Part shown: piece by piece, positions 1 through 64,000 of the stretch
How positions within the stretch are numbered: the stretch's first letter is position 1
Layout: the number at the start of each line of letters is the position of its first letter
Assembly: GCA_020638695.1 (NCBI GenBank)
Contig: JACKIB010000004.1
Span: forward strand, 136,631-200,630
From: Planctomycetota bacterium
Lineage (GTDB): Bacteria; Planctomycetota; UBA1135; UBA2386
DNA length: 64,000 nt
Direction of reading: 5' to 3'
Notes under the pieces: generated by a model
The model's database searches: none
Told to the model about the DNA's origin: nothing
What the model saw: the letters and a program-made list of their open reading frames with translations, nothing else
Translations under genes and position numbers: made by a program

Positions 1-1236
1 TTCTCTCCGGCGATCACCCGCGAGATCTACGACGCGAAGATCGGTTGGCGGAAGCGCTTCTACAGTGGTGGGCTGTTCGACCTGAGCTTCTTCGGGCAGA
101 ACCTCGACCAGTCGACCTCGTTCAGCGGATTCCCCACGCGGTTGCGCAGCGAGGGGTTCCTGGCGACCTACACGCAGCCGCTGTGGCGCGCGGCGTGGTG
201 GGCGTACGGCGAGGCTGACGTGCGCAAGGCGCAGGCCTCGGCGGCGGCCAGCAAGCACACCGTCGCGCAGAGCGAGCAAGACACCCTGCTGGCGGTGACT
301 CGCGCCTACTGGGAGCTGGTGTTCGCCCGTGAGAACTACCGGGTGCAGTTCCAGAGCCTGGAGTTGGCCAACGAGCAGCTGCGCATCACTCGGGCGCGCA
401 TCGCCGTGAAGGACCTGGCGCCGCGCGATGCGGTGGCCGACGAGGCAGAGGTGGCGCGCTTCAACGAGGCGCTGATCACCGCCGAGAACGAGATCCGCCA
501 GCGCGAGGACGATCTACGGGCGCTGATCTTCAGCCAGCAGCAAGGCGACATATGGGGGGTGGTGCTGCGGCCGTCCAGCCCGATCCCGTCGACCCTCGAT
601 GCCGCCAAGCTCGATTGGCGCGAGGTCGCCGAGGTGGCGCTCGTTCAGCGCCCGGAGCTGGGCAACCTGCGTGCTGCGGTGGAAGCCGCCCGCCAGGATC
701 TGGTGGCCGCCGAGGGCGAGTTCAACCCGCAGCTGGACCTGGTCGGATCCTACAATTCCAGCACCGCCACGACCTCGACCTTCAGCAGCGCCTGGGACGA
801 CGTCCACAACCTGCGCTATCCGGACTGGAGCGTACGGTTGTTGTTCTCCTATCCGTTGGGCAACCGCGCTGCGCGGTCGCGCCGGGATCGGGCCCAGCTG
901 GGGCTGGAGGCGGCGAGCCGACGGGTGGTGGCGCGCGAGATCAAGGTGCGCACCGAGGTGCGCCAGGCGGTGCGCAACCTCAAGACGCTGACCGAGAGCA
1001 TCCGCGCCAGCCGCGAGTCCGTGCGGTTGGCCGAGAACGACCTCGATACCGCCCGCCACAAGCTGCGGGTCGGCAGCCTGACCTTCTTCGACGTGGCGCA
1101 GCGCAACCAGCAGCTGCAGCTGGCGCGCAGCCGGCAGCTGCGCAACCAGCTGGACTTCCGCATCGCCGAAGCGGTGCTGCTGCACGCCCAGGGGAAGCTG
1201 TTCCCGCCCGCCCCCGAGCCCGAGGCGCCCAAGTGA
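1..1236 (+). CDS. Outer-membrane efflux protein, TolC/OMF family (5' end outside window)
   Basis: Frame 1 is open from base 1 through the listed ORF 142..1236 (TGA 1234-1236). The product is Leu/Arg/Gln/Ala-rich, with two similar halves of long helical segments alternating with short Gly/Ser/Tyr strands (LVGSYNSSTATTS, DFRIAEAVLLHAQGKL), as in OMF proteins. Recognition only. Confidence 0.65.
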   Translation, partial: FSPAITREIYDAKIGWRKRFYSGGLFDLSFFGQNLDQSTSFSGFPTRLRSEGFLATYTQPLWRAAWWAYGEADVRKAQASAAASKHTVAQSEQDTLLAVTRAYWELVFARENYRVQFQSLELANEQLRITRARIAVKDLAPRDAVADEAEVARFNEALITAENEIRQREDDLRALIFSQQQGDIWGVVLRPSSPIPSTLDAAKLDWREVAEVALVQRPELGNLRAAVEAARQDLVAAEGEFNPQLDLVGSYNSSTATTSTFSSAWDDVHNLRYPDWSVRLLFSYPLGNRAARSRRDRAQLGLEAASRRVVAREIKVRTEVRQAVRNLKTLTESIRASRESVRLAENDLDTARHKLRVGSLTFFDVAQRNQQLQLARSRQLRNQLDFRIAEAVLLHAQGKLFPPAPEPEAPK

Positions 1237-1341
1237 CCGGGGGGTTGGGGTGATTCCGCTCCCGGGCGGTTCCCGTAGCCGCTGCCAGGGCGGGTTTGCG
1301 GATCGCCCGGTGACCCAGACGCCGCCTGCCGACTACACAGG

Positions 1342-3108
1342 ATGACCATGAGCGACCGGAAGCCCGCCCTCGATCTTCGTCGCCGTACCACCGCGGTCGT
1401 GCTGCTGACCCTGCTCGTCGCCTGCCGGGACCAGTCGTCGAAGCCCGACGGAGATACTGTCCCGGTCCAGGCTGCCGGCACGACGGGCGGCCCACAGGGC
1501 CGGACGGTGCTGCCGTCGGTAGCCACCGAGCTGGCCTACCCGGTGGGTGGTTGGCACACCGATTTCCCCTACTCGCTGCACGTCCCGCCGCACCGCCTGG
1601 GGGCCTGGTACGACCGAACCCCGCAGGAGGCGCTCGACAAGGTGGTGGCCAACGCATCCGGGGCCTGTACCACCGACGCTTGGCGGATGTCGAAGGAGTT
1701 CTTCGACCACCACTGGGAGGATGCCGAGCGGCTGTTGATCGAGAAGCTCGACGAGACGCAGCGGCGGCCGATGAGCTACGACCACGCCGAGAACCTGCTC
1801 GGCATCATGGGGCGCTGCAGCACGCCTCGGTTCGCCGCGGTGATCACCCGCGCGGTGTCGCACGAACACCCGGGGATCCGTCGGGCGGCGTTCCGCGCCC
1901 TGCGCAATGCCGGCGACGAGAAGTCCGTGCTGGCCGCCGGCAAGCTGTTCCCGCAGTTGAGTTTCGTCGAGCGGATCGACTGGCTCAAGGCGGCCATGGT
2001 GCACCTCGGTGACCAGAAGTTGTTCGAACTGCTGCGCGAGTTGCTCACCAAGCACGAGTTCGCCGACCTGCGGCCGCACGCGTTCGAGCTGGCCCTGAAG
2101 ATGCCCCCGGCGCGGGCCGTAAAGATGTTCGAACCCATCTGGTTGGGCTTCGCTCCCGACCTGCAGCTGCACGTCGCCGGCATCTTCCACGCCGCCGGGG
2201 ATGCGCGGGGCACGGTGCGTCTGCGGCACGCGCTCCGGCCGCCGATCGCCAACGAGAAGAAGAAGATGGTCGCGGTGCAGGGGGCCATGCGTGGCAACAC
2301 TGCCGAGCTGATCGACGAGCTGCTGGTGTTGAGCAACGAGGACAACCTGAAGATCAACCGGCTGATCGTCGAGGCGATCCGCAAGGTGCCCGGCCAGCGG
2401 GTGACCGACACCTTGACCGCGTTCGCCGCCGCGGCGCAGAACCCGGAGCTGCGCCAGCGGGCGCTGTTCGCGCTCGCCAGTCGCGGCGAGACCGCCGACC
2501 TCGATCCGCTGGTGGAGAAGGTCCGGCGCCAGGCGAGCGGTGGCATGCTCAAGGTGGCGATCACCGACCTGGTGTCGGCGCGCTACGGCAAGGCCGTGCC
2601 GGCGCTGCTCGAGCGCAGCAAGAACGCGCCGAAGGAGGAGGAGGTCTACTACATCCGGATGATCGCCTCGATCGGCACCGCCGAGTCGTTCACCGCCCTG
2701 CGCGAGGTGTTCCTGCGACCGGAGTACGTGCTCGCCGGCAAGGACCGCTACTCGAACGTCACCTTCCTCGGGATCCAATTCTCCAACCTCAAGGAGCAAG
2801 CCACCGAGATGGTCGGGTTGCTGCGCGAACTCCCGGCAGCCGACTACCGGCGCCGCAGCGCCATGATGCATGCGCTCGCCAACCTCGCCGGTGCCTACCG
2901 CGATGAGCCGCTCGCGCCGCCGGTCTACGGGGCGTTGCGCGAGATCCTGTTCGACCCGGCACAGGTGCCGCAGGTTCGCATGTTGGCGCTCGACTACCTG
3001 CGCAAGGATCTGCGCCTCAGCGACGCGATCAAGCTGAAGGGTCGCCTCCCCCAGGAGGAGAAGGGGTTGCGGCAGTACTTCAGCGACTACCTGACCGAGT
3101 TCCTGTAG
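1342..3108 (+). CDS. HEAT-repeat lipoprotein, function unknown
   Basis: 588-codon ORF. The N-terminus AVVLLTLLVAC looks like a lipoprotein signal with lipobox. The body consists of ~35-aa helical repeats (RRAAFRALRNAGDEKSV, RQRALFALASRGETADL, VRMLALDYLRKD) typical of HEAT repeats. The start could also be ATG 1348. Confidence 0.6.
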   Translation: MTMSDRKPALDLRRRTTAVVLLTLLVACRDQSSKPDGDTVPVQAAGTTGGPQGRTVLPSVATELAYPVGGWHTDFPYSLHVPPHRLGAWYDRTPQEALDKVVANASGACTTDAWRMSKEFFDHHWEDAERLLIEKLDETQRRPMSYDHAENLLGIMGRCSTPRFAAVITRAVSHEHPGIRRAAFRALRNAGDEKSVLAAGKLFPQLSFVERIDWLKAAMVHLGDQKLFELLRELLTKHEFADLRPHAFELALKMPPARAVKMFEPIWLGFAPDLQLHVAGIFHAAGDARGTVRLRHALRPPIANEKKKMVAVQGAMRGNTAELIDELLVLSNEDNLKINRLIVEAIRKVPGQRVTDTLTAFAAAAQNPELRQRALFALASRGETADLDPLVEKVRRQASGGMLKVAITDLVSARYGKAVPALLERSKNAPKEEEVYYIRMIASIGTAESFTALREVFLRPEYVLAGKDRYSNVTFLGIQFSNLKEQATEMVGLLRELPAADYRRRSAMMHALANLAGAYRDEPLAPPVYGALREILFDPAQVPQVRMLALDYLRKDLRLSDAIKLKGRLPQEEKGLRQYFSDYLTEFL

Positions 3109-3133
3109 CGGTGGGTCTCGGAACCCGCGGGCG

Positions 3134-3859
3134 CTACTTGCCCCGAGTCGGGGATCCGGAGGCCGGAGGTTCGCTGGACGGATCGACGTAGATCCAGCGC
3201 AACCCGTCCTGCCCGCGGTAGTCGTTGTTCTGGTAGACGGTCACCGACTCGTAGCGGCCGTCGCCGGGCATCGGATGGTCGCGCGTGCCGATGTAGCGGT
3301 TGCTGAGGTTGCGGGTGAATGCTGCGCGACCGTCGGTCGGGGCGAAGAACGCGGAGTGTCCGCCTTCGCCGAGGGTGCGCGGCCAGCCGTAGATCTCCAG
3401 CGCCGGGCGGGTGGGGGTCGTTGGTGGTTTTGGGCTGTCACTGCGCCGTGAGGTCGGCGGTCCGGGGCGCTGGATCTCGCCCTTGTCGGGTGGTGGTGTC
3501 TCGCACACGACGAACAGGTAGTGCTTGCCGACGAACGCGAGCGCGCGGTCGCCGAGCCGACTCGACAACTCGCAGCTGCGGATGTGGCGTCCACTGGTCG
3601 GATCGGGGTTGCCACCGTGGGCGTTGAGGTGAGCACGTAACGCGGTGCGCAGCGCCTCGTCCTTGCCGTCGACACTGCGCATGTCCAGGTCCCGCACCTT
3701 GTCGCGCAGCGCCAGAGTCGTGGCCAGGCCCTGGGTTTCGATGCGGAACACCCGGGTCGCGGTGCCATACGGCAACCAGAAGCCGAACCCGAGCCAGCCG
3801 ACGCCGGCCGCGACCAGCAGGTTGCCGAGGTTGAGCCGGGTCTTCCCGGAGCGCGCCAT
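3134..3859 (-). CDS. Hypothetical membrane-anchored protein
   Basis: 241-codon ORF with one N-terminal hydrophobic helix (LGNLLVAAGVGWLGFGFWL). No motif recognised. Its start codon overlaps the divergent cca start (CATG at 3857-3860). Confidence 0.5.
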   Translation of the reverse strand: MARSGKTRLNLGNLLVAAGVGWLGFGFWLPYGTATRVFRIETQGLATTLALRDKVRDLDMRSVDGKDEALRTALRAHLNAHGGNPDPTSGRHIRSCELSSRLGDRALAFVGKHYLFVVCETPPPDKGEIQRPGPPTSRRSDSPKPPTTPTRPALEIYGWPRTLGEGGHSAFFAPTDGRAAFTRNLSNRYIGTRDHPMPGDGRYESVTVYQNNDYRGQDGLRWIYVDPSSEPPASGSPTRGK

Positions 3860-5303
3860 GATTCGGCTTTTTAGCGTCCGCCCGGCGCCACGCCAATCGT
3901 CGAGTGCCCGCGCATCGGACCGACTGCAGTGCCGCAGGTGGTTTCCACCGCTGCTGCCAACCCGTAGCGTGCTGCCGTTGTCGATCCACCTGGAGATTCC
4001 CGCGTCGATTGCCGCGGAGCTTTCGCGGTTGCGCGCCGCCGGCGATCGGCCGTTGCTGGTCGGTGGCGCGGTACGCGATGCCCTGCTCGGTCTGTCGGTC
4101 CACGACTTCGACGTGGCCAGCCGGCTGCCGCCGGCCGAGTTGGCGTCGCTCTACCCGAGAGTCGATCCGCGGCTCGGCGCCGCGCAGGTGCCGCAACAGG
4201 GCTTGGAGCTGACCGTGACCAGCATGCGTCGCGACGGGGTCTACACCGACCAGCGGCGCCCCGATCGGGTCGAGTTCGTGACCACGCCGGAGGAAGACGC
4301 GGTGCGGCGCGACTTCACCATCAACGCGCTCTACTACGATCCGTTCGGTGGCGAGCTGGTGGACCCGTGCGGTGGTCACCGCGACCTGCGAGACCGCGTG
4401 CTTCGGGTGATCGGCGATCCGGAGCGTCGCCTGCACGAGGATCCGCTGCGGATGCTGCGCGCGGTGCGCTTTGCCGCCCGCTACGACCTCACGCCCGAGC
4501 CGTCGACCGCTGCGGCGCTGCGGCGCGGCGCGGATGCGTTGCACACGCTGTCCGCGGAACGCGTCCTGGCCGAACTGACCGCGAGCTTCACCGGTCGCGG
4601 TCGCGGTCGCGCGCTGCGGTTGCTGCTCGAGTTCGGCCTCGCCCCGGCGGTGCTGCCAGAGATCGTGTCGATGCCCGGGGTTGAGCAGCCCGCCGAGTTC
4701 CACCCCGAAGGCGACGTGTTCGTCCACGTCTGCCTGGTGCTCGACCACGTGCCCGAAGGCGACCCGGTGCTCTCGTGGGCGGCGGTGCTGCACGACACTG
4801 GCAAGCCGGCGACCTTCGAGCGCGCCGCGGATCGGATCCGCTTCAGCGGTCACGACACCGTGTCGGCGGAGATCGCCGACCAGGTGCTGCACCGGTTGCG
4901 TGCCCCGCGCGAGCTGCGCGAAACGGTGGTCGAAGTGGTGCGGGATCACATCCACATCGCGACGCTGTTCGACATGAAGCCGGCGCGTCGCGCCCGCTGG
5001 ATGCGTTCGCCGCGCTTTCCCGCGCACCTCGAGTTCCACAGGGCCGACTGCCTCGGTAGCCATGGCAAGCTCGACATCTACCAGCGCGCCCGCGGCGAGC
5101 TCGAATCGCTGCCGCCGGAGCCGCCCCCGCCGCTGTGCACCGGGCGGGACGTCCTGGCGCTCGGGGTGCCGGAAGGCCCGGCAGTAGGGGGGCTGTTGCG
5201 CCGCTTGCAGGCGGAACTCGATGCTGCCGGTGTCTCGGATCGAGACACCGCGCTGCGAATGCTCGGTCAGGTTGTCGAGGAATCCTTCAGGGGCTCCCGG
5301 TAG
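3858..5303 (+). CDS. cca: CCA-adding tRNA nucleotidyltransferase with HD domain
   Basis: Polymerase-beta-type head motif LLVGGAVRDALLG..DFDV, the RRDFTINALYYDP motif, and a C-terminal HD motif (HPEGDVFVHV .. VLHDTGKP). The listed ORF starts at 3645 but overlaps the minus-strand gene. ATG 3858 or GTG 3969 are the plausible starts. Confidence 0.8.
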   Translation: MIRLFSVRPAPRQSSSARASDRLQCRRWFPPLLPTRSVLPLSIHLEIPASIAAELSRLRAAGDRPLLVGGAVRDALLGLSVHDFDVASRLPPAELASLYPRVDPRLGAAQVPQQGLELTVTSMRRDGVYTDQRRPDRVEFVTTPEEDAVRRDFTINALYYDPFGGELVDPCGGHRDLRDRVLRVIGDPERRLHEDPLRMLRAVRFAARYDLTPEPSTAAALRRGADALHTLSAERVLAELTASFTGRGRGRALRLLLEFGLAPAVLPEIVSMPGVEQPAEFHPEGDVFVHVCLVLDHVPEGDPVLSWAAVLHDTGKPATFERAADRIRFSGHDTVSAEIADQVLHRLRAPRELRETVVEVVRDHIHIATLFDMKPARRARWMRSPRFPAHLEFHRADCLGSHGKLDIYQRARGELESLPPEPPPPLCTGRDVLALGVPEGPAVGGLLRRLQAELDAAGVSDRDTALRMLGQVVEESFRGSR

Positions 5304-5365
5304 CAGGTCGATAGGCAATCTGCTCGGGGGGTCACCTTCGTGCAGTACGGACCTTTGGCAAGCCT

Positions 5366-6454
5366 ATGGACTCGGACTTCGAAGCGTTTCGCCGCGAACG
5401 CAACTTGCGTCGACGGCAGTCAATTACCACCGAGCGGCCACTCGGCCACAACGAGGTCTGGGAGGCACTCGAGGCCAAGGAGGCGGATGACCTCCGCGAC
5501 CAGGTGATCGACGCGGAGGTGGACGACTTCTTCTGCGGCGCGACCAAGCTGGCCGCCAACCTGGTGAAGAAGGTCGCCGACAACCGCAAGCAGGAGATCT
5601 CGCAGAAGCTGCAGAGCGAGATGCAGGAATTCCTGTCCGAGTCGTTGCGCCACGCCAACAACTTGGTGCATTCGCTCGACAATGTGCACCCGAACCAGAC
5701 CGAGGCGACGGTCGAGCCGAGCCTGCGCAACCTCGACGGCCGCGAGATCGACAGCTTCCGCGCCGAGGGAACCGCGACGCTGGGCGACAAGCACCTCGGG
5801 CAGGGCCTGTTCACCGAGCCGGCGCCCGGCCCGGCGCCGGCCGGACGAGAGGCGCCGCCGTCGTTGGGTGCCGAGCAGGACGAGGACCCGATCAACGGTC
5901 AGCGGCTGAGTCTGCGCGCCGGCGAGCTCGAGCTCGCCTTCGCGCCGTCCGGCGATCTGCCGTTCGAAGCCGACCCGTTCTCGGTCGGCCTGCCGAACAG
6001 CGCCGCGATCCAGCGCCCCGGGGCCTCGGCGGTGCCGCCGACCCTCTCCGGGATCTACCGCGCTGCGGCGATGCCCGAGGACCACTTGCCGTTGGCGGCC
6101 TTGTACGGTGGGCACGGCGCCCCCGTGGCAGAGCCGCCGGCGAGCGACTCGTCGTTCGGCATTCCGGTCAGCAACGACAACATGCGGATCCGCGAGGACG
6201 CGAACCACGCCGATGCGTCGGGCTCGTCGTTCGGGATCCCGGCGCTGCGCAGTGGCGGCCCCCCGGTCGAGGAGCCGGCGGCGGTGGAAGAAGCGCCCGC
6301 GCCCGCGCCGGTGTCGAGCCTCGATGCGTCGCCGGAGGGCAGCACCAACCAGCGGATCCGTGACGCACTGCTGTTGCTGGTGAAGCAGGGCGTGATGACC
6401 AAGGACCAGGCGCGGGCAGCGTACTTGCAGCAGATGCAGCAGCCGCGGGGGTGA
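5366..6454 (+). CDS. Hypothetical acidic/Pro-rich protein
   Basis: 362-codon ORF starting at ATG. It has a helical acidic N-terminal third, a low-complexity Pro/Ala/Gly region with a repeated SSFGIP motif, and a conserved-looking C-terminal helix. No family recognised. Confidence 0.5.
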   Translation: MDSDFEAFRRERNLRRRQSITTERPLGHNEVWEALEAKEADDLRDQVIDAEVDDFFCGATKLAANLVKKVADNRKQEISQKLQSEMQEFLSESLRHANNLVHSLDNVHPNQTEATVEPSLRNLDGREIDSFRAEGTATLGDKHLGQGLFTEPAPGPAPAGREAPPSLGAEQDEDPINGQRLSLRAGELELAFAPSGDLPFEADPFSVGLPNSAAIQRPGASAVPPTLSGIYRAAAMPEDHLPLAALYGGHGAPVAEPPASDSSFGIPVSNDNMRIREDANHADASGSSFGIPALRSGGPPVEEPAAVEEAPAPAPVSSLDASPEGSTNQRIRDALLLLVKQGVMTKDQARAAYLQQMQQPRG

Positions 6455-6464
6455 CCCGCGCCGT

Positions 6465-6609
6465 GAGATCGTGCAGGGTTGTTGCTGGCGGGAAGAACGG
6501 CAGGTTCTGCCCGAGGCGGGGTGCTCCCGTCGAGGGGCAGTTTCTGACGTTCGACGAAGCCAGCAACGAACTCGCGCGATCGCAGCAGCTCGGTGGTGAA
6601 TAGTCTGGG
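6465..6609 (+). mobile_element. Truncated copy of short repeat element X (left end missing)
   Basis: About 145 bp alignable by eye to elements X1/X2 at 57338-57511 and 57680-57853 (GAGATCGTGCA.GGTTGTTGCTGGC...GTTCTGACGTTCGACGAAGCCAGCA...CGCAGCAGCTCGGT..TGAATAGTC). It lacks the left inverted repeat. Confidence 0.6.
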
Positions 6610-6613
6610 CGAG

Positions 6614-6771
6614 TGCCCCGCGTCCGGAGTTCGCAGCACAAGTGCCCGGCCATTCGATCCGCTCGCGGCGTCGCAGCTCCTCAGCTTGTCCACCAAGCCG
6701 TGTCGTCGCAGCTCCTTGCGCGCGAACCGCATGACTCGACGACTCATGCAACGAACTTCGGACACACCCCA
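6614..6771 (+). mobile_element. Short repeat element Y (full-length copy with imperfect terminal inverted repeats)
   Basis: The first ~125 bp are repeated at 35801-35925. The ends TGCCCCGCGTCCGGAGTTCG and CGAACTTCGGACACACCCCA are about 14/20 complementary. The right end abuts CTAG 6772-6775. Confidence 0.55.
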
Positions 6772-7554
6772 CTAGGTCAGCGCGATCCGCCGGGCAATCC
6801 ACCGCGCCAAAATCATCGCCGCAGCGATGCAGACGGCTTCGACGGGCCGGCCAGCGCCCAACGCGATCAAGCCGGTGAACACCATCGTGCCGAGCAGCAG
6901 CCAGGTCATCACGCCGCGGATCGTGCGCTGATCCCAAGCGGTGTGGCGGTGTCGCACCAGCAGCACCGCGGCGAGCCCGAGTCCGATCGCCGCCGGCCAG
7001 CCGACCGGCAGGACCAGCAGCGTGAGTCCGGTACTGAGCACCGCGGCCGAAACCAGGCCCAGCACCGCGCGTCGCGGTGGCCGCGGCACGTCCTCGAGGA
7101 TGCCGAGGAAGGTCACGCAGACGATGTACACCGCATAGCCGGCGGCGAGGATCAGCGCCGCCTCTTGGCGGCCGGGCTCGGTCACCGGACCCATCATCAG
7201 CGGCACCAGCAGATTCATCCCACGTAGGGTTCCCATGGTGAGGGCGCCCAGCGCAGGGCTGCGCTTGAGAAGATAGTCGTAGCCGAGTACCAGCAGGGCC
7301 ATCCCGCCGTGCCACAGCGGCACCGGGCTGAGGCCGGGCGCGGCGAGTAGGAACGCGAGCCCGAGCAGCAATGCGGTAGTCGGGGAGATGCTGCCGGACG
7401 GGATCGGCCGCTCCGGGCGCACCACCGCGTCGGTGGCTCGGTCGGCGTGGTCGTTGAGGATCATTCCCGCGGCGTACAGCAGCACGCTGGCGAGTACCGC
7501 GCGTGTGGCGGTCGCATCGAACGGGCGGGCGAGCAGGCACACGCCTGCGGTCAC
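6772..7554 (-). CDS. UbiA-family prenyltransferase (integral membrane)
   Basis: Asp-rich motif LNDHADRATD followed by PERPIPSG, plus multiple hydrophobic helices. The listed start is GTG 7554. The N-terminal helix seems to continue upstream to ~7600, where only CTG/ATC codons are available. Confidence 0.75.
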   Translation of the reverse strand: MTAGVCLLARPFDATATRAVLASVLLYAAGMILNDHADRATDAVVRPERPIPSGSISPTTALLLGLAFLLAAPGLSPVPLWHGGMALLVLGYDYLLKRSPALGALTMGTLRGMNLLVPLMMGPVTEPGRQEAALILAAGYAVYIVCVTFLGILEDVPRPPRRAVLGLVSAAVLSTGLTLLVLPVGWPAAIGLGLAAVLLVRHRHTAWDQRTIRGVMTWLLLGTMVFTGLIALGAGRPVEAVCIAAAMILARWIARRIALT

Positions 7555-7614
7555 ATCGGCGGCCGGCGACAGCAGGGTGCCCGCACGGACCAGGCGCAGG
7601 AAGGGGAGGATGGC

Positions 7615-9444
7615 TCAGCCTCGGCTCAAGAACCAGCTCAGCTTGAGGATGTCGTTGTAGGTGACGTACAGCAGCAGCGCGAGCACGAACACCATGCCGA
7701 GAATCTGGCTGTAGCTGTGCACCCGCGCGCTGACCGGCGATCCCTTGATCCGCTCGATCAGCAGGAACATCAGGTGGCCGCCGTCGAGCACCGGGATCGG
7801 TAGGACGTTGATCACCGCCAAGTTGATGCTGAGCACCGCCAAGAAGTACAGCAGTCGCGACAGGCCTTCCTGCGCGTTCATGTAGCTGACCCGGGCGATC
7901 GTGATGATGCCGCCGAGGTTGCTGGTCGACACTTCGCCGGTGAACAGCTTGCGCAGTGTCACGTACACTTGCTTGATCATGTCGACCGAGGCGACGAGTC
8001 CGGCCTTGATCGACGCTCCCAACCCTTCGACGCGGTACGCTTCGCGCAAGTCGCGCACCTGGATGCGGAACCCCAGTGTCGGTTCGCGGCGGGGCTCGAT
8101 GGTGACCGAGAACGGGCCGCTGTCGCGCACCAGCGCGAGCACCAACGGTTTGCCTGCCGCCCCTTCCACCGTCTCGATCACCTGTTCCCACTTGGTGACC
8201 GGCTTGCCACCGATCGCGCGCAGTAGATCGCCGCGACGGACTCCGGCGGCGGCGGCGGCCGATGCAGGCATCGGGCGCAGCAGGAGATCGGCGGGGTCGG
8301 CGACCAACGCGATGTCCTTGGCCAGCGCTGCGCGGTCAGCGGACGGCACTTCCGCAGTCAGCTCGACCGGCTGCTTGGCGTCGGTGCGCTGCACTACCAG
8401 CTGCACGGTCTTGCCGGACTCCTGGAACTTCAGGTCCCCGCCGCGGAACGGTTGCCCGTCGACGAACAGCACCCGATCACCACGCCGTAGCTGCAGCGCG
8501 CGGGTCGCCGGGGTATCGCGGAAGCCCTGCACGGTGCGCTGGCTGAGGTAGATCCCGAGCTTGGGTGTCGCGCGCTTGTCCGGCTCGGCCTGAAAGCTGA
8601 ACTCCTGCGGCTTGGCGCTGTCGCCACCGCGCCGCACCATCACCTTGACCGGCCGCTTGCCGGCGCGCGGCTCCTGCTCTTCCCAGGTGGTGAGCACGGT
8701 GTCGAACTCGCGGTGCGACGGCACGTGCTTGCCCTCGAGCATCACCAACTCGTCGCCGGTGCGCAGACCGGCGGCGAATGCCGGTGTCCCCTCGGGGACT
8801 TCGATCCGCACCGGACCCGGCTCCAGCGCGTTGCGCACCTCGAGGGTGCGGATCCCCATCGCCTTGTCGTAGCGCGGATGCGCCACGCATTCGCGATCTG
8901 CCCCGTCCCGCTGGTACTGCACCTTCACCCCGCGCAGCGAGCTGGCCAGGGCGACCTCGACGGTGATGTTGTTGAACGAGTAGACGTCCTTGCCGTTGAT
9001 CGACCGGATCCGGTCGCCGTGCTGCAGTCCCGCTTCCCAGGCCGGCCCGCCGGCGGCGACTGCGCCGATCACCGGGGCGTCGAACTGCACCCCGATGCGG
9101 AACACCATCGGGAACACCACGAGCGCGAACAGCACGTTCATGATCACGCCGCCGGAGTAGAAGAACGCGCGTGCGAACAGGCTCTTGCTCACCAGGTCGC
9201 CAGTGCGTGCCTGTACACGGGCGGCCGCGGTGGGGTCCTCGCCCGCCACCTGCACGAACCCCCCCAGCGGTAGCGCGGAGATCCGGTAGTCCGTGCCACC
9301 GCGGACGAAGCCCCACAGCCGGGGGCCGAAGCCGAGCGAGAACACGTGGACGCGGATCCCGGCCAGGCGGGCGCACAAGTAGTGGCCCAGCTCGTGGACG
9401 AAGATCAGCAGGCTGATGCCGATGATGGTCAGGAGGATGGCCAT
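7615..9444 (-). CDS. rseP: Site-2 protease RseP (M50 zinc metalloprotease) with four PDZ-like modules
   Basis: HELGHYLCARL (HExxH) lies in the first TM helix. There are four G(L/V)xxGD PDZ signatures (GLQHGDRI, GLRTGDEL, QLRRGDRV, GVRRGDLL). The C-terminal segment NLAVINVLPIPVLDGGH is typical of the M50 family. Confidence 0.9.
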   Translation of the reverse strand: MAILLTIIGISLLIFVHELGHYLCARLAGIRVHVFSLGFGPRLWGFVRGGTDYRISALPLGGFVQVAGEDPTAAARVQARTGDLVSKSLFARAFFYSGGVIMNVLFALVVFPMVFRIGVQFDAPVIGAVAAGGPAWEAGLQHGDRIRSINGKDVYSFNNITVEVALASSLRGVKVQYQRDGADRECVAHPRYDKAMGIRTLEVRNALEPGPVRIEVPEGTPAFAAGLRTGDELVMLEGKHVPSHREFDTVLTTWEEQEPRAGKRPVKVMVRRGGDSAKPQEFSFQAEPDKRATPKLGIYLSQRTVQGFRDTPATRALQLRRGDRVLFVDGQPFRGGDLKFQESGKTVQLVVQRTDAKQPVELTAEVPSADRAALAKDIALVADPADLLLRPMPASAAAAAGVRRGDLLRAIGGKPVTKWEQVIETVEGAAGKPLVLALVRDSGPFSVTIEPRREPTLGFRIQVRDLREAYRVEGLGASIKAGLVASVDMIKQVYVTLRKLFTGEVSTSNLGGIITIARVSYMNAQEGLSRLLYFLAVLSINLAVINVLPIPVLDGGHLMFLLIERIKGSPVSARVHSYSQILGMVFVLALLLYVTYNDILKLSWFLSRG

Positions 9445-9614
9445 GGGCTCGGGCTTGCGGGGGGCGGGGTCTGGACGCGCCGGCGGGGGCAGGGGCAGTG
9501 CGCCACTCTACGGCGAACCCTCGCAGACGCCGGCGAGAAAGCGCGGACCGATCGGAGTGATCATCGGCGGAATCGACGCGGCACCTGACTCGGCGGCAGC
9601 GGACTCCGGTCGCG

Positions 9615-10775
9615 TCACGCCTGCGCGTCGGCCAGCCGCTGCGCTGCATCGCGCGCCGCGCGGTCGGCGGCGTGCACCGACTCCAAGTCCCGAACGGTCT
9701 GCGGGCGATGCTCGCGCACCACTTCCGCCACGACGTCCGTGATCGCCGGGAACGGCACCGCGCCGGCCAGGAATCGAGCAGTCATCACTTCGTCCGCGGC
9801 GTTGAGGACCGCCCCCGCGGTGCCGCCGCGCGCCAGCGTCTCGTAGGCCAGCGGCAGGGAGGGAAACCGCCGCGGGTCCGGTCGCTCGAAGGTCAGCTGG
9901 GCGAAGCGGACCGGGTCGAACGGGGCGAACTCGAACGGGGTTCGCTCGGGATAGGTCAGGCAGTAGAGGATCGGCACCCGCATGTCGGGTACGCCGAGCT
10001 GTGCCAGAATGTTGCCGTCGACGAACTCGACCATCGAGTGCACGATGCTCTGCGGATGGATCAGGACCTCGATCTGCTCTGCGGCGAGGCCGAACAGCCA
10101 GTGGGCCTCGAGCACTTCGAAGGCCTTGTTCATCATGGTCGCCGAGCCGATCGTGATGCGCGGCCCCATGTCCCAAGTCGGGTGGCGCAACGCTTGCTCC
10201 GGGGTGATGTCGGCGAACTGGTCGAGCGGGCGGGTCCGGAACGGTCCACCCGACCCGGTGAGGTAGATCTTCCGCACCCGCTCCGGTGCCTCGCGGTGTA
10301 AGCACTGGAAGATCGCGCAGTGCTCCGAGTCGACCGGCAGGATCGCCGCGCCGGTGTCCCGCGAGAGCTCCATCAGGTACGGCCCCGCCATCACCAGCGA
10401 CTCCTTGTTGGCCAGCGCCAGCGGCAGTCCGCGGCGCAGCGTCCACTCCGAGGCCGGCAGGCCCGCGGCGCCGGTGATCGCGTTCAGCACCAGGTCCGGG
10501 CGGCTGGCTTCCAGCGCCGCGACGATGCCCTCGGGCCCCGACTCGTAGCCGACGCCGGGCGGCAGGTCGGGGGGGCGGTCGGCGCCGCTGCTGAGGCAGA
10601 CCACCTCGGGGCCGAACCGCGCGGCCTGGGCGCACAGCGAATCGGCGGCGGAATGCGCGCTGAGCAGCACCGCCGCCAGTCGGTCGCGACGCTCGTCGAT
10701 CAGCCGCAGGGCGCTCTGGCCGACCGAACCCGTGCTGCCGAGGACCGCGATGCGCTTCATGTGGACGCGGCCCAC
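9615..10775 (-). CDS. dxr: 1-deoxy-D-xylulose-5-phosphate reductoisomerase
   Basis: N-terminal MKRIAVLGSTGSVGQSAL NADPH motif, LANKESLV, and DSEHCAIFQCL. 386 aa, with the classical dxr-rseP gene order. Confidence 0.93.
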   Translation of the reverse strand: MGRVHMKRIAVLGSTGSVGQSALRLIDERRDRLAAVLLSAHSAADSLCAQAARFGPEVVCLSSGADRPPDLPPGVGYESGPEGIVAALEASRPDLVLNAITGAAGLPASEWTLRRGLPLALANKESLVMAGPYLMELSRDTGAAILPVDSEHCAIFQCLHREAPERVRKIYLTGSGGPFRTRPLDQFADITPEQALRHPTWDMGPRITIGSATMMNKAFEVLEAHWLFGLAAEQIEVLIHPQSIVHSMVEFVDGNILAQLGVPDMRVPILYCLTYPERTPFEFAPFDPVRFAQLTFERPDPRRFPSLPLAYETLARGGTAGAVLNAADEVMTARFLAGAVPFPAITDVVAEVVREHRPQTVRDLESVHAADRAARDAAQRLADAQA

Positions 10776-10789
10776 GATAGATTGGGGCG

Positions 10790-11326
10790 GTGGCCGGATC
10801 CATGGGACCCTCGCAGTCCGCCGCGTTCTGTCTGCAATGCGGCGCGGTGCTGGAGCTGCGGCACCTGTTCGGCAGGTCGCGGCCGGCGTGCACGCGGTGC
10901 GACTTCATCGCCTTCGAAGCCACGCCGACCGCCGCGGGTGCGGTGGTGGTGCGTGGCCGCGAGGTGCTGCTGATTCAGCGCCGCATCGATCCGGGCCGCG
11001 GTCGCTGGGGTTTCCCGGCCGGATTCCAAGACTACGGCGAGACTCCGGAGGACTCGGCGCGCCGTGAAGTTCGCGAGGAGACCGGCCTGGAGGTGCGCAT
11101 CGAGCGTCTGCTGGCGGTCGAGCTGTCGCGCGACAACCCGCGCAAGCTCGTCAACCTGGTGATCTACTTGGCCCGCGAGGTTGCCGGCGAGCTGCGGGCC
11201 GCGGATGATGCACTGCAGGCGCGTTTCTTCCCCCTCGAGGCGTTGCCCGAGGAACTCGCCTTCGACAACAACCGCCGGCTGCTGCAACAGCTGCGCGACG
11301 AGTTCCCCAGCGGAGACATCTCTTGA
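10790..11326 (+). CDS. NUDIX hydrolase with N-terminal zinc ribbon
   Basis: CLQCG..(x17)..CTRCDF Cys4 ribbon followed by the NUDIX box GFPAGFQDYGETPEDSARREVREETGL. The start may be ATG 10802. The stop overlaps the purM start (TTGA). Confidence 0.8.
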   Translation: MAGSMGPSQSAAFCLQCGAVLELRHLFGRSRPACTRCDFIAFEATPTAAGAVVVRGREVLLIQRRIDPGRGRWGFPAGFQDYGETPEDSARREVREETGLEVRIERLLAVELSRDNPRKLVNLVIYLAREVAGELRAADDALQARFFPLEALPEELAFDNNRRLLQQLRDEFPSGDIS

Positions 11327-12375
11327 CCCAGAAGCCAGCGAGCGGCGACGGCTCGGCGTACCGTGCCGCCGGCGTCGACATCGACGCGAAGTACCGAGCG
11401 GTCGGCGGCAGCGCCGAGGCGATCCGCGGCACCTTCACCCCCGGGGTAGTCGGCGACATCGGCTCGTTCGGCGGCTTGTTCGACATCGGCAGGGCCGGTG
11501 CCGAGGGGCAGCTGCTGGTTGCGTCCACCGACGGCGTGGGAACCAAGGTGAAGGTCGCCCAGCTCGCCGGCGCGGTCGGCAGCGTCGGCGAAGACCTGGT
11601 CAACCACTGTGTGAACGACATTCTGGTGCAGGGCGCCCGGCCGCTGTTCTTCATGGACTACATCGCCATGGGGAAGATGGTCCCCGAACAGGTCCAGGCG
11701 GTGATCGGAGGCCTGGCCAAGGCGTGCCGTGAGAACGGCTGCGCGCTGCTCGGCGGCGAGACCGCGGAGATGCCCGGAGTGTATGTGCCGGGTGAGCTGG
11801 ACGTCGCCGGCACGATCGTCGGTGCGGTGGCGCGGGACAAGGTGCTCGACGGGTCGCGGGTGCGGGTCGGCGATCGCCTGCTGGCGCTGGCCTCCTCCGG
11901 GCTACACACCAACGGGTTCTCGTTGGCGCGCAAGATCGTGTTCGACGACCTCGGTCTGTCGGTCGACGACCGGCCGGACGAACTCGACGGGCAGAGCGTC
12001 GGCGAAGCGCTGCTCGCGGTGCACAAGAGCTACCTGCGGCCGCTGTGGCCGCTGCTCGAGGCACGGCTGATCCACGGCATGGCGCACATCACCGGTGGAG
12101 GTCTGCCCGACAACATCCCCCGGGTGCTGCCCGGGGATGTGGCGGTGCGGATCGACCGCAGTGCGATGCCGCGCCCGCCGGTGTTCGATCTGTTGGTGCG
12201 CGGTGGCCGGGTCGCCGAGGCGGAAGCGTATCGGGTGTTCAACATGGGGTTCGGGATGGTGCTGGCGGTGGCGCCGGCGGCGGTCGAGGAGGTGTCCTCG
12301 GCGCTGATGGCCGCGGGGGAACCGGCGTTCGTGGTCGGCGAAGTTGTTGCCGGCAAGCGCGAGGTGCACCTGTGA
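11323..12375 (+). CDS. purM: Phosphoribosylformylglycinamidine cyclo-ligase (AIR synthetase)
   Basis: AYRAAGVDIDA, STDGVGTKVKVA, DLVNHCVNDILVQGA and GGETAEMPGVY motifs. 350 aa, TTG start. Confidence 0.93.
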   Translation: MTQKPASGDGSAYRAAGVDIDAKYRAVGGSAEAIRGTFTPGVVGDIGSFGGLFDIGRAGAEGQLLVASTDGVGTKVKVAQLAGAVGSVGEDLVNHCVNDILVQGARPLFFMDYIAMGKMVPEQVQAVIGGLAKACRENGCALLGGETAEMPGVYVPGELDVAGTIVGAVARDKVLDGSRVRVGDRLLALASSGLHTNGFSLARKIVFDDLGLSVDDRPDELDGQSVGEALLAVHKSYLRPLWPLLEARLIHGMAHITGGGLPDNIPRVLPGDVAVRIDRSAMPRPPVFDLLVRGGRVAEAEAYRVFNMGFGMVLAVAPAAVEEVSSALMAAGEPAFVVGEVVAGKREVHL

Positions 12376-13277
12376 CCCGGGCGGCGGCGCTGTGCGCGGG
12401 GTGGTGGTTGTCGTGCGTGCTCGTCGCGCCGCTCGCCGCGCAGGAGACGTTCGCCAGCCAGTGCGCGCAGGCGCGTGCGGAGACCGAGCCGGCGCGGCGG
12501 CGGGCCGCATTCGCCGCGGCGCTGGACGCGTTCACCAAGATCCCGTTGGACTCGAAGGCGTACTTCGAGGGCCTGCCCGAGGGTATCGAATGCGCCCGCG
12601 AGGCGGGTGACCACGGCATGGCGGCGCGCCTGCTCGAGGTTCGCTGGCGGCGGGATGGCGGCAGCGCCGCGCTGCTCGGCGCGCGGCTCGAGGCACTGTT
12701 GCGGGCCGGGGACGGGCGCGGCGCGGTGGCGCTGGCGCGCCAGCAGGACGCGAGCTTCCACGGCGCGGTGGTCGCTTTCGGCCGCACCCGGGGCAACTTC
12801 GGACCGCTGATGACCGCTGGTTCGGCGCTGCTCCAGGACGGTGAGTCCACAGCCGGACTGTGGGTGTTCGAGCTCCTGGCAGAGGCCTACCCCGGCGACG
12901 TGAGCGTGCTCGCGAACCTCGCGCTGACCGAACGCTACCTCGGGAGGGTCGAGCGCGCCGAACGCCACTACCGGGACGCGCTGCAGCGCGCTCCGAACAC
13001 GGCGTGGGTGTGGAACCACTTCGGGTTGATGTGCAAGGGCATCGGCAAGTGCGATGCAGCTGCCGACGCGTTGCTGCGTGGGATCGCGGTCGAAACGACG
13101 CAGGAGGAGCCCACCATCGCGATCAACCTCGGGGTGCTGTTCCAGCGCACCGGAAACGCGCGTGGTCGCAACCCGGTTGCCGACCTCGCCGCGCTACTCC
13201 GGCGCACACCCCAGGCCCCGATGGCCCGCCGGCTGCTTCTCGATTGCTGGCACCCGCGCGGTGCCGCCCAGCGCTGA
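12372..13277 (+). CDS. Secreted TPR-repeat protein
   Basis: GTG 12372 overlaps the purM stop (GTGA). Signal-like AALCAGWWLSCVLVAPLAAQE is followed by TPR-like helices (ERHYRDALQRAPNTAWVWNHFGLMCKGIGKCDAA). The listed ORF (12045) extends upstream inside purM and is not credible there. Confidence 0.6.
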   Translation: MTRAAALCAGWWLSCVLVAPLAAQETFASQCAQARAETEPARRRAAFAAALDAFTKIPLDSKAYFEGLPEGIECAREAGDHGMAARLLEVRWRRDGGSAALLGARLEALLRAGDGRGAVALARQQDASFHGAVVAFGRTRGNFGPLMTAGSALLQDGESTAGLWVFELLAEAYPGDVSVLANLALTERYLGRVERAERHYRDALQRAPNTAWVWNHFGLMCKGIGKCDAAADALLRGIAVETTQEEPTIAINLGVLFQRTGNARGRNPVADLAALLRRTPQAPMARRLLLDCWHPRGAAQR

Positions 13278-13470
13278 GCGGGGACACACCCGCCGCGCTG
13301 TGGATCGGAACCTTCGGGTGGCAACATCCCCGGTGGTGGGGGATACTCGCCTCCCGGACCCCTGCCCCTCGGTGTCCGGATCCTCCGCTGCCGGTCCAAC
13401 GCCGGGGGGTCGACCATTCCGGTCCTACCGGGTGGCACCGCCACCGACAACACGACCTACGGAGCAACCC

Positions 13471-14886
13471 ATGGCGATCCTCGCCAGCCTGACCGTCCTG
13501 TCCCTCGTCACCGCCGCGCCGCAGTCCGCCGCGCAGGAACCCGATGCGCGGCTCAAGCCGTCGCTGAGCAAGTTGGAGCTCGAAGACCTCAACAAGAAGA
13601 CGAAGGCCTGGGTCGCGGCGATGCTGCACCTGGAAGAGAAGCACGACACGCGCAACCGCAAGCGGCTCGACCAGGCACGGGAGAAGTTGTTCTCGGTGCT
13701 CGCCAAGAAGGCGAAGGGACAGAAGACCGATCCGGTGCTCAGCCACACCGGCAACGTGCTCGCGATGTTCGACGGCTGCTACGAGTACAAGCGCACGCCT
13801 ACCTCCGGGGAAATCAAGAAGCAGACGGTCCGGAGCACCATGGAGGGCTTCAAGGACCTGTCCTACCACTTCCTCGCGCCCAAGGGCTACGACGCCAACC
13901 AGCCGTACCGCTCGGTGCTGGTGCTGACCGGTTGGGACAGCGCCCGCAGTGCGTGGGCCGAGGCGCGCGGCTACTTGAGCGACATGTGGGCGAAGTCCGA
14001 ATCGGCCGGCGATTCGCTGTTCGTCGTTCCCGACCTGCGCAAGGGCGATGACCTCGAGACGCACCCCGACCTCACGTCGACCGACGGCTTGACGAACGAA
14101 GGCGAGCGCATCGCCGGCGTGCTGCGCCCGTTCGGCGAGCTGCAGCGCAACTTCCACGTCGACCGGCGACGGGTGTTCCTCGACTGCGGGCCCGCTACCT
14201 GTGGCTTCGGTCTGCGGCTGGCGACGTACTTTCCCGGACGGTTCGCCGGTGTGATCCTCCGTCGCCCGGTCGACCCCAAGGACCTGCAGCTCGGTGGCTT
14301 GATGGGGACGCCGATCTGCCTGGTGTCGAACGACAAGACCGCCGCGGTGTGTGACAAGTTGAAGGCGGCGCTCGACAAGCTGAAGGCCGGGTGCACGGTC
14401 GTGTTGAAGGAGGGCGACAAGGCCAATGCCGAGATCGAGAAGTGGATGCGCGGCGTGGTTCGCCCGCTGTTCCCGGGCTCGGTGATCGTCGCCCCCAACC
14501 ACGACAAGTTCCGCCGCGCCTACTGGGTGGAGATCGCCTCCTGCGAGCCGCTCGACGCGGTGGCCGCCCCGGAGAAGCGACCGATGGTTCGGGTGGACGC
14601 CGACTACCAGAAGAACCGCATCCTGGTCGAGTCGCGCAGCGTCTCGGCGATCCGGCTCTACCTCAACGATGCGCTGCTCGACCTCGACAAGGAGTTCACC
14701 GTGGTGGTGAACGGCATCGAGCTCGCGGGCAACAAGGTGCAGCGCTCGCTCGGCACCGTGTGGGAAGCGATGAAGCCGCGGTTCGATCCGACCTTCATCG
14801 CCACGGCTCGCTACGCATTCGAGGTGCCGGTGCCGAAGAGCGACAAGAAGGGTTCGGGCGGTACGGCTTCGGGCTCCGGCAAGTAG
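13471..14886 (+). CDS. Secreted protein of unknown function
   Basis: An in-frame ATG at 13471 gives the signal peptide MAILASLTVLSLVTAAPQSAAQE. The 139 codons upstream in the listed ORF (13054) are Arg/Pro-rich junk overlapping the previous gene. No catalytic motif could be assigned. Confidence 0.6.
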   Translation: MAILASLTVLSLVTAAPQSAAQEPDARLKPSLSKLELEDLNKKTKAWVAAMLHLEEKHDTRNRKRLDQAREKLFSVLAKKAKGQKTDPVLSHTGNVLAMFDGCYEYKRTPTSGEIKKQTVRSTMEGFKDLSYHFLAPKGYDANQPYRSVLVLTGWDSARSAWAEARGYLSDMWAKSESAGDSLFVVPDLRKGDDLETHPDLTSTDGLTNEGERIAGVLRPFGELQRNFHVDRRRVFLDCGPATCGFGLRLATYFPGRFAGVILRRPVDPKDLQLGGLMGTPICLVSNDKTAAVCDKLKAALDKLKAGCTVVLKEGDKANAEIEKWMRGVVRPLFPGSVIVAPNHDKFRRAYWVEIASCEPLDAVAAPEKRPMVRVDADYQKNRILVESRSVSAIRLYLNDALLDLDKEFTVVVNGIELAGNKVQRSLGTVWEAMKPRFDPTFIATARYAFEVPVPKSDKKGSGGTASGSGK

Positions 14887-14933
14887 GCGATGCAGGGTCC
14901 GGCCCGGCGGATACCGCTCGAGTCGAGCATCCG

Positions 14934-16916
14934 ATGACGGCAGTCGAATCCGCCCCCGGGCGTGATGTCCCCATCCCGGTCGCCGCCATGGCGGCGGCTG
15001 CCACCGGGTTCGCCGTCATGTTGTTGGAGCTGACCGCTGTGCGGTTGTTCGCTCCGGTGTTCGGGGACAGCCAGTACGTGTGGACCAACGTGATCGGCGT
15101 GATCCTGCTCGCGCTGGCGCTCGGCGCGTTCCTCGGTGGGCGGTTGGCCGACCGCGGTGTGGGGCGCAAAGGGCTGTCGGGACTGCTCGTGGTCGCTGCC
15201 GGGCTGGTCGGGTTGGTGCCGCTGATCGGCCCGCCGCTCGGTGCGTGGCTCGCTCCTGCGGACCTTCCGCTGGACTCGGCGATGGCCGCCCTGGTGCGCG
15301 GTTCGTTGGTCGCCTCGTCGCTGCTGTTCGCGCTTCCGGTCCTGCTGGTGGCTGCGGTGTCGCCGGTTCTGGTGGTCAATCTGGCGCGCGCCGACGGCAG
15401 GGTAGGGCGGGCCAGCGCGTTGGTGTCCTGGACCGCGACCCTCGGCAGCGTGGTCGGAACGTTCGTCGCGACCCACTGGCTGATTCCCGAGGTTGGAAGC
15501 CGGTGGACGGTGTGGATCGCGGCGGTCTGCTTGGCGGCGGCTGCGCTGCTGTGTCGGTTCGGTGCCGCGGGCTCGGTGGTCGGCGTGCTGCCGTTGGGGT
15601 GGTCGCTGCTCGCCCCCGATCACCTGGAGGCGGCCGGTCCGGGTGAGGTGGTTCGGGCCGAGGTGGAGAGCCCGTACCAGTTCCTGCAGGTGGTCGAGGT
15701 CGCCGACAGCGACCCGCGCCGGACCCTGCTGCGGATCAACGAAGGCCTGGACTCGTTCCACTCGGTTGCGCTCGCGGGCACGCCCTACACCGGTGGCGGC
15801 TACTACGACTACCACGTCGTCGCGCCATACCTCGCCGGCGACGGCGCGGCGCCGCCGCACTTGCGCGTGCTGTCGCTCGGCGACGCGGCCGGCACCTTCG
15901 GGCGGCTGTACGAGCACGTGCATCACCCGAGTTCGATGGACCGGGTGGAACTCGATCCTGCGGTGAGCCGACTCGGCGACGCGTTCTTCCCCGGGAAGCA
16001 GCCCGAGGGCGAACGGTTCGCGCTCGATGCGCGGGTGTTCGTCGACCGCACCCAGCGGACCTACGACGTGGTGCTGTTGGACACCTACAAGCACCAGATC
16101 TACCTGCCGGCACACGTGGCCAGCGCGCAGTTCTTCCGCGGTGTGCGGCGCGTGCTGCGCGAGGGTGGCATCGTGTCGGTCAACGCCGGCGGGGTGCGCT
16201 TCGACGATCCGGTGGTGCGCGTGCTCGGCGACACGATGGCACGAGTGTTCGGCGAGAGCTGGGCGTTCCGCATCCCGAACTCGCGCAACTTCATGCTGGT
16301 GGCGCGGCGCGACAAGCCGCTCGATCCCGGGTGCTTGGCGCGGGTTGCCGCGCCTCCCTCCGATGCCGCGTTGCAGCAGGTGCTGGCGCGGACTTCGGTG
16401 CCCGGCAGCTGGCATGCATTCCCGCAGCGCCCGGGCGCCGAAGTGCTGGACGACGACCGCCCGTTCCTCGACGCCCTGCAGGAACGCGCCTACCGCGGCG
16501 ACGAAGCGTCGCCCGGGCTGTTGGCCATGCACGGTGCGCGGCCGCCCGACGAGATACTCGGAGCGGCCGTCGGACTACTGCAGGCGGGGCGCCTGGAGGA
16601 GTGTCGCGACGTGTTCGCCGGTGCACGCGCCGCGACCGGTCCGCTGCGAGTGCTCGCCGGCGACTGCCGCTGGCGACTCCGTGACGCGCGTGGTGCGGCC
16701 GAGGAATACCGCGAGGCACTGCGGCTCGGCGTCCCTGAAGCGCAGCGCGTGCGAGTGGAGGAGAACCTGAAGTGGTCGAGCGTGGAGGCGGATGGCCGTG
16801 GCCACGCCCGGCGTGTCGGGCGGCGGAACGGGTGGTTGGCCGTGGGGGTGGTGCTGTTGGCGGCCGTCGGGTTCGTGGCCGCGTCCAGAAGCACCGTGGT
16901 CGCTCCGGGTCGATAG
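14934..16916 (+). CDS. Fused polytopic membrane domain / spermidine-synthase-like methyltransferase-fold protein with C-terminal TPR and TM anchor
   Basis: An in-frame ATG at 14934 is followed by about 7 hydrophobic helices. Next come a spermidine-synthase-like core (YDVVLLDTYKHQIYLPAHVASAQFFRGVRRVLREGGIVSVN), TPR-like helices and a terminal TM helix. Confidence 0.7.
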   Translation: MTAVESAPGRDVPIPVAAMAAAATGFAVMLLELTAVRLFAPVFGDSQYVWTNVIGVILLALALGAFLGGRLADRGVGRKGLSGLLVVAAGLVGLVPLIGPPLGAWLAPADLPLDSAMAALVRGSLVASSLLFALPVLLVAAVSPVLVVNLARADGRVGRASALVSWTATLGSVVGTFVATHWLIPEVGSRWTVWIAAVCLAAAALLCRFGAAGSVVGVLPLGWSLLAPDHLEAAGPGEVVRAEVESPYQFLQVVEVADSDPRRTLLRINEGLDSFHSVALAGTPYTGGGYYDYHVVAPYLAGDGAAPPHLRVLSLGDAAGTFGRLYEHVHHPSSMDRVELDPAVSRLGDAFFPGKQPEGERFALDARVFVDRTQRTYDVVLLDTYKHQIYLPAHVASAQFFRGVRRVLREGGIVSVNAGGVRFDDPVVRVLGDTMARVFGESWAFRIPNSRNFMLVARRDKPLDPGCLARVAAPPSDAALQQVLARTSVPGSWHAFPQRPGAEVLDDDRPFLDALQERAYRGDEASPGLLAMHGARPPDEILGAAVGLLQAGRLEECRDVFAGARAATGPLRVLAGDCRWRLRDARGAAEEYREALRLGVPEAQRVRVEENLKWSSVEADGRGHARRVGRRNGWLAVGVVLLAAVGFVAASRSTVVAPGR

Positions 16917-17000
16917 CAAGCGACAGCCAACCAGGCCTGCGATCGTGCGAGAAGGCTGCTGGGCTTCGTCGAGACATCCAGCCTGAAACGGAGAACTGCC

Positions 17001-17025
17001 CCGCCCGGCAGTGATCGCCGGGCGG
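17001..17025 (+). terminator. GC hairpin downstream of the 14934..16916 gene
   Basis: CCGCCCGGC agtgatc GCCGGGCGG: 9-bp perfect stem, 7-nt loop, about 85 nt after the stop. No U-tract. Confidence 0.4.
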
Positions 17026-17035
17026 TCCAGCGGCC

Positions 17036-17063
17036 CCAATCTCGGAGCGGGCCCCGAGATTGG
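17036..17063 (-). terminator. GC hairpin downstream of HEAT paralog 1
   Basis: CCAATCTCGG agcgggcc CCGAGATTGG: 10-bp perfect stem, 14 nt beyond the stop codon at 17077-17079. No U-tract. Confidence 0.4.
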
Positions 17064-17076
17064 ATTGAACCCGCGA

Positions 17077-19128
17077 CTACAGGATGTCCAGCACGCCGGT
17101 GCCCGAAGTGGTGAGGGTCTCGACGGCCGACCGGTAGTTGATGTTCTGCGCCAGCTTCGCGCTCCACGGCAGGGGTTCCTTGTCGGCCACGCCGCCGAGC
17201 GCGACCGCGGCGAACGCGCGGCTGAGCGGCGTGAGGGAATCGTTGCACAGCATCTTCCGGAGCGGCTGGATGCTGTGCCGGTCGCCGATGAAGCTCAGTG
17301 CCGCGGCGATCGCGCTCAACTTGGCGAGGTTCGGTTGGGGGTCGCCCAGCATGTCGGTGAGCGTCTTGGTGACGGTGCGGTCGCCGAGCTTGCCGAGCGC
17401 GATCGCCGCCTGCTTGAGCAGGTCGGGACGTCGTACCGACTGCCGCACGACGTCGTGCACCAGCGTGCGGGCGCTGCCGTGGCGCATCAGCGCGAGACCG
17501 ATGCACAGGTAGCCGGCCAGCTCCTCCTTGGACTTGGCGTAGCGGTTCAGCAGTTCCATCATCTGGTCAGCCGCGTCCACCGAGCGGCACAGCCCCAGGG
17601 CGACGGCGAATGCACCCTGAGCGTCGGGGTTGCTGCCGTCCTTGAGCTGCTTCGCGAGTGCAAAGCCGATCGAGGAATCGCAAGCGGCCGACTTGTCGCG
17701 GTCCAGCCGGTGGAACTCGAGCACGCCGAGGGCGAGAGCCGCCCATGGACGCTCGAGCGACTTGCCGCCTTTCGACAGGACCCGCAGCAGCACAGCCCTG
17801 TTCTTGATCCCGCCGATCTGGCCTAGCGACATCAGGCTGAAGTACCGGGCCTGGTGGTCCTTGCCGGTGTGGAAGTAGTCCAGCAGTGCCTTGGAATAGC
17901 GGGCATCACCGGCATCGACCTCGCTCGGCTCTGCCAGCTGACCCAGTGCGATCGCCGCACCGCGGTAGATGTCGAGGCTGTCGCGCTTCTTCGGGTCGAG
18001 GTTGTTGAGGAAGATCTGCTTGAAGGTCTCGTGCCGTGCCGTGTTGCCGCGTCCCAAGAGCTTGGCAATCGAGGGCGGCACGTGCGACTTGATCAAGTCG
18101 ACGCTGCGGCCCGCTTTCTTGTTGTAGAACGCCATCATGGACCCGAGCACGTCGTCCAGCAGCTTCGCCTCCTTCTCCGGCAGGTTGCCATGGCCGATGT
18201 TCAGCAGCCCCATCCCGTTGACCGCAGCCACCAGGATGTTGCGATCCCGGTCCTGGTCTGTGGAGAGCAGCTTGTCGAACACGGTGAACACCTGTCGCTT
18301 GAGGTCGACGTTGGCGTCGCGGTGCGCGATCAGCCCGAGCGCGTAGCAGGCGAACGATCGGGTGCGGATGTCGACCTCGGCACGTCCGCACAGTTTGCGG
18401 CCAGCGCCGGTGTCGAGCGCGAGATCGGTCAAGTCCGGAACCGCCGCGACCATCCCCGAGATCCCCATCGCCAGCGCCGCGGTTTCGCGGATCTCCTGGT
18501 CGGGTCGCTTCAGGAACTTCTCGAAGATCGGCAGGATCGCAAAGTCCTTGTGATCACGTCCGATCTTGGCGAGCGCGACCACGCACGACGAGTTGATGTC
18601 GCGATCGTCGGTAGAGTCGAGGATGCGCTTGAGGGTCGGCAGGATGATGTTCTGGATGTCGGACTCGGCGGGCCGGGCAGTTTCCCGCGATGCGACACGC
18701 CGGTTCGGCCCGAGGTAGAACTCCTCGCCACCGGTCGTGATCTCGCCGGCGTCGAGTGCGTCGCGCAAGCGGATGAACCGGTCCTTGTTGAACTCCCACC
18801 AGAAGCTCCAACGGGTCAGGTCGTCGGTCAGCTGGATACCGCTGCGGGGAGTCTTCGGCCCGGTGCCCGAACCGGGCGGCCCCCCGGTCGGCGGTCCGTT
18901 CGGTGCTGCGGGGTTCGGAGTGTGTGGTCCGCTCGAACTCGGTGCGCCGGGCACGTGTGGTCCGGGAGTGATCGGACCGGGTCGGCCCGGGTTGCCGGGG
19001 TTGCGCGGGCGGGTGCCGGGCGGGACGGTGTCGCCGGGCCCACGGTAGATTCCGCCGTGCGCCGATCCGAGCTCGGCGAGGCCGAGCAGGCTTGCGCAGG
19101 CGAGACTCGAGAACAGCAGGTTGTTCAT
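17077..19128 (-). CDS. Secreted HEAT-repeat protein, paralog 1 (683 aa)
   Basis: ATG 19128 is preceded by GAGGAAG and gives the signal peptide MNNLLFSSLACASLLGLAELGSAHG. A ~70-aa Pro/Gly-rich linker, the motif LTDDLTRWSFWWEFNKDRFIRLRD and about 560 aa of HEAT-like repeats follow, ending GTGVLDIL. The 183 further in-frame upstream codons in the track lack coding character. Confidence 0.75.
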   Translation of the reverse strand: MNNLLFSSLACASLLGLAELGSAHGGIYRGPGDTVPPGTRPRNPGNPGRPGPITPGPHVPGAPSSSGPHTPNPAAPNGPPTGGPPGSGTGPKTPRSGIQLTDDLTRWSFWWEFNKDRFIRLRDALDAGEITTGGEEFYLGPNRRVASRETARPAESDIQNIILPTLKRILDSTDDRDINSSCVVALAKIGRDHKDFAILPIFEKFLKRPDQEIRETAALAMGISGMVAAVPDLTDLALDTGAGRKLCGRAEVDIRTRSFACYALGLIAHRDANVDLKRQVFTVFDKLLSTDQDRDRNILVAAVNGMGLLNIGHGNLPEKEAKLLDDVLGSMMAFYNKKAGRSVDLIKSHVPPSIAKLLGRGNTARHETFKQIFLNNLDPKKRDSLDIYRGAAIALGQLAEPSEVDAGDARYSKALLDYFHTGKDHQARYFSLMSLGQIGGIKNRAVLLRVLSKGGKSLERPWAALALGVLEFHRLDRDKSAACDSSIGFALAKQLKDGSNPDAQGAFAVALGLCRSVDAADQMMELLNRYAKSKEELAGYLCIGLALMRHGSARTLVHDVVRQSVRRPDLLKQAAIALGKLGDRTVTKTLTDMLGDPQPNLAKLSAIAAALSFIGDRHSIQPLRKMLCNDSLTPLSRAFAAVALGGVADKEPLPWSAKLAQNINYRSAVETLTTSGTGVLDIL

Positions 19129-19460
19129 CTGAGGGTCTTCCTCGAACGTGGATGCGCGCACCGAATCGGGGCGATCGGTTGTCACCGAGCTTCCGGTGCG
19201 TGTGGAACACCGCTGCCAAAGCAAGCGTGGTGCCACGACCGCTGCGACCGGTGAATCGTGTCGTACGCGCGATGCATGTAGGCACCGCGAAACAACTGCG
19301 CTCCCGACGGAGCAAGTAGCCGTGAGAACATGGAACTCCGGGTGCGTGGTCGGCGCGGGTCGCGGCGCCGGTTGCTGTTCGATGCACACGGTCATGCGGG
19401 CCGGTTCCCGATGTTCGGGACTCACTTGGATGGCCGAGTGTCTCGCCGTGACCCCTTCGC

Positions 19461-19480
19461 GGGCTAGGAGTCTGCGCCAC
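19461..19480 (+). repeat. Solo 20-nt fragment identical to the X/Z element junction
   Basis: GGGCTAGGAGTCTGCGCCAC is identical to 57509-57528 (end of X1 + CTAG + first 13 nt of the Z inverted repeat). Similarity stops on both sides. Confidence 0.5.
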
Positions 19481-19714
19481 GCGTGCTCGTAGCGAGTGCG
19501 TCGTGCAGGCGAAGTGCGTGATGCGCTGGCCTTCTCTCTGGGGTCAGTGGCAGACGACGTCTGCTGCGCAATGCCATGGCCCGCGGTCATGTCGGTACGC
19601 GCGCGGCTCGGCGCGGGAGATCGGCCCGGGGTTGCGCCAAAGAGCGAGGCCCAAGGCCTCTCGGCGCAGGCTGCCAATCGAGAACGCCACCTGCAGTGCG
19701 ACCGCCGTACACGA

Positions 19715-19745
19715 CGACGCCCCGCGGCTCGGCCGCGGGGCGTCG
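19715..19745 (-). terminator. Strong GC hairpin downstream of HEAT paralog 2
   Basis: CGACGCCCCGCGGC tcg GCCGCGGGGCGTCG: 14-bp perfect stem, 3-nt loop, about 38 nt beyond the stop at 19783-19785. No U-tract. Confidence 0.5.
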
Positions 19746-19782
19746 CGTCAGGGCCTGGCCCTGAGTTCGGTTGCGCTCCCGA

Positions 19783-21839
19783 CTACAGGATGTCGAGCAC
19801 GCCGGTGCCGGACTGCGTCAGGGTCTCGACCGATGCGCGGTAGTTCATGTTCTGCGCGATCTTCGAGTTCCAGGGCAGCGACTCCTTGTCGGCGACACCA
19901 CCCAGCGCCACCGCGGCGAACGCGCGGCTGAGCGTGGGCAGCGAATCGTTGTGCAGCATCTTCTTCAGCGGCTGAATGGTGCGGCGATCCCCGATGAAGC
20001 CCAGGGCCGAGGCGATGGCGCTCAGCTTGGCCAGGATCGGCTGCTTGTCTTCCAGCATGTCGGTCAGCGTCTTGGTGACGGTCCGGTCGCCCAGCTTGCC
20101 GAGCCCGATGGCAGCTTGCTTGAGCAGGTCCGGGCGCCGCACGGACTGGCGCACCACGTCGTGGATGAGCTCCTTGGCGCCGCTGTAGTTCATCAGCGCC
20201 AGGCCGATGCACAGGTAGCCGGCGAGCTCGTCCTTCGACTTCGAGTAGCGGGTCAACAGGTCCATCAGCTGGCTCGCGGAATCGGTGAAGCGGGACAGAC
20301 CCAGCGCCACGGCGAACGCCCCCTGGGCGTCCGGGTTGGTGCCTTCCTTGATCTGCTTGAGCAGCTCGAGGCCGACCGTGGTGTCGGTGGAGGCCGCCTT
20401 GTCGCCGTCCATCCGGTGGAACTCCATCACGCCGAGCGCCAGCGCCGCCCACGGCCGCTCCAGCGCCTTCTTGCCCTTCGACAGGACCTTCAGCAGTTCG
20501 TTCTTGTTGGTGGTGCCACCGATCTGGCCCATCGACATCAGGCTGAAGTACTTCGCCTGGTGGTCCTTGCCGCTCTTGAAGTAGTTGAGCAGCGCCTTGG
20601 AGTACTTGGCGTCCTTCTTGTTGACCTCGCCGGACTGGACCAGCTGACCCAGCGCGATGGCACAGCCCTGGTAGATCTCCAGACTGTCACGCTTCTTCGG
20701 GTTGAAGTCCTTGAGGAACGCCTCCTTGAAGGTGTTGTGACGATCCGTGTTGCCACGGCCCAACAGCTTGGCAACCGCCGGCGGCACGTGCGACTTGATC
20801 AGGTCGACGCTGCGCCCCGCCTTCTTGTTGTAGTAGGCCATCAAGGTCGCCAGCACGTCGTCGAGCAGCTTCGACTCCTTCTCCTGGAGGTTCTCCTTGC
20901 CGACGTTCAGCAGCGCCATGCCGTTGATCGCGGCGACCAGGATGTTGCGGTCGCGGTTCTTCTCGTCGCCGAGCACCTTCTTGAGCGCCTCGAACACCTG
21001 CCGCTTGAGGTCGACCTTGGCGTCGCGGTAGGCGATGAGGCCGAGTGCGTAGCAGGCGAACGAGCGGGTGCGGACATCGACTTCGGCGCGTCCGCACAGC
21101 TTGCGGCCGGCGTCGGTGTCGTGCGCCAGGTCGACCAGCGAGGGCACCGCGTTGACCATCCCGGAGATACCCATCGACAGCGCCGCGGTCTCGCGGATCT
21201 CCTGGTCGGGCTTCTTCAGGAACTGCTTGAAGATCGGCAGGATCGCGAACTCCTTGTGGTCACGGCCGATCTTGGCCATCGCGACCATGCACGAGGAGTT
21301 GATGTCGCGGTCGTCGGTGCTGTCGAGGGTCCGCTTCAGCGCCGGGAGAATGGTCTCCTGGATGTCCGAGTCGGACGGCTTGGCGGTGTCCTTCGACGCG
21401 ACGCGGCGGGTGGCGCCGAGGTAGAAGTCGTCCGAACCGGTGACCGTCTCGGCGGCGTGGATCGCATCGCGCAGGCGGATGAACGGGTCCTTGTTGAACT
21501 CCCACCAGAACGACCAGCGGCTGAGGTCATCGGTCAGCTGGATGCCGCGCGGTCCGGTCTTGGGACCACCGCCGGGGCCGGGGCCTGCGGGGCCGCCGGT
21601 CTGCGGGGCACCGGCGCCGCCGGGCCAGGGGGTGGGGCCGGCCGGCGCCGGGGCGCCAGGTGCGGACGGGCCAGGGTCACGGGACCGGGGACGCCGGCGG
21701 GACCGCCAGTGCGGCCGCCGCCCGGCTCGGCGGAACCGTATCGCCGGGGCCACGGTGCTTGGCCGCCGTGGGCCGAGCCGATCTCGGACAGGCCGAGCAG
21801 CGAGGCGCACGCGAGACTGGAGAGGAACAGCTTGTTCAT
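19783..21839 (-). pseudogene. Secreted HEAT-repeat protein, paralog 2, with the reading frame broken between signal peptide and body (or a sequencing error)
   Basis: ATG 21839 encodes MNKLFLSSLACASLLGLSEIGSAHGG in one frame (ORF 21534..21953). The body homologous to paralog 1 (IQLTDDLSRWSFWWEFNKDPF ... GTGVLDIL) is in another frame (ORF 19783..21810). 21839-19783+1 = 2057 nt, which is not a multiple of 3. Confidence 0.55.
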
Positions 21840-22073
21840 GGGTTGTGCGGTGTCTTGGAGGTTGGGGCGCCGCTCGAAGCCTCGGGAACGGTGCCGTCCG
21901 CGACCAGGAAGCAAGTCCGATGCCGTCGGATCACGCTGGCCACGAGATTCCAATTCTCCCCCGATCGGCCGCCAGCTACCAGGGTTGCGGGCCGTTCGCG
22001 CGCAGATCCGACGGCCGCTGACCGTCTCACCCCCGGATCACCGGGCGCGCGAGTGTTACCGAGCCGAAACGAC

Positions 22074-22104
22074 AGCGCCGCGACCACCCCCGTGTCGCGG
22101 CGCT
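22074..22104 (-). terminator. GC hairpin downstream of the transglutaminase-core gene
   Basis: AGCGCCGCGAC cacccccgt GTCGCGGCGCT: 11-bp perfect stem, about 65 nt beyond the stop at 22170-22172. Confidence 0.4.
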
Positions 22105-22169
22105 TCGGTGTGCCGTGTCGCGCAGCCGGTTTCGGCAGGCTGACCCGGCGGTTCACGCAGCAGGCCGGC

Positions 22170-24237
22170 CTACTTGCGGGCGAAGTTGATCGCCACGAAG
22201 CCGTCGGTCTGGTTGCCGACCTTGCCGACCAGGCGTCCGTTCTGCAGCGTGAACGAGCCCGAGTCGCCGTTCATCTGCTCGGTCGCCCCGGTGTCGAGGT
22301 AGGTCAGCACCTTGCGGGTGGTGGTGATCTGCAGGCCGTTGCCGTTCTGCGTGCCGGTGCCGACCGATTGGACGCGAACCCGGATCACACCGCCCTGCCC
22401 GTTCGGCACCGCTGCCTGGGCCACGGCGGTGAACGAGTAGGAGCCGCGGCCGGTCGCTTGGAACTTGATCGCCGCGCCGTAGGACACCTGCTGCCCGCCG
22501 ACGTTCTCGGTCACGGTGCCCGACCAAGTGCCGGCGAAGTCGTTGCCCTGACCCTGCCCCGCGCCGGTGTCGGGACCTGCGCCCTGGCCGTAGAGCTTCT
22601 CCTCGCCCTGGCAGTGCTCCAGCAGTTTCCACTGCTTGGCGATGTCCGCCGGCAGCTCCGGGAGCTCGGGGTTGGAGATGCCGCGGGTCCACAGGTCTTG
22701 CAGGTCGAGCAGGTGGATGCGGCCGTCGCGGGACCACTTCTGCAGGTTCTTGATGCCCTTGTCGAGCACCGCCTCGAACAGGTGGGTGCCGCCGTGGCGC
22801 AGGCCGCCGGCGACGCCGGTGGACTCGATGCCGATCAGCGTGCCCGACGGGACGCGGAACACCGGGAAGCAGTGGCCGGGGACCAGCGCGAGGTAGCTGC
22901 GGATGCCGACCGAGTTGGCCATCGCGGCATACAGGATCGCCAGGTCGATGCAGGTGCCGGAGCGCTTGCGGATGGTCTCGCGCGGATACTGCAGGCTCTG
23001 CGCCGATTGCGGGTCGAACGCCACCGAGCGGTCGATCAGGCCCTCGGGTGCTGGTAGGTGAACTCGTTCACCTGCATCAGCCGGTAGATCTCGCCGAGCA
23101 CCTTCAGGCAGTTCTTGTCGTTGTCGGAGGCGCCGACCCCGCCGGCGCGGCGGTTGGCCATCGAGGCGAACTCGGAGACGATCTTGTCGTCGCGCGACAC
23201 CCAGGCGGCGACGAACGGCGCGTTGGCGTGCGCCTCGTGCCAGGTGCCGAACGACTCGTCACCCTTGATGTCGGAGAACAAGAACGAGCGGTGGCCGAGC
23301 ACCACCAGGCGACGGCCGTCGCTGCTGGTCTGCTTCTGTCCGGCGTCGTCGGTGCTCTCCACTCCACCAGCAAGTTGGCCGGGGTGTTGGAGGTCAGGGT
23401 GGCGATCTTCGCCTCGAGCACCGGGTAGTAGGGAGCGACCACGGTCTGGTCGGGGACCAGCTCGGCGAAGCTCTGCCACAGGCTCCAGTCGGAGTAGCCG
23501 CTGAGGCGGAAGCGGACGCGCAGGTCCTTGATGACGCTGCTGCCGGAGTTCTTGAAGGTCGACTTGGCGACCCACATGGCGGCGAAGTCGGTGCCGAGGC
23601 CGTAGACCTTGTAGAGCGCGCTCATCAGGCGATCCTTGGTGCGCAGCTTCTGGCCGAGAGCGGCAGGTCCGGCCTTGGCCTCGCGCTCGAGGGTGTAGGT
23701 CAGCGTGCGTTCGCTGTTGTCGAAGCGCGCCTCCTTGGCGCCCTTGGGCAGGTGGTAGAGGACCTTGCCCTTGTAGGCGATGCCACCCGGCCAGGTGCCG
23801 GACTCGACGAAGTAGCCGACGGTGCCCTCGGCCTCGTTGGCCAGGTTGATGAAGTCGATGCCGCGAGCGAACGGCAGCACCCAACGGCCGCCGCCGAGGT
23901 TGCGCATCGCGCCGCGCTGGGTCATCTCGAGGATCACGGACGACTTGGCGTCCTCGTAGCGGGCGCTGGTGTCGGTGATCTCGACGTCGCTGCGGGTGCC
24001 GGAGAAGTCGCGGACGTAGCGGAATGCGTTGGGGTTCTCGCCCTTGACGCGGGTGTAGTCGGCGGCGGAGAAGCGGATCTGGATCTTGGCGACGCCGTCC
24101 CCGTTGGGCAGCAGGCGGATCGATCCTTCGAGCTGCACGTTGCCGCGAGCCGGCCCGTCCTGGGCGATGGCGGGGGCGGCGAGCAGGGAGAGTGCGGCGA
24201 CAGTCGAGAGCAGGGCGTTGCGGGTCGGGGTGTTCAT
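22170..24237 (-). pseudogene. Large secreted transglutaminase-core protein, split over three frames by two single-base frameshifts (or sequencing errors)
   Basis: ATG 24237 gives the signal MNTPTRNALLSTVAALSLLAAPAIAQD. The sensible translation runs in ORF 23104..24333 down to ..ANLLVEW (~23359), continues in ORF 23036..24277 (ESTDDAGQKQ..EFTYQHP) and then in ORF 22170..23024 (GLIDRSVAFDPQ..RKRSGTCIDLAILYAAMANSVGIRSYLALVPGHCFP, the Cys/His transglutaminase-like core). Confidence 0.55.
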
Positions 24238-24432
24238 GGCTTGGTAGGGGCCGTTTCCGGCGATCTGCGGTAGCCACGCTTGTTTCGGTCGTGACCCCTC
24301 ACGGAACTCGCAAAAAACCGCCGGATCGGTCACTGCAAGATTGTCGGGGTTCGGTCCGGGGCGAAAGTCGCGACGCGGGAAACCCCACTGCCGCGGGCCC
24401 GGTCTGGGCTGCGCACCTGGCGCGGGCCCGGG

Positions 24433-25269
24433 TCAGCGGCCCTTGCCGAGGACCCGGGTCAGCCGCCGGACCACCGCCGGGCTGCCCGCCAGGCTGGGGT
24501 AGTGCCGGTCGGGGTCGTAGTCGCGCAGCGGGAAGATCGGCTTGCCCAGCCAGTCGGTGAAGGCGCCCCCGGCCTCGCACACGATCAACCCGGCTGCCGC
24601 GAAATCCCACAGCTTGCCCTGTTCCTGCACGTTCCCGTCCATCCGACCGACCGCGACGTCGCACAGCTGACTGACCGTGCACCCCATGTTGCGCAGCCGC
24701 GCACCGGTGGTCGCGAGTTTGCTCACGAACTCCAACCGGCGCTTCCCCCGGTGCCACTGCGCACCCAGAATCGACGCGTCGTCGAGCCGCTGCACCGCCG
24801 GCATCCCGAGAGGTCGGCGCCCGCAATGGGCTCCCAACCCGAGAGCCGCACTGTAGATGCGATCCTCCGGAAAACAATGAACCGCCGCGGCGAGCGGTTG
24901 GCCACCGCGGAGGCAGGCCACCGAAGTGGCGAACACCGGCAGCCCGCGGCCGAAATTGCTGGTGCCATCGATCGGATCGAGGATCCACACCAGTTCGGCA
25001 TCCAGTCGCTGAGCCGGGCGCTCTTCGCCGAGCACGCCGTGGTCCGGGTGCGCCGCGAGGATGCATTCGCGCATCGCCAATTCGGCGTCGAGGTCGATCG
25101 CAGTCACGAAGTCACCGACACCCTTGCGGCGCATCGCGACTCCGGTGGTGCGGTGTCGTCGGCGCACGATCTCGGCGGCGGCCGTGGCGGCCGCTCGGGC
25201 GGTGCGCAGCAGCGCACGGATTCGTTGCGGGCTCGGTAGGCTGGACCGAGTAGGGTGAGGGCGCGGCAT
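24433..25269 (-). CDS. suhB: Inositol monophosphatase family protein (SuhB/CysQ-like)
   Basis: Motifs DFVTAIDLDAE, LGEE, WILDPIDGTSNF and WDFAAG, typical of the IMPase fold. Confidence 0.85.
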   Translation of the reverse strand: MPRPHPTRSSLPSPQRIRALLRTARAAATAAAEIVRRRHRTTGVAMRRKGVGDFVTAIDLDAELAMRECILAAHPDHGVLGEERPAQRLDAELVWILDPIDGTSNFGRGLPVFATSVACLRGGQPLAAAVHCFPEDRIYSAALGLGAHCGRRPLGMPAVQRLDDASILGAQWHRGKRRLEFVSKLATTGARLRNMGCTVSQLCDVAVGRMDGNVQEQGKLWDFAAAGLIVCEAGGAFTDWLGKPIFPLRDYDPDRHYPSLAGSPAVVRRLTRVLGKGR

Positions 25270-25319
25270 GGGAGCTCGGGGTTCCGGGTTCGCGTCGCGC
25301 GCACACTACCCCGCAGCAC

Positions 25320-26816
25320 ATGACGAAGACCATCCGAATCGCGCTTCCGCTGGCGCTCTCGGTCATGCCGTGGGCGGCCTGTTCCGGACCGCGAGGCAAC
25401 GAACGCCTGGCCCCGGCCGAGCTGCCCGAATGGAGTGGCGGAACCCGCGGACCGGGTGCTGCGGACGGCACGCCCCGGCCCGCGCCGGGGGCTGCCGCGG
25501 CTCGGCCGGAGGTCTTTCCGCCGGTGCCCGAAGCCGCGGTCGCACAAGCCGACCTGCTGCCATTCCTGCGCGAACGCAGCCAGAAAGCTGGTGAGGCGGG
25601 GCTGCGCGGCGTGCAGCCCGGCCTGACCCTGGTCGAACGCCTGCGCTACTGCTGGGCGCGGGTCGAACTCCGGGAGTCGGACGCGGTGCGGCCCGAGTTG
25701 GAGCGGCTGGAGCGAGCGCACCCCAGCAACCCCGCAGTGTGGGTCGTGCTCGTCCGCTACCACGAGCTGAACGATCGGGCGGACGCGGCGATCGCGGCAG
25801 CGCGTCGCGTGGTCGAGTTGGAGCGGCCGACCGGCTTCGCGCGCTTCCCCGAGGCGCCGACGACCCTGGGTCGCATGCTGCTGCGCACCACCGCCACGCG
25901 CGACGAGGGACGGCGGTTGCTGCACCAGTTGGTGCTCGAAGCCAAGGACCCGGTGGATGCCGCGATCGATCTCGCCAACGACTACTTGATCGAGGAGGAG
26001 AACGCGCAAGTCGAGGCGGTGCTGGTGCGCGCCCGGGAGCGCGCTCCGGACTCCAAGGAGCTGATCCGGGGGTTGGCGGCCCACTGCGTGCGGATGTTCG
26101 AACCGAAGCGGGCGATCGAGCTGCTCGGACCGCTGGCCCAGCAACCACCGACCGACCCGGCGGTGGAGTATCAGCTCACGCAGGCGATGTTCCTGGCCGG
26201 CGACTACGCGGGCACGCTGAAACACGTCGAGGTGCTACTGGGTCGCACCGATCGCTCGCCCGACGAACGCGCCGAGCTGGTGGAGTTGCGCGAGTGGGCG
26301 CTCGATGCCAAGCGCGCCGGCAAGCAGCTCTGGCGCCTGTGGGAGTGTCTTGCGATTCTGCGTGGCCACCCGTCGCTCGACCTCCGCTGTCAGGTGCTCG
26401 CGAAGCTCAGCCAGGACAAGAGCCCGGTCGTGGCCGAACGCGCGCTGTTCGTCGCCGACCGGACCGGGTGCACCCCGCTGCGCGTGCTGGCGCTGGTGTG
26501 TCGGCTGCGGCGGGTGAAGGATCCGATGCCGGAACTCGAGGCCGGGTTGCGCGACCGCCAGCACGAGGTCAGGGCGAAGGCAGCCGAGCTGCTGCCGAAG
26601 GTCTGGGGGCAGTTGGCGGACCGCCAGAGCCGCGTCGCCATGCTCAGTGACTTGGTGCTCGGGTGCATGGCCGCCGAGCAGAACAGCTATGCGTTCCGCA
26701 TGATGCACCACGCCATGCAGGCGTTGTCCGGCCGTGAGGTGCCGTTGCCGTTCGGCGCCTGTGCGGACCCGGCGCAGCGCCGCGAGATCGTGACTGCGTG
26801 GAGGAACGGACGATGA
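25320..26816 (+). CDS. TPR/HEAT-repeat lipoprotein
   Basis: Signal and lipobox MTKTIRIALPLALSVMPWAAC, followed by TPR-like helices and C-terminal HEAT-like repeats (VRAKAAELLPKV). The stop overlaps the galE start (ATGA). Confidence 0.6.
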   Translation: MTKTIRIALPLALSVMPWAACSGPRGNERLAPAELPEWSGGTRGPGAADGTPRPAPGAAAARPEVFPPVPEAAVAQADLLPFLRERSQKAGEAGLRGVQPGLTLVERLRYCWARVELRESDAVRPELERLERAHPSNPAVWVVLVRYHELNDRADAAIAAARRVVELERPTGFARFPEAPTTLGRMLLRTTATRDEGRRLLHQLVLEAKDPVDAAIDLANDYLIEEENAQVEAVLVRARERAPDSKELIRGLAAHCVRMFEPKRAIELLGPLAQQPPTDPAVEYQLTQAMFLAGDYAGTLKHVEVLLGRTDRSPDERAELVELREWALDAKRAGKQLWRLWECLAILRGHPSLDLRCQVLAKLSQDKSPVVAERALFVADRTGCTPLRVLALVCRLRRVKDPMPELEAGLRDRQHEVRAKAAELLPKVWGQLADRQSRVAMLSDLVLGCMAAEQNSYAFRMMHHAMQALSGREVPLPFGACADPAQRREIVTAWRNGR

Positions 26817-27799
26817 TCCTGGTGACCGGCGGAGCCGGCTATATCGGTTCGCACACGGTGTTGCAGTTGCGCGAGCGCGGGGCGGAGGTCCTGGTGCTCG
26901 ACGACCTCAGCGAGGGGCACCGCGATGCGCTGCTCGGTGCCGATCTGGTCGAGGGCTCGACCATGGATCGCGCCTTCCTCGAACGGGTGTTCGCCGAGCA
27001 CTCGATCGACGCGGTGTGCCACTTCGCTGCGCGTTGCTATGTCGGCGAGTCGGTACGCGACCCCGGCCAGTACTACCGCAACAACGTGGTCGGCACGCTC
27101 AACCTCCTGGAGGCCTGTGTCGCTGCGGGGGTCACCCGGTTCGTGTTCAGCTCGACCTGCGCCACCTACGGCGAGCCGCCCGCGGTGCCGATCGTGGAGA
27201 CGATGCCGCAGGCGCCGATCAACCCGTATGGCGAGACCAAGTTGGTGTGCGAGCGAATGTTGCGCGACCTGCAGCGGGCCCACGGGTTGCATTCGGTGTC
27301 GCTGCGCTACTTCAATGCCGCCGGCGCCGACCCCGAGGGGCGGATCGGGGAGGACCACGACCCCGAGACGCACCTCATCCCGTTGGTGCTCGGTGCCGCG
27401 ACGGGCAGGCGGCCGGCGCTCACAGTGTTCGGCGACGACTACCCGACTCCCGACGGCTCGTGCATTCGCGACTACGTGCACGTCACCGACCTCGCCGAGG
27501 CGCACGTGTTGGCCCTCGAGGCGATGGCCGGTGGTTTGACCGGGGCGCGCGCGTTCAACTTGGGAAGCGAGGCAGGCAACTCGGTGCTCGAAGTGATCCG
27601 GGCCGCCGAGCAGGTCACCGGCCGCTCGGTGCCGTACTCCGTCGGTCCGCGTCGCGCTGGCGATCCGCCAGTGCTGGTCGGCAGTCCGGCGAAGATCACC
27701 GCGGAACTCGGCTGGCGGCCGCGGTTCGCCGACATCCACGCGGTTCTCGAGACGGCATGGCGGTGGCACCGCGACCGCCCGGACGGTTTCGTCGCGTGA
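26813..27799 (+). CDS. galE: UDP-glucose 4-epimerase
   Basis: [16 protein letters not shown] Rossmann motif, SSTCATYG, the YGETK (YxxxK) catalytic motif, and IRDYVHVTDLAEAH. Confidence 0.9.
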   Translation: MILVTGGAGYIGSHTVLQLRERGAEVLVLDDLSEGHRDALLGADLVEGSTMDRAFLERVFAEHSIDAVCHFAARCYVGESVRDPGQYYRNNVVGTLNLLEACVAAGVTRFVFSSTCATYGEPPAVPIVETMPQAPINPYGETKLVCERMLRDLQRAHGLHSVSLRYFNAAGADPEGRIGEDHDPETHLIPLVLGAATGRRPALTVFGDDYPTPDGSCIRDYVHVTDLAEAHVLALEAMAGGLTGARAFNLGSEAGNSVLEVIRAAEQVTGRSVPYSVGPRRAGDPPVLVGSPAKITAELGWRPRFADIHAVLETAWRWHRDRPDGFVA

Positions 27800-28938
27800 G
27801 GTGGCTGCGCGTCGTGCTCTGCTGGTCGGGGCTCGCCGCGGCGACGGGCTGCGCCACCACCTACTCGGAGGCGCTGGACGAGTTCGACGCGATCACCGGT
27901 TGGACGAACCCGGCCCAGGAGCCGGGCATCGCCAGCTATCCGGCCAAGTCCCTGCAGTACCCGTGGTACTCCTCCTGGCTGCCGGTCGACCCGGTCCTCG
28001 ACGACGTCGAGAACCCGCCCGGCTTCGTGCGGCGGCGTATCGAGATCCTCGCGGCGCGCAGCGGCGAGGGGTTGGCACGGGTGGCGCCGGTCACCCGCAG
28101 ACTCCTGTGGATCGCGGACCGCGACCCGAACCCGCTGAATCGCATCGTCGCCCTGCAGGGAATCGAACGTGTGCTGGAGGTGCTGAACCTCGACCCGCTC
28201 GACCCGTCGGCGTACTCGAACGAGGAGTCTCCCGCCGAACTGCTACGCCGCGAGCAGCAGCTCGGCAACGCCCAGGCGACGCTGCGTCGTTTGCTGCAGC
28301 GGAAGGACCGAGCACGACTCGATGCCGCGGATCGAGCGACGTACTGTCGAGTGCTGCGGGAGTTGGCCGAGCGCCCGCTGGCGTCGCGTCGCCGCCAGCG
28401 AGACCTGATCCGCGTGCTGTGGTCGGTGCGCACAACCGAGCGGGAACCGCTGGTGGTCGCGGCGGCCAACGACGCGCTGCGCCGCGCGATTTGGTACGGC
28501 AGCTGCAACGCCTTGCGCGCGGCGCTCGTGCCGCAGGAGGCCGGTGCCCTCGATCAGCCGGAAGTGCGCGAGGAGGTGCTGTACATCTTCCGCCGGCTCG
28601 GCGGTGTGCCGGCCGTGCCATTCATCCTGCGGACCATGCAGCGGCCGCGGGTCGGCCCGCTCAATCGTTTCGATCCGGATCCGCGGGTGCGGATGAGCTT
28701 GGTTCGGATGTGTGCGCAGCTGCACTACCGGGAGCAGGAGCGGAGTTCGGGGCCGCAGCCGATCGAGTTCCTCTACGACACGGCGGTCGACCCCGACGAG
28801 GAGGAGACGCTGCGGCGGGTGGCACTCGAGGGACTGGCACGCAGCCTCGGATCGAAACGCGTGACCACGCCGATCTCGTTCGACGACGCCTGGGCCCGCG
28901 CCTGGTGGCGCAGCCACGTGCTGGGGCGGGATCGCTGA
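27796..28938 (+). CDS. HEAT-like helical-repeat lipoprotein
   Basis: GTG 27796 overlaps the galE stop (GTGA). Signal and lipobox WLRVVLCWSGLAAATGC, then an all-helical repeat body. The listed ORF start (27016) lies inside galE. Confidence 0.55.
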   Translation: MRWLRVVLCWSGLAAATGCATTYSEALDEFDAITGWTNPAQEPGIASYPAKSLQYPWYSSWLPVDPVLDDVENPPGFVRRRIEILAARSGEGLARVAPVTRRLLWIADRDPNPLNRIVALQGIERVLEVLNLDPLDPSAYSNEESPAELLRREQQLGNAQATLRRLLQRKDRARLDAADRATYCRVLRELAERPLASRRRQRDLIRVLWSVRTTEREPLVVAAANDALRRAIWYGSCNALRAALVPQEAGALDQPEVREEVLYIFRRLGGVPAVPFILRTMQRPRVGPLNRFDPDPRVRMSLVRMCAQLHYREQERSSGPQPIEFLYDTAVDPDEEETLRRVALEGLARSLGSKRVTTPISFDDAWARAWWRSHVLGRDR

Positions 28939-29504
28939 TGCTCTCGGCTTGGCTCGAAGAGACCCTGGCGTACGACGGCAGCCAGCTGCGAGCCCACTGG
29001 ATCCTGCGGCACTGCGGGCTGGTCGGCGACGCGGTGGTGGCGTTCCGCGGCCCGTGTCGGGTGGCTGATCGGGAGATGGCAGACCTCGAAGACCTGCTGT
29101 CCGGAGTCGGGATCGCTGGCGATGACATGGTGCACTTCCTGTGCGAGTGCTTCGACGATGGTGACTTGCTGCGGGCCGTCTATGTGCAGCGGCTGTTCTC
29201 CGCCGCCGCGGGCGATACGCTGCGGGCCCTCGCACCCGGAGTCGACCTGCGCCGGCAGGGCGACGACTTGTTCGTCGGTCCGGGGAAGCTCTCCATCTCC
29301 ATTGCCACGCGCTCCCCGGTCTCGACCTTGATCCATTTCGCCGTGAACGTCTCGAACGAGGGGACCCCGGTCCACACCGCCGCGCTCGCGGACCTCGGGG
29401 TCGATCCCGCCGAGTTCGCGCAGCGGTTGCTGGGCGACTGGACAGCGGAGGTGGAGTCCGTCCGCCTGGCGCGTGCCAAAGTGCGCGCGAAGGACGAAGC
29501 GTAG
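28938..29504 (+). CDS. Small cytoplasmic conserved hypothetical protein (resembles DUF366 family as I remember it)
   Basis: ATG 28938 overlaps the preceding stop by 1 nt. The 188-aa product has strings MVHFLCECF and GDDLFVGPGKLSISIATRSPVSTLIHFAVNV, which I associate with DUF366. The assignment is unverified. Confidence 0.5.
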   Translation: MLSAWLEETLAYDGSQLRAHWILRHCGLVGDAVVAFRGPCRVADREMADLEDLLSGVGIAGDDMVHFLCECFDDGDLLRAVYVQRLFSAAAGDTLRALAPGVDLRRQGDDLFVGPGKLSISIATRSPVSTLIHFAVNVSNEGTPVHTAALADLGVDPAEFAQRLLGDWTAEVESVRLARAKVRAKDEA

Positions 29505-30745
29505 TGCGCCGTCATCTGCTCACCGCCGGCAAGCTGCTGTTCGTCGCGGGGCTCATGTACTGGGTGCTCAGCAACATCCAGTGGCGCGACAGCTGGGTGA
29601 AGATCGATCCGGTGGCGAAGCAAGAGACCCGCCACTTCGGCTACATCCAGGGGGCGTGGGATGGCGTCGAGGTGCGGTTTCGTTCGGAGGACGGCGGACC
29701 CCCGCAGGTGCTGCGTCCCGATGCGAACTTGCGGGTCGACCCGGGACTCCCCACTCTCTGGCTCAACCTGCGGGCGGGGTGGTTCGCCCTCGGCGCGCTG
29801 TGCTACCTGCTGACGGTCAGCTTCGCATCCTCGCGCTGGTGGTGGCTGCTCGAGGTCAATCGGTTGCCGATCGGCTACTGGGCGGCATACCGGTACACCT
29901 GGGTCGGGGTGTTCTTCAACAACGTCGTTCCTGGGCAGACCGGCGGCGACCTGGTGAAGGCGATCTACGTGATGAAGCGCTGCCACGGCGAGCGGGTGCC
30001 GGCGATGATGTCGGTCGTCATCGACCGCATCCTCGGACTGGCATCGCTGTCGCTGCTGGCCGCGATCGCGGTGCTGTTCTACCTGGACAACTCGGAGTTC
30101 GCGACCCTGGCCGCCGTGCTGTGGGCCGTGCTCGCCGGGGTGGTGCTGCTCGGCGTGGTGGCGTTCAGCCGCCGAATCCGCTCGCTGATTCGGCTGCGGG
30201 ATCTGCTCGAGAAGCTGCCGCCGAAGTTGAGTCACGTGCTCAAGCGGATCGATCACGCGGTGTACTTCTACCGCGGCCACAAGACCGGGATCTTCGTCTG
30301 GCTGCTGCTCGGCACCATCAACCACGTGCTCAGCGTGGCCAGCTACGCATTCGTCGGTGAGGCGCTCGGGGTCGGGATCCCGATGCAAGACTACTTCGTG
30401 CTGATCCCGATCATCGTCATCGTGTCCGCGGTACCCATCGCGCCGAACGGCTGGGGCGTGGGCGAGTTCATGTTCCGCCGGCTGTTCGGCGACTTCGGTG
30501 CACCCCACCTGGTCGGCGCCGACGCGCTTACCGCGACCAAGGTGATGGGCACCCGCGGCGTCGCGCTGTCGCTGCTCTACCGCATCCACCTCACGCTGTG
30601 GTCGTTGGTCGGCGGCGTGCTGTTCTTCTTCGACAAGGACAAGGTCACGCGCGCGGAGATGGAACGTCAAGCCGCTGCGGAAGAGGTCGAGGAGGCGCAG
30701 ATCGACGCCGAGATGGAAGAAGCCTCGGGCGCCGCGCCTCGCTAG
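29504..30745 (+). CDS. UPF0104 / lysyl-phosphatidylglycerol-synthase-TM-type (flippase-like) integral membrane protein
   Basis: GTG 29504 overlaps the preceding TAG by 1 nt. About 8 TM helices and the motif NNVVPGQTGGDLVKAIYV typical of the UPF0104 family, plus an acidic C-terminal tail. Confidence 0.7.
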   Translation: MRRHLLTAGKLLFVAGLMYWVLSNIQWRDSWVKIDPVAKQETRHFGYIQGAWDGVEVRFRSEDGGPPQVLRPDANLRVDPGLPTLWLNLRAGWFALGALCYLLTVSFASSRWWWLLEVNRLPIGYWAAYRYTWVGVFFNNVVPGQTGGDLVKAIYVMKRCHGERVPAMMSVVIDRILGLASLSLLAAIAVLFYLDNSEFATLAAVLWAVLAGVVLLGVVAFSRRIRSLIRLRDLLEKLPPKLSHVLKRIDHAVYFYRGHKTGIFVWLLLGTINHVLSVASYAFVGEALGVGIPMQDYFVLIPIIVIVSAVPIAPNGWGVGEFMFRRLFGDFGAPHLVGADALTATKVMGTRGVALSLLYRIHLTLWSLVGGVLFFFDKDKVTRAEMERQAAAEEVEEAQIDAEMEEASGAAPR

Positions 30746-31001
30746 CGCTAGCGTCCGGCGGGATTGGGGCTGGGCGCTGGGTTGTGCGCGCCGGGGCATC
30801 TGGGCTCGCTCAACCTCGAACTCGGCCGTGTGGTGTGCGGCGTGCCTCTCGGGGTCCGGTCGATGCGTCGGGTGCGGGGGTGATGGACACTCGGGGTGGG
30901 GCTCATGTGGGGGTGGCGTGGGGTGGTGGTGTGGTGGTGTGGTGAACTGCTTGGCTGCTGAGCTCCCTCAACCTCGAGCTCTGAAGCCGCAGGGCTCTCC
31001 A

Positions 31002-31076
31002 CGGCCCCGTCGCCGTCGGCATCGGTCCGGGCTCGCTTCGCTCGGCTAGAGCGACCGATGCCGACGGCGACGGGGC
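31002..31076. repeat. Hairpin A, copy 1 (25-bp perfect stem, 25-nt loop)
   Basis: GGCCCCGTCGCCGTCGGCATCGGTC ... GACCGATGCCGACGGCGACGGGGCC. Arms are exact reverse complements. Confidence 0.9.
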
Positions 31077-31306
31077 CGCGGGAGAGCAGGAGGGGTCTGG
31101 GGTGGAAGGCCGTGCGATCTGATTGAGCACTGACCGGATCGTGTTGCGGTGGCGAGTGGTGATGCGGGAGGTGATCGATCGACGATTCACACTCGAGTAG
31201 ATCGGCTCGATGCGGCTGGGCCCGCATTACATGTGAAAACATTGAAGCGTGACTTGACTTGTCGTGACTTTGTTCGTAGAACTATGCTCTAACAAAAGGT
31301 AGGGTG

Positions 31307-31776
31307 ATGCGGATGAAGCGATCGAAGGACGACACGGGCCTGCTGCCGTTCCCTCGCATGAACTGGGGAGGTCGGCGCAAGGGAGCGGGGCGCAAGCCGA
31401 AGGGTGACAAGGCCGCTCGTGCTTGTCGCGCGGCATGCAGGGATTGTTGGTCCGCATCGCTCGGGCCTTGAACCGGCTGTGGCGTCGCGTAGGCAAGGTC
31501 TTCGCCGACCGCTACCACGACCACATCCTCCGCACGCCCCGCGAAGTGCGCCACGCGCTGGCCTACGTGCTCAACAACGCCCGCCGCCACGGCGTGCGGT
31601 TGGCACAGGAGATCGACTGGTTCACCTCGGGATGCTGGTTCGACGGTTGGCGCGAGAAGCTGACGAGCAAGCTGCCCTCAGGCCTCACCAAACCGGTCGC
31701 ACGCGCCCGCAACTGGCTGCTGAACATCGGCTGGCGCAGGCACGGCCTGATCGATCACCACGAGGTCCCCGGCTGA
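31307..31776 (+). pseudogene. RAYT-type transposase, copy 1, with an internal 214-bp deletion removing the HUH motif
   Basis: Same start context and the same C-terminal 117 codons as copy 2. The segment equivalent to 32576-32789 is missing, with the junction at CCG 31413-31415. 214 is not divisible by 3, so the frame is lost. Confidence 0.8.
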
Positions 31777-31827
31777 AGACCGCCATCGCATTCCACCCTC
31801 CTAGGACTCCACCCACTCCCCTCGCGG

Positions 31828-31886
31828 CCCCGTCGGCATCGGCTTCGGTCGCAACTTGCCTTGGGCCGAAGCCGATGCCGACGGGG
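31828..31886. repeat. Hairpin B, copy 1 (21-bp perfect stem, 17-nt loop)
   Basis: CCCCGTCGGCATCGGCTTCGG tcgcaacttgccttggg CCGAAGCCGATGCCGACGGGG, about 50 nt after the RAYT stop. Confidence 0.9.
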
Positions 31887-32162
31887 TCGTGAGGGGAGCC
31901 CTCGCGGTTCTCGAGGCTGAGGCCGAGCGAGCCCAAGACCCCACGCGGCGGTCGTCGACCGCACCGCACCTCGAACCCCCAACGGTAGTCTAGTCTCAGC
32001 AACCGATCGGCCTCGACCGACTCGGTCGCGCGCAGCCTCGCCGCTGCGCAGCGCGACGTTGCCCAGCAACACGGATTCGGAGTTGTTGTGGTGTGGGTGT
32101 GGCGGTGCTTGGACTGCTGAGCTCCCTCAACCTCGAGCTCTGAAGCCGCGGGGCTCTCCCAC

Positions 32163-32237
32163 GGCCCCGTCGCCGTCGGCATCGGTCCGGGCTCGCTTCG
32201 CTCGGCTAGAGCGACCGATGCCGACGGCGACGGGGCC
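32163..32237. repeat. Hairpin A, copy 2
   Basis: Identical arms and loop to copy 1. Confidence 0.9.
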
Positions 32238-32387
32238 GCGGGAGAGCGGGTGGGGTCTGGGGGTGGAAGGCCGTGCGATCTGATTGAGCACTGACCGGAT
32301 CGTGTTGCGGTGGCGAGTGGTGATGCCGGAGGTGATCGATCGACGATTCACACTCGAGTAGATCGGCTCGATGCGGCTGGGCCCGCA

Positions 32388-32456
32388 TTACATGTGAAAA
32401 CATTGAAGCGTGACTTGACTTGTCGTGACTTTGTTCGTAGAACTATGCTCTAACAA
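32388..32456 (+). promoter_or_regulatory. AT-rich island upstream of the intact RAYT gene (putative promoter/operator); present in all three units
   Basis: The only clearly AT-rich ~70 bp in the window. TTGACT (32415-32420) is followed by 17 nt, then TAGAAC/TATGCT, and then AAGGGTAGGG before ATG 32467. Contains GTGACTT direct repeats. Confidence 0.3.
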
Positions 32457-32466
32457 GGGTAGGGTG

Positions 32467-33150
32467 ATGCGGATGAAGCGATCGAAGGACGACGCGGGCC
32501 TGCTGCCGTTCCCTCGCATGAACTGGGGAGGTCGGCGCAAGGGAGCGGGGCGCAAGCCGAAGGGCGACAAGGCCGGGGTATCGCATCGAAGTCGTGCGGC
32601 GTTGGCCTCGCGCTTTCCGGTGCACGTGACGACGCGGTTGGTGCGCGGGCTTCCGTCGCTGCGGAGCCAGGGCGTGTACGCGGTGCTGCTCGCGGCGTTT
32701 GCGAAGGGCTGCGAAGGCAACGGCTTTCGCCTGGTGCACTACTCCGTGCAGGGCAACCACCTGCACATGATCGTCGAGGCGAACGACCGCTCGTGCTTGT
32801 CGCGCGGCATGCAGGGGTTGTTGGTTCGCATCGCTCGGGCCTTGAACCGGCTGTGGCGTCGCGTAGGCAAGGTGTTCGCCGACCGCTACCACGACCACAT
32901 CCTCCGCACGCCTCGCGAAGTGCGCCACGCGCTGGCCTACGTGCTCAACAACGCCCGCCGCCACGGCGTGCGGTTGGCACAGGAGATCGACTGGTTCACC
33001 TCGGGATGCTGGTTCGACGGTTGGCGCGAGAAGCTGACGAGCAAGCTGCCCTCAGGCCTCACCAAACCGGTCGCACGCGCCCGCAACTGGCTGCTGAACA
33101 TCGGCTGGCGCCGACACGGCCCGATCGATCACCACGAGGTCCCCGGCTGA
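32467..33150 (+). CDS. REP-associated tyrosine transposase-like protein (IS200/IS605 Y1 HUH family), intact copy, 227 aa
   Basis: HUH motif in VQGNHLHMIVEA (CAC CTG CAC at 32758-32766). Catalytic-Tyr helix HALAYVLNNARRHG (TAC 32938-32940). A basic N-terminus, and flanked by hairpins A2 and B2. Confidence 0.8.
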   Translation: MRMKRSKDDAGLLPFPRMNWGGRRKGAGRKPKGDKAGVSHRSRAALASRFPVHVTTRLVRGLPSLRSQGVYAVLLAAFAKGCEGNGFRLVHYSVQGNHLHMIVEANDRSCLSRGMQGLLVRIARALNRLWRRVGKVFADRYHDHILRTPREVRHALAYVLNNARRHGVRLAQEIDWFTSGCWFDGWREKLTSKLPSGLTKPVARARNWLLNIGWRRHGPIDHHEVPG

Positions 33151-33202
33151 AGACCACCATCGCACTTCCACCCTCCTAGGACTCCACCCACTCCCCTCGC
33201 GG

Positions 33203-33261
33203 CCCCGTCGGCATCGGCTTCGGTCGCAACTTGCCTTGGGCCGAAGCCGATGCCGACGGGG
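33203..33261. repeat. Hairpin B, copy 2
   Basis: Identical to copy 1. Confidence 0.9.
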
Positions 33262-33537
33262 TCGTGAGGGAGCCCTCGCTGATTCTCGAGGCTGAGGCCG
33301 AGCGAGCCCAAGACCCCACGCGGCGGTCGTCGACCGCACCGCACCTCGAACCCCCAACGGTAGTCTAGTCTCAGCAACCGATCGGCCTCGACCGACTCGG
33401 TCGCGCGCAACCTCGCCGCTGCGCAGCGCGACGTTGCCCAGCAACACGGATTCGGAGTTGTTGTGGTGTGGGTGTGGCGGTGCTTGGACTGCTGAGCTCC
33501 CCTCAACCTCGAGCTCTGAAGCCGCGGGGCTCTCCAC

Positions 33538-33612
33538 GGCCCCGTCGCCGTCGGCATCGGTCCGGGCTCGCTTCGCTCGGCTAGAGCGACCGATGCCGAC
33601 GGCGACAGGGCC
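33538..33612. repeat. Hairpin A, copy 3 (one mismatch)
   Basis: Same as copies 1 and 2, except the right arm reads GACAGGGCC instead of GACGGGGCC. Confidence 0.85.
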
Positions 33613-33840
33613 GCGGAGAGCAGGAGGGGTCTGGGGGTGGAAGGCCGTGCGATCTGATTGAGCACTGACCGGATCGTGTTGCGGTGGCGAGTGGTGATGC
33701 CGGAGGTGATCGATCGACGATTCACACTCGAGTAGATCGGCTCGATGCGGCTGGGCCCGCATTACATGTGAAAACATTGAAGCGTGACTTGACTTGTCGT
33801 GACTTTGTTCGTAGAACTATGCTCTAACAAAGGTAGGGTG

Positions 33841-34524
33841 ATGCGGATGAAGCGATCGAAGGACGACACGGGCCTGCTGCCGTTCCCTCGCATGAACTGG
33901 GGAGGTCGGCGCAAGGGAGCGGGGCGCAAGCCGAAGGGTGACAAGGCCGGCGTATCGCATCGAAGTCGTGCGGCGTTGGCCTCGCGGTTTCCGGTGCACG
34001 TGACGACGCGGTTGGTGCGCGGGCTTCCGTCGCTGCGGAGCCAGGGCGTGTACGCGGTGCTGCTCGCGGCGTTTGCGAAGGGCTGCGAAGGCAACGGCTT
34101 TCGCCTGGTGCACTACTCCGTGCAGGGCAACCACCTGCACATGATCGTCGAGGCGAACGACCGCTCGTGCTTGTCGCGCGGCATGCAGGGATTGTTGGTC
34201 CGCATCGCTCGGGCCTTGAACCGGCTGTGGCGTCGCGTAGGCAAGGTCTTCGCCGACCGCTACCACGACCACATCCTCCGCACGCCTCGCTAAGTGCGCC
34301 ACGCGCTGGCCTACGTGCTCAACAACGCTCGCCGCCACGGCGTGCGGTTGGCACAGGAGATCGACTGGTTCACCTCGGGATGCTGGTTCGACGGTTGGCG
34401 CGAGAAGCTGACGAGCAAGCTGCCCTCAGGCCTCACCAAACCGGTCGCACGCGCCCGCAACTGGCTGCTGAACATCGGCTGGCGCAGGCACGGCCTGATC
34501 GATCACCACGAGGTCCCCGGCTGA
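33841..34524 (+). pseudogene. RAYT-type transposase, copy 3, with a premature stop (GAA to TAA at 34291-34293)
   Basis: Collinear with copy 2 for all 684 nt. The codon that is GAA (Glu) in copies 1 and 2 is TAA here, 14 codons upstream of the catalytic Tyr. Confidence 0.85.
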
Positions 34525-34576
34525 AGACCACCTTCGCACTTCCACCCTCCTAGGACTCCACCCACTCCCCTCGCGG

Positions 34577-34635
34577 CCCCGTCGGCATCGGCTTCGGTCG
34601 CAACTTGCCTTGGGCCGAAGCCGATGCCGACGGGG
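34577..34635. repeat. Hairpin B, copy 3
   Basis: Identical to copy 1. Confidence 0.9.
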
Positions 34636-34674
34636 TCGTGGGGAGCCCTCGCGGTTCTCGAGGCTGAGGCCGAG

Positions 34675-34730
34675 CGACCCCACGACCCCACGACCCCACG
34701 ACCCCACGACCCCACGACCCCACGACCCCG
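34675..34730. repeat. Octanucleotide microsatellite (CGACCCCA) x7
   Basis: Six perfect units plus one ending in G, located exactly where unit 3 stops matching units 1 and 2. Confidence 0.95.
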
Positions 34731-34897
34731 GATCCCGAGACGAACAAGCCTCGCCCCCTGCTGCACCGCGCCGCCCCACAACTTTCCGCGAACTCGCGAC
34801 GCGGCATGCGAACGCTCGGGCTAGTCTCCAGAGCCCCTTGCGGTCCGAACCGGACGAGACCGAATCGATCGAGCCACGTTGTGAAGAGGACATACCC

Positions 34898-35800
34898 ATG
34901 AGTTCGGTGCTGGTCGTCGGCTCCACCGCATTCGATTCCATCGAAACCCCGTTCGGGTCGCGCGAGCTCTGCCTCGGCGGTTCGGCGACCTACTTCAGTC
35001 TGGCGGCGCGGCTGTTCACCTCCGTCGAGCTGGTCAGCGTGGTTGGGGACGACTTCCCGGACGAGCACCGGCAGCTGCTGCGCTCGTGCGGTGTCGACTT
35101 GCAGGGGCTGGAAACCAAGCCCGGCAAGACGTTCTCCTGGAGTGGGCGCTACTCCGCGGACATGAACAGTCGTGAGACGCTCGACGTGCAGCTCAACACC
35201 TTCGGCGATTTTCGTCCGGCGGTGCCAGCGGCCTACCGGGACTCCGCGTTCGTGTTCCTCGCCAACGGTGCGCCGAGCACCCAAGCGTCGGTGCTCGACC
35301 AGATGGGCGGCACCACGTTCTCGGTGGCGGACACGATGAACCTGTGGATCGACTGCGCGCGCGACGACCTGCTCGGGTTGCTCGAGCGGATCGATGGGCT
35401 GATCGTCAACGACGAAGAGGTCAAGATGTTGACCGGCGAGTCCAACCTGATTCGCGCCGGGCGCAAGGTCCTGGACCTCGGGCCCAAGTTGGTCATCGTC
35501 AAGAAGGGCGAGCACGGCTCGTTCCTGTTCAGCAACTACTTCCAGTACGCCCTGCCGGCCTACCCGACCGACGTGGTAGTCGATCCCACCGGAGCGGGCG
35601 ACAGCTTCGCCGGTGGGTTCATGGGGTTCGTCGCCGAGTGCGACAGTCTGAGTTTGTGGAACATGAAGCGGGCGATGGCCTACGGCACCGTGTGCGCGAG
35701 CCTCACGGTGGAGGGCTTCGGCGTGGACGCGATCGCCGCCGCCAACCGCGAGCGGCTCGAGCGGCGTTACCAAGACCTGATTCAGTTCGTCTCGCTCTAG
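34898..35800 (+). CDS. PfkB-family carbohydrate/nucleoside kinase
   Basis: ATG 34898 is preceded by GAAGAGGA. Starts MSSVLVVGSTAFDSIETP, has a GGSATYFS di-Gly region, and the C-terminal motif DPTGAGDSFAGGF typical of ribokinase/PfkB kinases. Confidence 0.8.
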   Translation: MSSVLVVGSTAFDSIETPFGSRELCLGGSATYFSLAARLFTSVELVSVVGDDFPDEHRQLLRSCGVDLQGLETKPGKTFSWSGRYSADMNSRETLDVQLNTFGDFRPAVPAAYRDSAFVFLANGAPSTQASVLDQMGGTTFSVADTMNLWIDCARDDLLGLLERIDGLIVNDEEVKMLTGESNLIRAGRKVLDLGPKLVIVKKGEHGSFLFSNYFQYALPAYPTDVVVDPTGAGDSFAGGFMGFVAECDSLSLWNMKRAMAYGTVCASLTVEGFGVDAIAAANRERLERRYQDLIQFVSL

Positions 35801-35925
35801 TGCCCCGCGTCCGGAGTTCGCAGCACATGTACCCGGCCATTCGATCCGCTCGCTGCGTTGCTGCTCCTCAGCTTGTCCACCAACAAGCCGTGTCGTCGCA
35901 GCGCCTTGCGCGCGAATCGACTGAC
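35801..35925 (+). mobile_element. Repeat element Y, right-truncated copy
   Basis: About 125 bp alignable to 6614-6740. It starts immediately after CTAG 35797-35800, which contains the PfkB-kinase stop codon. Confidence 0.55.
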
Positions 35926-36066
35926 GCAGCCACATTTGCTCACGCCACTCGCCTGGCCGCGCCAGCTCTCGCGCGATCTGCTGACGTGCTCGATTGCGTG
36001 CGAGGCGCGGTGACGTAGCACGCTTGCCGCGCCGCGGTGTGGCGGTTACGTTGCTGCGTCCCCCCG

Positions 36067-37278
36067 ATGCTGGACCTCTTGCAGGAGACCTGGGACCGGA
36101 TCCAGCCCGACCTCGAGGTAGCGGTCGGCGCGGCGGCGTTCCAAGCCTGGTTGGCACGGCTGCGGCCGTTGGCCCTGGAGCGCAGCGTGTGCTACCTCGA
36201 GGCCGAGAACCGGATGATCTGTGACCGCGTCCAGCAGCTGTACACGCCGCTGCTCGAGGAGCGGTTGTCGCTCGCCATCGGAACGCGCATCGCGGTGCAC
36301 GTGACGCCCGCGCCGGAATCGCTGCTGCCGGACGTGCTCGAGGTCTCGCCGAGCACCCCGGTGGTCGATGCCAGCAACAAGACCGCGTTCCTCGTGCTGC
36401 AGAGCTTGGCGGCTGGTCGCTGCGAAGTTCCGGCGCACTTGTTCGTGTTCCACGGGCCGACCGGGGTCGGCAAGTCGTACCTGCTGCGCTGGTGGCGGGA
36501 TGCCACCCGTTCCCGCTGCCCGCTGCACGACGGCTTGTCGCTGCGCAAGGCGTTCCAGTTGAAGGTGCGGGACCACCGGGTCGAGCAGTTGCTCGACGAA
36601 CTGACCGCGGTCGAAGTGCTGGTGGTCGACGGCATCCACCGATTCGCAGGACACCGGCGGGCCCAGTCGGAGTTGGCCAAGGCGCTGCGGCTTCGCCAAG
36701 AGGCGGGTGCGCTGACGTTGGTCACCTCGCGGTTCGCGCCGCGCGACATCCGCGAGATCGATGCCGGCCTGTCGAGCCTGCTGCTGAGCGGATTCGTCAC
36801 CGAGATCCGTCCGCCGGGCCACGGAGCGCGGCTGCACTTCCTGCGTGCCCTCGAAGGAGCGCCGTCCCGCAACGGACGCGCCGCCGCGATCGAGACCATG
36901 GCCCGCGACCTGCGCGGTAGCTACTCCGACCTGCAGCAGGCGTGGACTGCCGAGCACCACAGCCTGCAGCACCACGCTCGATCGAACTACCTGCGGCTCA
37001 TCGATCCGGGGCGGGAGTTCCGGCGCCTGCGCGACTTGGTGTGCGAGCGCCTCGGCGTGAGCGACGCGGAGTTGATGGGCAAGTCACAGGTGCGGCGGGT
37101 CAGCCTGGCGCGTCAGGCGTTGGCGCTGCTCGCGGTGCGCCAGGGCCTCAGCCAGGCAGAAGTCGGGCGCCACCTCGGCGGTCGTTCCCGCGCATCCATC
37201 AGCTACGCGATCCAGGCGATCGAGAAGCGCATGGCAGAGTCGGCGCGGATCCGCGAGATGGTGGAGGGGTTGCTTTGA
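36067..37278 (+). CDS. Divergent DnaA-like AAA+ protein with C-terminal DnaA-type HTH
   Basis: Walker A GPTGVGKS, Walker B VLVVDGIH, LVTSRFAP, and C-terminal RRVSLARQALALLAVRQ..VGRHLGGRSRASISYAIQAIEKR resembling DnaA domain IV. Several canonical DnaA residues are replaced (see findings). Confidence 0.7.
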   Translation: MLDLLQETWDRIQPDLEVAVGAAAFQAWLARLRPLALERSVCYLEAENRMICDRVQQLYTPLLEERLSLAIGTRIAVHVTPAPESLLPDVLEVSPSTPVVDASNKTAFLVLQSLAAGRCEVPAHLFVFHGPTGVGKSYLLRWWRDATRSRCPLHDGLSLRKAFQLKVRDHRVEQLLDELTAVEVLVVDGIHRFAGHRRAQSELAKALRLRQEAGALTLVTSRFAPRDIREIDAGLSSLLLSGFVTEIRPPGHGARLHFLRALEGAPSRNGRAAAIETMARDLRGSYSDLQQAWTAEHHSLQHHARSNYLRLIDPGREFRRLRDLVCERLGVSDAELMGKSQVRRVSLARQALALLAVRQGLSQAEVGRHLGGRSRASISYAIQAIEKRMAESARIREMVEGLL

Positions 37279-37901
37279 ACCGCGGTCTCTACCTCGTGCT
37301 CGAGGGTGGCGACGGCAGCGGGAAGACCGAGCAGGGACGCCGCCTGAGCGGTTGGCTGGCGGAGCGTGGCCACACCGTGCGGCACCTGCGCGAGCCGGGT
37401 TCGACTGCGGTGGGGGAAGCGCTGCGCCGACTGCTGCTCGACCCGCGGACCGGCGGGTTGTTGCCGCTGACCGAGGCGCTGTTGTTCTCAGCGGCGCGTG
37501 CCGAGATGTTGCGCACCGAGGTCGAGCCGTTGGTCCGCGGTGGCGGAGTCGCGGTGGTGGAGCGGTGCTACTTGTCGACCTTGGTCTACCAGGGGCTGGC
37601 CAGTGGCGTCGCGCTGCCGTTGCTGCGTGAGTTGACCGACGCGGTGCACGGTGCGCTGTGGCCCGATCGGATCTTCTTGCTCGACGTGGACCCGTCGACC
37701 CGCCGGCAGCGGGCCGATGCCGCGGGCAAACAGGACCGGTTCGAGAGCCGCGACGAGTCGTTCCACCGTGCGGTGCGCGAAGGCTACCGCGAGCTCGGTG
37801 GCGCGGCAGTTCACGAGATCGATGCGCGGGGCTCGATCGAAACCGTGCACGCGGAACTGCGGCGGCAGGTCGAAGGCCTGTTGGCGGAGCGATCGGCGTG
37901 A
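37275..37901 (+). CDS. tmk: Thymidylate kinase
   Basis: TTG 37275 overlaps the preceding stop (TTGA). P-loop LEGGDGSGKT, then EPGST, and LLFSAARAE..V(E)RCYLST, typical of dTMP kinase. Confidence 0.85.
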   Translation: MNRGLYLVLEGGDGSGKTEQGRRLSGWLAERGHTVRHLREPGSTAVGEALRRLLLDPRTGGLLPLTEALLFSAARAEMLRTEVEPLVRGGGVAVVERCYLSTLVYQGLASGVALPLLRELTDAVHGALWPDRIFLLDVDPSTRRQRADAAGKQDRFESRDESFHRAVREGYRELGGAAVHEIDARGSIETVHAELRRQVEGLLAERSA

Positions 37902-38872
37902 GCGCGTTGATCGGACAGGGTGAGGGCTACGCGCGGCTGCGGGTCGCGGCGCGCCTTCGTCGAATGCACCACGGACTGCTCGTCACGGGACCCGCGGGCT
38001 CCGGGAAGTCGACGGCAATCGACGAACTCGCCGCCGCGGTGCTGTGTGCGGACGAGTCCGACCGTTCTGCTGACGCGGCGTGTGGCGAGTGTCCGGCATG
38101 CCGCGCGGGCGCGGCCCACCCGGATCTGTTCCGCGTCGAGATCCCGGAGGACAAGGACGAAATCCCGGTCGACTCGGTGCGCGAGCTGCGCGCCAGCCTG
38201 ATGCGCTTGCCGGTATTCGGCCGCGCTCGGGTCGCGGTGCTGGATCCGGCGGACGGGCTCAACCTGCAGGGGCAGAACGCGCTCCTCAAGACGCTCGAAG
38301 AACCGGGCCGCGACACGTTCCTGTTGCTCGGCACCAGGCGGCCGGAGGCACTCCTCGACACCGTGCGGTCCCGCATCGCCGTGCTGCTTATGCGGACGTT
38401 GCCCGAAGAGCAGGTGCTGGCGCGTCTCGCCGCGCTCGAACCCGAGGTCGAGCCGGCGGATCGGCGCTGGGCCGCCGGTCTGGCCGAGGGCTGTGTCGGT
38501 CAGGCCCGTGCGTTTCTCGGTGAAGAAATCCGGCCACTATATGTGGCGCTCCAGGACTTCCTGGCTGGCCGCGGCGGCACCGCGATCCAAGTCGCGCGTG
38601 CCGCGTTGCTCGGCGTCTCGGGGCGAATCCCGACTCTCCACAGAGCCCGTCAGGTCTTGTGGATCCTGCGCACGTTGCTGCGGAACGCGTTGTGGAAGGT
38701 GCTTGCCAGTGCCGACGCAGCTCCATACTCTGCCGGCGCTTCGGCTGCATGCACCCTGTTGGAAACACTGCTCGACGCGGAGTCGGACCTGGCCCAGCGG
38801 ATCCCGCCGGAACAGGTGCTTGTCCACGTGTTGCTCACCGTGGATCCACAGGATTCCACTGCCATCCGGTAG
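37898..38872 (+). CDS. holB: DNA polymerase III delta-prime subunit (clamp-loader AAA+)
   Basis: GTG 37898 overlaps the tmk stop (GTGA). HHGLLVTGPAGSGKST, Cys cluster CGECPACRAG, NALLKTLEEP and SRI(A) motifs. Confidence 0.75.
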   Translation: MSALIGQGEGYARLRVAARLRRMHHGLLVTGPAGSGKSTAIDELAAAVLCADESDRSADAACGECPACRAGAAHPDLFRVEIPEDKDEIPVDSVRELRASLMRLPVFGRARVAVLDPADGLNLQGQNALLKTLEEPGRDTFLLLGTRRPEALLDTVRSRIAVLLMRTLPEEQVLARLAALEPEVEPADRRWAAGLAEGCVGQARAFLGEEIRPLYVALQDFLAGRGGTAIQVARAALLGVSGRIPTLHRARQVLWILRTLLRNALWKVLASADAAPYSAGASAACTLLETLLDAESDLAQRIPPEQVLVHVLLTVDPQDSTAIR

Positions 38873-39070
38873 GGGAGAGTCATGCGCCGGCGCCATCGGT
38901 GATGGCGAGGGGGTCGGGCACGTGGATCCGGACCATCGGGGTAGGTCAGCCCCGCGGTCCTCGGATCGTGTCTGACGGCAGCTGGATGGGACAGCTGCCA
39001 CTTCAGGGCGGGTCGCTGATGGTCGATAGAGCCCCCCGCGGGCAGGTCGAACCATCGGAGGTACCCCTAG

Positions 39071-39493
39071 ATGTCGTTTTCGGATGGAATCGAGGAGCGG
39101 GTTGCGCAGATTCGCCGGCGCGACCGTCGCTACGCGCGCAACGGCTACTACTTCGTCCTCGACGCGCTGGACTACACCATCGAAGCGCTGGGGCGCGACC
39201 AGCACACCGGTGAGAGTCGCCACGTCGGTGGCCGCGAGCTGCTGCTCGGGCTGAAGGAGTTGGCCGCGACGCAGTTCGGGCCGTTGGCCACCGTGTGCCT
39301 CGAGCGCTGGGGCATCCGCACCACCGAAGATGTGGGCGAGATCGTGTTCAACCTCATCGATTGCGGCCTGCTGAGCCGCCGCCCCTCGGACTCCCGACTC
39401 GACTTCGCCGACGGGTTCGACTTCGCGCGGACCTTCGAGGAGAAGTTCCGCGAACGCCTCGAGGCGATCAGCCAGGCGGAGTTCGTCCTGTAG
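39071..39493 (+). CDS. Conserved hypothetical cytoplasmic protein (140 aa)
   Basis: ATG is preceded by GGAGG. The product (YYFVLDALDYT.., HVGGRELL.G, FNLID.GLL) resembles a small family I recall from PVC-group genomes. No function known. Confidence 0.6.
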   Translation: MSFSDGIEERVAQIRRRDRRYARNGYYFVLDALDYTIEALGRDQHTGESRHVGGRELLLGLKELAATQFGPLATVCLERWGIRTTEDVGEIVFNLIDCGLLSRRPSDSRLDFADGFDFARTFEEKFRERLEAISQAEFVL

Positions 39494-39511
39494 ACCGCGG
39501 CGCGTCCGCGC

Positions 39512-41851
39512 TCACTTGCGCCCGGGTGCCGGAGCCTTCGCCCCGGACTTGCCGGTGTCGAACCCGATCTTCAGCACGCTCTTGTAGGCGTCGAGCGTGC
39601 GGATGTCGGTCCCGCACTTGCCCAGCACCGTGCGCAGCGCTTCCTGCAGCTGGTTGTCCTCCTGGAAGTCGCCGAGCGCCCGACTTCCGGGATACGCCTT
39701 GCCGCGCAGGTCCGACACCTTGCCGCGGATCGCGTAACGCAGCCAGCGTCGCACGTCGTCGCGCGGCAGCGGAGTGTCCAGACCCTTGTAGAACTCCTCG
39801 AACCCGGGGTAGCGCTTCCAGTCGGCGCCGTCGCCTTCGGCCAGCTGCAAGAACAGTTGCTGCTGCGCGTCGATGTGCTTCGTGACGTAGGTGTTGAACA
39901 CGTCCTTGTCGAGCAGGTCGGTGATCACCGACTCCTTCCAGAGCTCCTTGGTCGGCGTGTCGCGCATCTCGAGCTGCTTGTCGGGCGTCACGCCCCAGTC
40001 TTCATTGAGCACCTTGCCGTGGATGTCGACTTGACGGTGTACGCAGCGTCCCTTCGGCAGGTAGTAGTAGGCGACCGTCAGCTTGATGCGCGGCCCGATG
40101 TCGTACACCCCGTTTTTGTTGGTGTCGGTGAACGGTTCGCCGGCGTCCCACTGGTGATTGCCGTTCTGGTCGACGAACGGCTCAGGTTCCTCGCACGCGA
40201 GCGGGAGCAGGCGCTGCACGCTGCCCTTGCCGAACGAGCGCTTGCCGACCAGCACCGCGCGGCCCAGGTCCTGCAGCGCGCCGGCGGTGATCTCCGACGC
40301 CGATGCCGAGCTGCCGTTGATCAGCACCGCGAGCGGCAGGTCCGGCGCAACTGGCTCACCGCCCGTGCGGTAGTCCTGGCGCGGGCCCTGACGTCCCGCG
40401 GTGTAGACCACCAGCTGGTTGCGGGGCACGAACAAGCCGACCACGTCGCGCGCTTCCTCGAGGTAGCCGCCGGTGTTGTTGCGCAAGTCGAGCACCAACC
40501 CGCGCGCGCCGCGGCGGGTCAGGTCGCGCAGCGCCTTCTCCAGTTCGTCGGCCGTCGTGCTACCGAACCGCAGCACTTCGGCGTAGCCGATTCCTCCGGG
40601 CAGCAGGTCGTGGTTGACCGACGGCACGTGGATGATGCGGCGGGTGATGGTGATGTCCTTCGGTTCGCGCCAGCCGCGCCGCATCACCTTGATCTTCACC
40701 GGCGTGCCGTCCTTGCCCTTGAGCCGCGCGATGATCTCGTCGGAGTTGTGGCCGTGCGTCTCCCAACCGTCGACCTCGAGGATCTTGTCGCCGGAACGCA
40801 GGTTCGCGGCGTACGCCGGGCCGGAGTAGATCGGTCGCAGGATCGAGAACACGTCGTCGGCGTCGAAGTCGACGAATGCGCCGATCCCGCCGTATTCGCG
40901 GTTGAGGTCGAAGAAGAACTGCTGGTACTGCTTGGAGCTGAAGTAGGTCGAGTAGCGGTCGAGCGAGCGCAGCAGCCCGCGCGCGGCGTTCTCGATCAGC
41001 TCCTTGTGCGGCACCTTGTCGCCGCGGATGTGGCTGCGGTCGACTCGGGCCAGGATCTCCCGCAGCAGTGCGAGTTCCTTGTCGGCACCGCTCGCAACCG
41101 AGCTGCCGCCATCGAGTCGGCGCAGCATCGCGTCGAAGGTGCGCCGCTGGTTCTCGATCCGCAGATACGAACTCGCCAAGCGCCCGTCGGCGGTCGGTTC
41201 GTCGGCGATCTCGCGCAGTACCGGCCAGCCCGGGCCGTCCGGCCCGTCGTTGATCTCGGCGAGTCCCAGCGCGCCCATCACCTTGAGCCGCGGGTCCGAC
41301 GACGTCACGAAGTCCTTGAGCACCCGCTTGGCCAGCGCTTGCTCCGCTGCGGTGCCGATCCGCCACAGCGCCTTGGCGGCGGCCACCCGCACCGCCGGCG
41401 CGGTCAGATCGTCGGCGACCCGCGGCTGCACCGACTTGCGCAGATCGGGTAGCGAGCGACGGTCGAAGTATGCGTCGCGCGCCACCAAGGCCAGCGCCGC
41501 CTGCAGCACCCCCGCGTCCTTGCTGCCGAGCACCGGTTGGAGGGCGGCGAGGATGTCGGTGCTGAACTCGGTGCCCTCGCTGATCTCCTGCAGGGCGCGG
41601 GCGGCGGCCAGGCGCGCCTTGTCGCCGCCGCGCGGCAGCTCGCGGCGGATCGCCCCGGCGATCGCTTCCTCCTTGCCCTTGATCTCGCCGATCCGCCGGC
41701 CGAACTCCCACACCTGCTCCACCGATCCCTGGTCCGCCCGCCGCAGCAGCGCGGCGACCTCGGCGCCGGTGTCCTGGGCCGGCGCCACCGAACACAGCAG
41801 CAGTGCCGGGAGCGCGAGGAGGGTCCTGCGGAAGGTCAGGTCGAGCAACAT
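39512..41851 (-). CDS. S41 C-terminal processing peptidase with N-terminal HEAT-like region and PDZ domain
   Basis: Signal MLLDLTFRRTLLALPALLLCSVAPAQD and about 270 aa of helical repeats. Also a PDZ (LRSGDKILEVDG), the S41 core VLDLRNNTGGYL, and LINGSSASASEITAGALQDLGRAVLVGKRSFGKGSVQ. Confidence 0.85.
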   Translation of the reverse strand: MLLDLTFRRTLLALPALLLCSVAPAQDTGAEVAALLRRADQGSVEQVWEFGRRIGEIKGKEEAIAGAIRRELPRGGDKARLAAARALQEISEGTEFSTDILAALQPVLGSKDAGVLQAALALVARDAYFDRRSLPDLRKSVQPRVADDLTAPAVRVAAAKALWRIGTAAEQALAKRVLKDFVTSSDPRLKVMGALGLAEINDGPDGPGWPVLREIADEPTADGRLASSYLRIENQRRTFDAMLRRLDGGSSVASGADKELALLREILARVDRSHIRGDKVPHKELIENAARGLLRSLDRYSTYFSSKQYQQFFFDLNREYGGIGAFVDFDADDVFSILRPIYSGPAYAANLRSGDKILEVDGWETHGHNSDEIIARLKGKDGTPVKIKVMRRGWREPKDITITRRIIHVPSVNHDLLPGGIGYAEVLRFGSTTADELEKALRDLTRRGARGLVLDLRNNTGGYLEEARDVVGLFVPRNQLVVYTAGRQGPRQDYRTGGEPVAPDLPLAVLINGSSASASEITAGALQDLGRAVLVGKRSFGKGSVQRLLPLACEEPEPFVDQNGNHQWDAGEPFTDTNKNGVYDIGPRIKLTVAYYYLPKGRCVHRQVDIHGKVLNEDWGVTPDKQLEMRDTPTKELWKESVITDLLDKDVFNTYVTKHIDAQQQLFLQLAEGDGADWKRYPGFEEFYKGLDTPLPRDDVRRWLRYAIRGKVSDLRGKAYPGSRALGDFQEDNQLQEALRTVLGKCGTDIRTLDAYKSVLKIGFDTGKSGAKAPAPGRK

Positions 41852-41979
41852 CGTGTCAGTTCCGGGTCAGGTGCGTGGTGGGCGGTCCACCGCGGGCCGC
41901 GTTCCTACCATCGACAGCAGCGTAGTCTACGGCTCGAGGATCGTGTGCCGCAGTGGTCGGCCGGGTAGCTTGTGCGGGA

Positions 41980-42471
41980 ATGTCCGAAAGCTCCAGCCAC
42001 CTCGACGACCGCGGCCAGGCGCGGATGGTCGACGTCTCGACCAAAGCGCCGACCACCCGTGTAGCGGTCGCCCGCGCTGCCGTCTGCATGCCCGCCGCGG
42101 TGCGCGCGGCCGTGCTCGATGGATCGCTACGCAAGGGTGAAGCCCTCGCGGTGGCGCGGCTCGCGGCGATCCAGGCCGCCAAGGAAACGCCCCGCTTGAT
42201 CCCACTGTGCCACCCGCTGCCGCTCACCGGCGTCTCGGTCGACCTCGAACCGGTCGGCGAGGACCGGATCGAGATCAGGGTCCGGGTGACCTGCACCGGA
42301 CCGACGGGCGTCGAAATGGAGGCGATGACCGGTGCGGCGGTGGGGGCGCTGGCCCTGTACGACATGTGCAAGTCGCTCGATCGCGGCATCGCGGTGCGCG
42401 ACGTGGAGTTGCTGCACAAGTCGGGTGGCAAGTCCGGGGTCTGGGATCGATCCCCGGTGGCGGCGTCATGA
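41980..42471 (+). CDS. moaC: Cyclic pyranopterin monophosphate synthase
   Basis: MVDVSTK, KGEALAVARLAAIQAAK.T..LIPLCHPL, and GVEMEAMTGAAVGALALYDMCK. Confidence 0.9.
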   Translation: MSESSSHLDDRGQARMVDVSTKAPTTRVAVARAAVCMPAAVRAAVLDGSLRKGEALAVARLAAIQAAKETPRLIPLCHPLPLTGVSVDLEPVGEDRIEIRVRVTCTGPTGVEMEAMTGAAVGALALYDMCKSLDRGIAVRDVELLHKSGGKSGVWDRSPVAAS

Positions 42472-43466
42472 GCGTGGGCCGATGCGTCGCGGTGGTCGGG
42501 GCGACCGGTGCGGTCGGGCAGGAGCTCTTGCGCACCCTGGAGCAGCGTGACTTTCCGGTGCGCGAACTGAGGCTGTTGGCGTCCCCGCGATCGGCCGGTC
42601 GCCAGATGGAATTCTGCGGCGAATCGCTGCCGGTCGAGGTGCTCACCGCCGAGTCGTTCCGCGGTGTCGACCTGGCGTTGTTCTCCGCCGGCGGGGCGAC
42701 CAGTCGCGAGTTCGCGCCGCGGGCGGTCGACGCGGGAACGGTGGTGGTCGACAACAGCTCGGCGTTCCGCATGGATCCGACGGTTCCACTGGTGGTACCC
42801 GAGGTGAATGCGGCGGCGATCGCCGGCCACCGTGGGATCCTCGCCAACCCCAACTGTTCGACCATCCTGATGGTGGTCGTGCTGGCGCCGTTGCACCGTG
42901 CTGCGGGGCTCGAGCGGGTGCTGGTGGCGACCTACCAGGCGGCATCCGGAGCCGGGCAGCGGGCGATGGACGAGTTGCTGGCGATGACCCGCGCGGCGCT
43001 CGATGGCGCGCGGCCGGCGCCGGAGGTCTTGCCCCACCCGTTGGCGTTCAACCTGTTCCCGCAGGTCGACGTGTTCCAGCCGAGCGGTTACACGCGCGAG
43101 GAGGACAAGATGCAGGACGAGACCCGCAAGATCCTCGACCTACCCGAGCTTCGCGTCGAGGCGACCTGCGTGCGGGTGCCGGTGCTGCGTTGCCACAGCG
43201 AGGCGGTGTCGGTGGAGCTGTCGCGCCCGCTGACGCCCGCCGCCGCGTCCGAGGTACTGGCCGCCGCACCCGGGGTCGAGGTGCGCGACGATCCCGACGG
43301 CCGCGGGTTGCCGCAGCCGATCGACGTCACCGGCCGCGGCGAAGTCGTGGTCGGGCGGCTGCGCCCGAGCCGCGCGTTCGACCCCGGACTGGCGTTCTGG
43401 TTGGTCGGCGACCAGCTGCTGAAGGGTGCGGCGCTCAACGCGGTGCAGATCGCCGAGCTGCTCTGA
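42468..43466 (+). CDS. asd: Aspartate-semialdehyde dehydrogenase
   Basis: ATG overlaps the moaC stop (ATGA). [22 protein letters not shown] (active-site Cys), [12 protein letters not shown], and [17 protein letters not shown]. Confidence 0.9.
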
Positions 43467-43540
43467 CGGCGGATTTCTTTGTATTGCTCCGGGCGTTGCG
43501 CTCTGCTTGCCGCCTTCCCGGAAACCCACCCGAGAACCCA

Positions 43541-44170
43541 ATGGCTGTGAAGCGCTCCGTCACGCAGAAGAACGCCGCGGCACGCAAGCCGGCAGGTCGC
43601 GCAACCTCCGGTCGCAAGGCCGGCAAGGCGGCGAAACCCGCCAAGGCGGCGCCTGCCCCTGGCAAGGCGAAGGCGGAGTCGCAGCTTCCCGCCGAACCGA
43701 GTGCGTCGCGGGTGACGGAGATCCAACGGATCATCGACGTGATGGTCGCCGCCGGGGCGGTCGAGCTGGAGATGCGCGACCCGCAGGGAACCAAGCTGCG
43801 GGTGCGCCTCAAGGAAGATCGGCCGATCCTCACTACCCACCACGTCGCGCCGGCACTGCCCGCCGCCTCGGTCGCGTCGCCGGCCGCGGTGGCCGCACCC
43901 GCCGGCCACTCGGCTCCGGTGGTCATGGCGGGCGAGACCTTCCCGTCCCCGATGGTCGGCACGTTCTATCGCGCCGCGTCACCGGAGGCCGAGCCGTTCG
44001 TCGGTGCGGGCGACTCGGTCGGCGAGAACTCGACCCTGTGCATCATCGAGGCGATGAAGGTGATGAACGAAATCAAGGCCGAGTTCGTCGGCCGCGTGAT
44101 CGAGGTGCTGGTCGAGAACGGCGAGCCGGTCGAGTTCGGTCAACCCCTGTTCCGCATCGAGAGGAGCTGA
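43541..44170 (+). CDS. accB: Biotin carboxyl carrier protein of acetyl-CoA carboxylase, with a Lys/Ala/Pro-rich N-terminal extension
   Basis: Biotinylation motif [15 protein letters not shown] and a C-terminal lipoyl-like fold. The N-terminal 55 aa are [10 protein letters not shown]-like. The alternative start GTG ~43712 would remove the extension. Confidence 0.85.
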
Positions 44171-45520
44171 GTGGTGCTGCGCAGGATTCTGATCGCCAAC
44201 CGAGGCGAGATCGCCCTGCGCATCATGCGCGCCTGCAAGGAACTCGACATCGAGACGGTGGCCGTCTACTCGGAGGCCGACCGGGGTGCGCTCCACCTCC
44301 GCTACGCGGACGAGACCGTGTGCATCGGCCCGGCGCCGAGCGGTGAGAGCTACCTCAACGTGCCGGCGCTGATCGCCGCCGCCGAGATCTCCGATGTCGA
44401 CGCGATCCACCCCGGCTACGGCTTCCTGTCGGAGAACGCGCACTTCGTCGAGGTCTGCCAGTCGTGCAACATCCAGTTCATCGGACCCTCCGCCGAGACG
44501 ATCTCCACCGCGGGCGACAAGGTCGCGGCGATCGAACTCGCGCGGCGCGCCGAGGTGCCGACCGTTCCCGGTAGCGGTGGGCCGGTCGAACAAGAGGCCG
44601 AGGTGCTGCGGGTCGCCGGTGCGATCGGCTACCCGATCCTGATCAAGGCGGCGGCCGGTGGCGGCGGGCGCGGAATGCGCGTCGCGCGCAACGACGAAGA
44701 GGCGGTCGCCGGATACCACGCGGCGCGCTCCGAGGCCAAGGCCGCGTTCCACGACGACACCGTCTACATCGAGCGGTTCGTCGAGCGGCCCCGCCACGTC
44801 GAGGTACAGATCCTCGCCGACAAGCACGGCAACGTGATCCACCTCGGGCAACGCGATTGCTCGATCCAGCGCCGCCACCAGAAGCTGCTCGAGGAGAGTC
44901 CGTGCGTGGTGCTCGACGACGCGACGCGCACCGCGATGGGTGACGCTGCGGTGCGCTTGGCGCATGCGGCCGGCTACTACTCGGCCGGCACCGTCGAGTT
45001 CATCCTCGATCAGCAGGGTCGCTTCTACTTCATCGAAGTCAACTCGCGCATCCAGGTCGAGCACCCGGTGACCGAGGAAGTCACCGGAGTCGACCTCATC
45101 CAGGAGATGATCCGAATCGCCGCGGGCGAGCGGCTGTCGATCCGGCAAGAGGATGTGCAGATCCGCGGCCACGCGTTCGAGTTCCGCATCAACGCCGAGG
45201 ACCCGGAGCGCAACTTCCAACCCTGTCCGGGCACCATCGACGTGATGATCCCGCCAGGCGGCCCGGGTGTGCGCTGGGACAGCCACGTCTATCAGGGCTA
45301 CAAGGTGCCGCCGTACTACGACTCGATGATCGGCAAGCTGATCGTGCACCGTCCGACCCGGCTGAAGGCGATCCAGACCGCACGCCGCGCGCTCGCCGAG
45401 ATGCACATCGGGGGCGTCGCGACCACGGTGCCGTTGTTCCGCAAGATCCTCGAGCACTCGGATTTCGTGAAGGGTGACGTCGACACCGGGTTCGTCGAGC
45501 GGTTCTTCGCGCCGCGATGA
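44171..45520 (+). CDS. accC: Acetyl-CoA carboxylase biotin carboxylase subunit
   Basis: [36 protein letters not shown] and EMNTR-like [16 protein letters not shown] motifs. 449 aa. Confidence 0.95.
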
Positions 45521-46614
45521 TCCCGACCGAACGCCAAGCCGCCGCGGGGGACTCGGGTCCGGAGCGGTCGCTGCGGGTCGGAGTCCTGACCGGCGGTGGT
45601 GACGCGCCGGGGCTCAACGCGGCGATCTGTGGACTGGGGCGACGGCTGTTGCCACTCGGCCACCGGCTGTTCGGGTTCCGCCACGGCTGGCAGGGTCTGA
45701 TCGAGGACGACGCCTGGGAGATCGAGCCGCGTGAATTCTCCGACCTGATCGCGCGCGGCGGCACGATCCTCGGTGCGGGTTCGGCCAATCCCTACAACCA
45801 GCCCGAGCGCGATGTCCCGCGGGTGCTCGAGACCATCCAGCGACGGCGTCTCGACGCGGTGGTGGCGATCGGTGGCGATGGCACGCTGGGCGCCGCCCAG
45901 CGGTTGGCCGATGAGCACGGCGTGTCGATCGTCGGGGTCCCCAAGACCATCGACAACGACTTGTGCGGGACCGACTTCACCTTCGGCTTCTTCACCGCAG
46001 TCGAACGGGTGACTCGCTGCATCGACGACCTGCGCACCACCGCCAAGGCCCACGACCGAGTGATGGTGGTGGAGTGCATGGGCCGCCACGCCGGTTGGAT
46101 CACCGCGTACGCCGGGGTCGCGGCGGCGGCCGAGGCGATCTTGGTGCCGGAACGTCCGGTGGAGCTGCGCGAGCTGTTCGGCCGCCTGCAGGTGCTGCGC
46201 GACGCCGGCCACAAGTCGGCCGTGCTGGCGGTGGCCGAGGGGGCGCGGCTGTATCGGGATGGGGTGTTGCTGTCGACCACACAGACCGACCGGTATGGCC
46301 AGTTTCTCACCGGTGGGGTGGCGCGGATGGTCGCTTCCGAGGTCCAGCGCGAGGTCGGTTGGGAGGCCCGTGCCGTGGAGTTGGGCCACTTGCAGCGCGC
46401 CGGGCGGCCGCTGGCGATGGACCGGATCTTCGCGCTGCGGCTCGGCGCCCACGCCGCGACGCTCCTGTTGGAGGGACGATTCGGTCGGATGGCCGCCATG
46501 CAGAACGGCGAGATTGCCGATGTACCGCTGGCGGAGGCGGTTGCTCGGATTCGCAAGCTCAGCGACCATTTCCTCGACCGCTACGAGGCGTTCTTCGCCT
46601 TCCCCAACCCATGA
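45517..46614 (+). CDS. pfk: 6-phosphofructokinase (ATP- or PPi-dependent, signature mixed)
   Basis: ATG overlaps the accC stop (ATGA). [30 protein letters not shown] and MGRHAGW motifs. Confidence 0.88.
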
Positions 46615-47732
46615 ACAAGGGCCTACCACGCACTGTTCGACTCCCCAGCTCGGGCGTTTTGCTCGGGTTGCTGCTGGTGGTGGTCGCGCCGAGTGCACCG
46701 GCGCAGATCTGGCGGCGGCTGCAGTCGCCGCAGGATCAGGCGCGCGATCAGCAGGAACGGGAAGCGCTACTCCGGTCGCAGCAGGCGGACGACCTGCAGC
46801 ACCAGAGCATGTTCCCCTACAGCACCATGCCGCGCGGCCTGCCGCTGCCCTTCCACCTCGGCTACCGGCCGGGTCTGCAGCAGTTGTTCCCCGCGAACCC
46901 CGGGTTGCCGTCCTACCCGGGCAACGTGCCGGGCTACGGCAATTACCCCGGCGCCGCGCAGGATCCCGGCAAGTCCGGTGTGCCCAGTTTGGAGCCCGGG
47001 ATGCTGAAGCCGGACGACGGCAACGCCTGGCCGTCGTGGATCACCCACAGCACCGCAAAGGTGGGGTCCGAGGCGACCGCCGACCAGGCGGTGCTGGTCC
47101 GGGTGACCGACCGGGTCTGGCTGCGTGCCCCGGGCGAACCGGCATACGTGCCGCTGGCCTTCCACGACCGCTTCCGCGTGCTGCAAACCGGCAGCCAGGT
47201 CGGGGTGCGTGGCAAGGGCGAGTACCAGGTCGTCACGCACGACGGGGGCAAGCTCAGCTCGCGCGGTCCGTGCAGCCTCACGGTGGTGGCGATGAGCGAG
47301 CGGGAGATGAGCCTCGAGCTGTCCACCCTCGATTCGCTTTGGCTTTCGGCCACGCTGCGGCCGGTGCACGCCAAGCTGCCCGACGGCACCGAACTCGACT
47401 TCACCAACAGCGCGGTCTACCTGGAGCGCCGTGGCAGCCGCTGCCGGCTGGAGAACAACGGCAACAGCGTGGTCAAGTTTCGCGGCGCCGCGGGCCGCGG
47501 TGAGCTGCGCCCCACCGACTACATGACCCTGTGGATGCAGGAGCCGGCCACCGTGGCACCGGCCGACGCGTTGCAGGTGTCCGGCGACCTCGTCAAATCG
47601 CAGAGCGGGGCTGCGACCGAGTTGCGTGGTGCCGCCAAGGGCCGCGTCGACTGGTCCGGTGCCCGCTTCAAAGTCGAGGAAGGCGCGACGCTGAGCGTGG
47701 CGCCCCTACCCAACCTTTCGTCCAAGCGCTGA
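46611..47732 (+). CDS. Secreted protein of unknown function
   Basis: ATG overlaps the pfk stop (ATGA). Signal [16 protein letters not shown], a Pro/Gly/Tyr-rich linker, then a beta-rich C-terminal half. The listed ORF start (45963) lies inside pfk. Confidence 0.55.
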
Positions 47733-47758
47733 CCCCAGCCGACCAGCCCGTCGAGTCC

Positions 47759-48709
47759 ATGTCCGCAAGCAAACGTGTCTTGGTCACCGGCGGTGCCGGC
47801 TTCCTCGGTTCGCACCTGTGCGAGCGCTTCCTCGCAGATGGCCTCGATGTCATCTGCATGGACAACCTGATCACCGGGGATCTCGCCAACATCGAGCACT
47901 TGATGGGGGATCCGAAGTTCACGTTCCACCATCAGGACGTGACCCACTTCATCCACGTCCCCGGTCAGCTCGACTACATCCTGCACTTCGCATCGCCGGC
48001 GAGCCCGATCGACTACCTCGAGTTGCCGATTCAGACCATGAAGGTCGGTAGCCTCGGCACGCACAAGGCGCTCGGGTTGGCGCGGGAGAAGAACGCGCGG
48101 TTCCTGCTGGCCAGCACCAGCGAGGTCTACGGCGACCCGCTCATCCACCCGCAGCGCGAGGACTACTGGGGCAACGTCAACCCGGTGGGGCCGCGCGGCT
48201 GCTACGACGAGGCCAAGCGGTTCGCCGAGGCGATCACCATGGCGTACCACCGCTACCACGGGGTGGCGACGCGGATCGTGCGGATCTTCAACACCTACGG
48301 CCCACGCATGCGGCTGAACGACGGTCGGGTGCTGCCGGCGTTCATGAGCCAAGCGCTGCGTGGCGAGGACCTGACGGTGTTCGGCGACGGCAGCCAGACG
48401 CGCAGCTTCTGCTACGTCGACGACCTGGTCGAAGGCCTGGTGCGACTGCTGCACAGCGACGAGGTCGACCCGACCAACATCGGCAACCCCCACGAGATGA
48501 CCATCCGGCAGTTCGGCGAGGCGATCCTCCGTCTCACCGGCTCGACGTCGAAGTTCGTCGAGAAGCCCCTGCCGGTCGACGACCCGAAGATCCGCCAGCC
48601 CGATATCGCCAAGGCGCGGCGGGTGCTGGGCTGGGAGCCGGTAGTTTCGCTCGAAGAGGGTTTGCAGCGCACTTGCGATTATTTCCGGGACAAGCTCGGC
48701 CTACGCTGA
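47759..48709 (+). CDS. UDP-glucuronate decarboxylase (UDP-xylose synthase)-like SDR
   Basis: [34 protein letters not shown] (YxxxK) and [12 protein letters not shown], a pattern I recognise from UXS/ArnA-C-type decarboxylases. Confidence 0.8.
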
Positions 48710-48772
48710 GCGTCCGATGAGTTACGCGATCGGATCCCTGTCCCTCGCTCTCGGACCAAGGAGCGGCCACCT

Positions 48773-49750
48773 GTGCGACGTGTCTTGATCACCGGCGGTG
48801 CCGGCTTCATCGGCACCCATTTGGCAACTCGGCTGCTCGATGCCGGCGACTCGGTCGTGGTGCTCGACTGCTTCGACCCGTTCTACGACCCGGCGATCAA
48901 GCGGCGCAACGTCGCCGGTCTGCGCGCCCGAGGTGGCGACCGCTTCGAGCTGCTCGAGGGCGACATCCGCGAGCCCGAGGCCTGTCGTGCCGCGGTCGAG
49001 GACGTCGACGGGGTGATGCACCTCGCCGCGCTGGCCGGCGTCCGCCCATCGCTCGAGGATCCGGTGCGCTACATGGACGTCAACGTGCGCGGCACGCAAG
49101 TGCTGCTCAACGCGGTGCGCGATGCCGCGGCGCGCAAGCCGATCCGGTTCCTGTTCGGCAGCTCGTCGTCGGTCTACGGCGGCAACGTCAAGGTGCCATT
49201 CGCCGAGAGCGATCCGGTCGAGCACCCGGTCTCGCCGTACGCCGCCAGCAAGCGCGCCGGCGAGCTGATTTGCTACACGTTCCACCACCTGACCGGGATC
49301 CCGGTCACCTGCCTGCGGTTCTTCACCGTGTTCGGTCCGGGCCAGCGCCCGGAGATGGCGATCCACAAGTTCAGCCGGATGATCGTCGATGGCAAGCCGG
49401 TGCCGATGTTCGGCGACGGTACCACCAGCCGCGACTACACGTTCGTGTCGGACATCGTCGATGGGCTGGTGGCGGCGCTGGAGCGCGCGGACGGCTACCG
49501 GATCTACAACCTCGGCGGGTCGCGGACCACGACGCTGGCCGAGCTGATCCGCGGCATCGAGCAGGCCCTGGGTCGCACCGCGGTGATCGAACGGTTGCCC
49601 GAGCAGCCCGGTGACGTGAAGACCACCAACGCCGACCTCACGCTGGTGGAGCGCGAGCTCGGCTTCATGCCCAAGGTCTCGATGGCCGAAGGGCTCCGCC
49701 AGTTCGCTGCCTGGTATCTCGCCGAGCGGGAGGCCGGCAGGGTCTCGTAG
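48773..49750 (+). CDS. NAD-dependent sugar-nucleotide epimerase (UDP-glucuronate 4-epimerase-like)
   Basis: [38 protein letters not shown] (YxxxK) and FFTVFGPGQRPEMA. Confidence 0.7.
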   Translation: MRRVLITGGAGFIGTHLATRLLDAGDSVVVLDCFDPFYDPAIKRRNVAGLRARGGDRFELLEGDIREPEACRAAVEDVDGVMHLAALAGVRPSLEDPVRYMDVNVRGTQVLLNAVRDAAARKPIRFLFGSSSSVYGGNVKVPFAESDPVEHPVSPYAASKRAGELICYTFHHLTGIPVTCLRFFTVFGPGQRPEMAIHKFSRMIVDGKPVPMFGDGTTSRDYTFVSDIVDGLVAALERADGYRIYNLGGSRTTTLAELIRGIEQALGRTAVIERLPEQPGDVKTTNADLTLVERELGFMPKVSMAEGLRQFAAWYLAEREAGRVS

Positions 49751-49763
49751 CGTCCGTTCGACC

Positions 49764-50699
49764 ATGCCCAGATACCTCGTCACCGGCGGCGCCGGATTCA
49801 TCGGCTCCCACCTGACCGAGGCGTTGCTCGCCAACGGCGACAGCGTCGTGGTGTTCGACAACTTCAGCTCCGGCAAGCGCGGCAACCTGGAGCACCTCGA
49901 CGGGCCGTTCGAAGTGGTGGAGGGGAGCATCACCGACCTGGCGGCGCTCGACGCCGCGTTGCGTGGCTGCCAGGGGGTTTTCCACCTCGCTGCGGTGCCG
50001 TCGGTGCCGCGCAGTGTGAAGTACCCGTTGGAATCACATGAGGCCAATGCGACCGGCACCATCCTGGTGCTCGACGCAGCGCGCCGCGCCGGTTGCAAGG
50101 TGGTGTACGCCGGGTCGTCGTCGGCCTACGGCGACCAGGACGTGGCCGAGAAGCACGAGGAGCTGCGCGAACGGCCGATGTCGCCGTACGCCGCCGCCAA
50201 GCTGGCCGGCGAGCTCAACTGCCGGGCGTTTGCCAACGTCTACGGTCTGCCGATCGTGGTCACCCGGTTCTTCAACGTGTTCGGCCCGCGGCAAGTCCCG
50301 GACAGCCCGTACTCCGGCGTGGTGGCGGCGTTCAGCCTCGCGCTGCTGCGCGGCACCACCCCGGTGATCCACGGCACCGGCGCGCAATCCCGCGATTTTA
50401 CCTTTGTGGCCGACGTCGCGCGGGGTTGCATACTCGCGATGCAGTCGGCCCTCGACGGCTGCCACGTGGTCAACCTCGCCTGCGGCGGCAGCCACTCGGT
50501 GCTCGACATCCTGCGCGGGCTGGCGCACCACGCCGGCGTGACGGTCGAGCCGGAGTTCCTGCCGGCGCGCACCGGTGACGTGATGAACTCGCGGGCCGAC
50601 ATCACGCGAGCCCGCGAGCTGCTCGGTTTCGCCCCGCAGGTGTCGCTGCTCGACGGACTGAGAATCACCTACGACTGGTATCGGAGCGTCTACGCATGA
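49764..50699 (+). CDS. NAD-dependent epimerase/dehydratase (WbpP/TviC-like)
   Basis: [32 protein letters not shown] (YxxxK) and FFNVFGPRQ. Confidence 0.7.
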   Translation: MPRYLVTGGAGFIGSHLTEALLANGDSVVVFDNFSSGKRGNLEHLDGPFEVVEGSITDLAALDAALRGCQGVFHLAAVPSVPRSVKYPLESHEANATGTILVLDAARRAGCKVVYAGSSSAYGDQDVAEKHEELRERPMSPYAAAKLAGELNCRAFANVYGLPIVVTRFFNVFGPRQVPDSPYSGVVAAFSLALLRGTTPVIHGTGAQSRDFTFVADVARGCILAMQSALDGCHVVNLACGGSHSVLDILRGLAHHAGVTVEPEFLPARTGDVMNSRADITRARELLGFAPQVSLLDGLRITYDWYRSVYA

Positions 50700-51433
50700 A
50701 AGGCATCGTCCTCGCTGGCGGGCTCGGCACCCGGCTCTACCCGCTGACCAAGATCACCAACAAGCATCTGCTGCCGGTGTACGACAAGCCGATGATCTAC
50801 TACCCGATCCAGTGTCTGGTGAACGCCGGGATCACCGACATCCAGATCGTGACGGGTGGGAACAGCGCAGGGCACTTCCTGCAGCTGCTCGGCAACGGTG
50901 CCGACTTCGGCCTCAAGGATCTCAACTACACCTTCCAGCAGGGTGAAGGCGGTATCGCCGACGCGCTGAAGCTGGCGGAGAACTTCGCCGACGGCGAGGA
51001 CATCGCGGTGGTGCTCGGCGACAACATCATCGAAGGCTCGATCCGCAAGCCGGTCGAGGACTTCGCCAAGCAGGGCAAGGGCGCCAAGATCCTGCTGAAG
51101 GAGGTGTCCGATCCGGAGCGGTTCGGCGTCGCCACCGTCGACGAGCAGGGCAAGGTGGTGCGGATCGTCGAGAAGCCGAAGGAGCCGGAGTCCAACAAGG
51201 CGGTGATCGGCATCTACATGTACGACGCCGAGGTGTTCGACATCGTCCGCACCCTCAAGCCGTCGGGCCGCGGCGAGTTGGAGATCACCGACGTGAACAA
51301 CGCCTACATCCAGCGCGGCACCATGACCGCCGATGTGCTCAAGGGCTGGTGGACCGACGCAGGTACGTTCGATTCGCTGCTGCGCGCGTCCAACTTGGTG
51401 GCCGAGAGCGGCGCCAACCGGCAGGACCTGTGA
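50696..51433 (+). CDS. rmlA: Glucose-1-phosphate thymidylyl/nucleotidyl-transferase (245-aa NTP_transferase type)
   Basis: ATG overlaps the preceding stop. MKGIVLAGGLGTRLYPLTKITNKHLLPVYDKPMIYYPI and LGDNI. Sugar/nucleotide specificity cannot be read from the sequence. Confidence 0.75.
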   Translation: MKGIVLAGGLGTRLYPLTKITNKHLLPVYDKPMIYYPIQCLVNAGITDIQIVTGGNSAGHFLQLLGNGADFGLKDLNYTFQQGEGGIADALKLAENFADGEDIAVVLGDNIIEGSIRKPVEDFAKQGKGAKILLKEVSDPERFGVATVDEQGKVVRIVEKPKEPESNKAVIGIYMYDAEVFDIVRTLKPSGRGELEITDVNNAYIQRGTMTADVLKGWWTDAGTFDSLLRASNLVAESGANRQDL

Positions 51434-52281
51434 GATTCCTGGTCACCGGAGCCCTGGGGCAGCTCGGCCGCGTCGCCTGTGAAGCCGTCGCGGCGCGCGG
51501 CTGGCAGGCGATCGCCACCGACGTGCCCGAGGTTCCGGTCGACGACTTCGATGCGCTGGCGGCCGTGTTCGGTCGCGAGCAGCCGACGCACGTGCTGCAC
51601 TGCGGCGCGATCACCAACGTCGATGGCTGCGAAGCCGATCCCGACACCGCCAATCGGGTCAACGGTACCGGCACGGCCCACGTCGCGCGACTTGCCGAAC
51701 AGCACGGCGCGGCGCTGGTCTACGTCAGCACCGACTTCGTGTTCGACGGCAAGGGAACGCGACCGTACCGCCCCGAGGACCCGCCGGGGCCGATCTCGGC
51801 GTACGGTGTCAGCAAGCTGCTCGGCGAGCGGGCGGTGCTCGAGCGCGGGTGCGCCGCGTTCTACGTCACCCGCACTGCGTGGGTGTTCGGCCCTGGCGGC
51901 AAGAACTTCCCCAGGGCGATCCTCGATCGTGCCCGCTCCGGACAACCGCTCCGGGTGGTCGACGATCAGATCGGCTGCCCCAGCATGACCCGTGATCTCG
52001 CCGAGGCGATGCTGGACCTGATCACCTCCGGGGCGCCGGGCGGCATCTACCACATGGCCAACGAGGGCTCGTGCTCGTGGCACCGATTCGCTTGCCAGAT
52101 CCTGCAGGCGGCGGCGATCGACGTCCCGGTGGGCACGATGAGCAGCGCCGAGCTCGGTCGGCCGGCACCGCGGCCGGCGTATTCGGTGTTGGACTGCAGC
52201 AAGCTGACCGCGGTGCGGGGCAAGCCGCTACCGCACTACGAGGATGCCCTGCGTCGCTACCTGCAGGAAGAACTCTCATGA
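51430..52281 (+). CDS. rmlD: dTDP-4-dehydrorhamnose reductase
   Basis: GTG overlaps the preceding stop (GTGA). [28 protein letters not shown] (YxxxK) and DQIGCPS. Confidence 0.85.
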
Positions 52282-53288
52282 GCAAGATCCTGGTCACCGG
52301 CGGAGCCGGCTTCATCGGTTCGAACTTCATCCGCTTGCTGCTGCAGCGCGGCGGCCACCAGGTGGTCAACCTCGACGCGCTGACCTACGCCGGCAACTTG
52401 GAGAGCCTCGCCGATGTGGCGAACGAACCGGGTTACGCGTTCGTCAAGGGCGACATCGCCGAGCGCGACCAAGTCGAGGCGGTGTTCGCCGCCCACCGCC
52501 CGTCGGTGGTGGTGCACTTCGCCGCCGAGAGCCACGTCGACCGCTCGGTACTCGACGCCAGCGCGTTCGTGCGCACCAACGTGATGGGCACCCAGGTGCT
52601 GCTCGACGTGGCGCGGGCCAACGGCGTCGAGCGGTTCGTGCACGTCAGCACCGACGAGGTCTACGGCAGTCTCGGGGCGACCGGGAAGTTCACCGAGTCC
52701 ACCCCGCTGGCGCCCAACTCACCGTACTCTGCGAGCAAGACCGGCAGCGATCTGCTGGTGCGCGCGGCGTTCCACACCCACGGCTTCCCGTGTCTCACGA
52801 CCCGCTGTTCGAACAACTACGGGCCGTTCCAATTCCCCGAGAAGCTGATCCCGCTGATGATCCTGAACGCGCTCGACGGCAAGAGCCTGCCGGTGTACGG
52901 CGACGGCAAGAACGTGCGCGACTGGATCTACGTCACCGACCACTGCTCCGGCATCCTGGCGGTGATGGAGCGCGGTCGTGACGGCGAGGTGTACAACATC
53001 GGCGGCAATGCCGAGAAACAGAACATCGAGGTGGTCAAGACGCTGCTCGGGCTGCTCGGCAAGGGCGAGGAGCTGATCACCTTCGTCAAGGATCGGCCCG
53101 GCCACGACCTGCGGTACGCGATCGACAACACGAAGATCCGCAGCGAACTCGGCTGGGAACCTGCCCACAGTTTCGACACGGCCCTGCGCGAGACGGTCGA
53201 CTGGTATCGCAGCAACGCGGCGTGGTGCGGCTCGGTGCGCAGCGGGGCCTACCGCGATTACTACGCGCGGCAGTACGACGCGCGGTAG
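52278..53288 (+). CDS. rmlB: dTDP-glucose 4,6-dehydratase
   Basis: ATG overlaps the preceding stop (ATGA). [43 protein letters not shown] and [12 protein letters not shown]. Confidence 0.92.
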
Positions 53289-53493
53289 CCCGGCTCCACC
53301 ATGACCGGGGCGGCGCGATCGTGCGCGTAGCTTGCGAATCGTCCGGGTGCCGGAACCCCTTTGGACCGGCTGCGGACTGGTCGATAACGAGGCAGGTAGT
53401 GGCCGCGGTGCTTTGCAGCGGAAAGGGAACGGCGTACGATACCGGACTCCCCTCTGCTCCAACCGGGGTTCTGCCCGGTCCTCGAACGCGTCC

Positions 53494-54297
53494 ATGATCG
53501 AAAAGCTCACCCGCGTCCTGCTCGTGTTGCTGTGCTGCACGGCGGTGGCTTGCTCCAACTACGAGGAGAAGCGCATCCGTCAGCTGCTCAACGAGAAGGG
53601 CTTCGGGACCCGCGCCGAAGGGCGCGCGACCCTGGAGAACTACGTCGCCGGCGGCGACGGGGTGGTGTTCGCCATCAGCCCGGCCGTGCTGCAGGCGCCC
53701 GGTGCGGAGACTCTGGCACTGCTGACGCAGGCGCAGGAGGTCGGCCTCGACGGCACCATCCTGGTGCCGTACGTCGGTCCGCTGATGGTGCTCGGGCTCA
53801 CCGAACGCGAGCTCAAGCACCTGATCGAGTCGCAGCTGCGGGTGTTCTTCAACATCGACATCCAAGTGATCCCCCGGATCATCAACCGCGGCAAGTTCTT
53901 CTACGCGTTCGGCGAGGTCGGCCTGAAGGGGCGCGTGCGGTTCCTCAAAGCCGACCTGACGCTGCTCGAGGCGATCACCGTGTTGCAGCCGACCCAACTC
54001 GCCAACATGGGGCGGGTGCGGGTCATCAAGCCCGATGCCGAGAACCCGCTCACCGTGGTGGTCAACGTCCGCGAGATGATGCAGACCGGCAACATGCGCT
54101 ACAACATCCTCATCGAGGAGAACGACTTCATCTACATCCCGCCGACCTGGCTCGGCAGTCTGGCTCGGTTCATCGAGAAGCTGCTGCAGCCGTTGAGCGT
54201 GGCGGTGCAGTCGTTGTTCGGTCTGGCGGCGATCCGCTACTCGGTCGACGTGCTGCAGGGCGACAACGCCAACGGCGGCCGGTTCTTCGTGTTCTGA
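53494..54297 (+). CDS. Polysaccharide export lipoprotein (Wza/Poly_export-like)
   Basis: Signal and lipobox MIEKLTRVLLVLLCCTAVAC. DGTILVPYVGPLMVLGLTERELKHLIESQL is typical of the Poly_export domain. A soluble-ligand-binding beta-grasp-like C-terminus follows. Confidence 0.75.
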   Translation: MIEKLTRVLLVLLCCTAVACSNYEEKRIRQLLNEKGFGTRAEGRATLENYVAGGDGVVFAISPAVLQAPGAETLALLTQAQEVGLDGTILVPYVGPLMVLGLTERELKHLIESQLRVFFNIDIQVIPRIINRGKFFYAFGEVGLKGRVRFLKADLTLLEAITVLQPTQLANMGRVRVIKPDAENPLTVVVNVREMMQTGNMRYNILIEENDFIYIPPTWLGSLARFIEKLLQPLSVAVQSLFGLAAIRYSVDVLQGDNANGGRFFVF

Positions 54298-54342
54298 CGC
54301 GGTCGCCATGCACGTGATGCGCAAGTCCACCGGAGCGAGGCC

Positions 54343-55962
54343 ATGACGCAACTCGACGTCCCGGTCATCTCGTTCAACCACTACCTGGATCTGCTCCGGC
54401 GGCGGACCTGGCACGTGGTGATCGTCAGCGTGCTCGGGCTGGTGGTCGGTGGGGTGGTGGCGTTGTTGATCCCGCGCTACTACGTCGCCGAGACGCACGT
54501 GCAGTTCAACCGGCCGATCGCCGACCGCAAGCTCGGCTCGCCCGAGGACCCGATGGCCCAGGTGGTGAGCGCCGCGATGGTCACCGTGCCGAGCGGGGTG
54601 GAACGCGCGATCCAGGGCCTCGGTTGGCCGGAGGGCACCTCCGGGGACATCGAGGCGCGGCGCGCGTTCGTCGCCTCGGTCCGGCGTCGGGTCCGAGTGG
54701 CCGACCTCGGACCGGCGGGGCGCATGCGGCAGATCGCGCGGCTGGCGATCGTGTACGCCGACACCGACGGCCACCGCGCCGCCAACATGGCCAATCGGCT
54801 GCGCGAGATCTGGCTCAAGGAGTTCGTCGATCGGCTCGAGCAGCGTGCCACCGAGGACGTCCAGGCGGTGGTCCACGAGATCGACAACGTCACGGACCGC
54901 AAGGTCGAGGCGGCGCGCGAGCTGGCGCAGTACGAGGAGGAGCACGGTCTCGACCCGCAGAACGCCAACGACCCCAAGGGGGAGCGGTCGGCACTGAGCC
55001 GCGAGATCCAGGAACTGCAGCGGAGCGTCGATCGGACCGACGGCGAGATCATGGCGCTCACGCTGAAGATCCAACACCGGCAGGGTGATCGCGACGTCAC
55101 CTCGCCGACGTTGCCCGTGCCGCCCGAAGAGCGGTTCGCCGACGAGGCGGCCAAGCAGGAGTTCCTGCGCCTGTCCTACCAGTTCCTCGCGGTGAAGAAG
55201 ACGCTCGCGGGAATCAAGCCGGCGCACCCGGGTTACGCGGCGAACAAGCGCCTGTTCGATCGCCTGCGCGAGCAGCTGGCGCAGCTCGAGGGTACGGCCG
55301 GCGGTCCGGCGGCCCCCAAGCCCAACCCAGCCTACACCGAGATCGAGCACGAGCTGCGCGGGCTCGCCAGCGCGCTCGCGGTCGCCAAACAGACCAAGAT
55401 CGCGCTGGAGAAGCGGCTCGCCGAGAAGCTCGAGCGGCGCAAGCGCATGCCGGCGATCTTCACCAAGTACACCGAGCTGCGCTCCAAGCTGACCATCCTG
55501 CAACAGCGCGAAGAGTCGCTGAACAACGACCTCGCGGAGCGCAACAAGGTCATCCTGATGATCCGCAGCGAGCGCCCGGTGCAGCTGCTGGAAGAGGCGT
55601 TCGTGCCGTCCCGACCGACCGAGCCCAACCCCTACCTGCTGGCCCTCATCGGCTGCGTGGTCGGACTCGGCCTGGCAGTGGGGCTGGTGATCCTGATCGA
55701 CCTGATGCAGCTGACCTACAAGTCGGTTGCCGAGGTGGAGTCGGGGCTCGGGTTGCCGGTGCTCGGCAGCATGAGCCACATGGAGACCGACACCGAGGTG
55801 ATGGCGTCGCGCGATCGACGGGCGCGGCTCACCATCCTCGGGGTGACCTTCCTGCTGCTGCTCCTGATCGTGGTGGTCATCTACTACGTCTCGCCGACCA
55901 GCCTGCCGAACGTGGTGCGCGAGATGCTCGACTTCCTGCTGACCGAGCAACGCCAGCGCTGA
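54343..55962 (+). CDS. Polysaccharide chain-length determinant (Wzz/GumC-type, no kinase domain)
   Basis: N-terminal TM helix (WHVVIVSVLGLVVGGVVALLI) after a Wzz-like start, a long coiled-coil periplasmic region, and a second TM helix (LLALIGCVVGLGLAVGLVILI). No Walker motifs. Confidence 0.75.
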   Translation: MTQLDVPVISFNHYLDLLRRRTWHVVIVSVLGLVVGGVVALLIPRYYVAETHVQFNRPIADRKLGSPEDPMAQVVSAAMVTVPSGVERAIQGLGWPEGTSGDIEARRAFVASVRRRVRVADLGPAGRMRQIARLAIVYADTDGHRAANMANRLREIWLKEFVDRLEQRATEDVQAVVHEIDNVTDRKVEAARELAQYEEEHGLDPQNANDPKGERSALSREIQELQRSVDRTDGEIMALTLKIQHRQGDRDVTSPTLPVPPEERFADEAAKQEFLRLSYQFLAVKKTLAGIKPAHPGYAANKRLFDRLREQLAQLEGTAGGPAAPKPNPAYTEIEHELRGLASALAVAKQTKIALEKRLAEKLERRKRMPAIFTKYTELRSKLTILQQREESLNNDLAERNKVILMIRSERPVQLLEEAFVPSRPTEPNPYLLALIGCVVGLGLAVGLVILIDLMQLTYKSVAEVESGLGLPVLGSMSHMETDTEVMASRDRRARLTILGVTFLLLLLIVVVIYYVSPTSLPNVVREMLDFLLTEQRQR

Positions 55963-55969
55963 GCGAGTC

Positions 55970-57337
55970 GTGCGCGACTTCGTCGTCCTCGGGATCGTCC
56001 TGCTGTCGTTGCCGACGGTGTTCCGCCGGCCGTTCGTCGGCCTGATCCTGTTCTCGTGGCTGGCCTACATGCGCCCGCAGGACCTGTGTTGGGGCTTCGC
56101 CCGCGACATGCGGTTCAGCTTCTACGTGGCGGTCACCATGGTGATCGGGTGGTACGTCAACGATGCGCACAAGCGGCGCTTCTTCACCCCCGACCCGCGG
56201 ATGTACTTGATGCTGACGCTGGGGTTGCTGATCACCGTCAGCCTGGCGTTTGCCTCGCAGTACGATCCGCTCACCGGGCGCTACTACTTTGAGTTCCTGA
56301 AGATCTTGGCGATCGCGATCTTCACCATCGGCCAGGTCGACAGCCGCAAGCGCCTGCGTGCGCTGCTGTGGACCATCGCGTTCTCGCTCGGGTTCTACTC
56401 GGTGAAGAATGGTCTGGTCGGGATCGCCCGCGGCGGGTCGACCATCCTCCGCGGTCCGGGTGGCATGCTGGAGGACAACAACGACTTCGCCCTGGCGTTG
56501 GTGATGAACATCCCGCTGCTCTACTACCTGGGGCAGCTGGCGAACGACAAGCGGATCCGCATGGTCACGCTCGCCGCGATCATGCTCACCGCCGTGACCG
56601 TGCTGCTGACCCACTCGCGCGGCGGGTTCCTGGCGATGAACTCGGTGTTCTTGTGGATCTCGTGGCGCTCCGGAAAGCTGCTGCGCGCCCTCGTGGTGCT
56701 CGGGGTCCTGGCGGTGCTGTTCTTCGCCTTTGCGCCGGAGCACGTCGTCGAGCGGATCGCCAGTATCGGCAAGGGTCGTGAGGACGACTCGGCGGCCTCG
56801 CGCCTCGACTCGTGGATGGTCGCGCTGCGGATGATCGCCGCCAACCCGATATGGGGGGTCGGGCTGCGCAACTTCGTGATCTCCTCACCGGACTTCGGAG
56901 CGGTGATGGGTCCGGACCGGATCATGCACGTGGCGCACAACTCCTATCTGCAGATCGCTGCGGAGGGCGGCCTGATCGCCTTCATGGTCTACCTGGGACT
57001 GCTGGCCTCGTCGTTCACCGCCGGCTGGTTCCTCCGGCGGGTCGGGCGTTCGCGCCCCGACCTGGCCGACTTCGGGGTCTACGGGCGGATGTTCGAAGCC
57101 ACCATGCTCGGCTTCATGGTCGGCGGCATGTTCCTCAACCGCGGCCACTTCGACCTCGTGTACCACGTGTTCGGCATCATCGGTGCCGCTGTATTGGTGG
57201 CGCAGCGCGAGCTGCGCCAAGCCAGCGTGCCGCAGGCCGACGGCGCGCATCCGGTTCGGCACGGCCGCCAGGCGGTCACGGTGCGCTGGCGATCCCCCGT
57301 CGACCACTTGGCTACAGCCCGTTGGGAGCGCGGCTAG
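55970..57337 (+). CDS. O-antigen ligase-like (Wzy_C) polytopic membrane protein
   Basis: About 10-12 TM helices and LLTHSRGGFLAM (Wzy_C signature), with GVGLRNF nearby. The stop TAG 57335-57337 lies in a CTAG abutting element X1. Confidence 0.8.
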   Translation: MRDFVVLGIVLLSLPTVFRRPFVGLILFSWLAYMRPQDLCWGFARDMRFSFYVAVTMVIGWYVNDAHKRRFFTPDPRMYLMLTLGLLITVSLAFASQYDPLTGRYYFEFLKILAIAIFTIGQVDSRKRLRALLWTIAFSLGFYSVKNGLVGIARGGSTILRGPGGMLEDNNDFALALVMNIPLLYYLGQLANDKRIRMVTLAAIMLTAVTVLLTHSRGGFLAMNSVFLWISWRSGKLLRALVVLGVLAVLFFAFAPEHVVERIASIGKGREDDSAASRLDSWMVALRMIAANPIWGVGLRNFVISSPDFGAVMGPDRIMHVAHNSYLQIAAEGGLIAFMVYLGLLASSFTAGWFLRRVGRSRPDLADFGVYGRMFEATMLGFMVGGMFLNRGHFDLVYHVFGIIGAAVLVAQRELRQASVPQADGAHPVRHGRQAVTVRWRSPVDHLATARWERG

Positions 57338-57511
57338 CCCGGACGATTCATGAGCAGCGTCGCGAGATCGTGCAAGGTTGTTGCTGGCAAGGAGAACGGC
57401 AGGTTCTGCCCGGAGGCGGGGTGCCTCCCCGTCGAGGAGCAGGTTCTGACGTTCGACGAAGCCAGCAGCGACCTTGCGCGATCGCAGCAGCTCGGTCATG
57501 AATAGTCCGGG
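57338..57511 (+). mobile_element. MITE-like element X1 (174 bp, 16-bp terminal inverted repeats, flanked by CTAG)
   Basis: Ends CCCGGACGATTCATGA / TCATGAATAGTCCGGG are 15/16 complementary. CTAG lies at 57334-57337 and 57512-57515. No ORF of transposase size. Confidence 0.7.
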
Positions 57512-57515
57512 CTAG

Positions 57516-57675
57516 GAGTCTGCGCCACAGAATGACAACCCATGAGATCCGCGCCTTCCAGCACCTGTCACCCCCCGAAATCCTCGCCGAATCCACCAAT
57601 TCGGCTGTGTTTTCGGGCGGCGACCTGCGCCGAAATCCACGAACCTCCTGAGTCACCCTTCTGTGGCGCAGACTC
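57516..57675 (+). mobile_element. MITE-like element Z (160 bp, 17-bp perfect terminal inverted repeats, flanked by CTAG)
   Basis: GAGTCTGCGCCACAGAA ... TTCTGTGGCGCAGACTC are exact reverse complements. CTAG lies at 57512-57515 and 57676-57679. Confidence 0.7.
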
Positions 57676-57679
57676 CTAG

Positions 57680-57853
57680 CCCGGACTTTTCATGAGCAGC
57701 GTCGCGAGATCGTGCAAGGTTGTTGCGGGCAGGGAGAACGGCAGGTTCTGCCCGGAGGCGGCGTGCACCCCCGCCGAGGAGCGGGTTCTGACGTTCGACG
57801 AAGCCAGCAGCGATCTTGCGCGAGCGCAGCAGCTCGGTCATGCATAGTCCGGG
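57680..57853 (+). mobile_element. MITE-like element X2 (174 bp)
   Basis: Collinear with X1, with about a dozen substitutions. Flanked by CTAG 57676-57679 and TTAG 57854-57857. Confidence 0.7.
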
Positions 57854-57890
57854 TTAGGTCGGGCCGCCCCGGAAGTCGAGATAGCATCGG

Positions 57891-59756
57891 ATGTGCGGGA
57901 TCAACGGCATCTTCTGTCTGCAGCGTACCGCACCAGTCGAACGCGACCTGGTCGTCGCGATGTCCGACACCCTGCGTCACCGTGGACCGGACGGCGAGGG
58001 CCACCGCGTCGCGGCCGGCTACGGGCTAGGGCACCGGCGCCTGGCGATCGTCGACTTGGTTTCCGGGGCGCAGCCGATGGGCGACGCCGCGGGTGAGGTC
58101 TGGGTCACCTTCAACGGCGAGATCTACAACCACGAGGAGCTGCGCCGCGAGTTGGAGGCCGCGGGTCACCGGTTCCGCACCCGCTCCGACACCGAGGTGT
58201 TGGTGTACGGCTACCGCGAGTGGGGGACCGCGCTGGCCAGTCGGCTGTTCGGGATGTTCGCATTCGCGATCGTCGACCAGCGCGACCACTCGCTCTACCT
58301 GGCCCGCGACCGGATGGGGCAGAAGCCGCTGTACTGGATGCAGCACGCCGGTCAGGTGCTGTTCGCCTCGGAGATCAAGGCGCTGCTCGCGGTGCCCGGG
58401 GTGCCGCGCCGACTCGACCCGGTGGCGCTCGGCGAGTACCTGTGCCTGAGCTACGTGCCGGATCCGCGGAGCATCTTCGCGGACGTCCACAAGTTGCCGC
58501 CCGCGACCTGGATGTTGGTCCGTGACGGACGCTTCGAGAGCAGAGAATACTGGTCTCCCCAGCTCCGCGCCGGTGCATCCGATGGCACCACGCCGAGTCT
58601 TCACGATCAGCAGCAGGAGCTGCTCGATCGGCTCGATGTGGCAGTGCGCCGCCGGCTGATGTCCGACGTGCCGCTCGGTGCGTTCCTGTCGGGTGGGGTG
58701 GACAGCTTCGCGGTGGTCGACAGCATGAGCCGGGTCGGCCCGGGCGAGGTGCTGGCCTGCACGGTCGGGTTCGACGTGCCCGAATACGACGAACGCGTGT
58801 TCGCTCGCCAGGCGGCGCAGGCCTGTCGCGCGCACCTGTTCGAGGATGTGCTGAAGGTCGAGGACATGCTCGATCTCGACTGGTTCACCGAAGTGTTCGA
58901 CGAGCCGTTCGCCGACGCCTCGGCGATTCCGACCTACCACGTCAGCCGCATCGCCCGTAGCCACGTCACGGTGGCGCTGTCCGGCGACGGTGGTGACGAG
59001 AACTTCGCCGGGTATCGCCGCTACAAGTTCGACGCCGAGGAGAACCGCCTGCGCCGCCTACTGCCCGGAGCCGCCTGGCGCGGCCTCGGTGCGCTGTACC
59101 CCAAGCTCGACTTCCTGCCCCGCTGGTTGCGCTACAAGCGCACCCTGCAGAATCTCGGCTGTTCGCCCGACGAGGCGTACGCTCGGTCGGTGAGCGCAGC
59201 GTTGCCCGAGGACGTGTTGCCGCTGCTCCGTCCGGCGTGGCGGGCCGACGATCCGCTCGGGGCAGTGCGCGCCGCCCACCGTGAGGCCGAGGGTTGCCAT
59301 CCGCTGCAGCGCTGTGCGCTCGCCGACCGCCGCACGACCTTGCCCGGCGACATCTTGACGAAGGTGGACCGCGCCTCGATGGCGGTGTCGCTGGAGGTTC
59401 GCTCGCCGTTCCTCGACCACCAACTGGTCGAGTTCGCCGCCGATCTGAGTTACGACCGCAAGCTGCTCGATGGCGCCAGCAAGGGTTTTCTGAAGGAGGC
59501 GCTGGTCGGTCGACTCGGTCGTCAGGCGCTCAACCGGCCCAAGCGCGGTTTCGCGGTGCCGCTGGCGTTGTGGATGCGCGGTAGCCTCGGCGATGCGCTC
59601 GGGGCGGCACTCGCCGACGGGCCGTTGGGACAGTTGCTGGAAGTCGAACGCGCTCGGCGTTTGCTGGACGAACACCGCCGCGGTGCCCGCGACCGCAGCC
59701 GCATCCTCTGGGCGCTGCTGGTCCTGCACCGCTTCCTCAACAGGTGGGCCGGGTGA
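57891..59756 (+). CDS. asnB: Asparagine synthase (glutamine-hydrolysing) family amidotransferase, EPS-locus type
   Basis: MCGINGIF N-terminal nucleophile Cys, RGPDGEG, and the PP-loop SGGVDS (LGAFLSGGVDSFAV). 621 aa. Confidence 0.9.
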   Translation: MCGINGIFCLQRTAPVERDLVVAMSDTLRHRGPDGEGHRVAAGYGLGHRRLAIVDLVSGAQPMGDAAGEVWVTFNGEIYNHEELRRELEAAGHRFRTRSDTEVLVYGYREWGTALASRLFGMFAFAIVDQRDHSLYLARDRMGQKPLYWMQHAGQVLFASEIKALLAVPGVPRRLDPVALGEYLCLSYVPDPRSIFADVHKLPPATWMLVRDGRFESREYWSPQLRAGASDGTTPSLHDQQQELLDRLDVAVRRRLMSDVPLGAFLSGGVDSFAVVDSMSRVGPGEVLACTVGFDVPEYDERVFARQAAQACRAHLFEDVLKVEDMLDLDWFTEVFDEPFADASAIPTYHVSRIARSHVTVALSGDGGDENFAGYRRYKFDAEENRLRRLLPGAAWRGLGALYPKLDFLPRWLRYKRTLQNLGCSPDEAYARSVSAALPEDVLPLLRPAWRADDPLGAVRAAHREAEGCHPLQRCALADRRTTLPGDILTKVDRASMAVSLEVRSPFLDHQLVEFAADLSYDRKLLDGASKGFLKEALVGRLGRQALNRPKRGFAVPLALWMRGSLGDALGAALADGPLGQLLEVERARRLLDEHRRGARDRSRILWALLVLHRFLNRWAG

Positions 59757-60913
59757 CCGGGCAGATCCTCACGTTCACGAACCTGTTTCCGTCGGCGGTG
59801 CGTCCGCACCACGGACGGTTCGTGCAGGACAGAATGCAACGCGTCGCCGTGGCGGCGGGCCTCGACTGGCAAGTGGTCTGTCCGGTGCCGCGCGTGCCCT
59901 GGCTGCTGCGCCGCCGCGCCGACCGAGCGCTTGCGGCCATGCCGCCCCGCGAGCTGGTCGATGGGGTGCCGGTGCACAACGTGCACTACCTCCACCTTCC
60001 CGGGATGTCGCGTGCCCGACAGGCTGCGCGGGTGGCGCGGGCCTGCATGCCGGTGGTGCGCGAACTGAGCCGTGGTCGTCCGACCGTACTCGATGCTCAC
60101 TACCTGTACCCCGACGGGGTCGCGGCGCTACACATCGCCCGTGCGCTGCAGTTGCCCTGCGTGGTTACCGCGCGCGGCTCCGACGTCAACGTGCTCGCCG
60201 AGATCCCGGTGATCCGCGAGCAGGTGCGGTCGACCATGCACGACGCGGCGCGGTTGTTCGCAGTGAGCTCGGCCCTGAGCGGCCGATTCGCCGACGTGCT
60301 CGGCAATGGGTCACGGGTCGAGACGGTGCGCAACGGGGTCGATCTGGAGCTGTATCGCCCTGGCGACCGGGCCGCCGCGCGCCGGGCTCTGGGGTTGCCG
60401 GGCGATCGGCAGGTGGTGCTCGGGGTCGGGCGTTTGGTCGAAGGCAAGGGGTTCCACCATGCCGCCGCAGCCCTGGCGGGACTCGGTGGCGATGCGGTGT
60501 TGGCGCTGGTGGGGGACGGACCGGAGCGCGAGCGCATCGCCGGGCTGCTCGCTCCGCAACGCCTGTGCTTGCTCGGTGCACGCCCGCGCGATCAGGTCAT
60601 CCTGGCGTACCAGGCGAGCGACCTGCTGGTTCTGCCGACCTACCGCGAGGGCTGGCCGAACGTCGTCACCGAGGCCTTGGCCTGCGGGCTCTCGGTCGTG
60701 GCGAGTGCGGTCGGCGGGATCCCGGAGATCCTCGCCGACGATCGGGTGGGCGCGTTGGTTCCCCCGGGCGATACGGAAGCGCTGCAGGTTGCGCTACAAC
60801 GGTTCCTGGCGGCACCGCCGGATCCTCGCTTGGCCCGTGCGCTGGCCGAGCGCTACTCCTGGGACGATACCGTCCAACGGCTGTCCGCGTTGTTCCGCGA
60901 CCTCGTGACGTGA
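59753..60913 (+). CDS. Glycosyltransferase family 4 (GT-B)
   Basis: GTG overlaps the asnB stop (GTGA). The C-terminal half contains LVGDGPER..L, PTYREGWPNVVTEALACGLSVVAS and GG.PEI (the E-x7-E region). Confidence 0.8.
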   Translation: MTGQILTFTNLFPSAVRPHHGRFVQDRMQRVAVAAGLDWQVVCPVPRVPWLLRRRADRALAAMPPRELVDGVPVHNVHYLHLPGMSRARQAARVARACMPVVRELSRGRPTVLDAHYLYPDGVAALHIARALQLPCVVTARGSDVNVLAEIPVIREQVRSTMHDAARLFAVSSALSGRFADVLGNGSRVETVRNGVDLELYRPGDRAAARRALGLPGDRQVVLGVGRLVEGKGFHHAAAALAGLGGDAVLALVGDGPERERIAGLLAPQRLCLLGARPRDQVILAYQASDLLVLPTYREGWPNVVTEALACGLSVVASAVGGIPEILADDRVGALVPPGDTEALQVALQRFLAAPPDPRLARALAERYSWDDTVQRLSALFRDLVT

Positions 60914-62166
60914 GCTACCGCATCCTCTACCACCACCGCATCCGCGCCGACGACGGGCAGGCCGTGCACGTCCGCGAGATGATCCGCGCCCTGCGCGCGG
61001 CGGGTCACACGGTGGCGGAGTGCGCGCTGGTGCCGAAGACCGCGTCGGTCGACGCGCCGGTGGCCGCCGTGCAGGGAGCGGCAGTCGCCGCCCCGTCGAA
61101 CGGCTCGGTCAACGGCACCGCAAACGGGGTGGTGCGGGGTGCGGCGTCGTCCCGTCGTCCGGGCAGCATCTGGAACCACGTGTCGCTGCCACGGCCGGCG
61201 ATCGAATGCCTCGAGGTGCTCTACTCGCGACGCGGCGCGGCGATGATCGCGGCCGCTGCCGCGCGGCAGCAGCCGGACTTCGTCTACGAACGCCACGCGC
61301 TGCACTGTCGCGCGGGTCTGCTCGCCAAGCGGCGGCTCGGCGTTCCGCTGCTGCTCGAAGTCAACTCGCCGATGTGCGACGAGATGGAGAAGCTGGGACT
61401 GCTGCGCTTCGCGCGTCGTGCGCGCAAGACCGAGCGAGAGGTGCTGGCCGGCGCCGACCGGGTACTGGCAGTGTCCGACGTGCTGGCGGAACGCCTGATC
61501 GAACTCGGTGCGGCGCGCGACCGAGTGCGGGTGATCCGCAACGGTGCGGAGCCGAGCCGGTTCTCCGCGGAGGCGGTGGCCGAGGGTCGCCGGCTGCGCG
61601 GGGAACTGGGCCTCGGGGATCAGGTGCTGGTGATCGGGTTCATCGGGTTCATGCGACCGTGGCACCGACTCGACATGGTGGTCGAAGCGCTGGCGGCCTT
61701 GTCGCGCCAGGATGTGCACTTCGTGGTGCTCGGCGAAGGGCCGGCGCTCCCCGAGCTGTTGGAGCTCGCACGGGCCCGCGGCGTCGCCGATCGCGTGCAC
61801 GCGCTCGGCGCCGTGCCGGGAGAGGCCGTAGCGTCGGTGTGCACCGCATTCGACGTCGCGCTGGTGCCCGCGATCAACGGCTACGCCTCGCCGCTGAAGC
61901 TGTTCGATTCGCTGGCCGCGGGTGTCGCGACGCTCGCGGTCGACCAGCCGAACATCCGTGAGCTGATCGACGACGGCCGCACCGGAGTGTTGTTCGCGCC
62001 GGGCGACACCGCCGCGTTCACCAGCAAGCTCGCCGAGCTGGCCGCCGATCCGGCGCGCACGCGCGCGCTCGGCGCGGCCGGCCGCGCGGCGCTGTCAGAG
62101 CACGACTGGACCTGGCGTGGCAGCGCGCGGCGGGTGATCGAGTGTTTCGAGGAGCTGCGCCGATGA
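60910..62166 (+). CDS. Glycosyltransferase family 4 (GT-B)
   Basis: GTG overlaps the preceding stop (GTGA). VVLGEGPALPEL, ASPLKLFDSLAAGVATLAV and TGVLFAPGD. Confidence 0.75.
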   Translation: MSYRILYHHRIRADDGQAVHVREMIRALRAAGHTVAECALVPKTASVDAPVAAVQGAAVAAPSNGSVNGTANGVVRGAASSRRPGSIWNHVSLPRPAIECLEVLYSRRGAAMIAAAAARQQPDFVYERHALHCRAGLLAKRRLGVPLLLEVNSPMCDEMEKLGLLRFARRARKTEREVLAGADRVLAVSDVLAERLIELGAARDRVRVIRNGAEPSRFSAEAVAEGRRLRGELGLGDQVLVIGFIGFMRPWHRLDMVVEALAALSRQDVHFVVLGEGPALPELLELARARGVADRVHALGAVPGEAVASVCTAFDVALVPAINGYASPLKLFDSLAAGVATLAVDQPNIRELIDDGRTGVLFAPGDTAAFTSKLAELAADPARTRALGAAGRAALSEHDWTWRGSARRVIECFEELRR

Positions 62167-63014
62167 GGCTGTTCCTCGCCTGCTACCTGCCGCTCGCTAT
62201 CGCCTACGGGGACACCTGGGTGTGGATCTGGGATCGCTGGATGCAGGGTGAGTACTACTCGCACGGTCCGTTGCTGCCGATCGTCGCCGTGTTCGTGGTG
62301 CTCAACCAACGCACGCGATGGACCGAGCAACCGGCGACGCCCGATCGCCGCGGTTGGTGGCTGCTCGGCCTCGGTCTGTTGCTGCGCTTTGCCGGCGCCG
62401 CGCAGACCGTCGACTCGCTGTCTGCCGCCAGCCTCATGCCGTCGATCGCCGGGCTGGTGCAGTTGACCGTCGGCTGGCGGCGGCTGGTCTCGCTGCTGCC
62501 GGTTATCGGCTTGTTGGCGCTCGCGACGCCGATGCCGATGGATCTGACCGGGCGGGTCGCGTTCGAGCTCAAGGAAGTATCGATCCGCGGCGCGCTGGCG
62601 ATCTGCGAGATGGTCGACCTCGGCGTGTTCCGCCACGGCGCGAACATCAAGGTGCCTGGCCAAGCGGTGATGCTGCCGGTGGCCGACGCGTGTGGTGGCC
62701 TGCGCTCGCTGCTGGCGCTTTCGACGTTGGGCTACTGCCTGGCGTTCTTCATGGGCTCCAGCAGCTTCAAGCGCCGCGCGGTGATCATCCTGCTGACCGT
62801 GCCCTTGGCTGCCGGCGTCAACATCCTGCGGATCGTCGGGCTGTGCGTCATGGCCAAGCGCGTCGACGTGTACTATGCGGGGGGAACCGGCCACACGATC
62901 ATGAACCTCTCGGCTTGGGTGGTGAACATCGGCATCCTGTTGCTGGTGGACTCGCTGCTCGAGCGCGGTCGCCCGGGTCGGCGCCCCCTGGTCGCGCAGG
63001 AGGCGCGGGCATGA
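62163..63014 (+). CDS. Exosortase (EpsH family transpeptidase)
   Basis: ATG overlaps the preceding stop (ATGA). About 8 TM helices and the conserved Cys in VADACGGLRSL. Also Arg in GVNILRIVG and His in GGTGHTIMN, the pattern I recognise for exosortases. Confidence 0.85.
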   Translation: MRLFLACYLPLAIAYGDTWVWIWDRWMQGEYYSHGPLLPIVAVFVVLNQRTRWTEQPATPDRRGWWLLGLGLLLRFAGAAQTVDSLSAASLMPSIAGLVQLTVGWRRLVSLLPVIGLLALATPMPMDLTGRVAFELKEVSIRGALAICEMVDLGVFRHGANIKVPGQAVMLPVADACGGLRSLLALSTLGYCLAFFMGSSSFKRRAVIILLTVPLAAGVNILRIVGLCVMAKRVDVYYAGGTGHTIMNLSAWVVNIGILLLVDSLLERGRPGRRPLVAQEARA

Positions 63015-63655
63015 TTCGGGTGCCGGTCAAGTCGAGCGTCGCGTTGTGGCTGCTGGCGCCGCTCATGCTCTCGTTGAGCGTGGTGCGGCCGCCGAATCCG
63101 CGCAGCGACCGAGCGAGTCGGCTGCCGACCGAGCTCGGCGGGTTCCACCTGAAGAAGCGGATGGCCATCACCGCCAACATGGAGCGGCTGCTCGGCACGC
63201 GTGACGTCGCCTGGTGGGTGTTCGCCGACGCCGCCGGGCACGAGTCGTACGTGACGATGGTGTTCCACGACAGCAACTGGAAGAGTCTGCACCCGCCGCA
63301 CATCTGCATCCGCGGGTCGAACTTCAACATCGACCAGGACGGTGCGATGCAGGTCGGGCTCGACGATGGGCGGAAGATCGAGGTCGGCCGGTTGCGCGCC
63401 ACGGTGCAGAATGACCCGAGCCGTGACTACCTGAGCTACTTCGCGTTCGTCGGCAAGGACTTCGTGACGCCGAGCTTCTTCAAGTTCTACCTGCAGCACG
63501 CCCCGCGAGCCTTGGTGCGCAGTTCGACCTCCGGGTTCCTGTTGCGGGTCGAGTCGTTCATCGGCAAGGACGGTCCCGCGGCGACCGAGCAGCGCTGCCT
63601 GAGCCTGTTCCGCGCCGCACTGCCGGCCGGCGAGCGGCTAGTGGGCGTGCGGTGA
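63011..63655 (+). CDS. epsI: EpsI-family exosortase-associated protein
   Basis: ATG overlaps the exosortase stop (ATGA). An N-terminal TM anchor and the LHPPHICIRGSNF motif. Size and position directly after the exosortase fit the family. Confidence 0.7.
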   Translation: MIRVPVKSSVALWLLAPLMLSLSVVRPPNPRSDRASRLPTELGGFHLKKRMAITANMERLLGTRDVAWWVFADAAGHESYVTMVFHDSNWKSLHPPHICIRGSNFNIDQDGAMQVGLDDGRKIEVGRLRATVQNDPSRDYLSYFAFVGKDFVTPSFFKFYLQHAPRALVRSSTSGFLLRVESFIGKDGPAATEQRCLSLFRAALPAGERLVGVR

Positions 63656-64000
63656 AGCACGCGCTGTCGATCGACGTCGAGGACTGGTTCCAGGTCCTCA
63701 ACATGGCGCAGTTGATCGATCGCGCCGACTGGGAGCGATTCGAACTCCGCTGCGCGGACTCGACGCGGGTGTTCCTGGACCTGCTGGCGGCACACGACGC
63801 GCGGGCCACGTTCTTCTTCCTCGGCTGGATCGCCGAGCGGCTGCCGGAGTTGGTGCGCGAAGTGGTGGCCGCCGGCCACGAGATCGGCTCGCACGGCTAC
63901 GACCACAAGGTGCTACCGGAGCTCGGCGCCGAGGGTTTCGCCGCCGATCTGGCGCGCACCAACGCGGTGCTCCAGCAGGTCGCGGGAGTGCGGCCGATCG
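63652..64000 (+). CDS. Polysaccharide deacetylase (NodB/CE4 family), 3' end outside window
   Basis: Not in the ORF track because it has no stop. GTG 63652 overlaps the epsI stop (GTGA). My translation is VKHALSIDVEDWFQV...ATFFFLGWIAERLPELVREVVAAGHEIGSHGYDH, which carries the CE4 motifs. Confidence 0.8.
   Translation, partial: MKHALSIDVEDWFQVLNMAQLIDRADWERFELRCADSTRVFLDLLAAHDARATFFFLGWIAERLPELVREVVAAGHEIGSHGYDHKVLPELGAEGFAADLARTNAVLQQVAGVRPI

Follow-up and report, generated by a model that had tools for sequence, protein, structure and literature searches.

A tandem array built around a Y1/HUH nuclease gene in a planctomycete genome

In a planctomycete genome, a 1,374-bp unit is present in three head-to-tail copies at 30951–34692 of the 64-kb stretch of DNA analysed here (the window). 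The array lies between two housekeeping genes, in an intergenic region of 4,152 bp. What is this unit, and how did it come to be repeated?

Anatomy of the array

A 28-mer was found exactly at 31229, 32390 and 33764 (chance expectation, 0), and the three stop codons at 31774–31776, 33148–33150 and 34522–34524 were confirmed. The direct-repeat spacings (1374/1374 bp, and 1161 bp at copy 1) agreed with the ~1374-bp tandem repeat with a shorter first copy described in the initial annotation. Contrary to the claim made there, the units are not all complete: two of the three genes have been inactivated, and the array comprises ~2.88 units, not 3.0, because homology begins at ~30951 and stops at 34692. 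Its formula is E-J-E-J-E, an element E of ~1.2 kb alternating with a junction J of 163 bp. Each end of E consists of a short inverted end motif and a hairpin with a 33–35-bp stem, the hairpins at the two ends having the same orientation; E also carries an AT-rich promoter and one ORF. The features are as follows.

29504–30745, + strand: LPG_synthase_TM family gene, left boundary (Pfam PF03706, 127.8 bits)
30801–30823, + strand: relic left-end motif, ~140 bp 5′ of the array, with degenerate 8-bp repeats before it
30906–30944, no strand: short tandem repeat (TGTGGTGG)x4.9, adjoining the left end of copy 1 (TRF)
30951–31945, + strand: E1, a pseudogene copy (three-unit alignment, ORF list, inverted repeats)
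30962–30981: left-end motif of E1
30994–31087: hairpin A of E1
31226–31285: AT-rich promoter patch of E1
31307–31776: ORF remnant of E1, annotated as a 113-aa protein, MCB9869466.1
31816–31898: hairpin B of E1
31899–31945: right-end motif of E1
31946–32108, + strand: J1, 163 bp, non-coding, 1 mismatch against J2
32109–33320, + strand: E2, the sole copy with an intact gene
32121–32140: left-end motif of E2
32153–32247: hairpin A of E2
32387–32446: promoter patch of E2
32467–33150, + strand: intact ORF of E2, 227 aa
33191–33272: hairpin B of E2
33273–33320: right-end motif of E2
33321–33483, + strand: J2, 163 bp
33484–34692, + strand: E3, a pseudogene copy
33497–33516: left-end motif of E3
33529–33621: hairpin A of E3
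33761–33820: promoter patch of E3
33841–34524: ORF of E3, interrupted by TAA
34565–34645: hairpin B of E3
ending at 34692: right-end motif of E3
34675–34729, no strand: perfect short tandem repeat (CGACCCCA)x6.9 at the right end of copy 3 (TRF score 110)
34898–35800, + strand: PfkB-family sugar kinase MCB9869468.1, right boundary (Pfam PF00294; 100% identical to P0121)

Both hairpins are longer than the stems of 25 bp (A) and 21 bp (B) first reported. Hairpin A has arms of 34–35 nt and a 25-nt loop, and hairpin B has arms of 33 nt and a 17-nt loop; their single-stranded DNA folding z-scores were −7.3 and −6.5, respectively. Of 33 hairpin base pairs, 11 have changed on both sides with pairing retained, and a 57%-identical relative (L041) still has a recognisable hairpin. 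The AT-rich patch, 60 bp at 37% GC, is indeed the minimum of the window, in which the next lowest value is 50% and the overall GC content 68.5%.

The relic left-end motif matches GCTCCCTCAACCTCGAGCTC at 18 of 20 positions (30804–30823), with 0.03 matches of three or fewer mismatches expected per window. Repeat family D9 covers 30795–30823 in this region, and the local alignment z for the relic is about 3.3. In the alignment, copies 1 and 2 have one GACCCCAC unit where copy 3 has its perfect repeat. Analogous short repeats adjoin the ends of the copies at loci L001, L002 and L091, and direct reading of L094 revealed a GT-rich run ahead of its left end.

J is CA-rich in its 5′ part, variable in the middle and GT-rich in its 3′ part. 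It is absent from both outer flanks of the array, and no match was found elsewhere in the window or in single-copy loci. In a relative (L092), the gene syntenic with the LPG_synthase_TM gene is separated from pfkB by 63 bp, compared with 4,152 bp in the window. Because this empty site is so short, J is unlikely to be a native spacer of the locus.

The encoded protein and the fate of the three genes

A 227-codon ORF had been attributed to every unit but is present only in copy 2. Its product, which is annotated as MCB9869467.1 with the second Met as its start (225 aa; identity to P0252), carries both motifs expected of it, HUH (NHLHMIVEA) and Tyr (ALAYVLNNARRHG), with catalytic positions H98/H100 and Tyr158. 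Both motifs are conserved across 33 relatives (alignment A1). One change at a conserved Leu, L219P, is unique to the E2 protein.

The E2 protein scored 22.6 bits with Pfam Y1_Tnp (gathering score, 23), 47.4 bits with REP_Tyr_transpos, its best NCBIfam model (cut-off, 80), and only 12.5 bits with the NCBIfam IS200 model. For its AF2 model (pLDDT 81.8), the top Foldseek match was E. coli TnpA_REP (4ER8; E 1.2e-6, TM 0.65), followed by IS200, ISDra2 and IS608 TnpA. The product is a Y1/HUH nuclease but reaches none of the curated cut-offs (RAYT, IS200, Pfam). Of the original assignment to IS200/IS605-type Y1 transposases or RAYTs, the Y1/HUH enzyme and the GC-rich palindromes hold, and TnpA_REP is the nearest solved relative, but the RAYT cut-off was missed.

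The other two genes carry distinct lesions. In copy 1, 214 bp are missing within the ORF, between 31412 and 31413, with loss of the HUH motif and a frameshift; the deletion point has a 3-bp CCG microhomology. In copy 3, a GAA>TAA change created a stop at 34291–34293, between the HUH and Tyr motifs.

The copies differ by 1–2% plus small indels, more than the "handful" of positions first counted. They are 98.3% identical to one another but only ~90% identical to the nearest outside copy (L083). As they are each other's closest relatives, they were amplified in situ. Their ORFs differ by 10 synonymous, 2 nonsynonymous and 1 nonsense changes (dN/dS about 0.07). With dS of about 0.05 and changes that are almost all synonymous, the copies are not brand new, so that the proposal of a recent amplification holds only with qualification. 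E1 and E3 are the most similar pair, and E2 diverges most. This pattern is not expected from one simple unequal crossover, so gene conversion must be invoked.

Could the assembler have joined a single-copy locus, or strain variants of it, into an artificial array? The source is a metagenome-assembled genome, and several inter-copy differences are homopolymer-length indels in non-coding DNA. However, the RE-J-LE junction is seen twice and J is missing from the flanks, which implies at least two tandem copies on real molecules. The lesions also differ between copies, substitutions amount to about 1.7% while the ORF alignment shows no indels, and the same architecture was found at two other loci in the independent assembly of a sister genome. 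An artefact is therefore hardly credible.

A dispersed family and the recurrence of arrays

The protein belongs to a large, multi-copy Planctomycetota family; the source genome has no fewer than 21 annotated ORFs of it, spread over at least 17 loci. The same element, with its end motifs and hairpins, lies in unrelated gene contexts at L001, L002, L091, L093 and L094. Family copies within a genome are old (dS 0.2–0.6), and dN/dS was 0.05–0.22 for in-situ duplicates and old paralogues.

This purifying selection suggests a host-level benefit and would suit a canonical domesticated REPtron, in which the palindromes are REPs or REPINs dispersed genome-wide and mobilised in trans, and the array is duplicated host DNA. 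Both the closest solved structure and the top-scoring NCBIfam model likewise belong to REP-associated transposases, and the long hairpins are similar in size to REPIN doublets. Several results nevertheless make this explanation very improbable and tell against the label "REPtron-like" used in the initial annotation. In a small sample, the 64-kb window and ~69 kb of sister-genome loci, with L093 and L094 read directly, the hairpin core was seen at element ends only, with no solo copies away from them. The palindrome pattern had 0 matches in a genome collection that excluded the source and sister genomes, and so carries no information on those two, and the 7 matches in a metagenome collection were all unrelated. 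Direct reading of the hairpins found no GTAG foot, new sites carry the whole element rather than the hairpin alone, and the score of 47 bits is far from 80. Finally, the family has many copies per genome, compared with 1.3–1.8 per replicon in RAYT groups (PMC5581495).

A second E-J-E-J-E array is present at an unlinked locus of the sister genome, L093. Its J is 78% identical to that of the window, and its internal junctions are the only places outside the window where J homologues were found. The conserved parts of J are its E-adjoining ends, about 60 nt on the 5′ side and about 75 nt on the 3′ side. A third locus, L094 in the sister genome, carries an E-E dimer without J, whose copies show 8% divergence in DNA but only 3 amino-acid differences 3′ of the frameshift. 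At L001 and L002, an additional promoter and a 5′ ORF fragment persist in degenerate form. Overall, 3 of the 6 close-subfamily loci read were tandem, and two more had vestiges of a second copy. In the source genome, annotation also places two further gene pairs side by side, their tandem state judged by adjacent accession numbers only; the pairs with neighbouring accession numbers are MCB9868400/401, 8433/434 and 8678/679. None of 80 more distant family loci (53–65% aa identity) was tandem, so array formation may be confined to a single young subfamily of the two sister genomes.

The 80 distant loci, and the fact that tandem duplications arising between short repeats are common in bacteria, would be in keeping with a one-off accident, that is, an ordinary RecA-mediated tandem duplication of an IS-like gene with no tie to element biology. 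This is improbable in view of the tandem and vestigial loci of the close subfamily, the homologous J at a second, unlinked locus and the two further adjacent gene pairs. Since arrays recur at other loci with a homologous junction, array formation is a property of the element.

In the wider family, orientation is biased with respect to the replication strand: the sense strand of the gene is the C-rich strand at 60 of 79 loci (p = 4e-6), whatever the orientation of the neighbouring gene. The array in the window runs against this bias, its GC skew being +0.033 and the family mean −0.018. For IS608, insertion into the template of the lagging strand and attraction to stalled forks have been reported (PMC5027513).

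The explanation that we prefer, and judge somewhat likelier than all others together, is an IS200/IS605-superfamily RAYT-like element whose copies cluster head to tail and multiply by recombination, after which surplus genes decay. Insertion would take place at replication forks, into single-stranded DNA and with an orientation set by the strand, which would leave two nearby copies head to tail. The 33–35-bp hairpins of resident copies could serve as fork-stalling hot spots that draw more copies. With two direct copies around a short spacer (E-J-E), recombination between copies would lead to E-(J-E)n or to collapse; an E-J-E-J-E array with E at both termini is the exact product of exchange between two flanking direct repeats. 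The whole composite might then be moved to a new locus through its outer ends. Surplus genes would be disabled and one gene per array kept under purifying selection: in the best reading of the three arrays, each seems reduced to one working gene. We infer that insertions are drawn to hairpin-stalled forks, that the amplifier is RecA-type unequal exchange and that the composite moves as one unit.

Alternatively, the Y1 enzyme itself might drive amplification. If it cut two adjacent copies at corresponding positions, such as both left ends, a 1,374-nt single-stranded circle (E + J) would be released, to be rejoined at the equivalent putative site of another copy. Such circles might allow both local growth of the array and seeding of E-J-E elsewhere, by analogy with the translocatable units of IS26 and the tandem BIMEs of TnpA_REP, whose strand transfer "can assemble tandem BIME copies" (PMC3333891). 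This could explain why J is confined to internal E-E junctions at two unlinked loci, with conserved ends and a variable middle, and why the array is the commonest state in the young subfamily. End-derived short tandem repeats adjoin the ends of the close copies examined, and repeated cleavage and rejoining could yield them. However, J is missing from the L094 dimer, homologous recombination accounts for the E-(J-E)n form without new chemistry, and the conserved ends of J could be conversion tracts reaching out from E. We consider enzyme-driven amplification unlikely and favour recombination between copies.

Unit-length head-to-tail repeats, an HUH protein together with stem-loops and a J that accompanies E at two loci could also suggest an integrated concatemer of a 1.37-kb rolling-circle plasmid or ssDNA satellite, with the HUH protein as Rep and a hairpin as origin. 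But the fold matches are Y1 transposases (TnpA_REP, IS200, ISDra2, IS608), not Rep proteins, and no part of J is found in single copies. The array limits are exact element ends rather than a shared point within a circle, and the family has a chromosomal orientation bias. Such an origin is extremely improbable.

Comparison with known systems

The window protein resembles E. coli TnpA_REP (4ER8) and other RAYTs of REPtrons in its Y1/HUH domain, whose single catalytic Tyr sits in the motif Y-x-x-x-N, and they are its best match in both fold and sequence. GC-rich palindromes bracket the gene, which is under purifying selection, as in REPtrons. In contrast, the window family is multi-copy and dispersed, and its protein is below the NCBIfam cut-off, with FA in place of the WQ motif, YVLNNA in place of YIxxNP, and an extra Arg/Gly-rich N-terminus and Trp-rich C-terminal region. 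Its hairpins are perfect 33–35-bp stems, with none seen solo and no GTAG foot.

TIRtrons, with several TIRYT genes per genome, include those of the planctomycete R. baltica, and no tandem arrays of them are described (Di Nocera et al. 2013, PMC3733652). Unlike TIRtrons, the window element is inverted only in its outer ~20–25 bp, and its hairpin modules are direct; in L002 both modules show one and the same loop sequence when a single strand is read. The GGGGWSAS motif of TIRtrons was not found in the window element.

Class 3 TnpA_Y1 proteins occur chiefly in Planctomycetes and Acidobacteria, with "atypical secondary structures" beside the gene (Quentin et al. 2018, PMC6006769). They share with the window protein an extended conserved N-terminal region and a W[TA]-like position, which is FA here. 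The Tyr motif of the window family is YV[LM]xN[AG], not YV[VI]xEQ, and thus lacks the Y----Q signature that defines class 3. A CTGA about 10 nt 5′ of hairpin A recalls the CnGA foot, and is a lead only.

Like IS200/IS605 elements (IS608, ISDra2, IS200), the window element has a Y1 transposase fold, many contexts, sub-terminal hairpins of the same orientation at both ends and no obvious target duplication, and its family shows a replication-related orientation bias like the one published for IS200/IS605 elements (PMC5027513). It differs in its Tyr motif without Y----Q, its low score with the IS200 model, its three times longer hairpins and its old, rather than near-identical, copies within a genome. 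The window-family bias places the sense strand on the C-rich strand, which would be opposite to the gene orientation of IS608. We found no report of IS200/IS605 tandem arrays in the literature searched.

IS26 and IS1 amplify as IS-X-IS-X-IS, direct repeats alternating with a short segment and with the element at both termini. The E-J-E-J-E array has the same form, but here a Y1 single-strand transposon takes the place of the DDE IS, and the "cargo" is a 163-bp non-coding piece that recurs at an unlinked locus. In vitro strand transfer by TnpA_REP yields tandem BIME copies (Ton-Hoang et al. 2012, PMC3333891), which is similar in the local head-to-tail multiplication of hairpin-containing units beside a Y1 gene. 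The window unit, at 1.37 kb, includes the whole gene, compared with a REP pair of 40–100 bp. Tandem arrays of whole RAYT units had been thought undescribed, and no description of them was found in the literature searched. The arrays are unusual for the Y1 enzyme family, yet made of known parts.

Anatomy of the window array and its insertion site

In a three-way alignment, the array homology ran from about 30951 to 34692. As assembled in this MAG, the array consists of three copies (E1 to E3) of an element of about 1.2 kb, E, and two copies of a 163-bp junction, J, which was found in neither outer flank. Each E has end motifs, a hairpin at the left (A) and at the right (B), an AT-rich patch and one ORF.

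Segments of the window array in the three-way alignment
30951-31945, E1, first element copy
31946-32108, J1, first junction
32109-33320, E2, second element copy
33321-33483, J2, second junction
33484-34692, E3, third element copy

The tandem repetition of a unit of about 1374 bp, proposed in the initial annotation, was borne out. A marker 28-mer had exact matches at 31229, 32390 and 33764 (expected number, 0), and the direct repeats were spaced 1374 and 1374 bp from start to start, the spacing being 1161 bp where the shorter first copy is involved. J1 and J2 differed by one mismatch in 163-170 positions.

Each unit had also been thought to carry a 227-codon ORF. Only E2 has it intact (32467-33150). 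In E1, 214 bp were deleted between 31412 and 31413; the breakpoint has a CCG microhomology, and the loss removed the HUH motif and shifted the frame. In E3, GAA was changed to TAA at 34291-34293. In the intact copy 2, an otherwise conserved Leu is replaced by Pro (L219P), a change unique to this copy.

The AT-rich patch was as first described: the 60 bp 5′ of each ORF had 37% GC, by far the lowest in this 68.5%-GC window. The stem lengths first given (25 and 21 bp) were too short, as the arms measure 34-35 nt in hairpin A and 33 nt in hairpin B, with single-stranded DNA folding z-scores of -7.3 and -6.5, respectively. The arms were composed of three to four tandem hexamers, NTCGGC / GCCGAN, in the window (32153-32247, 33191-33272) and at two loci of the sister genome GCA_020638715.1 (L002 6751-6775; L091 3612-3626). 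Hairpins A and B could be aligned without gaps as register-shifted versions of one another. An Rfam search returned only sub-threshold matches to generic long hairpins (miRNA precursors).

The window belongs to a contig of 298,562 bp in an NCBI Planctomycetes MAG (locus tags H6837_), where the copy 1 remnant, copy 2 and the downstream PfkB are annotated as MCB9869466.1, MCB9869467.1 and MCB9869468.1. The distance from the LPG-synthase gene to pfkB is 4,152 bp here versus 63 bp in L092, a relative with conserved synteny, so most of the intergenic region of the window is inserted material. The inserted region includes a relic left-end motif (30801-30823). J is unlikely to be a native spacer, because the empty site in the relative is only 63 bp. 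BLAST and Smith-Waterman comparisons of J with the window, the left and right flanks and all loci yielded no significant match (best z about 2.8, in the right flank).

After pfkB, the window has a gene for a 413-aa protein (36037-37278) with weak matches to DnaA_N, Bac_DnaA and Bac_DnaA_C (38-43 bits), where L092 has recA. Across the window the cumulative GC skew climbs monotonically and shows no origin-like switch.

The protein and the ends of the element

For the copy 2 protein, the PF01797 (Y1_Tnp) search proposed in the initial annotation gave a marginal miss (22.6 bits, E 1.3e-4; gathering threshold, 23); the HUH and Tyr motifs and the Y1 fold were found, and many homologues have a precomputed PF01797 match. 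The best NCBIfam model was NF047646 (REP_Tyr_transpos; 47.4 bits, E 1.8e-12), whose cut-off of 80 was not reached. The transpos_IS200 model gave 12.5 bits against a cut-off of 55.

The protein carries the motifs NHLH, FADRYHD and YVLNNA. Across 33 relatives, H98, H100, V159 and N162 were invariant and Y158 was nearly so (≥90%). A PDB profile search had a single match, the E. coli RAYT TnpA_REP (4ER8, E 0.011), in which EHMH and YIYINP align to the HUH and Tyr positions. With an AF2 model (pLDDT 81.8), the best Foldseek match was again 4ER8 (E 1.2e-6, TM 0.65, rmsd 2.7 Å), followed by IS200 (2F4F), ISDra2 (2XM3) and IS608 (2VJV). Together, these results mark the protein as a Y1/HUH nuclease closest to RAYTs. 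Neither the curated RAYT definition nor that of IS200 includes it.

More than 7,800 homologues of this protein were found, mostly in Planctomycetota MAGs. A run of accession numbers suggests that the source genome has no fewer than 21 annotated family ORFs, spread over at least 17 loci; several GTDB MAGs had 5-8 family loci each among the best 80 matches. The whole element was seen in six different gene contexts, and the surroundings of its copies were unrelated. In the sister MAG, for example, it occupies unrelated contexts at L001, L002, L091, L093 and L094. The window and sister-MAG copies have in common the left-end motif GCTCCCTCAACCTCGAGCTC, the hairpins and a conserved promoter motif, ACATGTGAAAACAT.

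The outer 20-25 bp or so of the element are inverted (GCTCCCTCAACCTCGAGCTC at the left versus CTCGAGG(C/T)TGAGG..GAGC at the right). In L002, the loop TCGCAACTTGCC is on the same strand in both hairpins, so that the hairpin modules are repeated directly, as they are at IS200/IS605 ends. The element ends of about 150 bp cross-match in reverse (68-74%) because each contains a palindrome. Pairing in the hairpins was maintained through two-sided changes at 11 of 33 pairs.

In L041, a relative with 57% amino acid identity, the architecture of terminal inverted repeat plus hairpin and the CCCGTCGCCGTC core were recognisable, which suggests that the protein and its ends have co-evolved over the long term. 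L041 was an exception: under the thresholds applied, long flanking hairpins were absent from the majority of distant relatives. At 5560-5700 and 6721-6830, L041 also shows the inverted end motif CC(C/T)TC(C/G)GAATCGGGTTCGAGC, the CCCGTCGCCGTC-core hairpin, a 15-mer tandem repeat and a duplicated promoter motif.

We term the AT-rich patch a putative promoter on the grounds of where it lies and of how well close copies conserve it, not of a consensus; a simple scan of the patch for sigma-70 consensus gave no match. Inside it, about 75 nt 5′ of the start codon in close copies, is a motif with ACATGT-type half-sites, (A/G)(C/T)ATGTGAAAACAT, which may be an operator or promoter element.

Occurrences of (A/G)(C/T)ATGTGAAAACAT
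31229-31243, window, first copy
32390-32404, window, second copy
33764-33778, window, third copy
also at loci L001, L002, L083, L091, L093 and L094

Hairpin A was cleanly deleted in several copies, with GAAGCC joined straight to GCGGGAGAGC; the genes there were intact. Long palindromes are unstable, and clean deletions are consistent with such instability.

Deletions of hairpin A
L001, about 5976-6015
L091, about 2590-2626
L093, 9813-9860

Short-period tandem repeats adjoin the ends of the close copies examined; they are GT-rich and variable at the left and CA-rich at the right. Their units vary by copy (TGTGGTGG, CGACCCCA, CAGCCCAA, TTGGGCTS; in L091, a 16-mer repeated 7.3 times) and are similar to the outermost bases of the end motif. 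Such repeats could have been left by recurrent cutting and rejoining of the ends, or by slippage of replication there.

Short repeats adjoining element ends
window, 30906-30944 and 34675-34729
L001, 7375-7433
L002, 5365-5410
L091, 2463-2577
L094, about 4545-4585, a GT-rich run in place of a tandem repeat

Among the distant members L003-L082, units of 6-18 bp repeated 3-7 times often lay just 5′ of the promoter region, about 90-180 bp upstream of family genes (examples are L031, L029, L037, L048, L076 and L080). Tandem-repeat density was 0.72 per kb near distant family genes versus 0.35 per kb elsewhere, a comparison confounded by the contrast between intergenic and coding DNA.

The locus had initially been called REPtron-like. 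The palindromes that flank a RAYT belong to a REP/REPIN family with many copies dispersed through the genome. In the limited sequence read here, no support for this description was found: the 64-kb window and some 69 kb of sister-genome loci had the hairpin core at element ends only, and no GTAG (GT[AG]G) was present at the 5′ foot of either hairpin when the sequences were read directly. A palindrome pattern scan gave no matches in a genome-contig collection exclusive of the source and sister genomes, and seven in a metagenome-contig collection, all of them unrelated chance palindromes. A 15-mer match to the core in L023 lies within a coding region and has no partner arm, and was therefore treated as chance. 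CGTC-tagged REPs were considered because the stems contain CGTC; they were rejected because in that family (Di Nocera) the stems are 8-9 bp and the tag is unpaired.

Recurrence and history of the arrays

The comparison with related genomes advised in the initial annotation, for which about 69 kb of the sister genome was read directly in addition to the 64 kb of the source genome in the window, revealed the array form at two further loci, L093 and L094.

Tandem arrays and vestiges read directly
Window: E-J-E-J-E; copy 1 with a 214-bp deletion, copy 2 intact, copy 3 with a stop codon
L093, sister genome, between amidase and histidine-kinase genes: E-J-E-J-E; unit 1 with nearly the whole ORF lost, unit 2 without hairpin A and the 5′ part of the ORF (127-aa remnant), unit 3 intact
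L094, a third locus: E-E without J; copies 92% identical, the first frameshifted, the second intact
L001 and L002: single copy plus vestige, a significant degenerate duplicate of promoter and 5′ ORF upstream of an intact gene

Both J copies of L093 were about 78% identical to the window J, with about 60 nt at the 5′ side and 75 nt at the 3′ side conserved and indels in the middle. An nhmmer profile found J only at the four internal junctions of these two arrays. In L001 (6362-6450) and L002 (5786-5880), the duplicate covers the promoter-proximal region and the first 85 nt or so of the ORF (alignment z about 9-12); the vestige may be what is left of a tandem dimer that collapsed.

The source genome has three pairs of family proteins with adjacent accession numbers, MCB9868400/401, 8433/434 and 8678/679. 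The last is the orthologue of L093, and the tandem state of the other two is inferred from the adjacent numbers alone. All three arrays read directly have one intact gene each; both members of MCB9868433/434, known from protein sequences only, look intact. Outside the window, MCB9868401.1 (P0255) has an internal out-of-frame stretch, with HVTTRAGARASVVAQPGARAVL in place of HVTTRLVRGLPSLRSQGVYAVL. This looks like a compensated double frameshift, and the copy is probably inactive, though annotated as full length.

No tandem copies were found at 80 loci of more distant relatives (53-65% amino acid identity). A one-off event was first suggested by the lack of tandem copies among 82 earlier loci, and was overturned by L093, L094 and the adjacent pairs.

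The window copies were 98.3% identical among themselves versus about 90% to L083, the nearest copy outside. As each other's closest relatives, they were amplified in situ. Their ORFs differed by 10 synonymous changes, 2 nonsynonymous changes and 1 nonsense change. Between copies 2 and 3, dS was 0.054 and dN/dS 0.07, and 9 of 11 codon changes were synonymous, against the roughly 25% that neutral change would give (binomial estimate, p about 1e-4). Duplicates diverging in situ almost only synonymously provide a natural control and suggest, from these sequences, selection on the protein where it sits and not only during transposition. The two outer copies have derived states in common and the middle one has diverged most, a pattern not predicted by a single simple unequal crossover. 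Gene conversion may contribute, as some copy 2 states are shared with other paralogues.

In the wider family, within-genome paralogues had 84-95% DNA identity, dS of 0.2-0.6 and dN/dS of 0.05-0.22, with homology limited to the ORF and about 100 bp upstream. At 60 of 79 family loci, the sense strand was the C-rich strand (negative GC skew) of the flanking DNA (p = 4e-6). The skew was equal for co-oriented and opposite neighbouring genes, with a replication component of -0.02 and a transcription (gene-orientation) component of 0.001. The orientation bias is a replication-strand bias, with replication direction read through GC skew as a proxy. Such a bias is a hallmark of fork-coupled single-strand transposition (PMC5027513). 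The window array is in the minority orientation (+0.033).

Possible origin of the arrays and comparison with known systems

The window array begins and ends with E, its junctions are near-identical and its copies are monophyletic; L093 has the same form. This E-(J-E)n form is the product expected of exchange between two direct copies flanking a short segment. With strand-specific insertion, adjacent copies would end up facing the same way, and forks may plausibly be obstructed by long perfect palindromes, which would draw clustered head-to-tail insertions; IS608 insertions are attracted to stalled forks (PMC5027513). If host recombination makes the arrays, they would be an ordinary consequence of clustered same-orientation insertions.

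Homologous J at two unlinked loci could arise if a composite E-J-E moved by its outer ends, or if a unit-length E+J circle re-integrated at another copy, by homologous recombination or by the Y1 enzyme. For the enzyme-driven route there is a precedent in TnpA_REP, which assembles tandem copies of BIMEs (REP cluster units) in vitro (PMC3333891). We consider it improbable that arrays are the normal propagating form of the element, made by the Y1 enzyme at equivalent end sites as unit-length E+J circles and decaying into hairpin clusters, with one gene per array kept by host-level selection. If this were so, decaying arrays such as L093, with one unit nearly ORF-less, would turn into groups of paired hairpins with linkers between them, a living intermediate form that connects an IS200-type transposon to REP/BIME clusters. 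Enzyme-made arrays would offer a directly testable model of how hairpin repeats multiply locally.

RAYTs and their relatives are usually treated as single-copy domesticated genes or as ordinary IS200-type insertion sequences. This family stands between both types: it pairs a RAYT-like enzyme with the copy number and strand bias of an IS, strong purifying selection acts on its old paralogues, and head-to-tail arrays that share a junction module have formed repeatedly in one young subfamily. Tandem RAYT gene arrays were not mentioned in the literature searched, whose coverage was incomplete, so that this is absence of evidence.

The closest descriptions are REPtrons/RAYTs, TIRtron/TIRYT (Di Nocera et al.), IS200/IS605 and Quentin's class 3, and the element departs from each in at least one defining feature. 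The family shares the motifs (HUH and a single Tyr) and fold of the Y1/HUH superfamily, with the PF01797 threshold missed. RAYTs have WQ where the family protein has FADRYHD, and YIxxNP where it has YVLNNA; besides lacking these motifs, the family misses the NF047646 cut-off and has no GTAG foot. RAYTs are vertically inherited at a fixed locus in about one copy (1.3-1.8 per replicon, 7.7% with near-identical duplicates; PMC5581495), whereas this family is multi-copy in different contexts. It resembles IS200/IS605 in its sub-terminal hairpins, which have the same orientation at either end, in reaching new sites as a whole element and in an insertion orientation biased relative to replication, which in IS200/IS605 follows the lagging-strand template. 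IS200/IS605 elements also have a specific target of four or five nucleotides 5′ of the left end; here, the left flanks are variable GT-rich repeats. However, IS200/IS605 copies are near-identical within a genome, unlike the diverged paralogues here, and the copy 2 protein fits neither the Y----Q Tyr motif nor the curated IS200 model. Class 3 TnpA_Y1 has YV..EQ in place of YVLNNA (PMC6006769). In the TIRtron/TIRYT, long terminal inverted repeats stand where REPs would be, on both sides of a RAYT-like gene; here the outer 20-25 bp or so are inverted and the ends of about 150 bp cross-match in reverse, with the hairpin loops in direct orientation. The parts and the chemistry of the array are thus already familiar; the recurrent arrays with a shared junction, the purifying selection in situ and the intermediate IS/RAYT character are not.

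Follow-up and report, generated by a model that had tools for sequence, protein, structure and literature searches.

The window, by which we mean the whole 64,000-nucleotide stretch of DNA analyzed here, contains an exosortase-type EPS locus. An O-antigen-ligase-like Wzy_C/DUF5935 gene of this locus, taken from the list of open reading frames (PF04932, 6e-23; PF19358, 1e-19), occupies positions 55970 to 57337 of the forward strand. It is followed on the same strand by asnB (57891 to 59756), which encodes a glutamine-hydrolysing asparagine synthase of the exosortase-locus type (PF00733, 3e-82; PF13537) and has an orthologue in 77 of the 91 genomes of the family. The gap between the end of the Wzy_C-type gene at 57337 and the start of asnB at 57891 measures 553 nt and holds three miniature inverted-repeat elements (MITEs), all listed on the forward strand. 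The first CTAG (57334 to 57337) is both the left-hand target duplication of the element X1 and the site at which the upstream gene stops, its TAG lying at 57335 to 57337. X1, a 174-bp MITE of family X, extends from 57338 to 57511, and a second CTAG (57512 to 57515) is common to X1 and its neighbor Z. Z, which is 160 bp long and represents the MITE family of that name, extends from 57516 to 57675. Its apical hairpin, GCCGAAT-CCACCA-ATTCGGC followed by TGTGTTTTCG (57586 to 57615), is terminator-like on the sense strand. A third CTAG (57676 to 57679) is common to Z and X2, a further 174-bp MITE of family X (57680 to 57853), and the right-hand target copy of X2 reads TTAG (57854 to 57857). Removal of the array in silico leaves an original spacer of 33 nt (57858 to 57890), with the junction ggcTAG/GTCGGGCC...GCATCGG/ATG. 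The order CTAG-X1-CTAG-Z-CTAG-X2-TTAG proposed in an earlier note on this DNA was thereby confirmed in every coordinate and count.

The terminal inverted repeats were also as first read. Those of X1 match at 15 of 16 positions (CCCGGACGATTCATGA versus CCCGGACTATTCATGA) and are of IS1380 type (CCCGGAC.ATTCATGA, 15/16), and those of Z are a perfect 17/17 of IS1182 type (GAGTCTGCGCCACAGAA). X1 differs from the consensus of family X at 2 positions, which marks it as young. Z carries 2 changes from its own consensus and has 14 other copies identical to it, which points to a very recent insertion. X2 has 11 differences from the family X consensus and 12 from X1, where about a dozen had been estimated. 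Because of these 11 changes, and because its right flank is now TTAG, we place X2 as probably the oldest of the three, with X1 and Z as recent arrivals. The TTAG to the right of X2 may be a decayed CTAG; in old copies, it is mostly the two middle bases, TA, of CTAG that decay, which yields CCAG or CTGG. Both X1 (-118 kcal/mol, z = -11) and Z (-70 kcal/mol, z = -8.8) fold as a single long hairpin, and X2 also forms a hairpin (-100 kcal/mol). As had been noted, no transposase gene lies within X1, Z, or X2, the 174-bp and 160-bp sequences being non-coding. A 51-codon frame in X was considered as a small protein gene and rejected, since differences among 50 distinct copies fell at codon positions 1, 2, and 3 in numbers of 111, 103, and 127, without codon periodicity. 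An Rfam search of the region from 56.8 to 58.4 kb returned a single chance miRNA match (E = 0.19).

The assembly from which the window derives is a 5.7-Mb activated-sludge metagenome-assembled genome (MAG) of 73% completeness, probably that of a planctomycete, and both families proved to be multicopy within it. Family X gave 267 matches, 93 of them full-length, and family Z gave 132, of which 74 were full-length; the possibility that X and Z are unique to this locus is thus refuted. Three more CTAG-flanked families, W, V, and N, are present in the genome. The elements show the features by which bacterial MITEs are recognized, namely size, lack of coding capacity, terminal inverted repeats, target duplication, dispersed copies, and terminal repeats matching those of autonomous insertion sequences (IS). 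The earlier description of X and Z as MITE-like was borne out: they are non-autonomous, occur in many copies, have CTAG flanks, and carry terminal inverted repeats. Among 160 young copies of the five families (at least 95% identity to consensus), every flank position on either side fits CTAG in 91 to 99% of cases, and about 94% of young copies are bounded by CTAG at both ends. The word itself is strongly depleted, with 1347 sites in the assembly (observed/expected ratio, 0.23), and 328 of these (24%) touch an element end.

Abutment through a common CTAG is a genome-wide habit of these elements. Neighboring elements are separated by exactly 4 nt at 100 junctions; X and Z are joined in one order or the other through CTAG 32 times; 40 arrays contain at least three elements, the largest have five, and 34% of the ends of complete elements adjoin another element. 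The 100 junctions and 40 arrays uphold the proposal that common tetranucleotides arise when one element after another inserts into a CTAG duplicated earlier. Position behind a stop codon also recurs: 60 of 237 outer array CTAGs supply the TAG with which a gene directed toward the array terminates, and an element array lies directly behind about 30% of the genes that end in C-TAG.

Comparison of the same locus in relatives indicated that the array is an insertion. At 12 orthologous wzy-asnB junctions the gap ranges from -1 to 73 nt, with 15 nt or less in nine of the 12, and none holds any X- or Z-like sequence. Because none of these 12 loci contains the array, the alternative of a conserved regulatory region is refuted. 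The genome nearest to our own belongs to another genus, and a search of genome contigs with AsnB for a close relative found none, the best match being 57%. The assembly has an N50 of 230 kb and zero Ns, and identical 1.6-kb IS copies are resolved inside contigs; an assembly artefact is therefore unlikely. Logan contigs show both outer junctions independently, that between the gene and X1 being spanned by a contig of a different study, and the X1-Z-X2 interior comes from the MAG assembly alone. No empty-site allele of the same species was found in contigs from public runs, which end inside repeats. These contigs did contain one X-to-X joint skipping Z, which has a side of only 36 nt and could not be assigned to this locus.

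The host might nonetheless have co-opted an array of mobile origin, its hairpins attenuating transcription, offering a site for RNase III processing, or stabilizing the mRNA, and in this way uncoupling asnB from the genes upstream. All three elements fold into rod-like hairpins (-70 to -118 kcal/mol), the one weak terminator-like hairpin of the array, located in Z, has a U-tract on the sense strand, and the tight wzy-asnB coupling seen in most relatives is lost here. In addition, the Z core, including the apical hairpin, is 76 to 84% conserved across genera in Z-like elements despite differing terminal repeats. Comparable hairpin-forming MITEs are the Correia elements of Neisseria and the ERIC/IRU elements of enterobacteria, which like X and Z are non-coding and imperfectly palindromic over their whole length, measure 100 to 200 bp, and occur in tens to hundreds of copies. 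Those elements often lie just after genes and are co-transcribed, and Correia elements are documented to affect transcription and RNase III processing; unlike X and Z, both groups insert at TA. We nevertheless consider co-option improbable. Besides the absence of the array from every orthologous locus compared, the center of Z decays as quickly as its arms within the genome, the youth of X1 and Z precludes visible selection, and no sigma-70-like promoter was found in the array. Furthermore, Z has no preferred direction with respect to the gene at whose stop it lies (8 same, 11 opposite). A role for Z as a selected terminator was rejected on the same grounds, there being neither orientation bias nor central conservation within the genome.

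In order to be mobile, elements without a transposase depend on one encoded elsewhere, and the ends of X and Z point to two different parents. In G043, the genome of a related genus, ends of the X type (CTAG/CC[CT]GGACTATTCA[TC]GA) bound a 1677-bp IS present in about 32 copies. Its 483-amino-acid transposase scores 356 bits against the IS1380-family model NF033539 (cut-off, 180) and 7e-119 against PF13701. The IS1380 family includes IS1380 of Acetobacter and ISEcp1, and the ends of its members begin with CC... (ISfinder). X has the same kind of end, with 16 to 17 of 18 terminal bases in common with the IS1380-family IS, and this intact relative has a single DDE transposase and generates 4-bp duplications, TTAG/TTAG and CTAA/CTAA in G043. 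One X copy in our own genome is likewise flanked by TTAG/TTAG. X differs from an IS1380-family IS in being 174 bp long, non-coding, and a hairpin over its whole length, with a target strongly biased to CTAG/YTAR. Judged by its ends, X is a MITE whose terminal repeats are those of the IS1380 family.

Ends of the Z type (CTAG/GAGTCTGC[GC]CCACGG...) bound IS of about 1.57 to 1.62 kb in G043 (about 40 copies), in G019, likewise the genome of a related genus, and in L141, a JGI metagenome contig. The transposases of these IS, of 436 to 443 amino acids, score 353 to 383 bits against the IS1182-family model NF033551 (cut-off, 270). Z matches the CTAG-flanked IS1182-family IS of G019 and L141 at 17 of 17 terminal bases, and at 23 of 25 with the transposase-proximal end. 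By this terminal match, Z is a MITE carrying the terminal repeats of an IS1182-family IS. Past the terminal repeats of 17 to 25 bp, nothing is common to Z and these IS: comparison gave no significant similarity (across 10 tests the highest z was 3.4, reached once). The interior of Z is a separate hairpin module, which other genera carry with a different IS1182-like terminal repeat. The Z flanks usable for duplication length are all CTAG or decayed, and a Z-like sister MITE in a relative is flanked by CTAA/CTAA, that is, by a 4-bp duplication.

In our own 73%-complete assembly we found neither an IS1380-type nor an IS1182-type transposase that is intact and flanked by the corresponding ends, and a tblastn search of this genome with the transposases of the relatives returned only a 51-amino-acid relic and homologues of 21% identity. 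The relic, at C7:27456-27700, is truncated and comprises a Z-type IS end and the first 51 codons. A search of this genome for longer elements bounded by the ends of X or Z found only X copies carrying a group II intron. The DDE_Tnp_1 genes of this genome were rejected as the source; they belong to a 1616-bp IS that has CAATGCCGTTAGC ends, makes 9- to 10-bp duplications, and has no relation to either family. Both the origin of the transposases and mobilization in trans are what we infer from the elements in the relatives.

These parents bear on the earlier suggestion that the elements derive from the IS5 family. A search for IS5-family transposases with matching terminal repeats yielded IS1380 and IS1182 transposases instead, and a strict IS5 origin does not hold: the best IS5 models reached 83 and 75 bits on the Z-type parent transposases (cut-off, 140), and the transposase of the X parent matched none. 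The suggestion came close for Z, because the IS1182 family is IS5-related. IS5 itself is described as targeting YTAR and making a 4-bp duplication (ISfinder; Mahillon & Chandler 1998). Such a 4-bp YTAR-type duplication did apply to the X-type IS (TTAG/TTAG and CTAA/CTAA), which thus resembles IS5 in target word and duplication length but is an IS1380 element, the parent transposases lying below the IS5 NCBIfam cut-offs.

A variant of this alternative is descent from IS630/Tc1-mariner elements, on which view nothing but the TA within CTAG would be duplicated and either end of an element would extend one base further. IS630 duplicates TA alone, and if the target is always CTAG, 2-bp and 4-bp duplications are indistinguishable. 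The preferred word is also the same, IS630 being described as preferring the TA in 5'-CTAG-3' (Tenzen & Ohtsubo 1991, as cited in PMC2170065). Our own genome encodes an intact CTAG-flanked IS630-family IS (C34:35753-36949), which, with MITEs W and V, occurs in arrays with X and Z. The ends of this IS (TGGGGTGTGTC...) are those of MITE family W rather than of X or Z, which have other ends and other parents and match the IS1380 and IS1182 termini described above exactly over 16 to 25 nt. Moreover, the TTAG/TTAG and CTAA/CTAA flanks indicate that the outer bases are duplicated too. A strict IS5 or IS630/Tc1-mariner origin of X and Z is accordingly very unlikely. Practically negligible is the idea that X and Z are REP/REPIN-like hairpins spread by RAYT-like Y1/HUH transposases: the genome has some 19 RAYT/IS200-like units, each about 1 kb long and two of them in the window, and X and Z are imperfect palindromes over their whole length, but the sequences bracketing the RAYT genes (GCGACCGATGCCGACGGCGACGGGGCCGC) bear no relation to X or Z, which have true terminal inverted repeats identical to those of DDE-type IS and direct target duplications, and single-strand Y1 transposition makes no target duplications.

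The reading that we favor, with a probability of roughly 0.88, is that three transposase-less MITEs inserted serially into a single CTAG overlapping the stop codon of the Wzy_C-type gene. X and Z encode no protein, and each would have been moved in trans by a DDE transposase of its parent type. Such transposases would pick CTAG, a rare palindrome, or in the case of X the looser word YTAR, and make a cut staggered by 4 bases, so that repair would leave one CTAG on either side of the new copy. Newcomers would then often hit a CTAG left by an earlier element and come to abut it exactly. This abutment is expected to be frequent because there are only 1347 CTAGs, about a quarter of which flank elements. 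At this locus X2 would have arrived first, followed recently by X1 and Z, and a 33-nt junction would have become 553 nt of hairpin-forming DNA ahead of asnB. Each duplication would rebuild C-TAG, and the upstream reading frame and its stop would therefore stay intact.

The shared shape of the miniatures suggests a further, more tentative hypothesis. All five families, X, Z, W, V, and N, are whole-length hairpins of 130 to 174 bp. Z and the families with IS630-type ends, W and V, have the same apical hairpin, with the loop CCACCA and the flanks CCTC...GTGT, on stems that are different and compensating. Conceivably, the three unrelated transposase lineages IS1380, IS1182-like, and IS630 converged on CTAG in this bacterial family and their miniatures share a common chassis and are not simple deletion products, but we regard this as unlikely. 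Were it true, MITEs belonging to different transposon families would exchange a hairpin module, or selection would maintain it in them, and it could be an aid to transposition or have a role at the level of the host.

For the favored reading of serial insertion, the CTAG stacking seen here is a clear but ordinary case of transposon behavior that is already known. Its use lies in a recognition rule for such arrays and not in a discovery. It illustrates cleanly that transposons pile up when their target word is rare, each insertion making a new CTAG. For annotation, it means that the 553 nt interrupting this exosortase-type polysaccharide operon are to be read as recent mobile DNA and not as a regulatory region.

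Three abutting MITE-like elements, X1, Z and X2, lie in an exosortase-type polysaccharide locus, in the 553-nt gap that separates a Wzy_C/DUF5935 gene (window 55970-57337) from asnB (57891-59756). The sequence runs from a CTAG (57334-57337), whose TAG is the upstream gene's stop codon, through the 174-bp X1 (57338-57511), a CTAG (57512-57515), the 160-bp Z (57516-57675), a CTAG (57676-57679) and the 174-bp X2 (57680-57853) to a TTAG (57854-57857). The terminal repeats pair at 15 of 16 bases in X1 and perfectly, at 17 of 17, in Z; X1 and X2 differ at 12 positions. This layout, with its lengths, terminal repeats and gap, is exactly that described in the earlier note. The interior order was read from the assembly alone (5.69 Mb, 69 contigs, 73% complete), which looks long-read-based, with an N50 of 230 kb, no Ns and identical 1.6-kb insertion sequence (IS) copies inside contigs. 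The window belongs to contig C34 of this assembly. Public runs containing the window sequence were of activated sludge and wastewater origin. A contig from another study crosses the junction between the upstream gene and X1, so X1 occurs in more than one sample.

The array could have been unique to this locus or a conserved regulatory region. The first alternative fails, since a BLAST search of the window's own genome with X and Z as queries returned hundreds of matches. For the second, AsnB orthologues were found in 77 of the 91 genomes of the bacterial family. A Wzy_C-type gene lies directly upstream of asnB in 12 compared loci (11 genera and one Planctomycetota MAG, whose AsnB/Wzy pair is the nearest named one). 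The two genes are separated by -1 to 73 nt in these loci, and by no more than 15 nt in nine of them. An array of this size would not fit in any of the 12 gaps, and the BLAST matches to X or Z in relatives all lay outside the wzy-asnB locus. With the array removed, the junction reads ggcTAG, 33 nt and ATG. These data support insertion, as the earlier note proposed, over conservation.

Consensus-based annotation of the genome gave 267 matches to X (93 full-length) and 132 to Z (74 full-length), together with three further families of the same CTAG-flanked habit: W (117 matches, 60 full-length), V (76, 36 full-length) and N (5, 3 full-length). The five families make up 73 kb, or 1.3% of the assembly. 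Within the window, an old X (88%; 6452-6609) lies beside an old W (89%; 6622-6771) that ends at the CTAG at 6772, and a young truncated V (99%; 35801-35940) starts at the CTAG at 35797. The genome has a G+C content of 68.7%, and CTAG is strongly under-represented in it (1347 sites, observed/expected ratio 0.23); element ends touch 328 of the 1347 sites. Flanks of 160 young copies (at least 95% identity to the family consensus) matched CTAG at 91-99% at each of the four positions on either side.

Because each insertion leaves a CTAG on both sides and few CTAGs are free, arrays are expected. We counted 100 junctions with exactly 4 nt, mostly CTAG, between two elements; these involved all family combinations, X-Z or Z-X 32 times. 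When elements no more than 30 nt apart were grouped, there were 284 singles, 90 pairs, 28 triples, 11 quadruples and one quintet; the arrays with at least three elements thus number about 40 and include X1-Z-X2. The proposal of serial insertion into duplicated CTAGs fits these genome-wide figures. Ends of complete elements abutted another element in 34% of cases, a value of similar order to the share of CTAG sites next to an element (24%). In a crude gene-end test, only about 197 genes ended in C-TAG and G preceded TAG in 85% of TAG stops, a preference that is a sign of CTAG avoidance. A MITE array stood directly behind the stop in about 30% of genes ending in C-TAG. Outer array CTAGs served as the stop of a gene reading into the array in 60 of 237 cases, and free CTAGs served as stops in 134 of 1012. 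Because duplication of the target restores the stop, insertion at a stop-codon CTAG does no harm to the upstream protein. Four loci (C1:242951, C4:105060, C4:143651 and C56:125318) share a flank of GGGCTGGGGCGAAGCCCCG and TTAG followed by an older Z-like left end of the CACGGGATGA type, and may represent a further repeat family or a composite unit.

At an invariable CTAG target, duplication of all 4 bp would look no different from duplication of TA alone around an element with one extra terminal base. Exceptional targets were therefore informative. In the related genome G043, one X-type IS was flanked by TTAG on both sides and another, nested within a Z-type (IS1182-type) IS, by CTAA on both sides; the genome of the window also contains one X copy with TTAG/TTAG flanks. 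In G009, a MITE of a sister family similar to Z had CTAA/CTAA flanks; the parent of this MITE is a divergent IS1182/IS5-like IS in G019. These flanks, from X-type elements and the Z-like sister MITE, fit what a 4-bp duplication of YTAR with a strong CTAG preference would leave; TTAG-flanked Z ends were uninformative on the length of the Z duplication. X2 shows 11 differences from the X consensus, X1 shows 2, and Z, which 14 other copies match exactly, shows 2 from its majority consensus. Together with the right-hand TTAG of X2, these values suggest that X2 is the oldest element and that X1 and Z are recent. In old X and Z copies, A/T-to-G/C changes exceed the reverse by about 3:1 per site, a bias that accounts for the frequent CCAG and CTGG flanks.

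Parents were traced through the terminal repeats. The ends of the 161-bp W, TGGGGTGTGTC.GAAGTTC, are those of an intact, CTAG-flanked IS630-family IS in the same genome, outside the window (C34:35753-36949; 358-aa transposase, NF033545). The sister family V shows homology to W along its entire length and differs in the terminal octamers (TGCCCC.CGTC). The Z-type end, CTAG followed by GAGTCTGC[GC]CCACGG, was present in 69 of the 91 family genomes. IS elements of about 1.57-1.62 kb with this end at their borders occur in G019, G043 (about 40 copies) and JGI metagenome contigs, and encode transposases of 436-443 aa that scored as IS1182 family (353-383 bits, cut-off 270); IS5 models scored below their cut-offs. 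A relic of this type in the window's own genome (C7:27456-27700), 78% identical to G019, consists of CTAG, GAGTCTGCGCCACGGGA, about 90 nt and the first 51 transposase codons, and is truncated beside another CTAG with an IS630-type end. The X-type end, CTAG followed by CC[CT]GGACTATTCA[TC]GA, bounds a 1677-bp IS (about 32 copies in G043) with a 483-aa IS1380-family transposase (NF033539, 356 bits; PF13701). G043 (L116, L118-L122) thus carries about 40 IS1182-type and 32 IS1380-type copies in one genome, and G072 has about 190 pairs of X-type ends. IS1182 is related to IS5, so the earlier assignment to IS5 was close for Z and wrong for X. The description of both as non-autonomous derivatives holds, as they are non-coding and carry the ends of intact IS elements in relatives. 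No intact cognate transposase for X or Z was found in their own assembly, which is 73% complete, and we infer their mobility.

The earlier note states that no element encodes a transposase; in agreement, none of the five families has protein-coding capacity. All five fold as whole-length hairpins, with energies of -118 (X1), -70 (Z) and -100 (X2) kcal/mol and z of -7.5 to -11. In 47 of 50 distinct X copies one frame is stop-free in both orientations, so an X insertion could be read through; X copies genome-wide showed no sign of selection on the encoded peptide. The 51-codon frame in X showed no codon periodicity.

Other mobile elements share the genome. A 1969-nt group II intron (C34:250530-252498, L135; RF02005 160 bits, RF00029 48 bits) encodes an RVT_1 reverse transcriptase with YADD and has further copies at C69:38023-39989, C65:5-1892 and C1:509360-510980. 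It lies in the terminal repeat of X elements of either orientation, between CCCGGACYATTC and ATGA, at the same place in 3 of 3 readable copies, which argues that the X end is its homing site. In this it is like RmInt2, for which IS inverted repeats are the homing targets (PMC4615759). RAYT/IS200-like Y1 (HUH) transposase units, each about 1 kb long, number about 19 in the genome, two of them in the window (32210-33228 and 33585-34602). They are bracketed by GCGACCGATGCCGACGGCGACGGGGCCGC-type inverted sequences, often stand in tandem pairs, have CTAG at one border only and are unrelated to X and Z. A 1616-bp IS showed no CTAG targeting; it has CAATGCCGTTAGC terminal repeats, duplicates 9-10 bp of its target and contains a DDE_Tnp_1 frame of 531 codons. 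Five copies are near-identical (C2:165800, C7:107207, C7:118309, C7:122512 and C34:28954) and some others degenerate.

MITEs with the ends of DDE-type IS elements are known, IS5 elements use YTAR targets with 4-bp duplications, and Correia and ERIC elements are hairpin-shaped MITEs. A passage of PMC2170065 credits the IS630 preference for CTAG to Tenzen & Ohtsubo (1991). Each ingredient of X1-Z-X2 is already known, and the array is therefore a further instance of known MITE behaviour.

An apical hairpin with the loop CCACCA and flanks CCTC...GTGT (window 57586-57605) is common to Z, with IS1182-type ends, and to W and V, with IS630-type ends; its stems differ between Z and W/V, whose parents are different IS families. 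Of the 136 CCACCA-type hairpins in the genome, 134 fall inside Z, W or V elements. The core of Z shows 76-84% conservation in other genera, in which the terminal repeats differ; within the genome, the Z centre showed no conservation. We found no sigma-70-like promoter in the array and one terminator-like hairpin on the sense strand, at the apex of Z (GCCGAATCCACCAATTCGGC then TGTGTTTTCG). Where Z abuts the stop of a gene, it was oriented like the gene in 8 cases and opposite to it in 11, a distribution without bias. In a single RNA run, with contigs ending inside the repeats, depth over the flanking genes was low and similar (2.8 and about 4). Expression of asnB may be lowered, or uncoupled from the upstream genes, through the loss of tight coupling together with the rod-like RNA structure of 524 nt.
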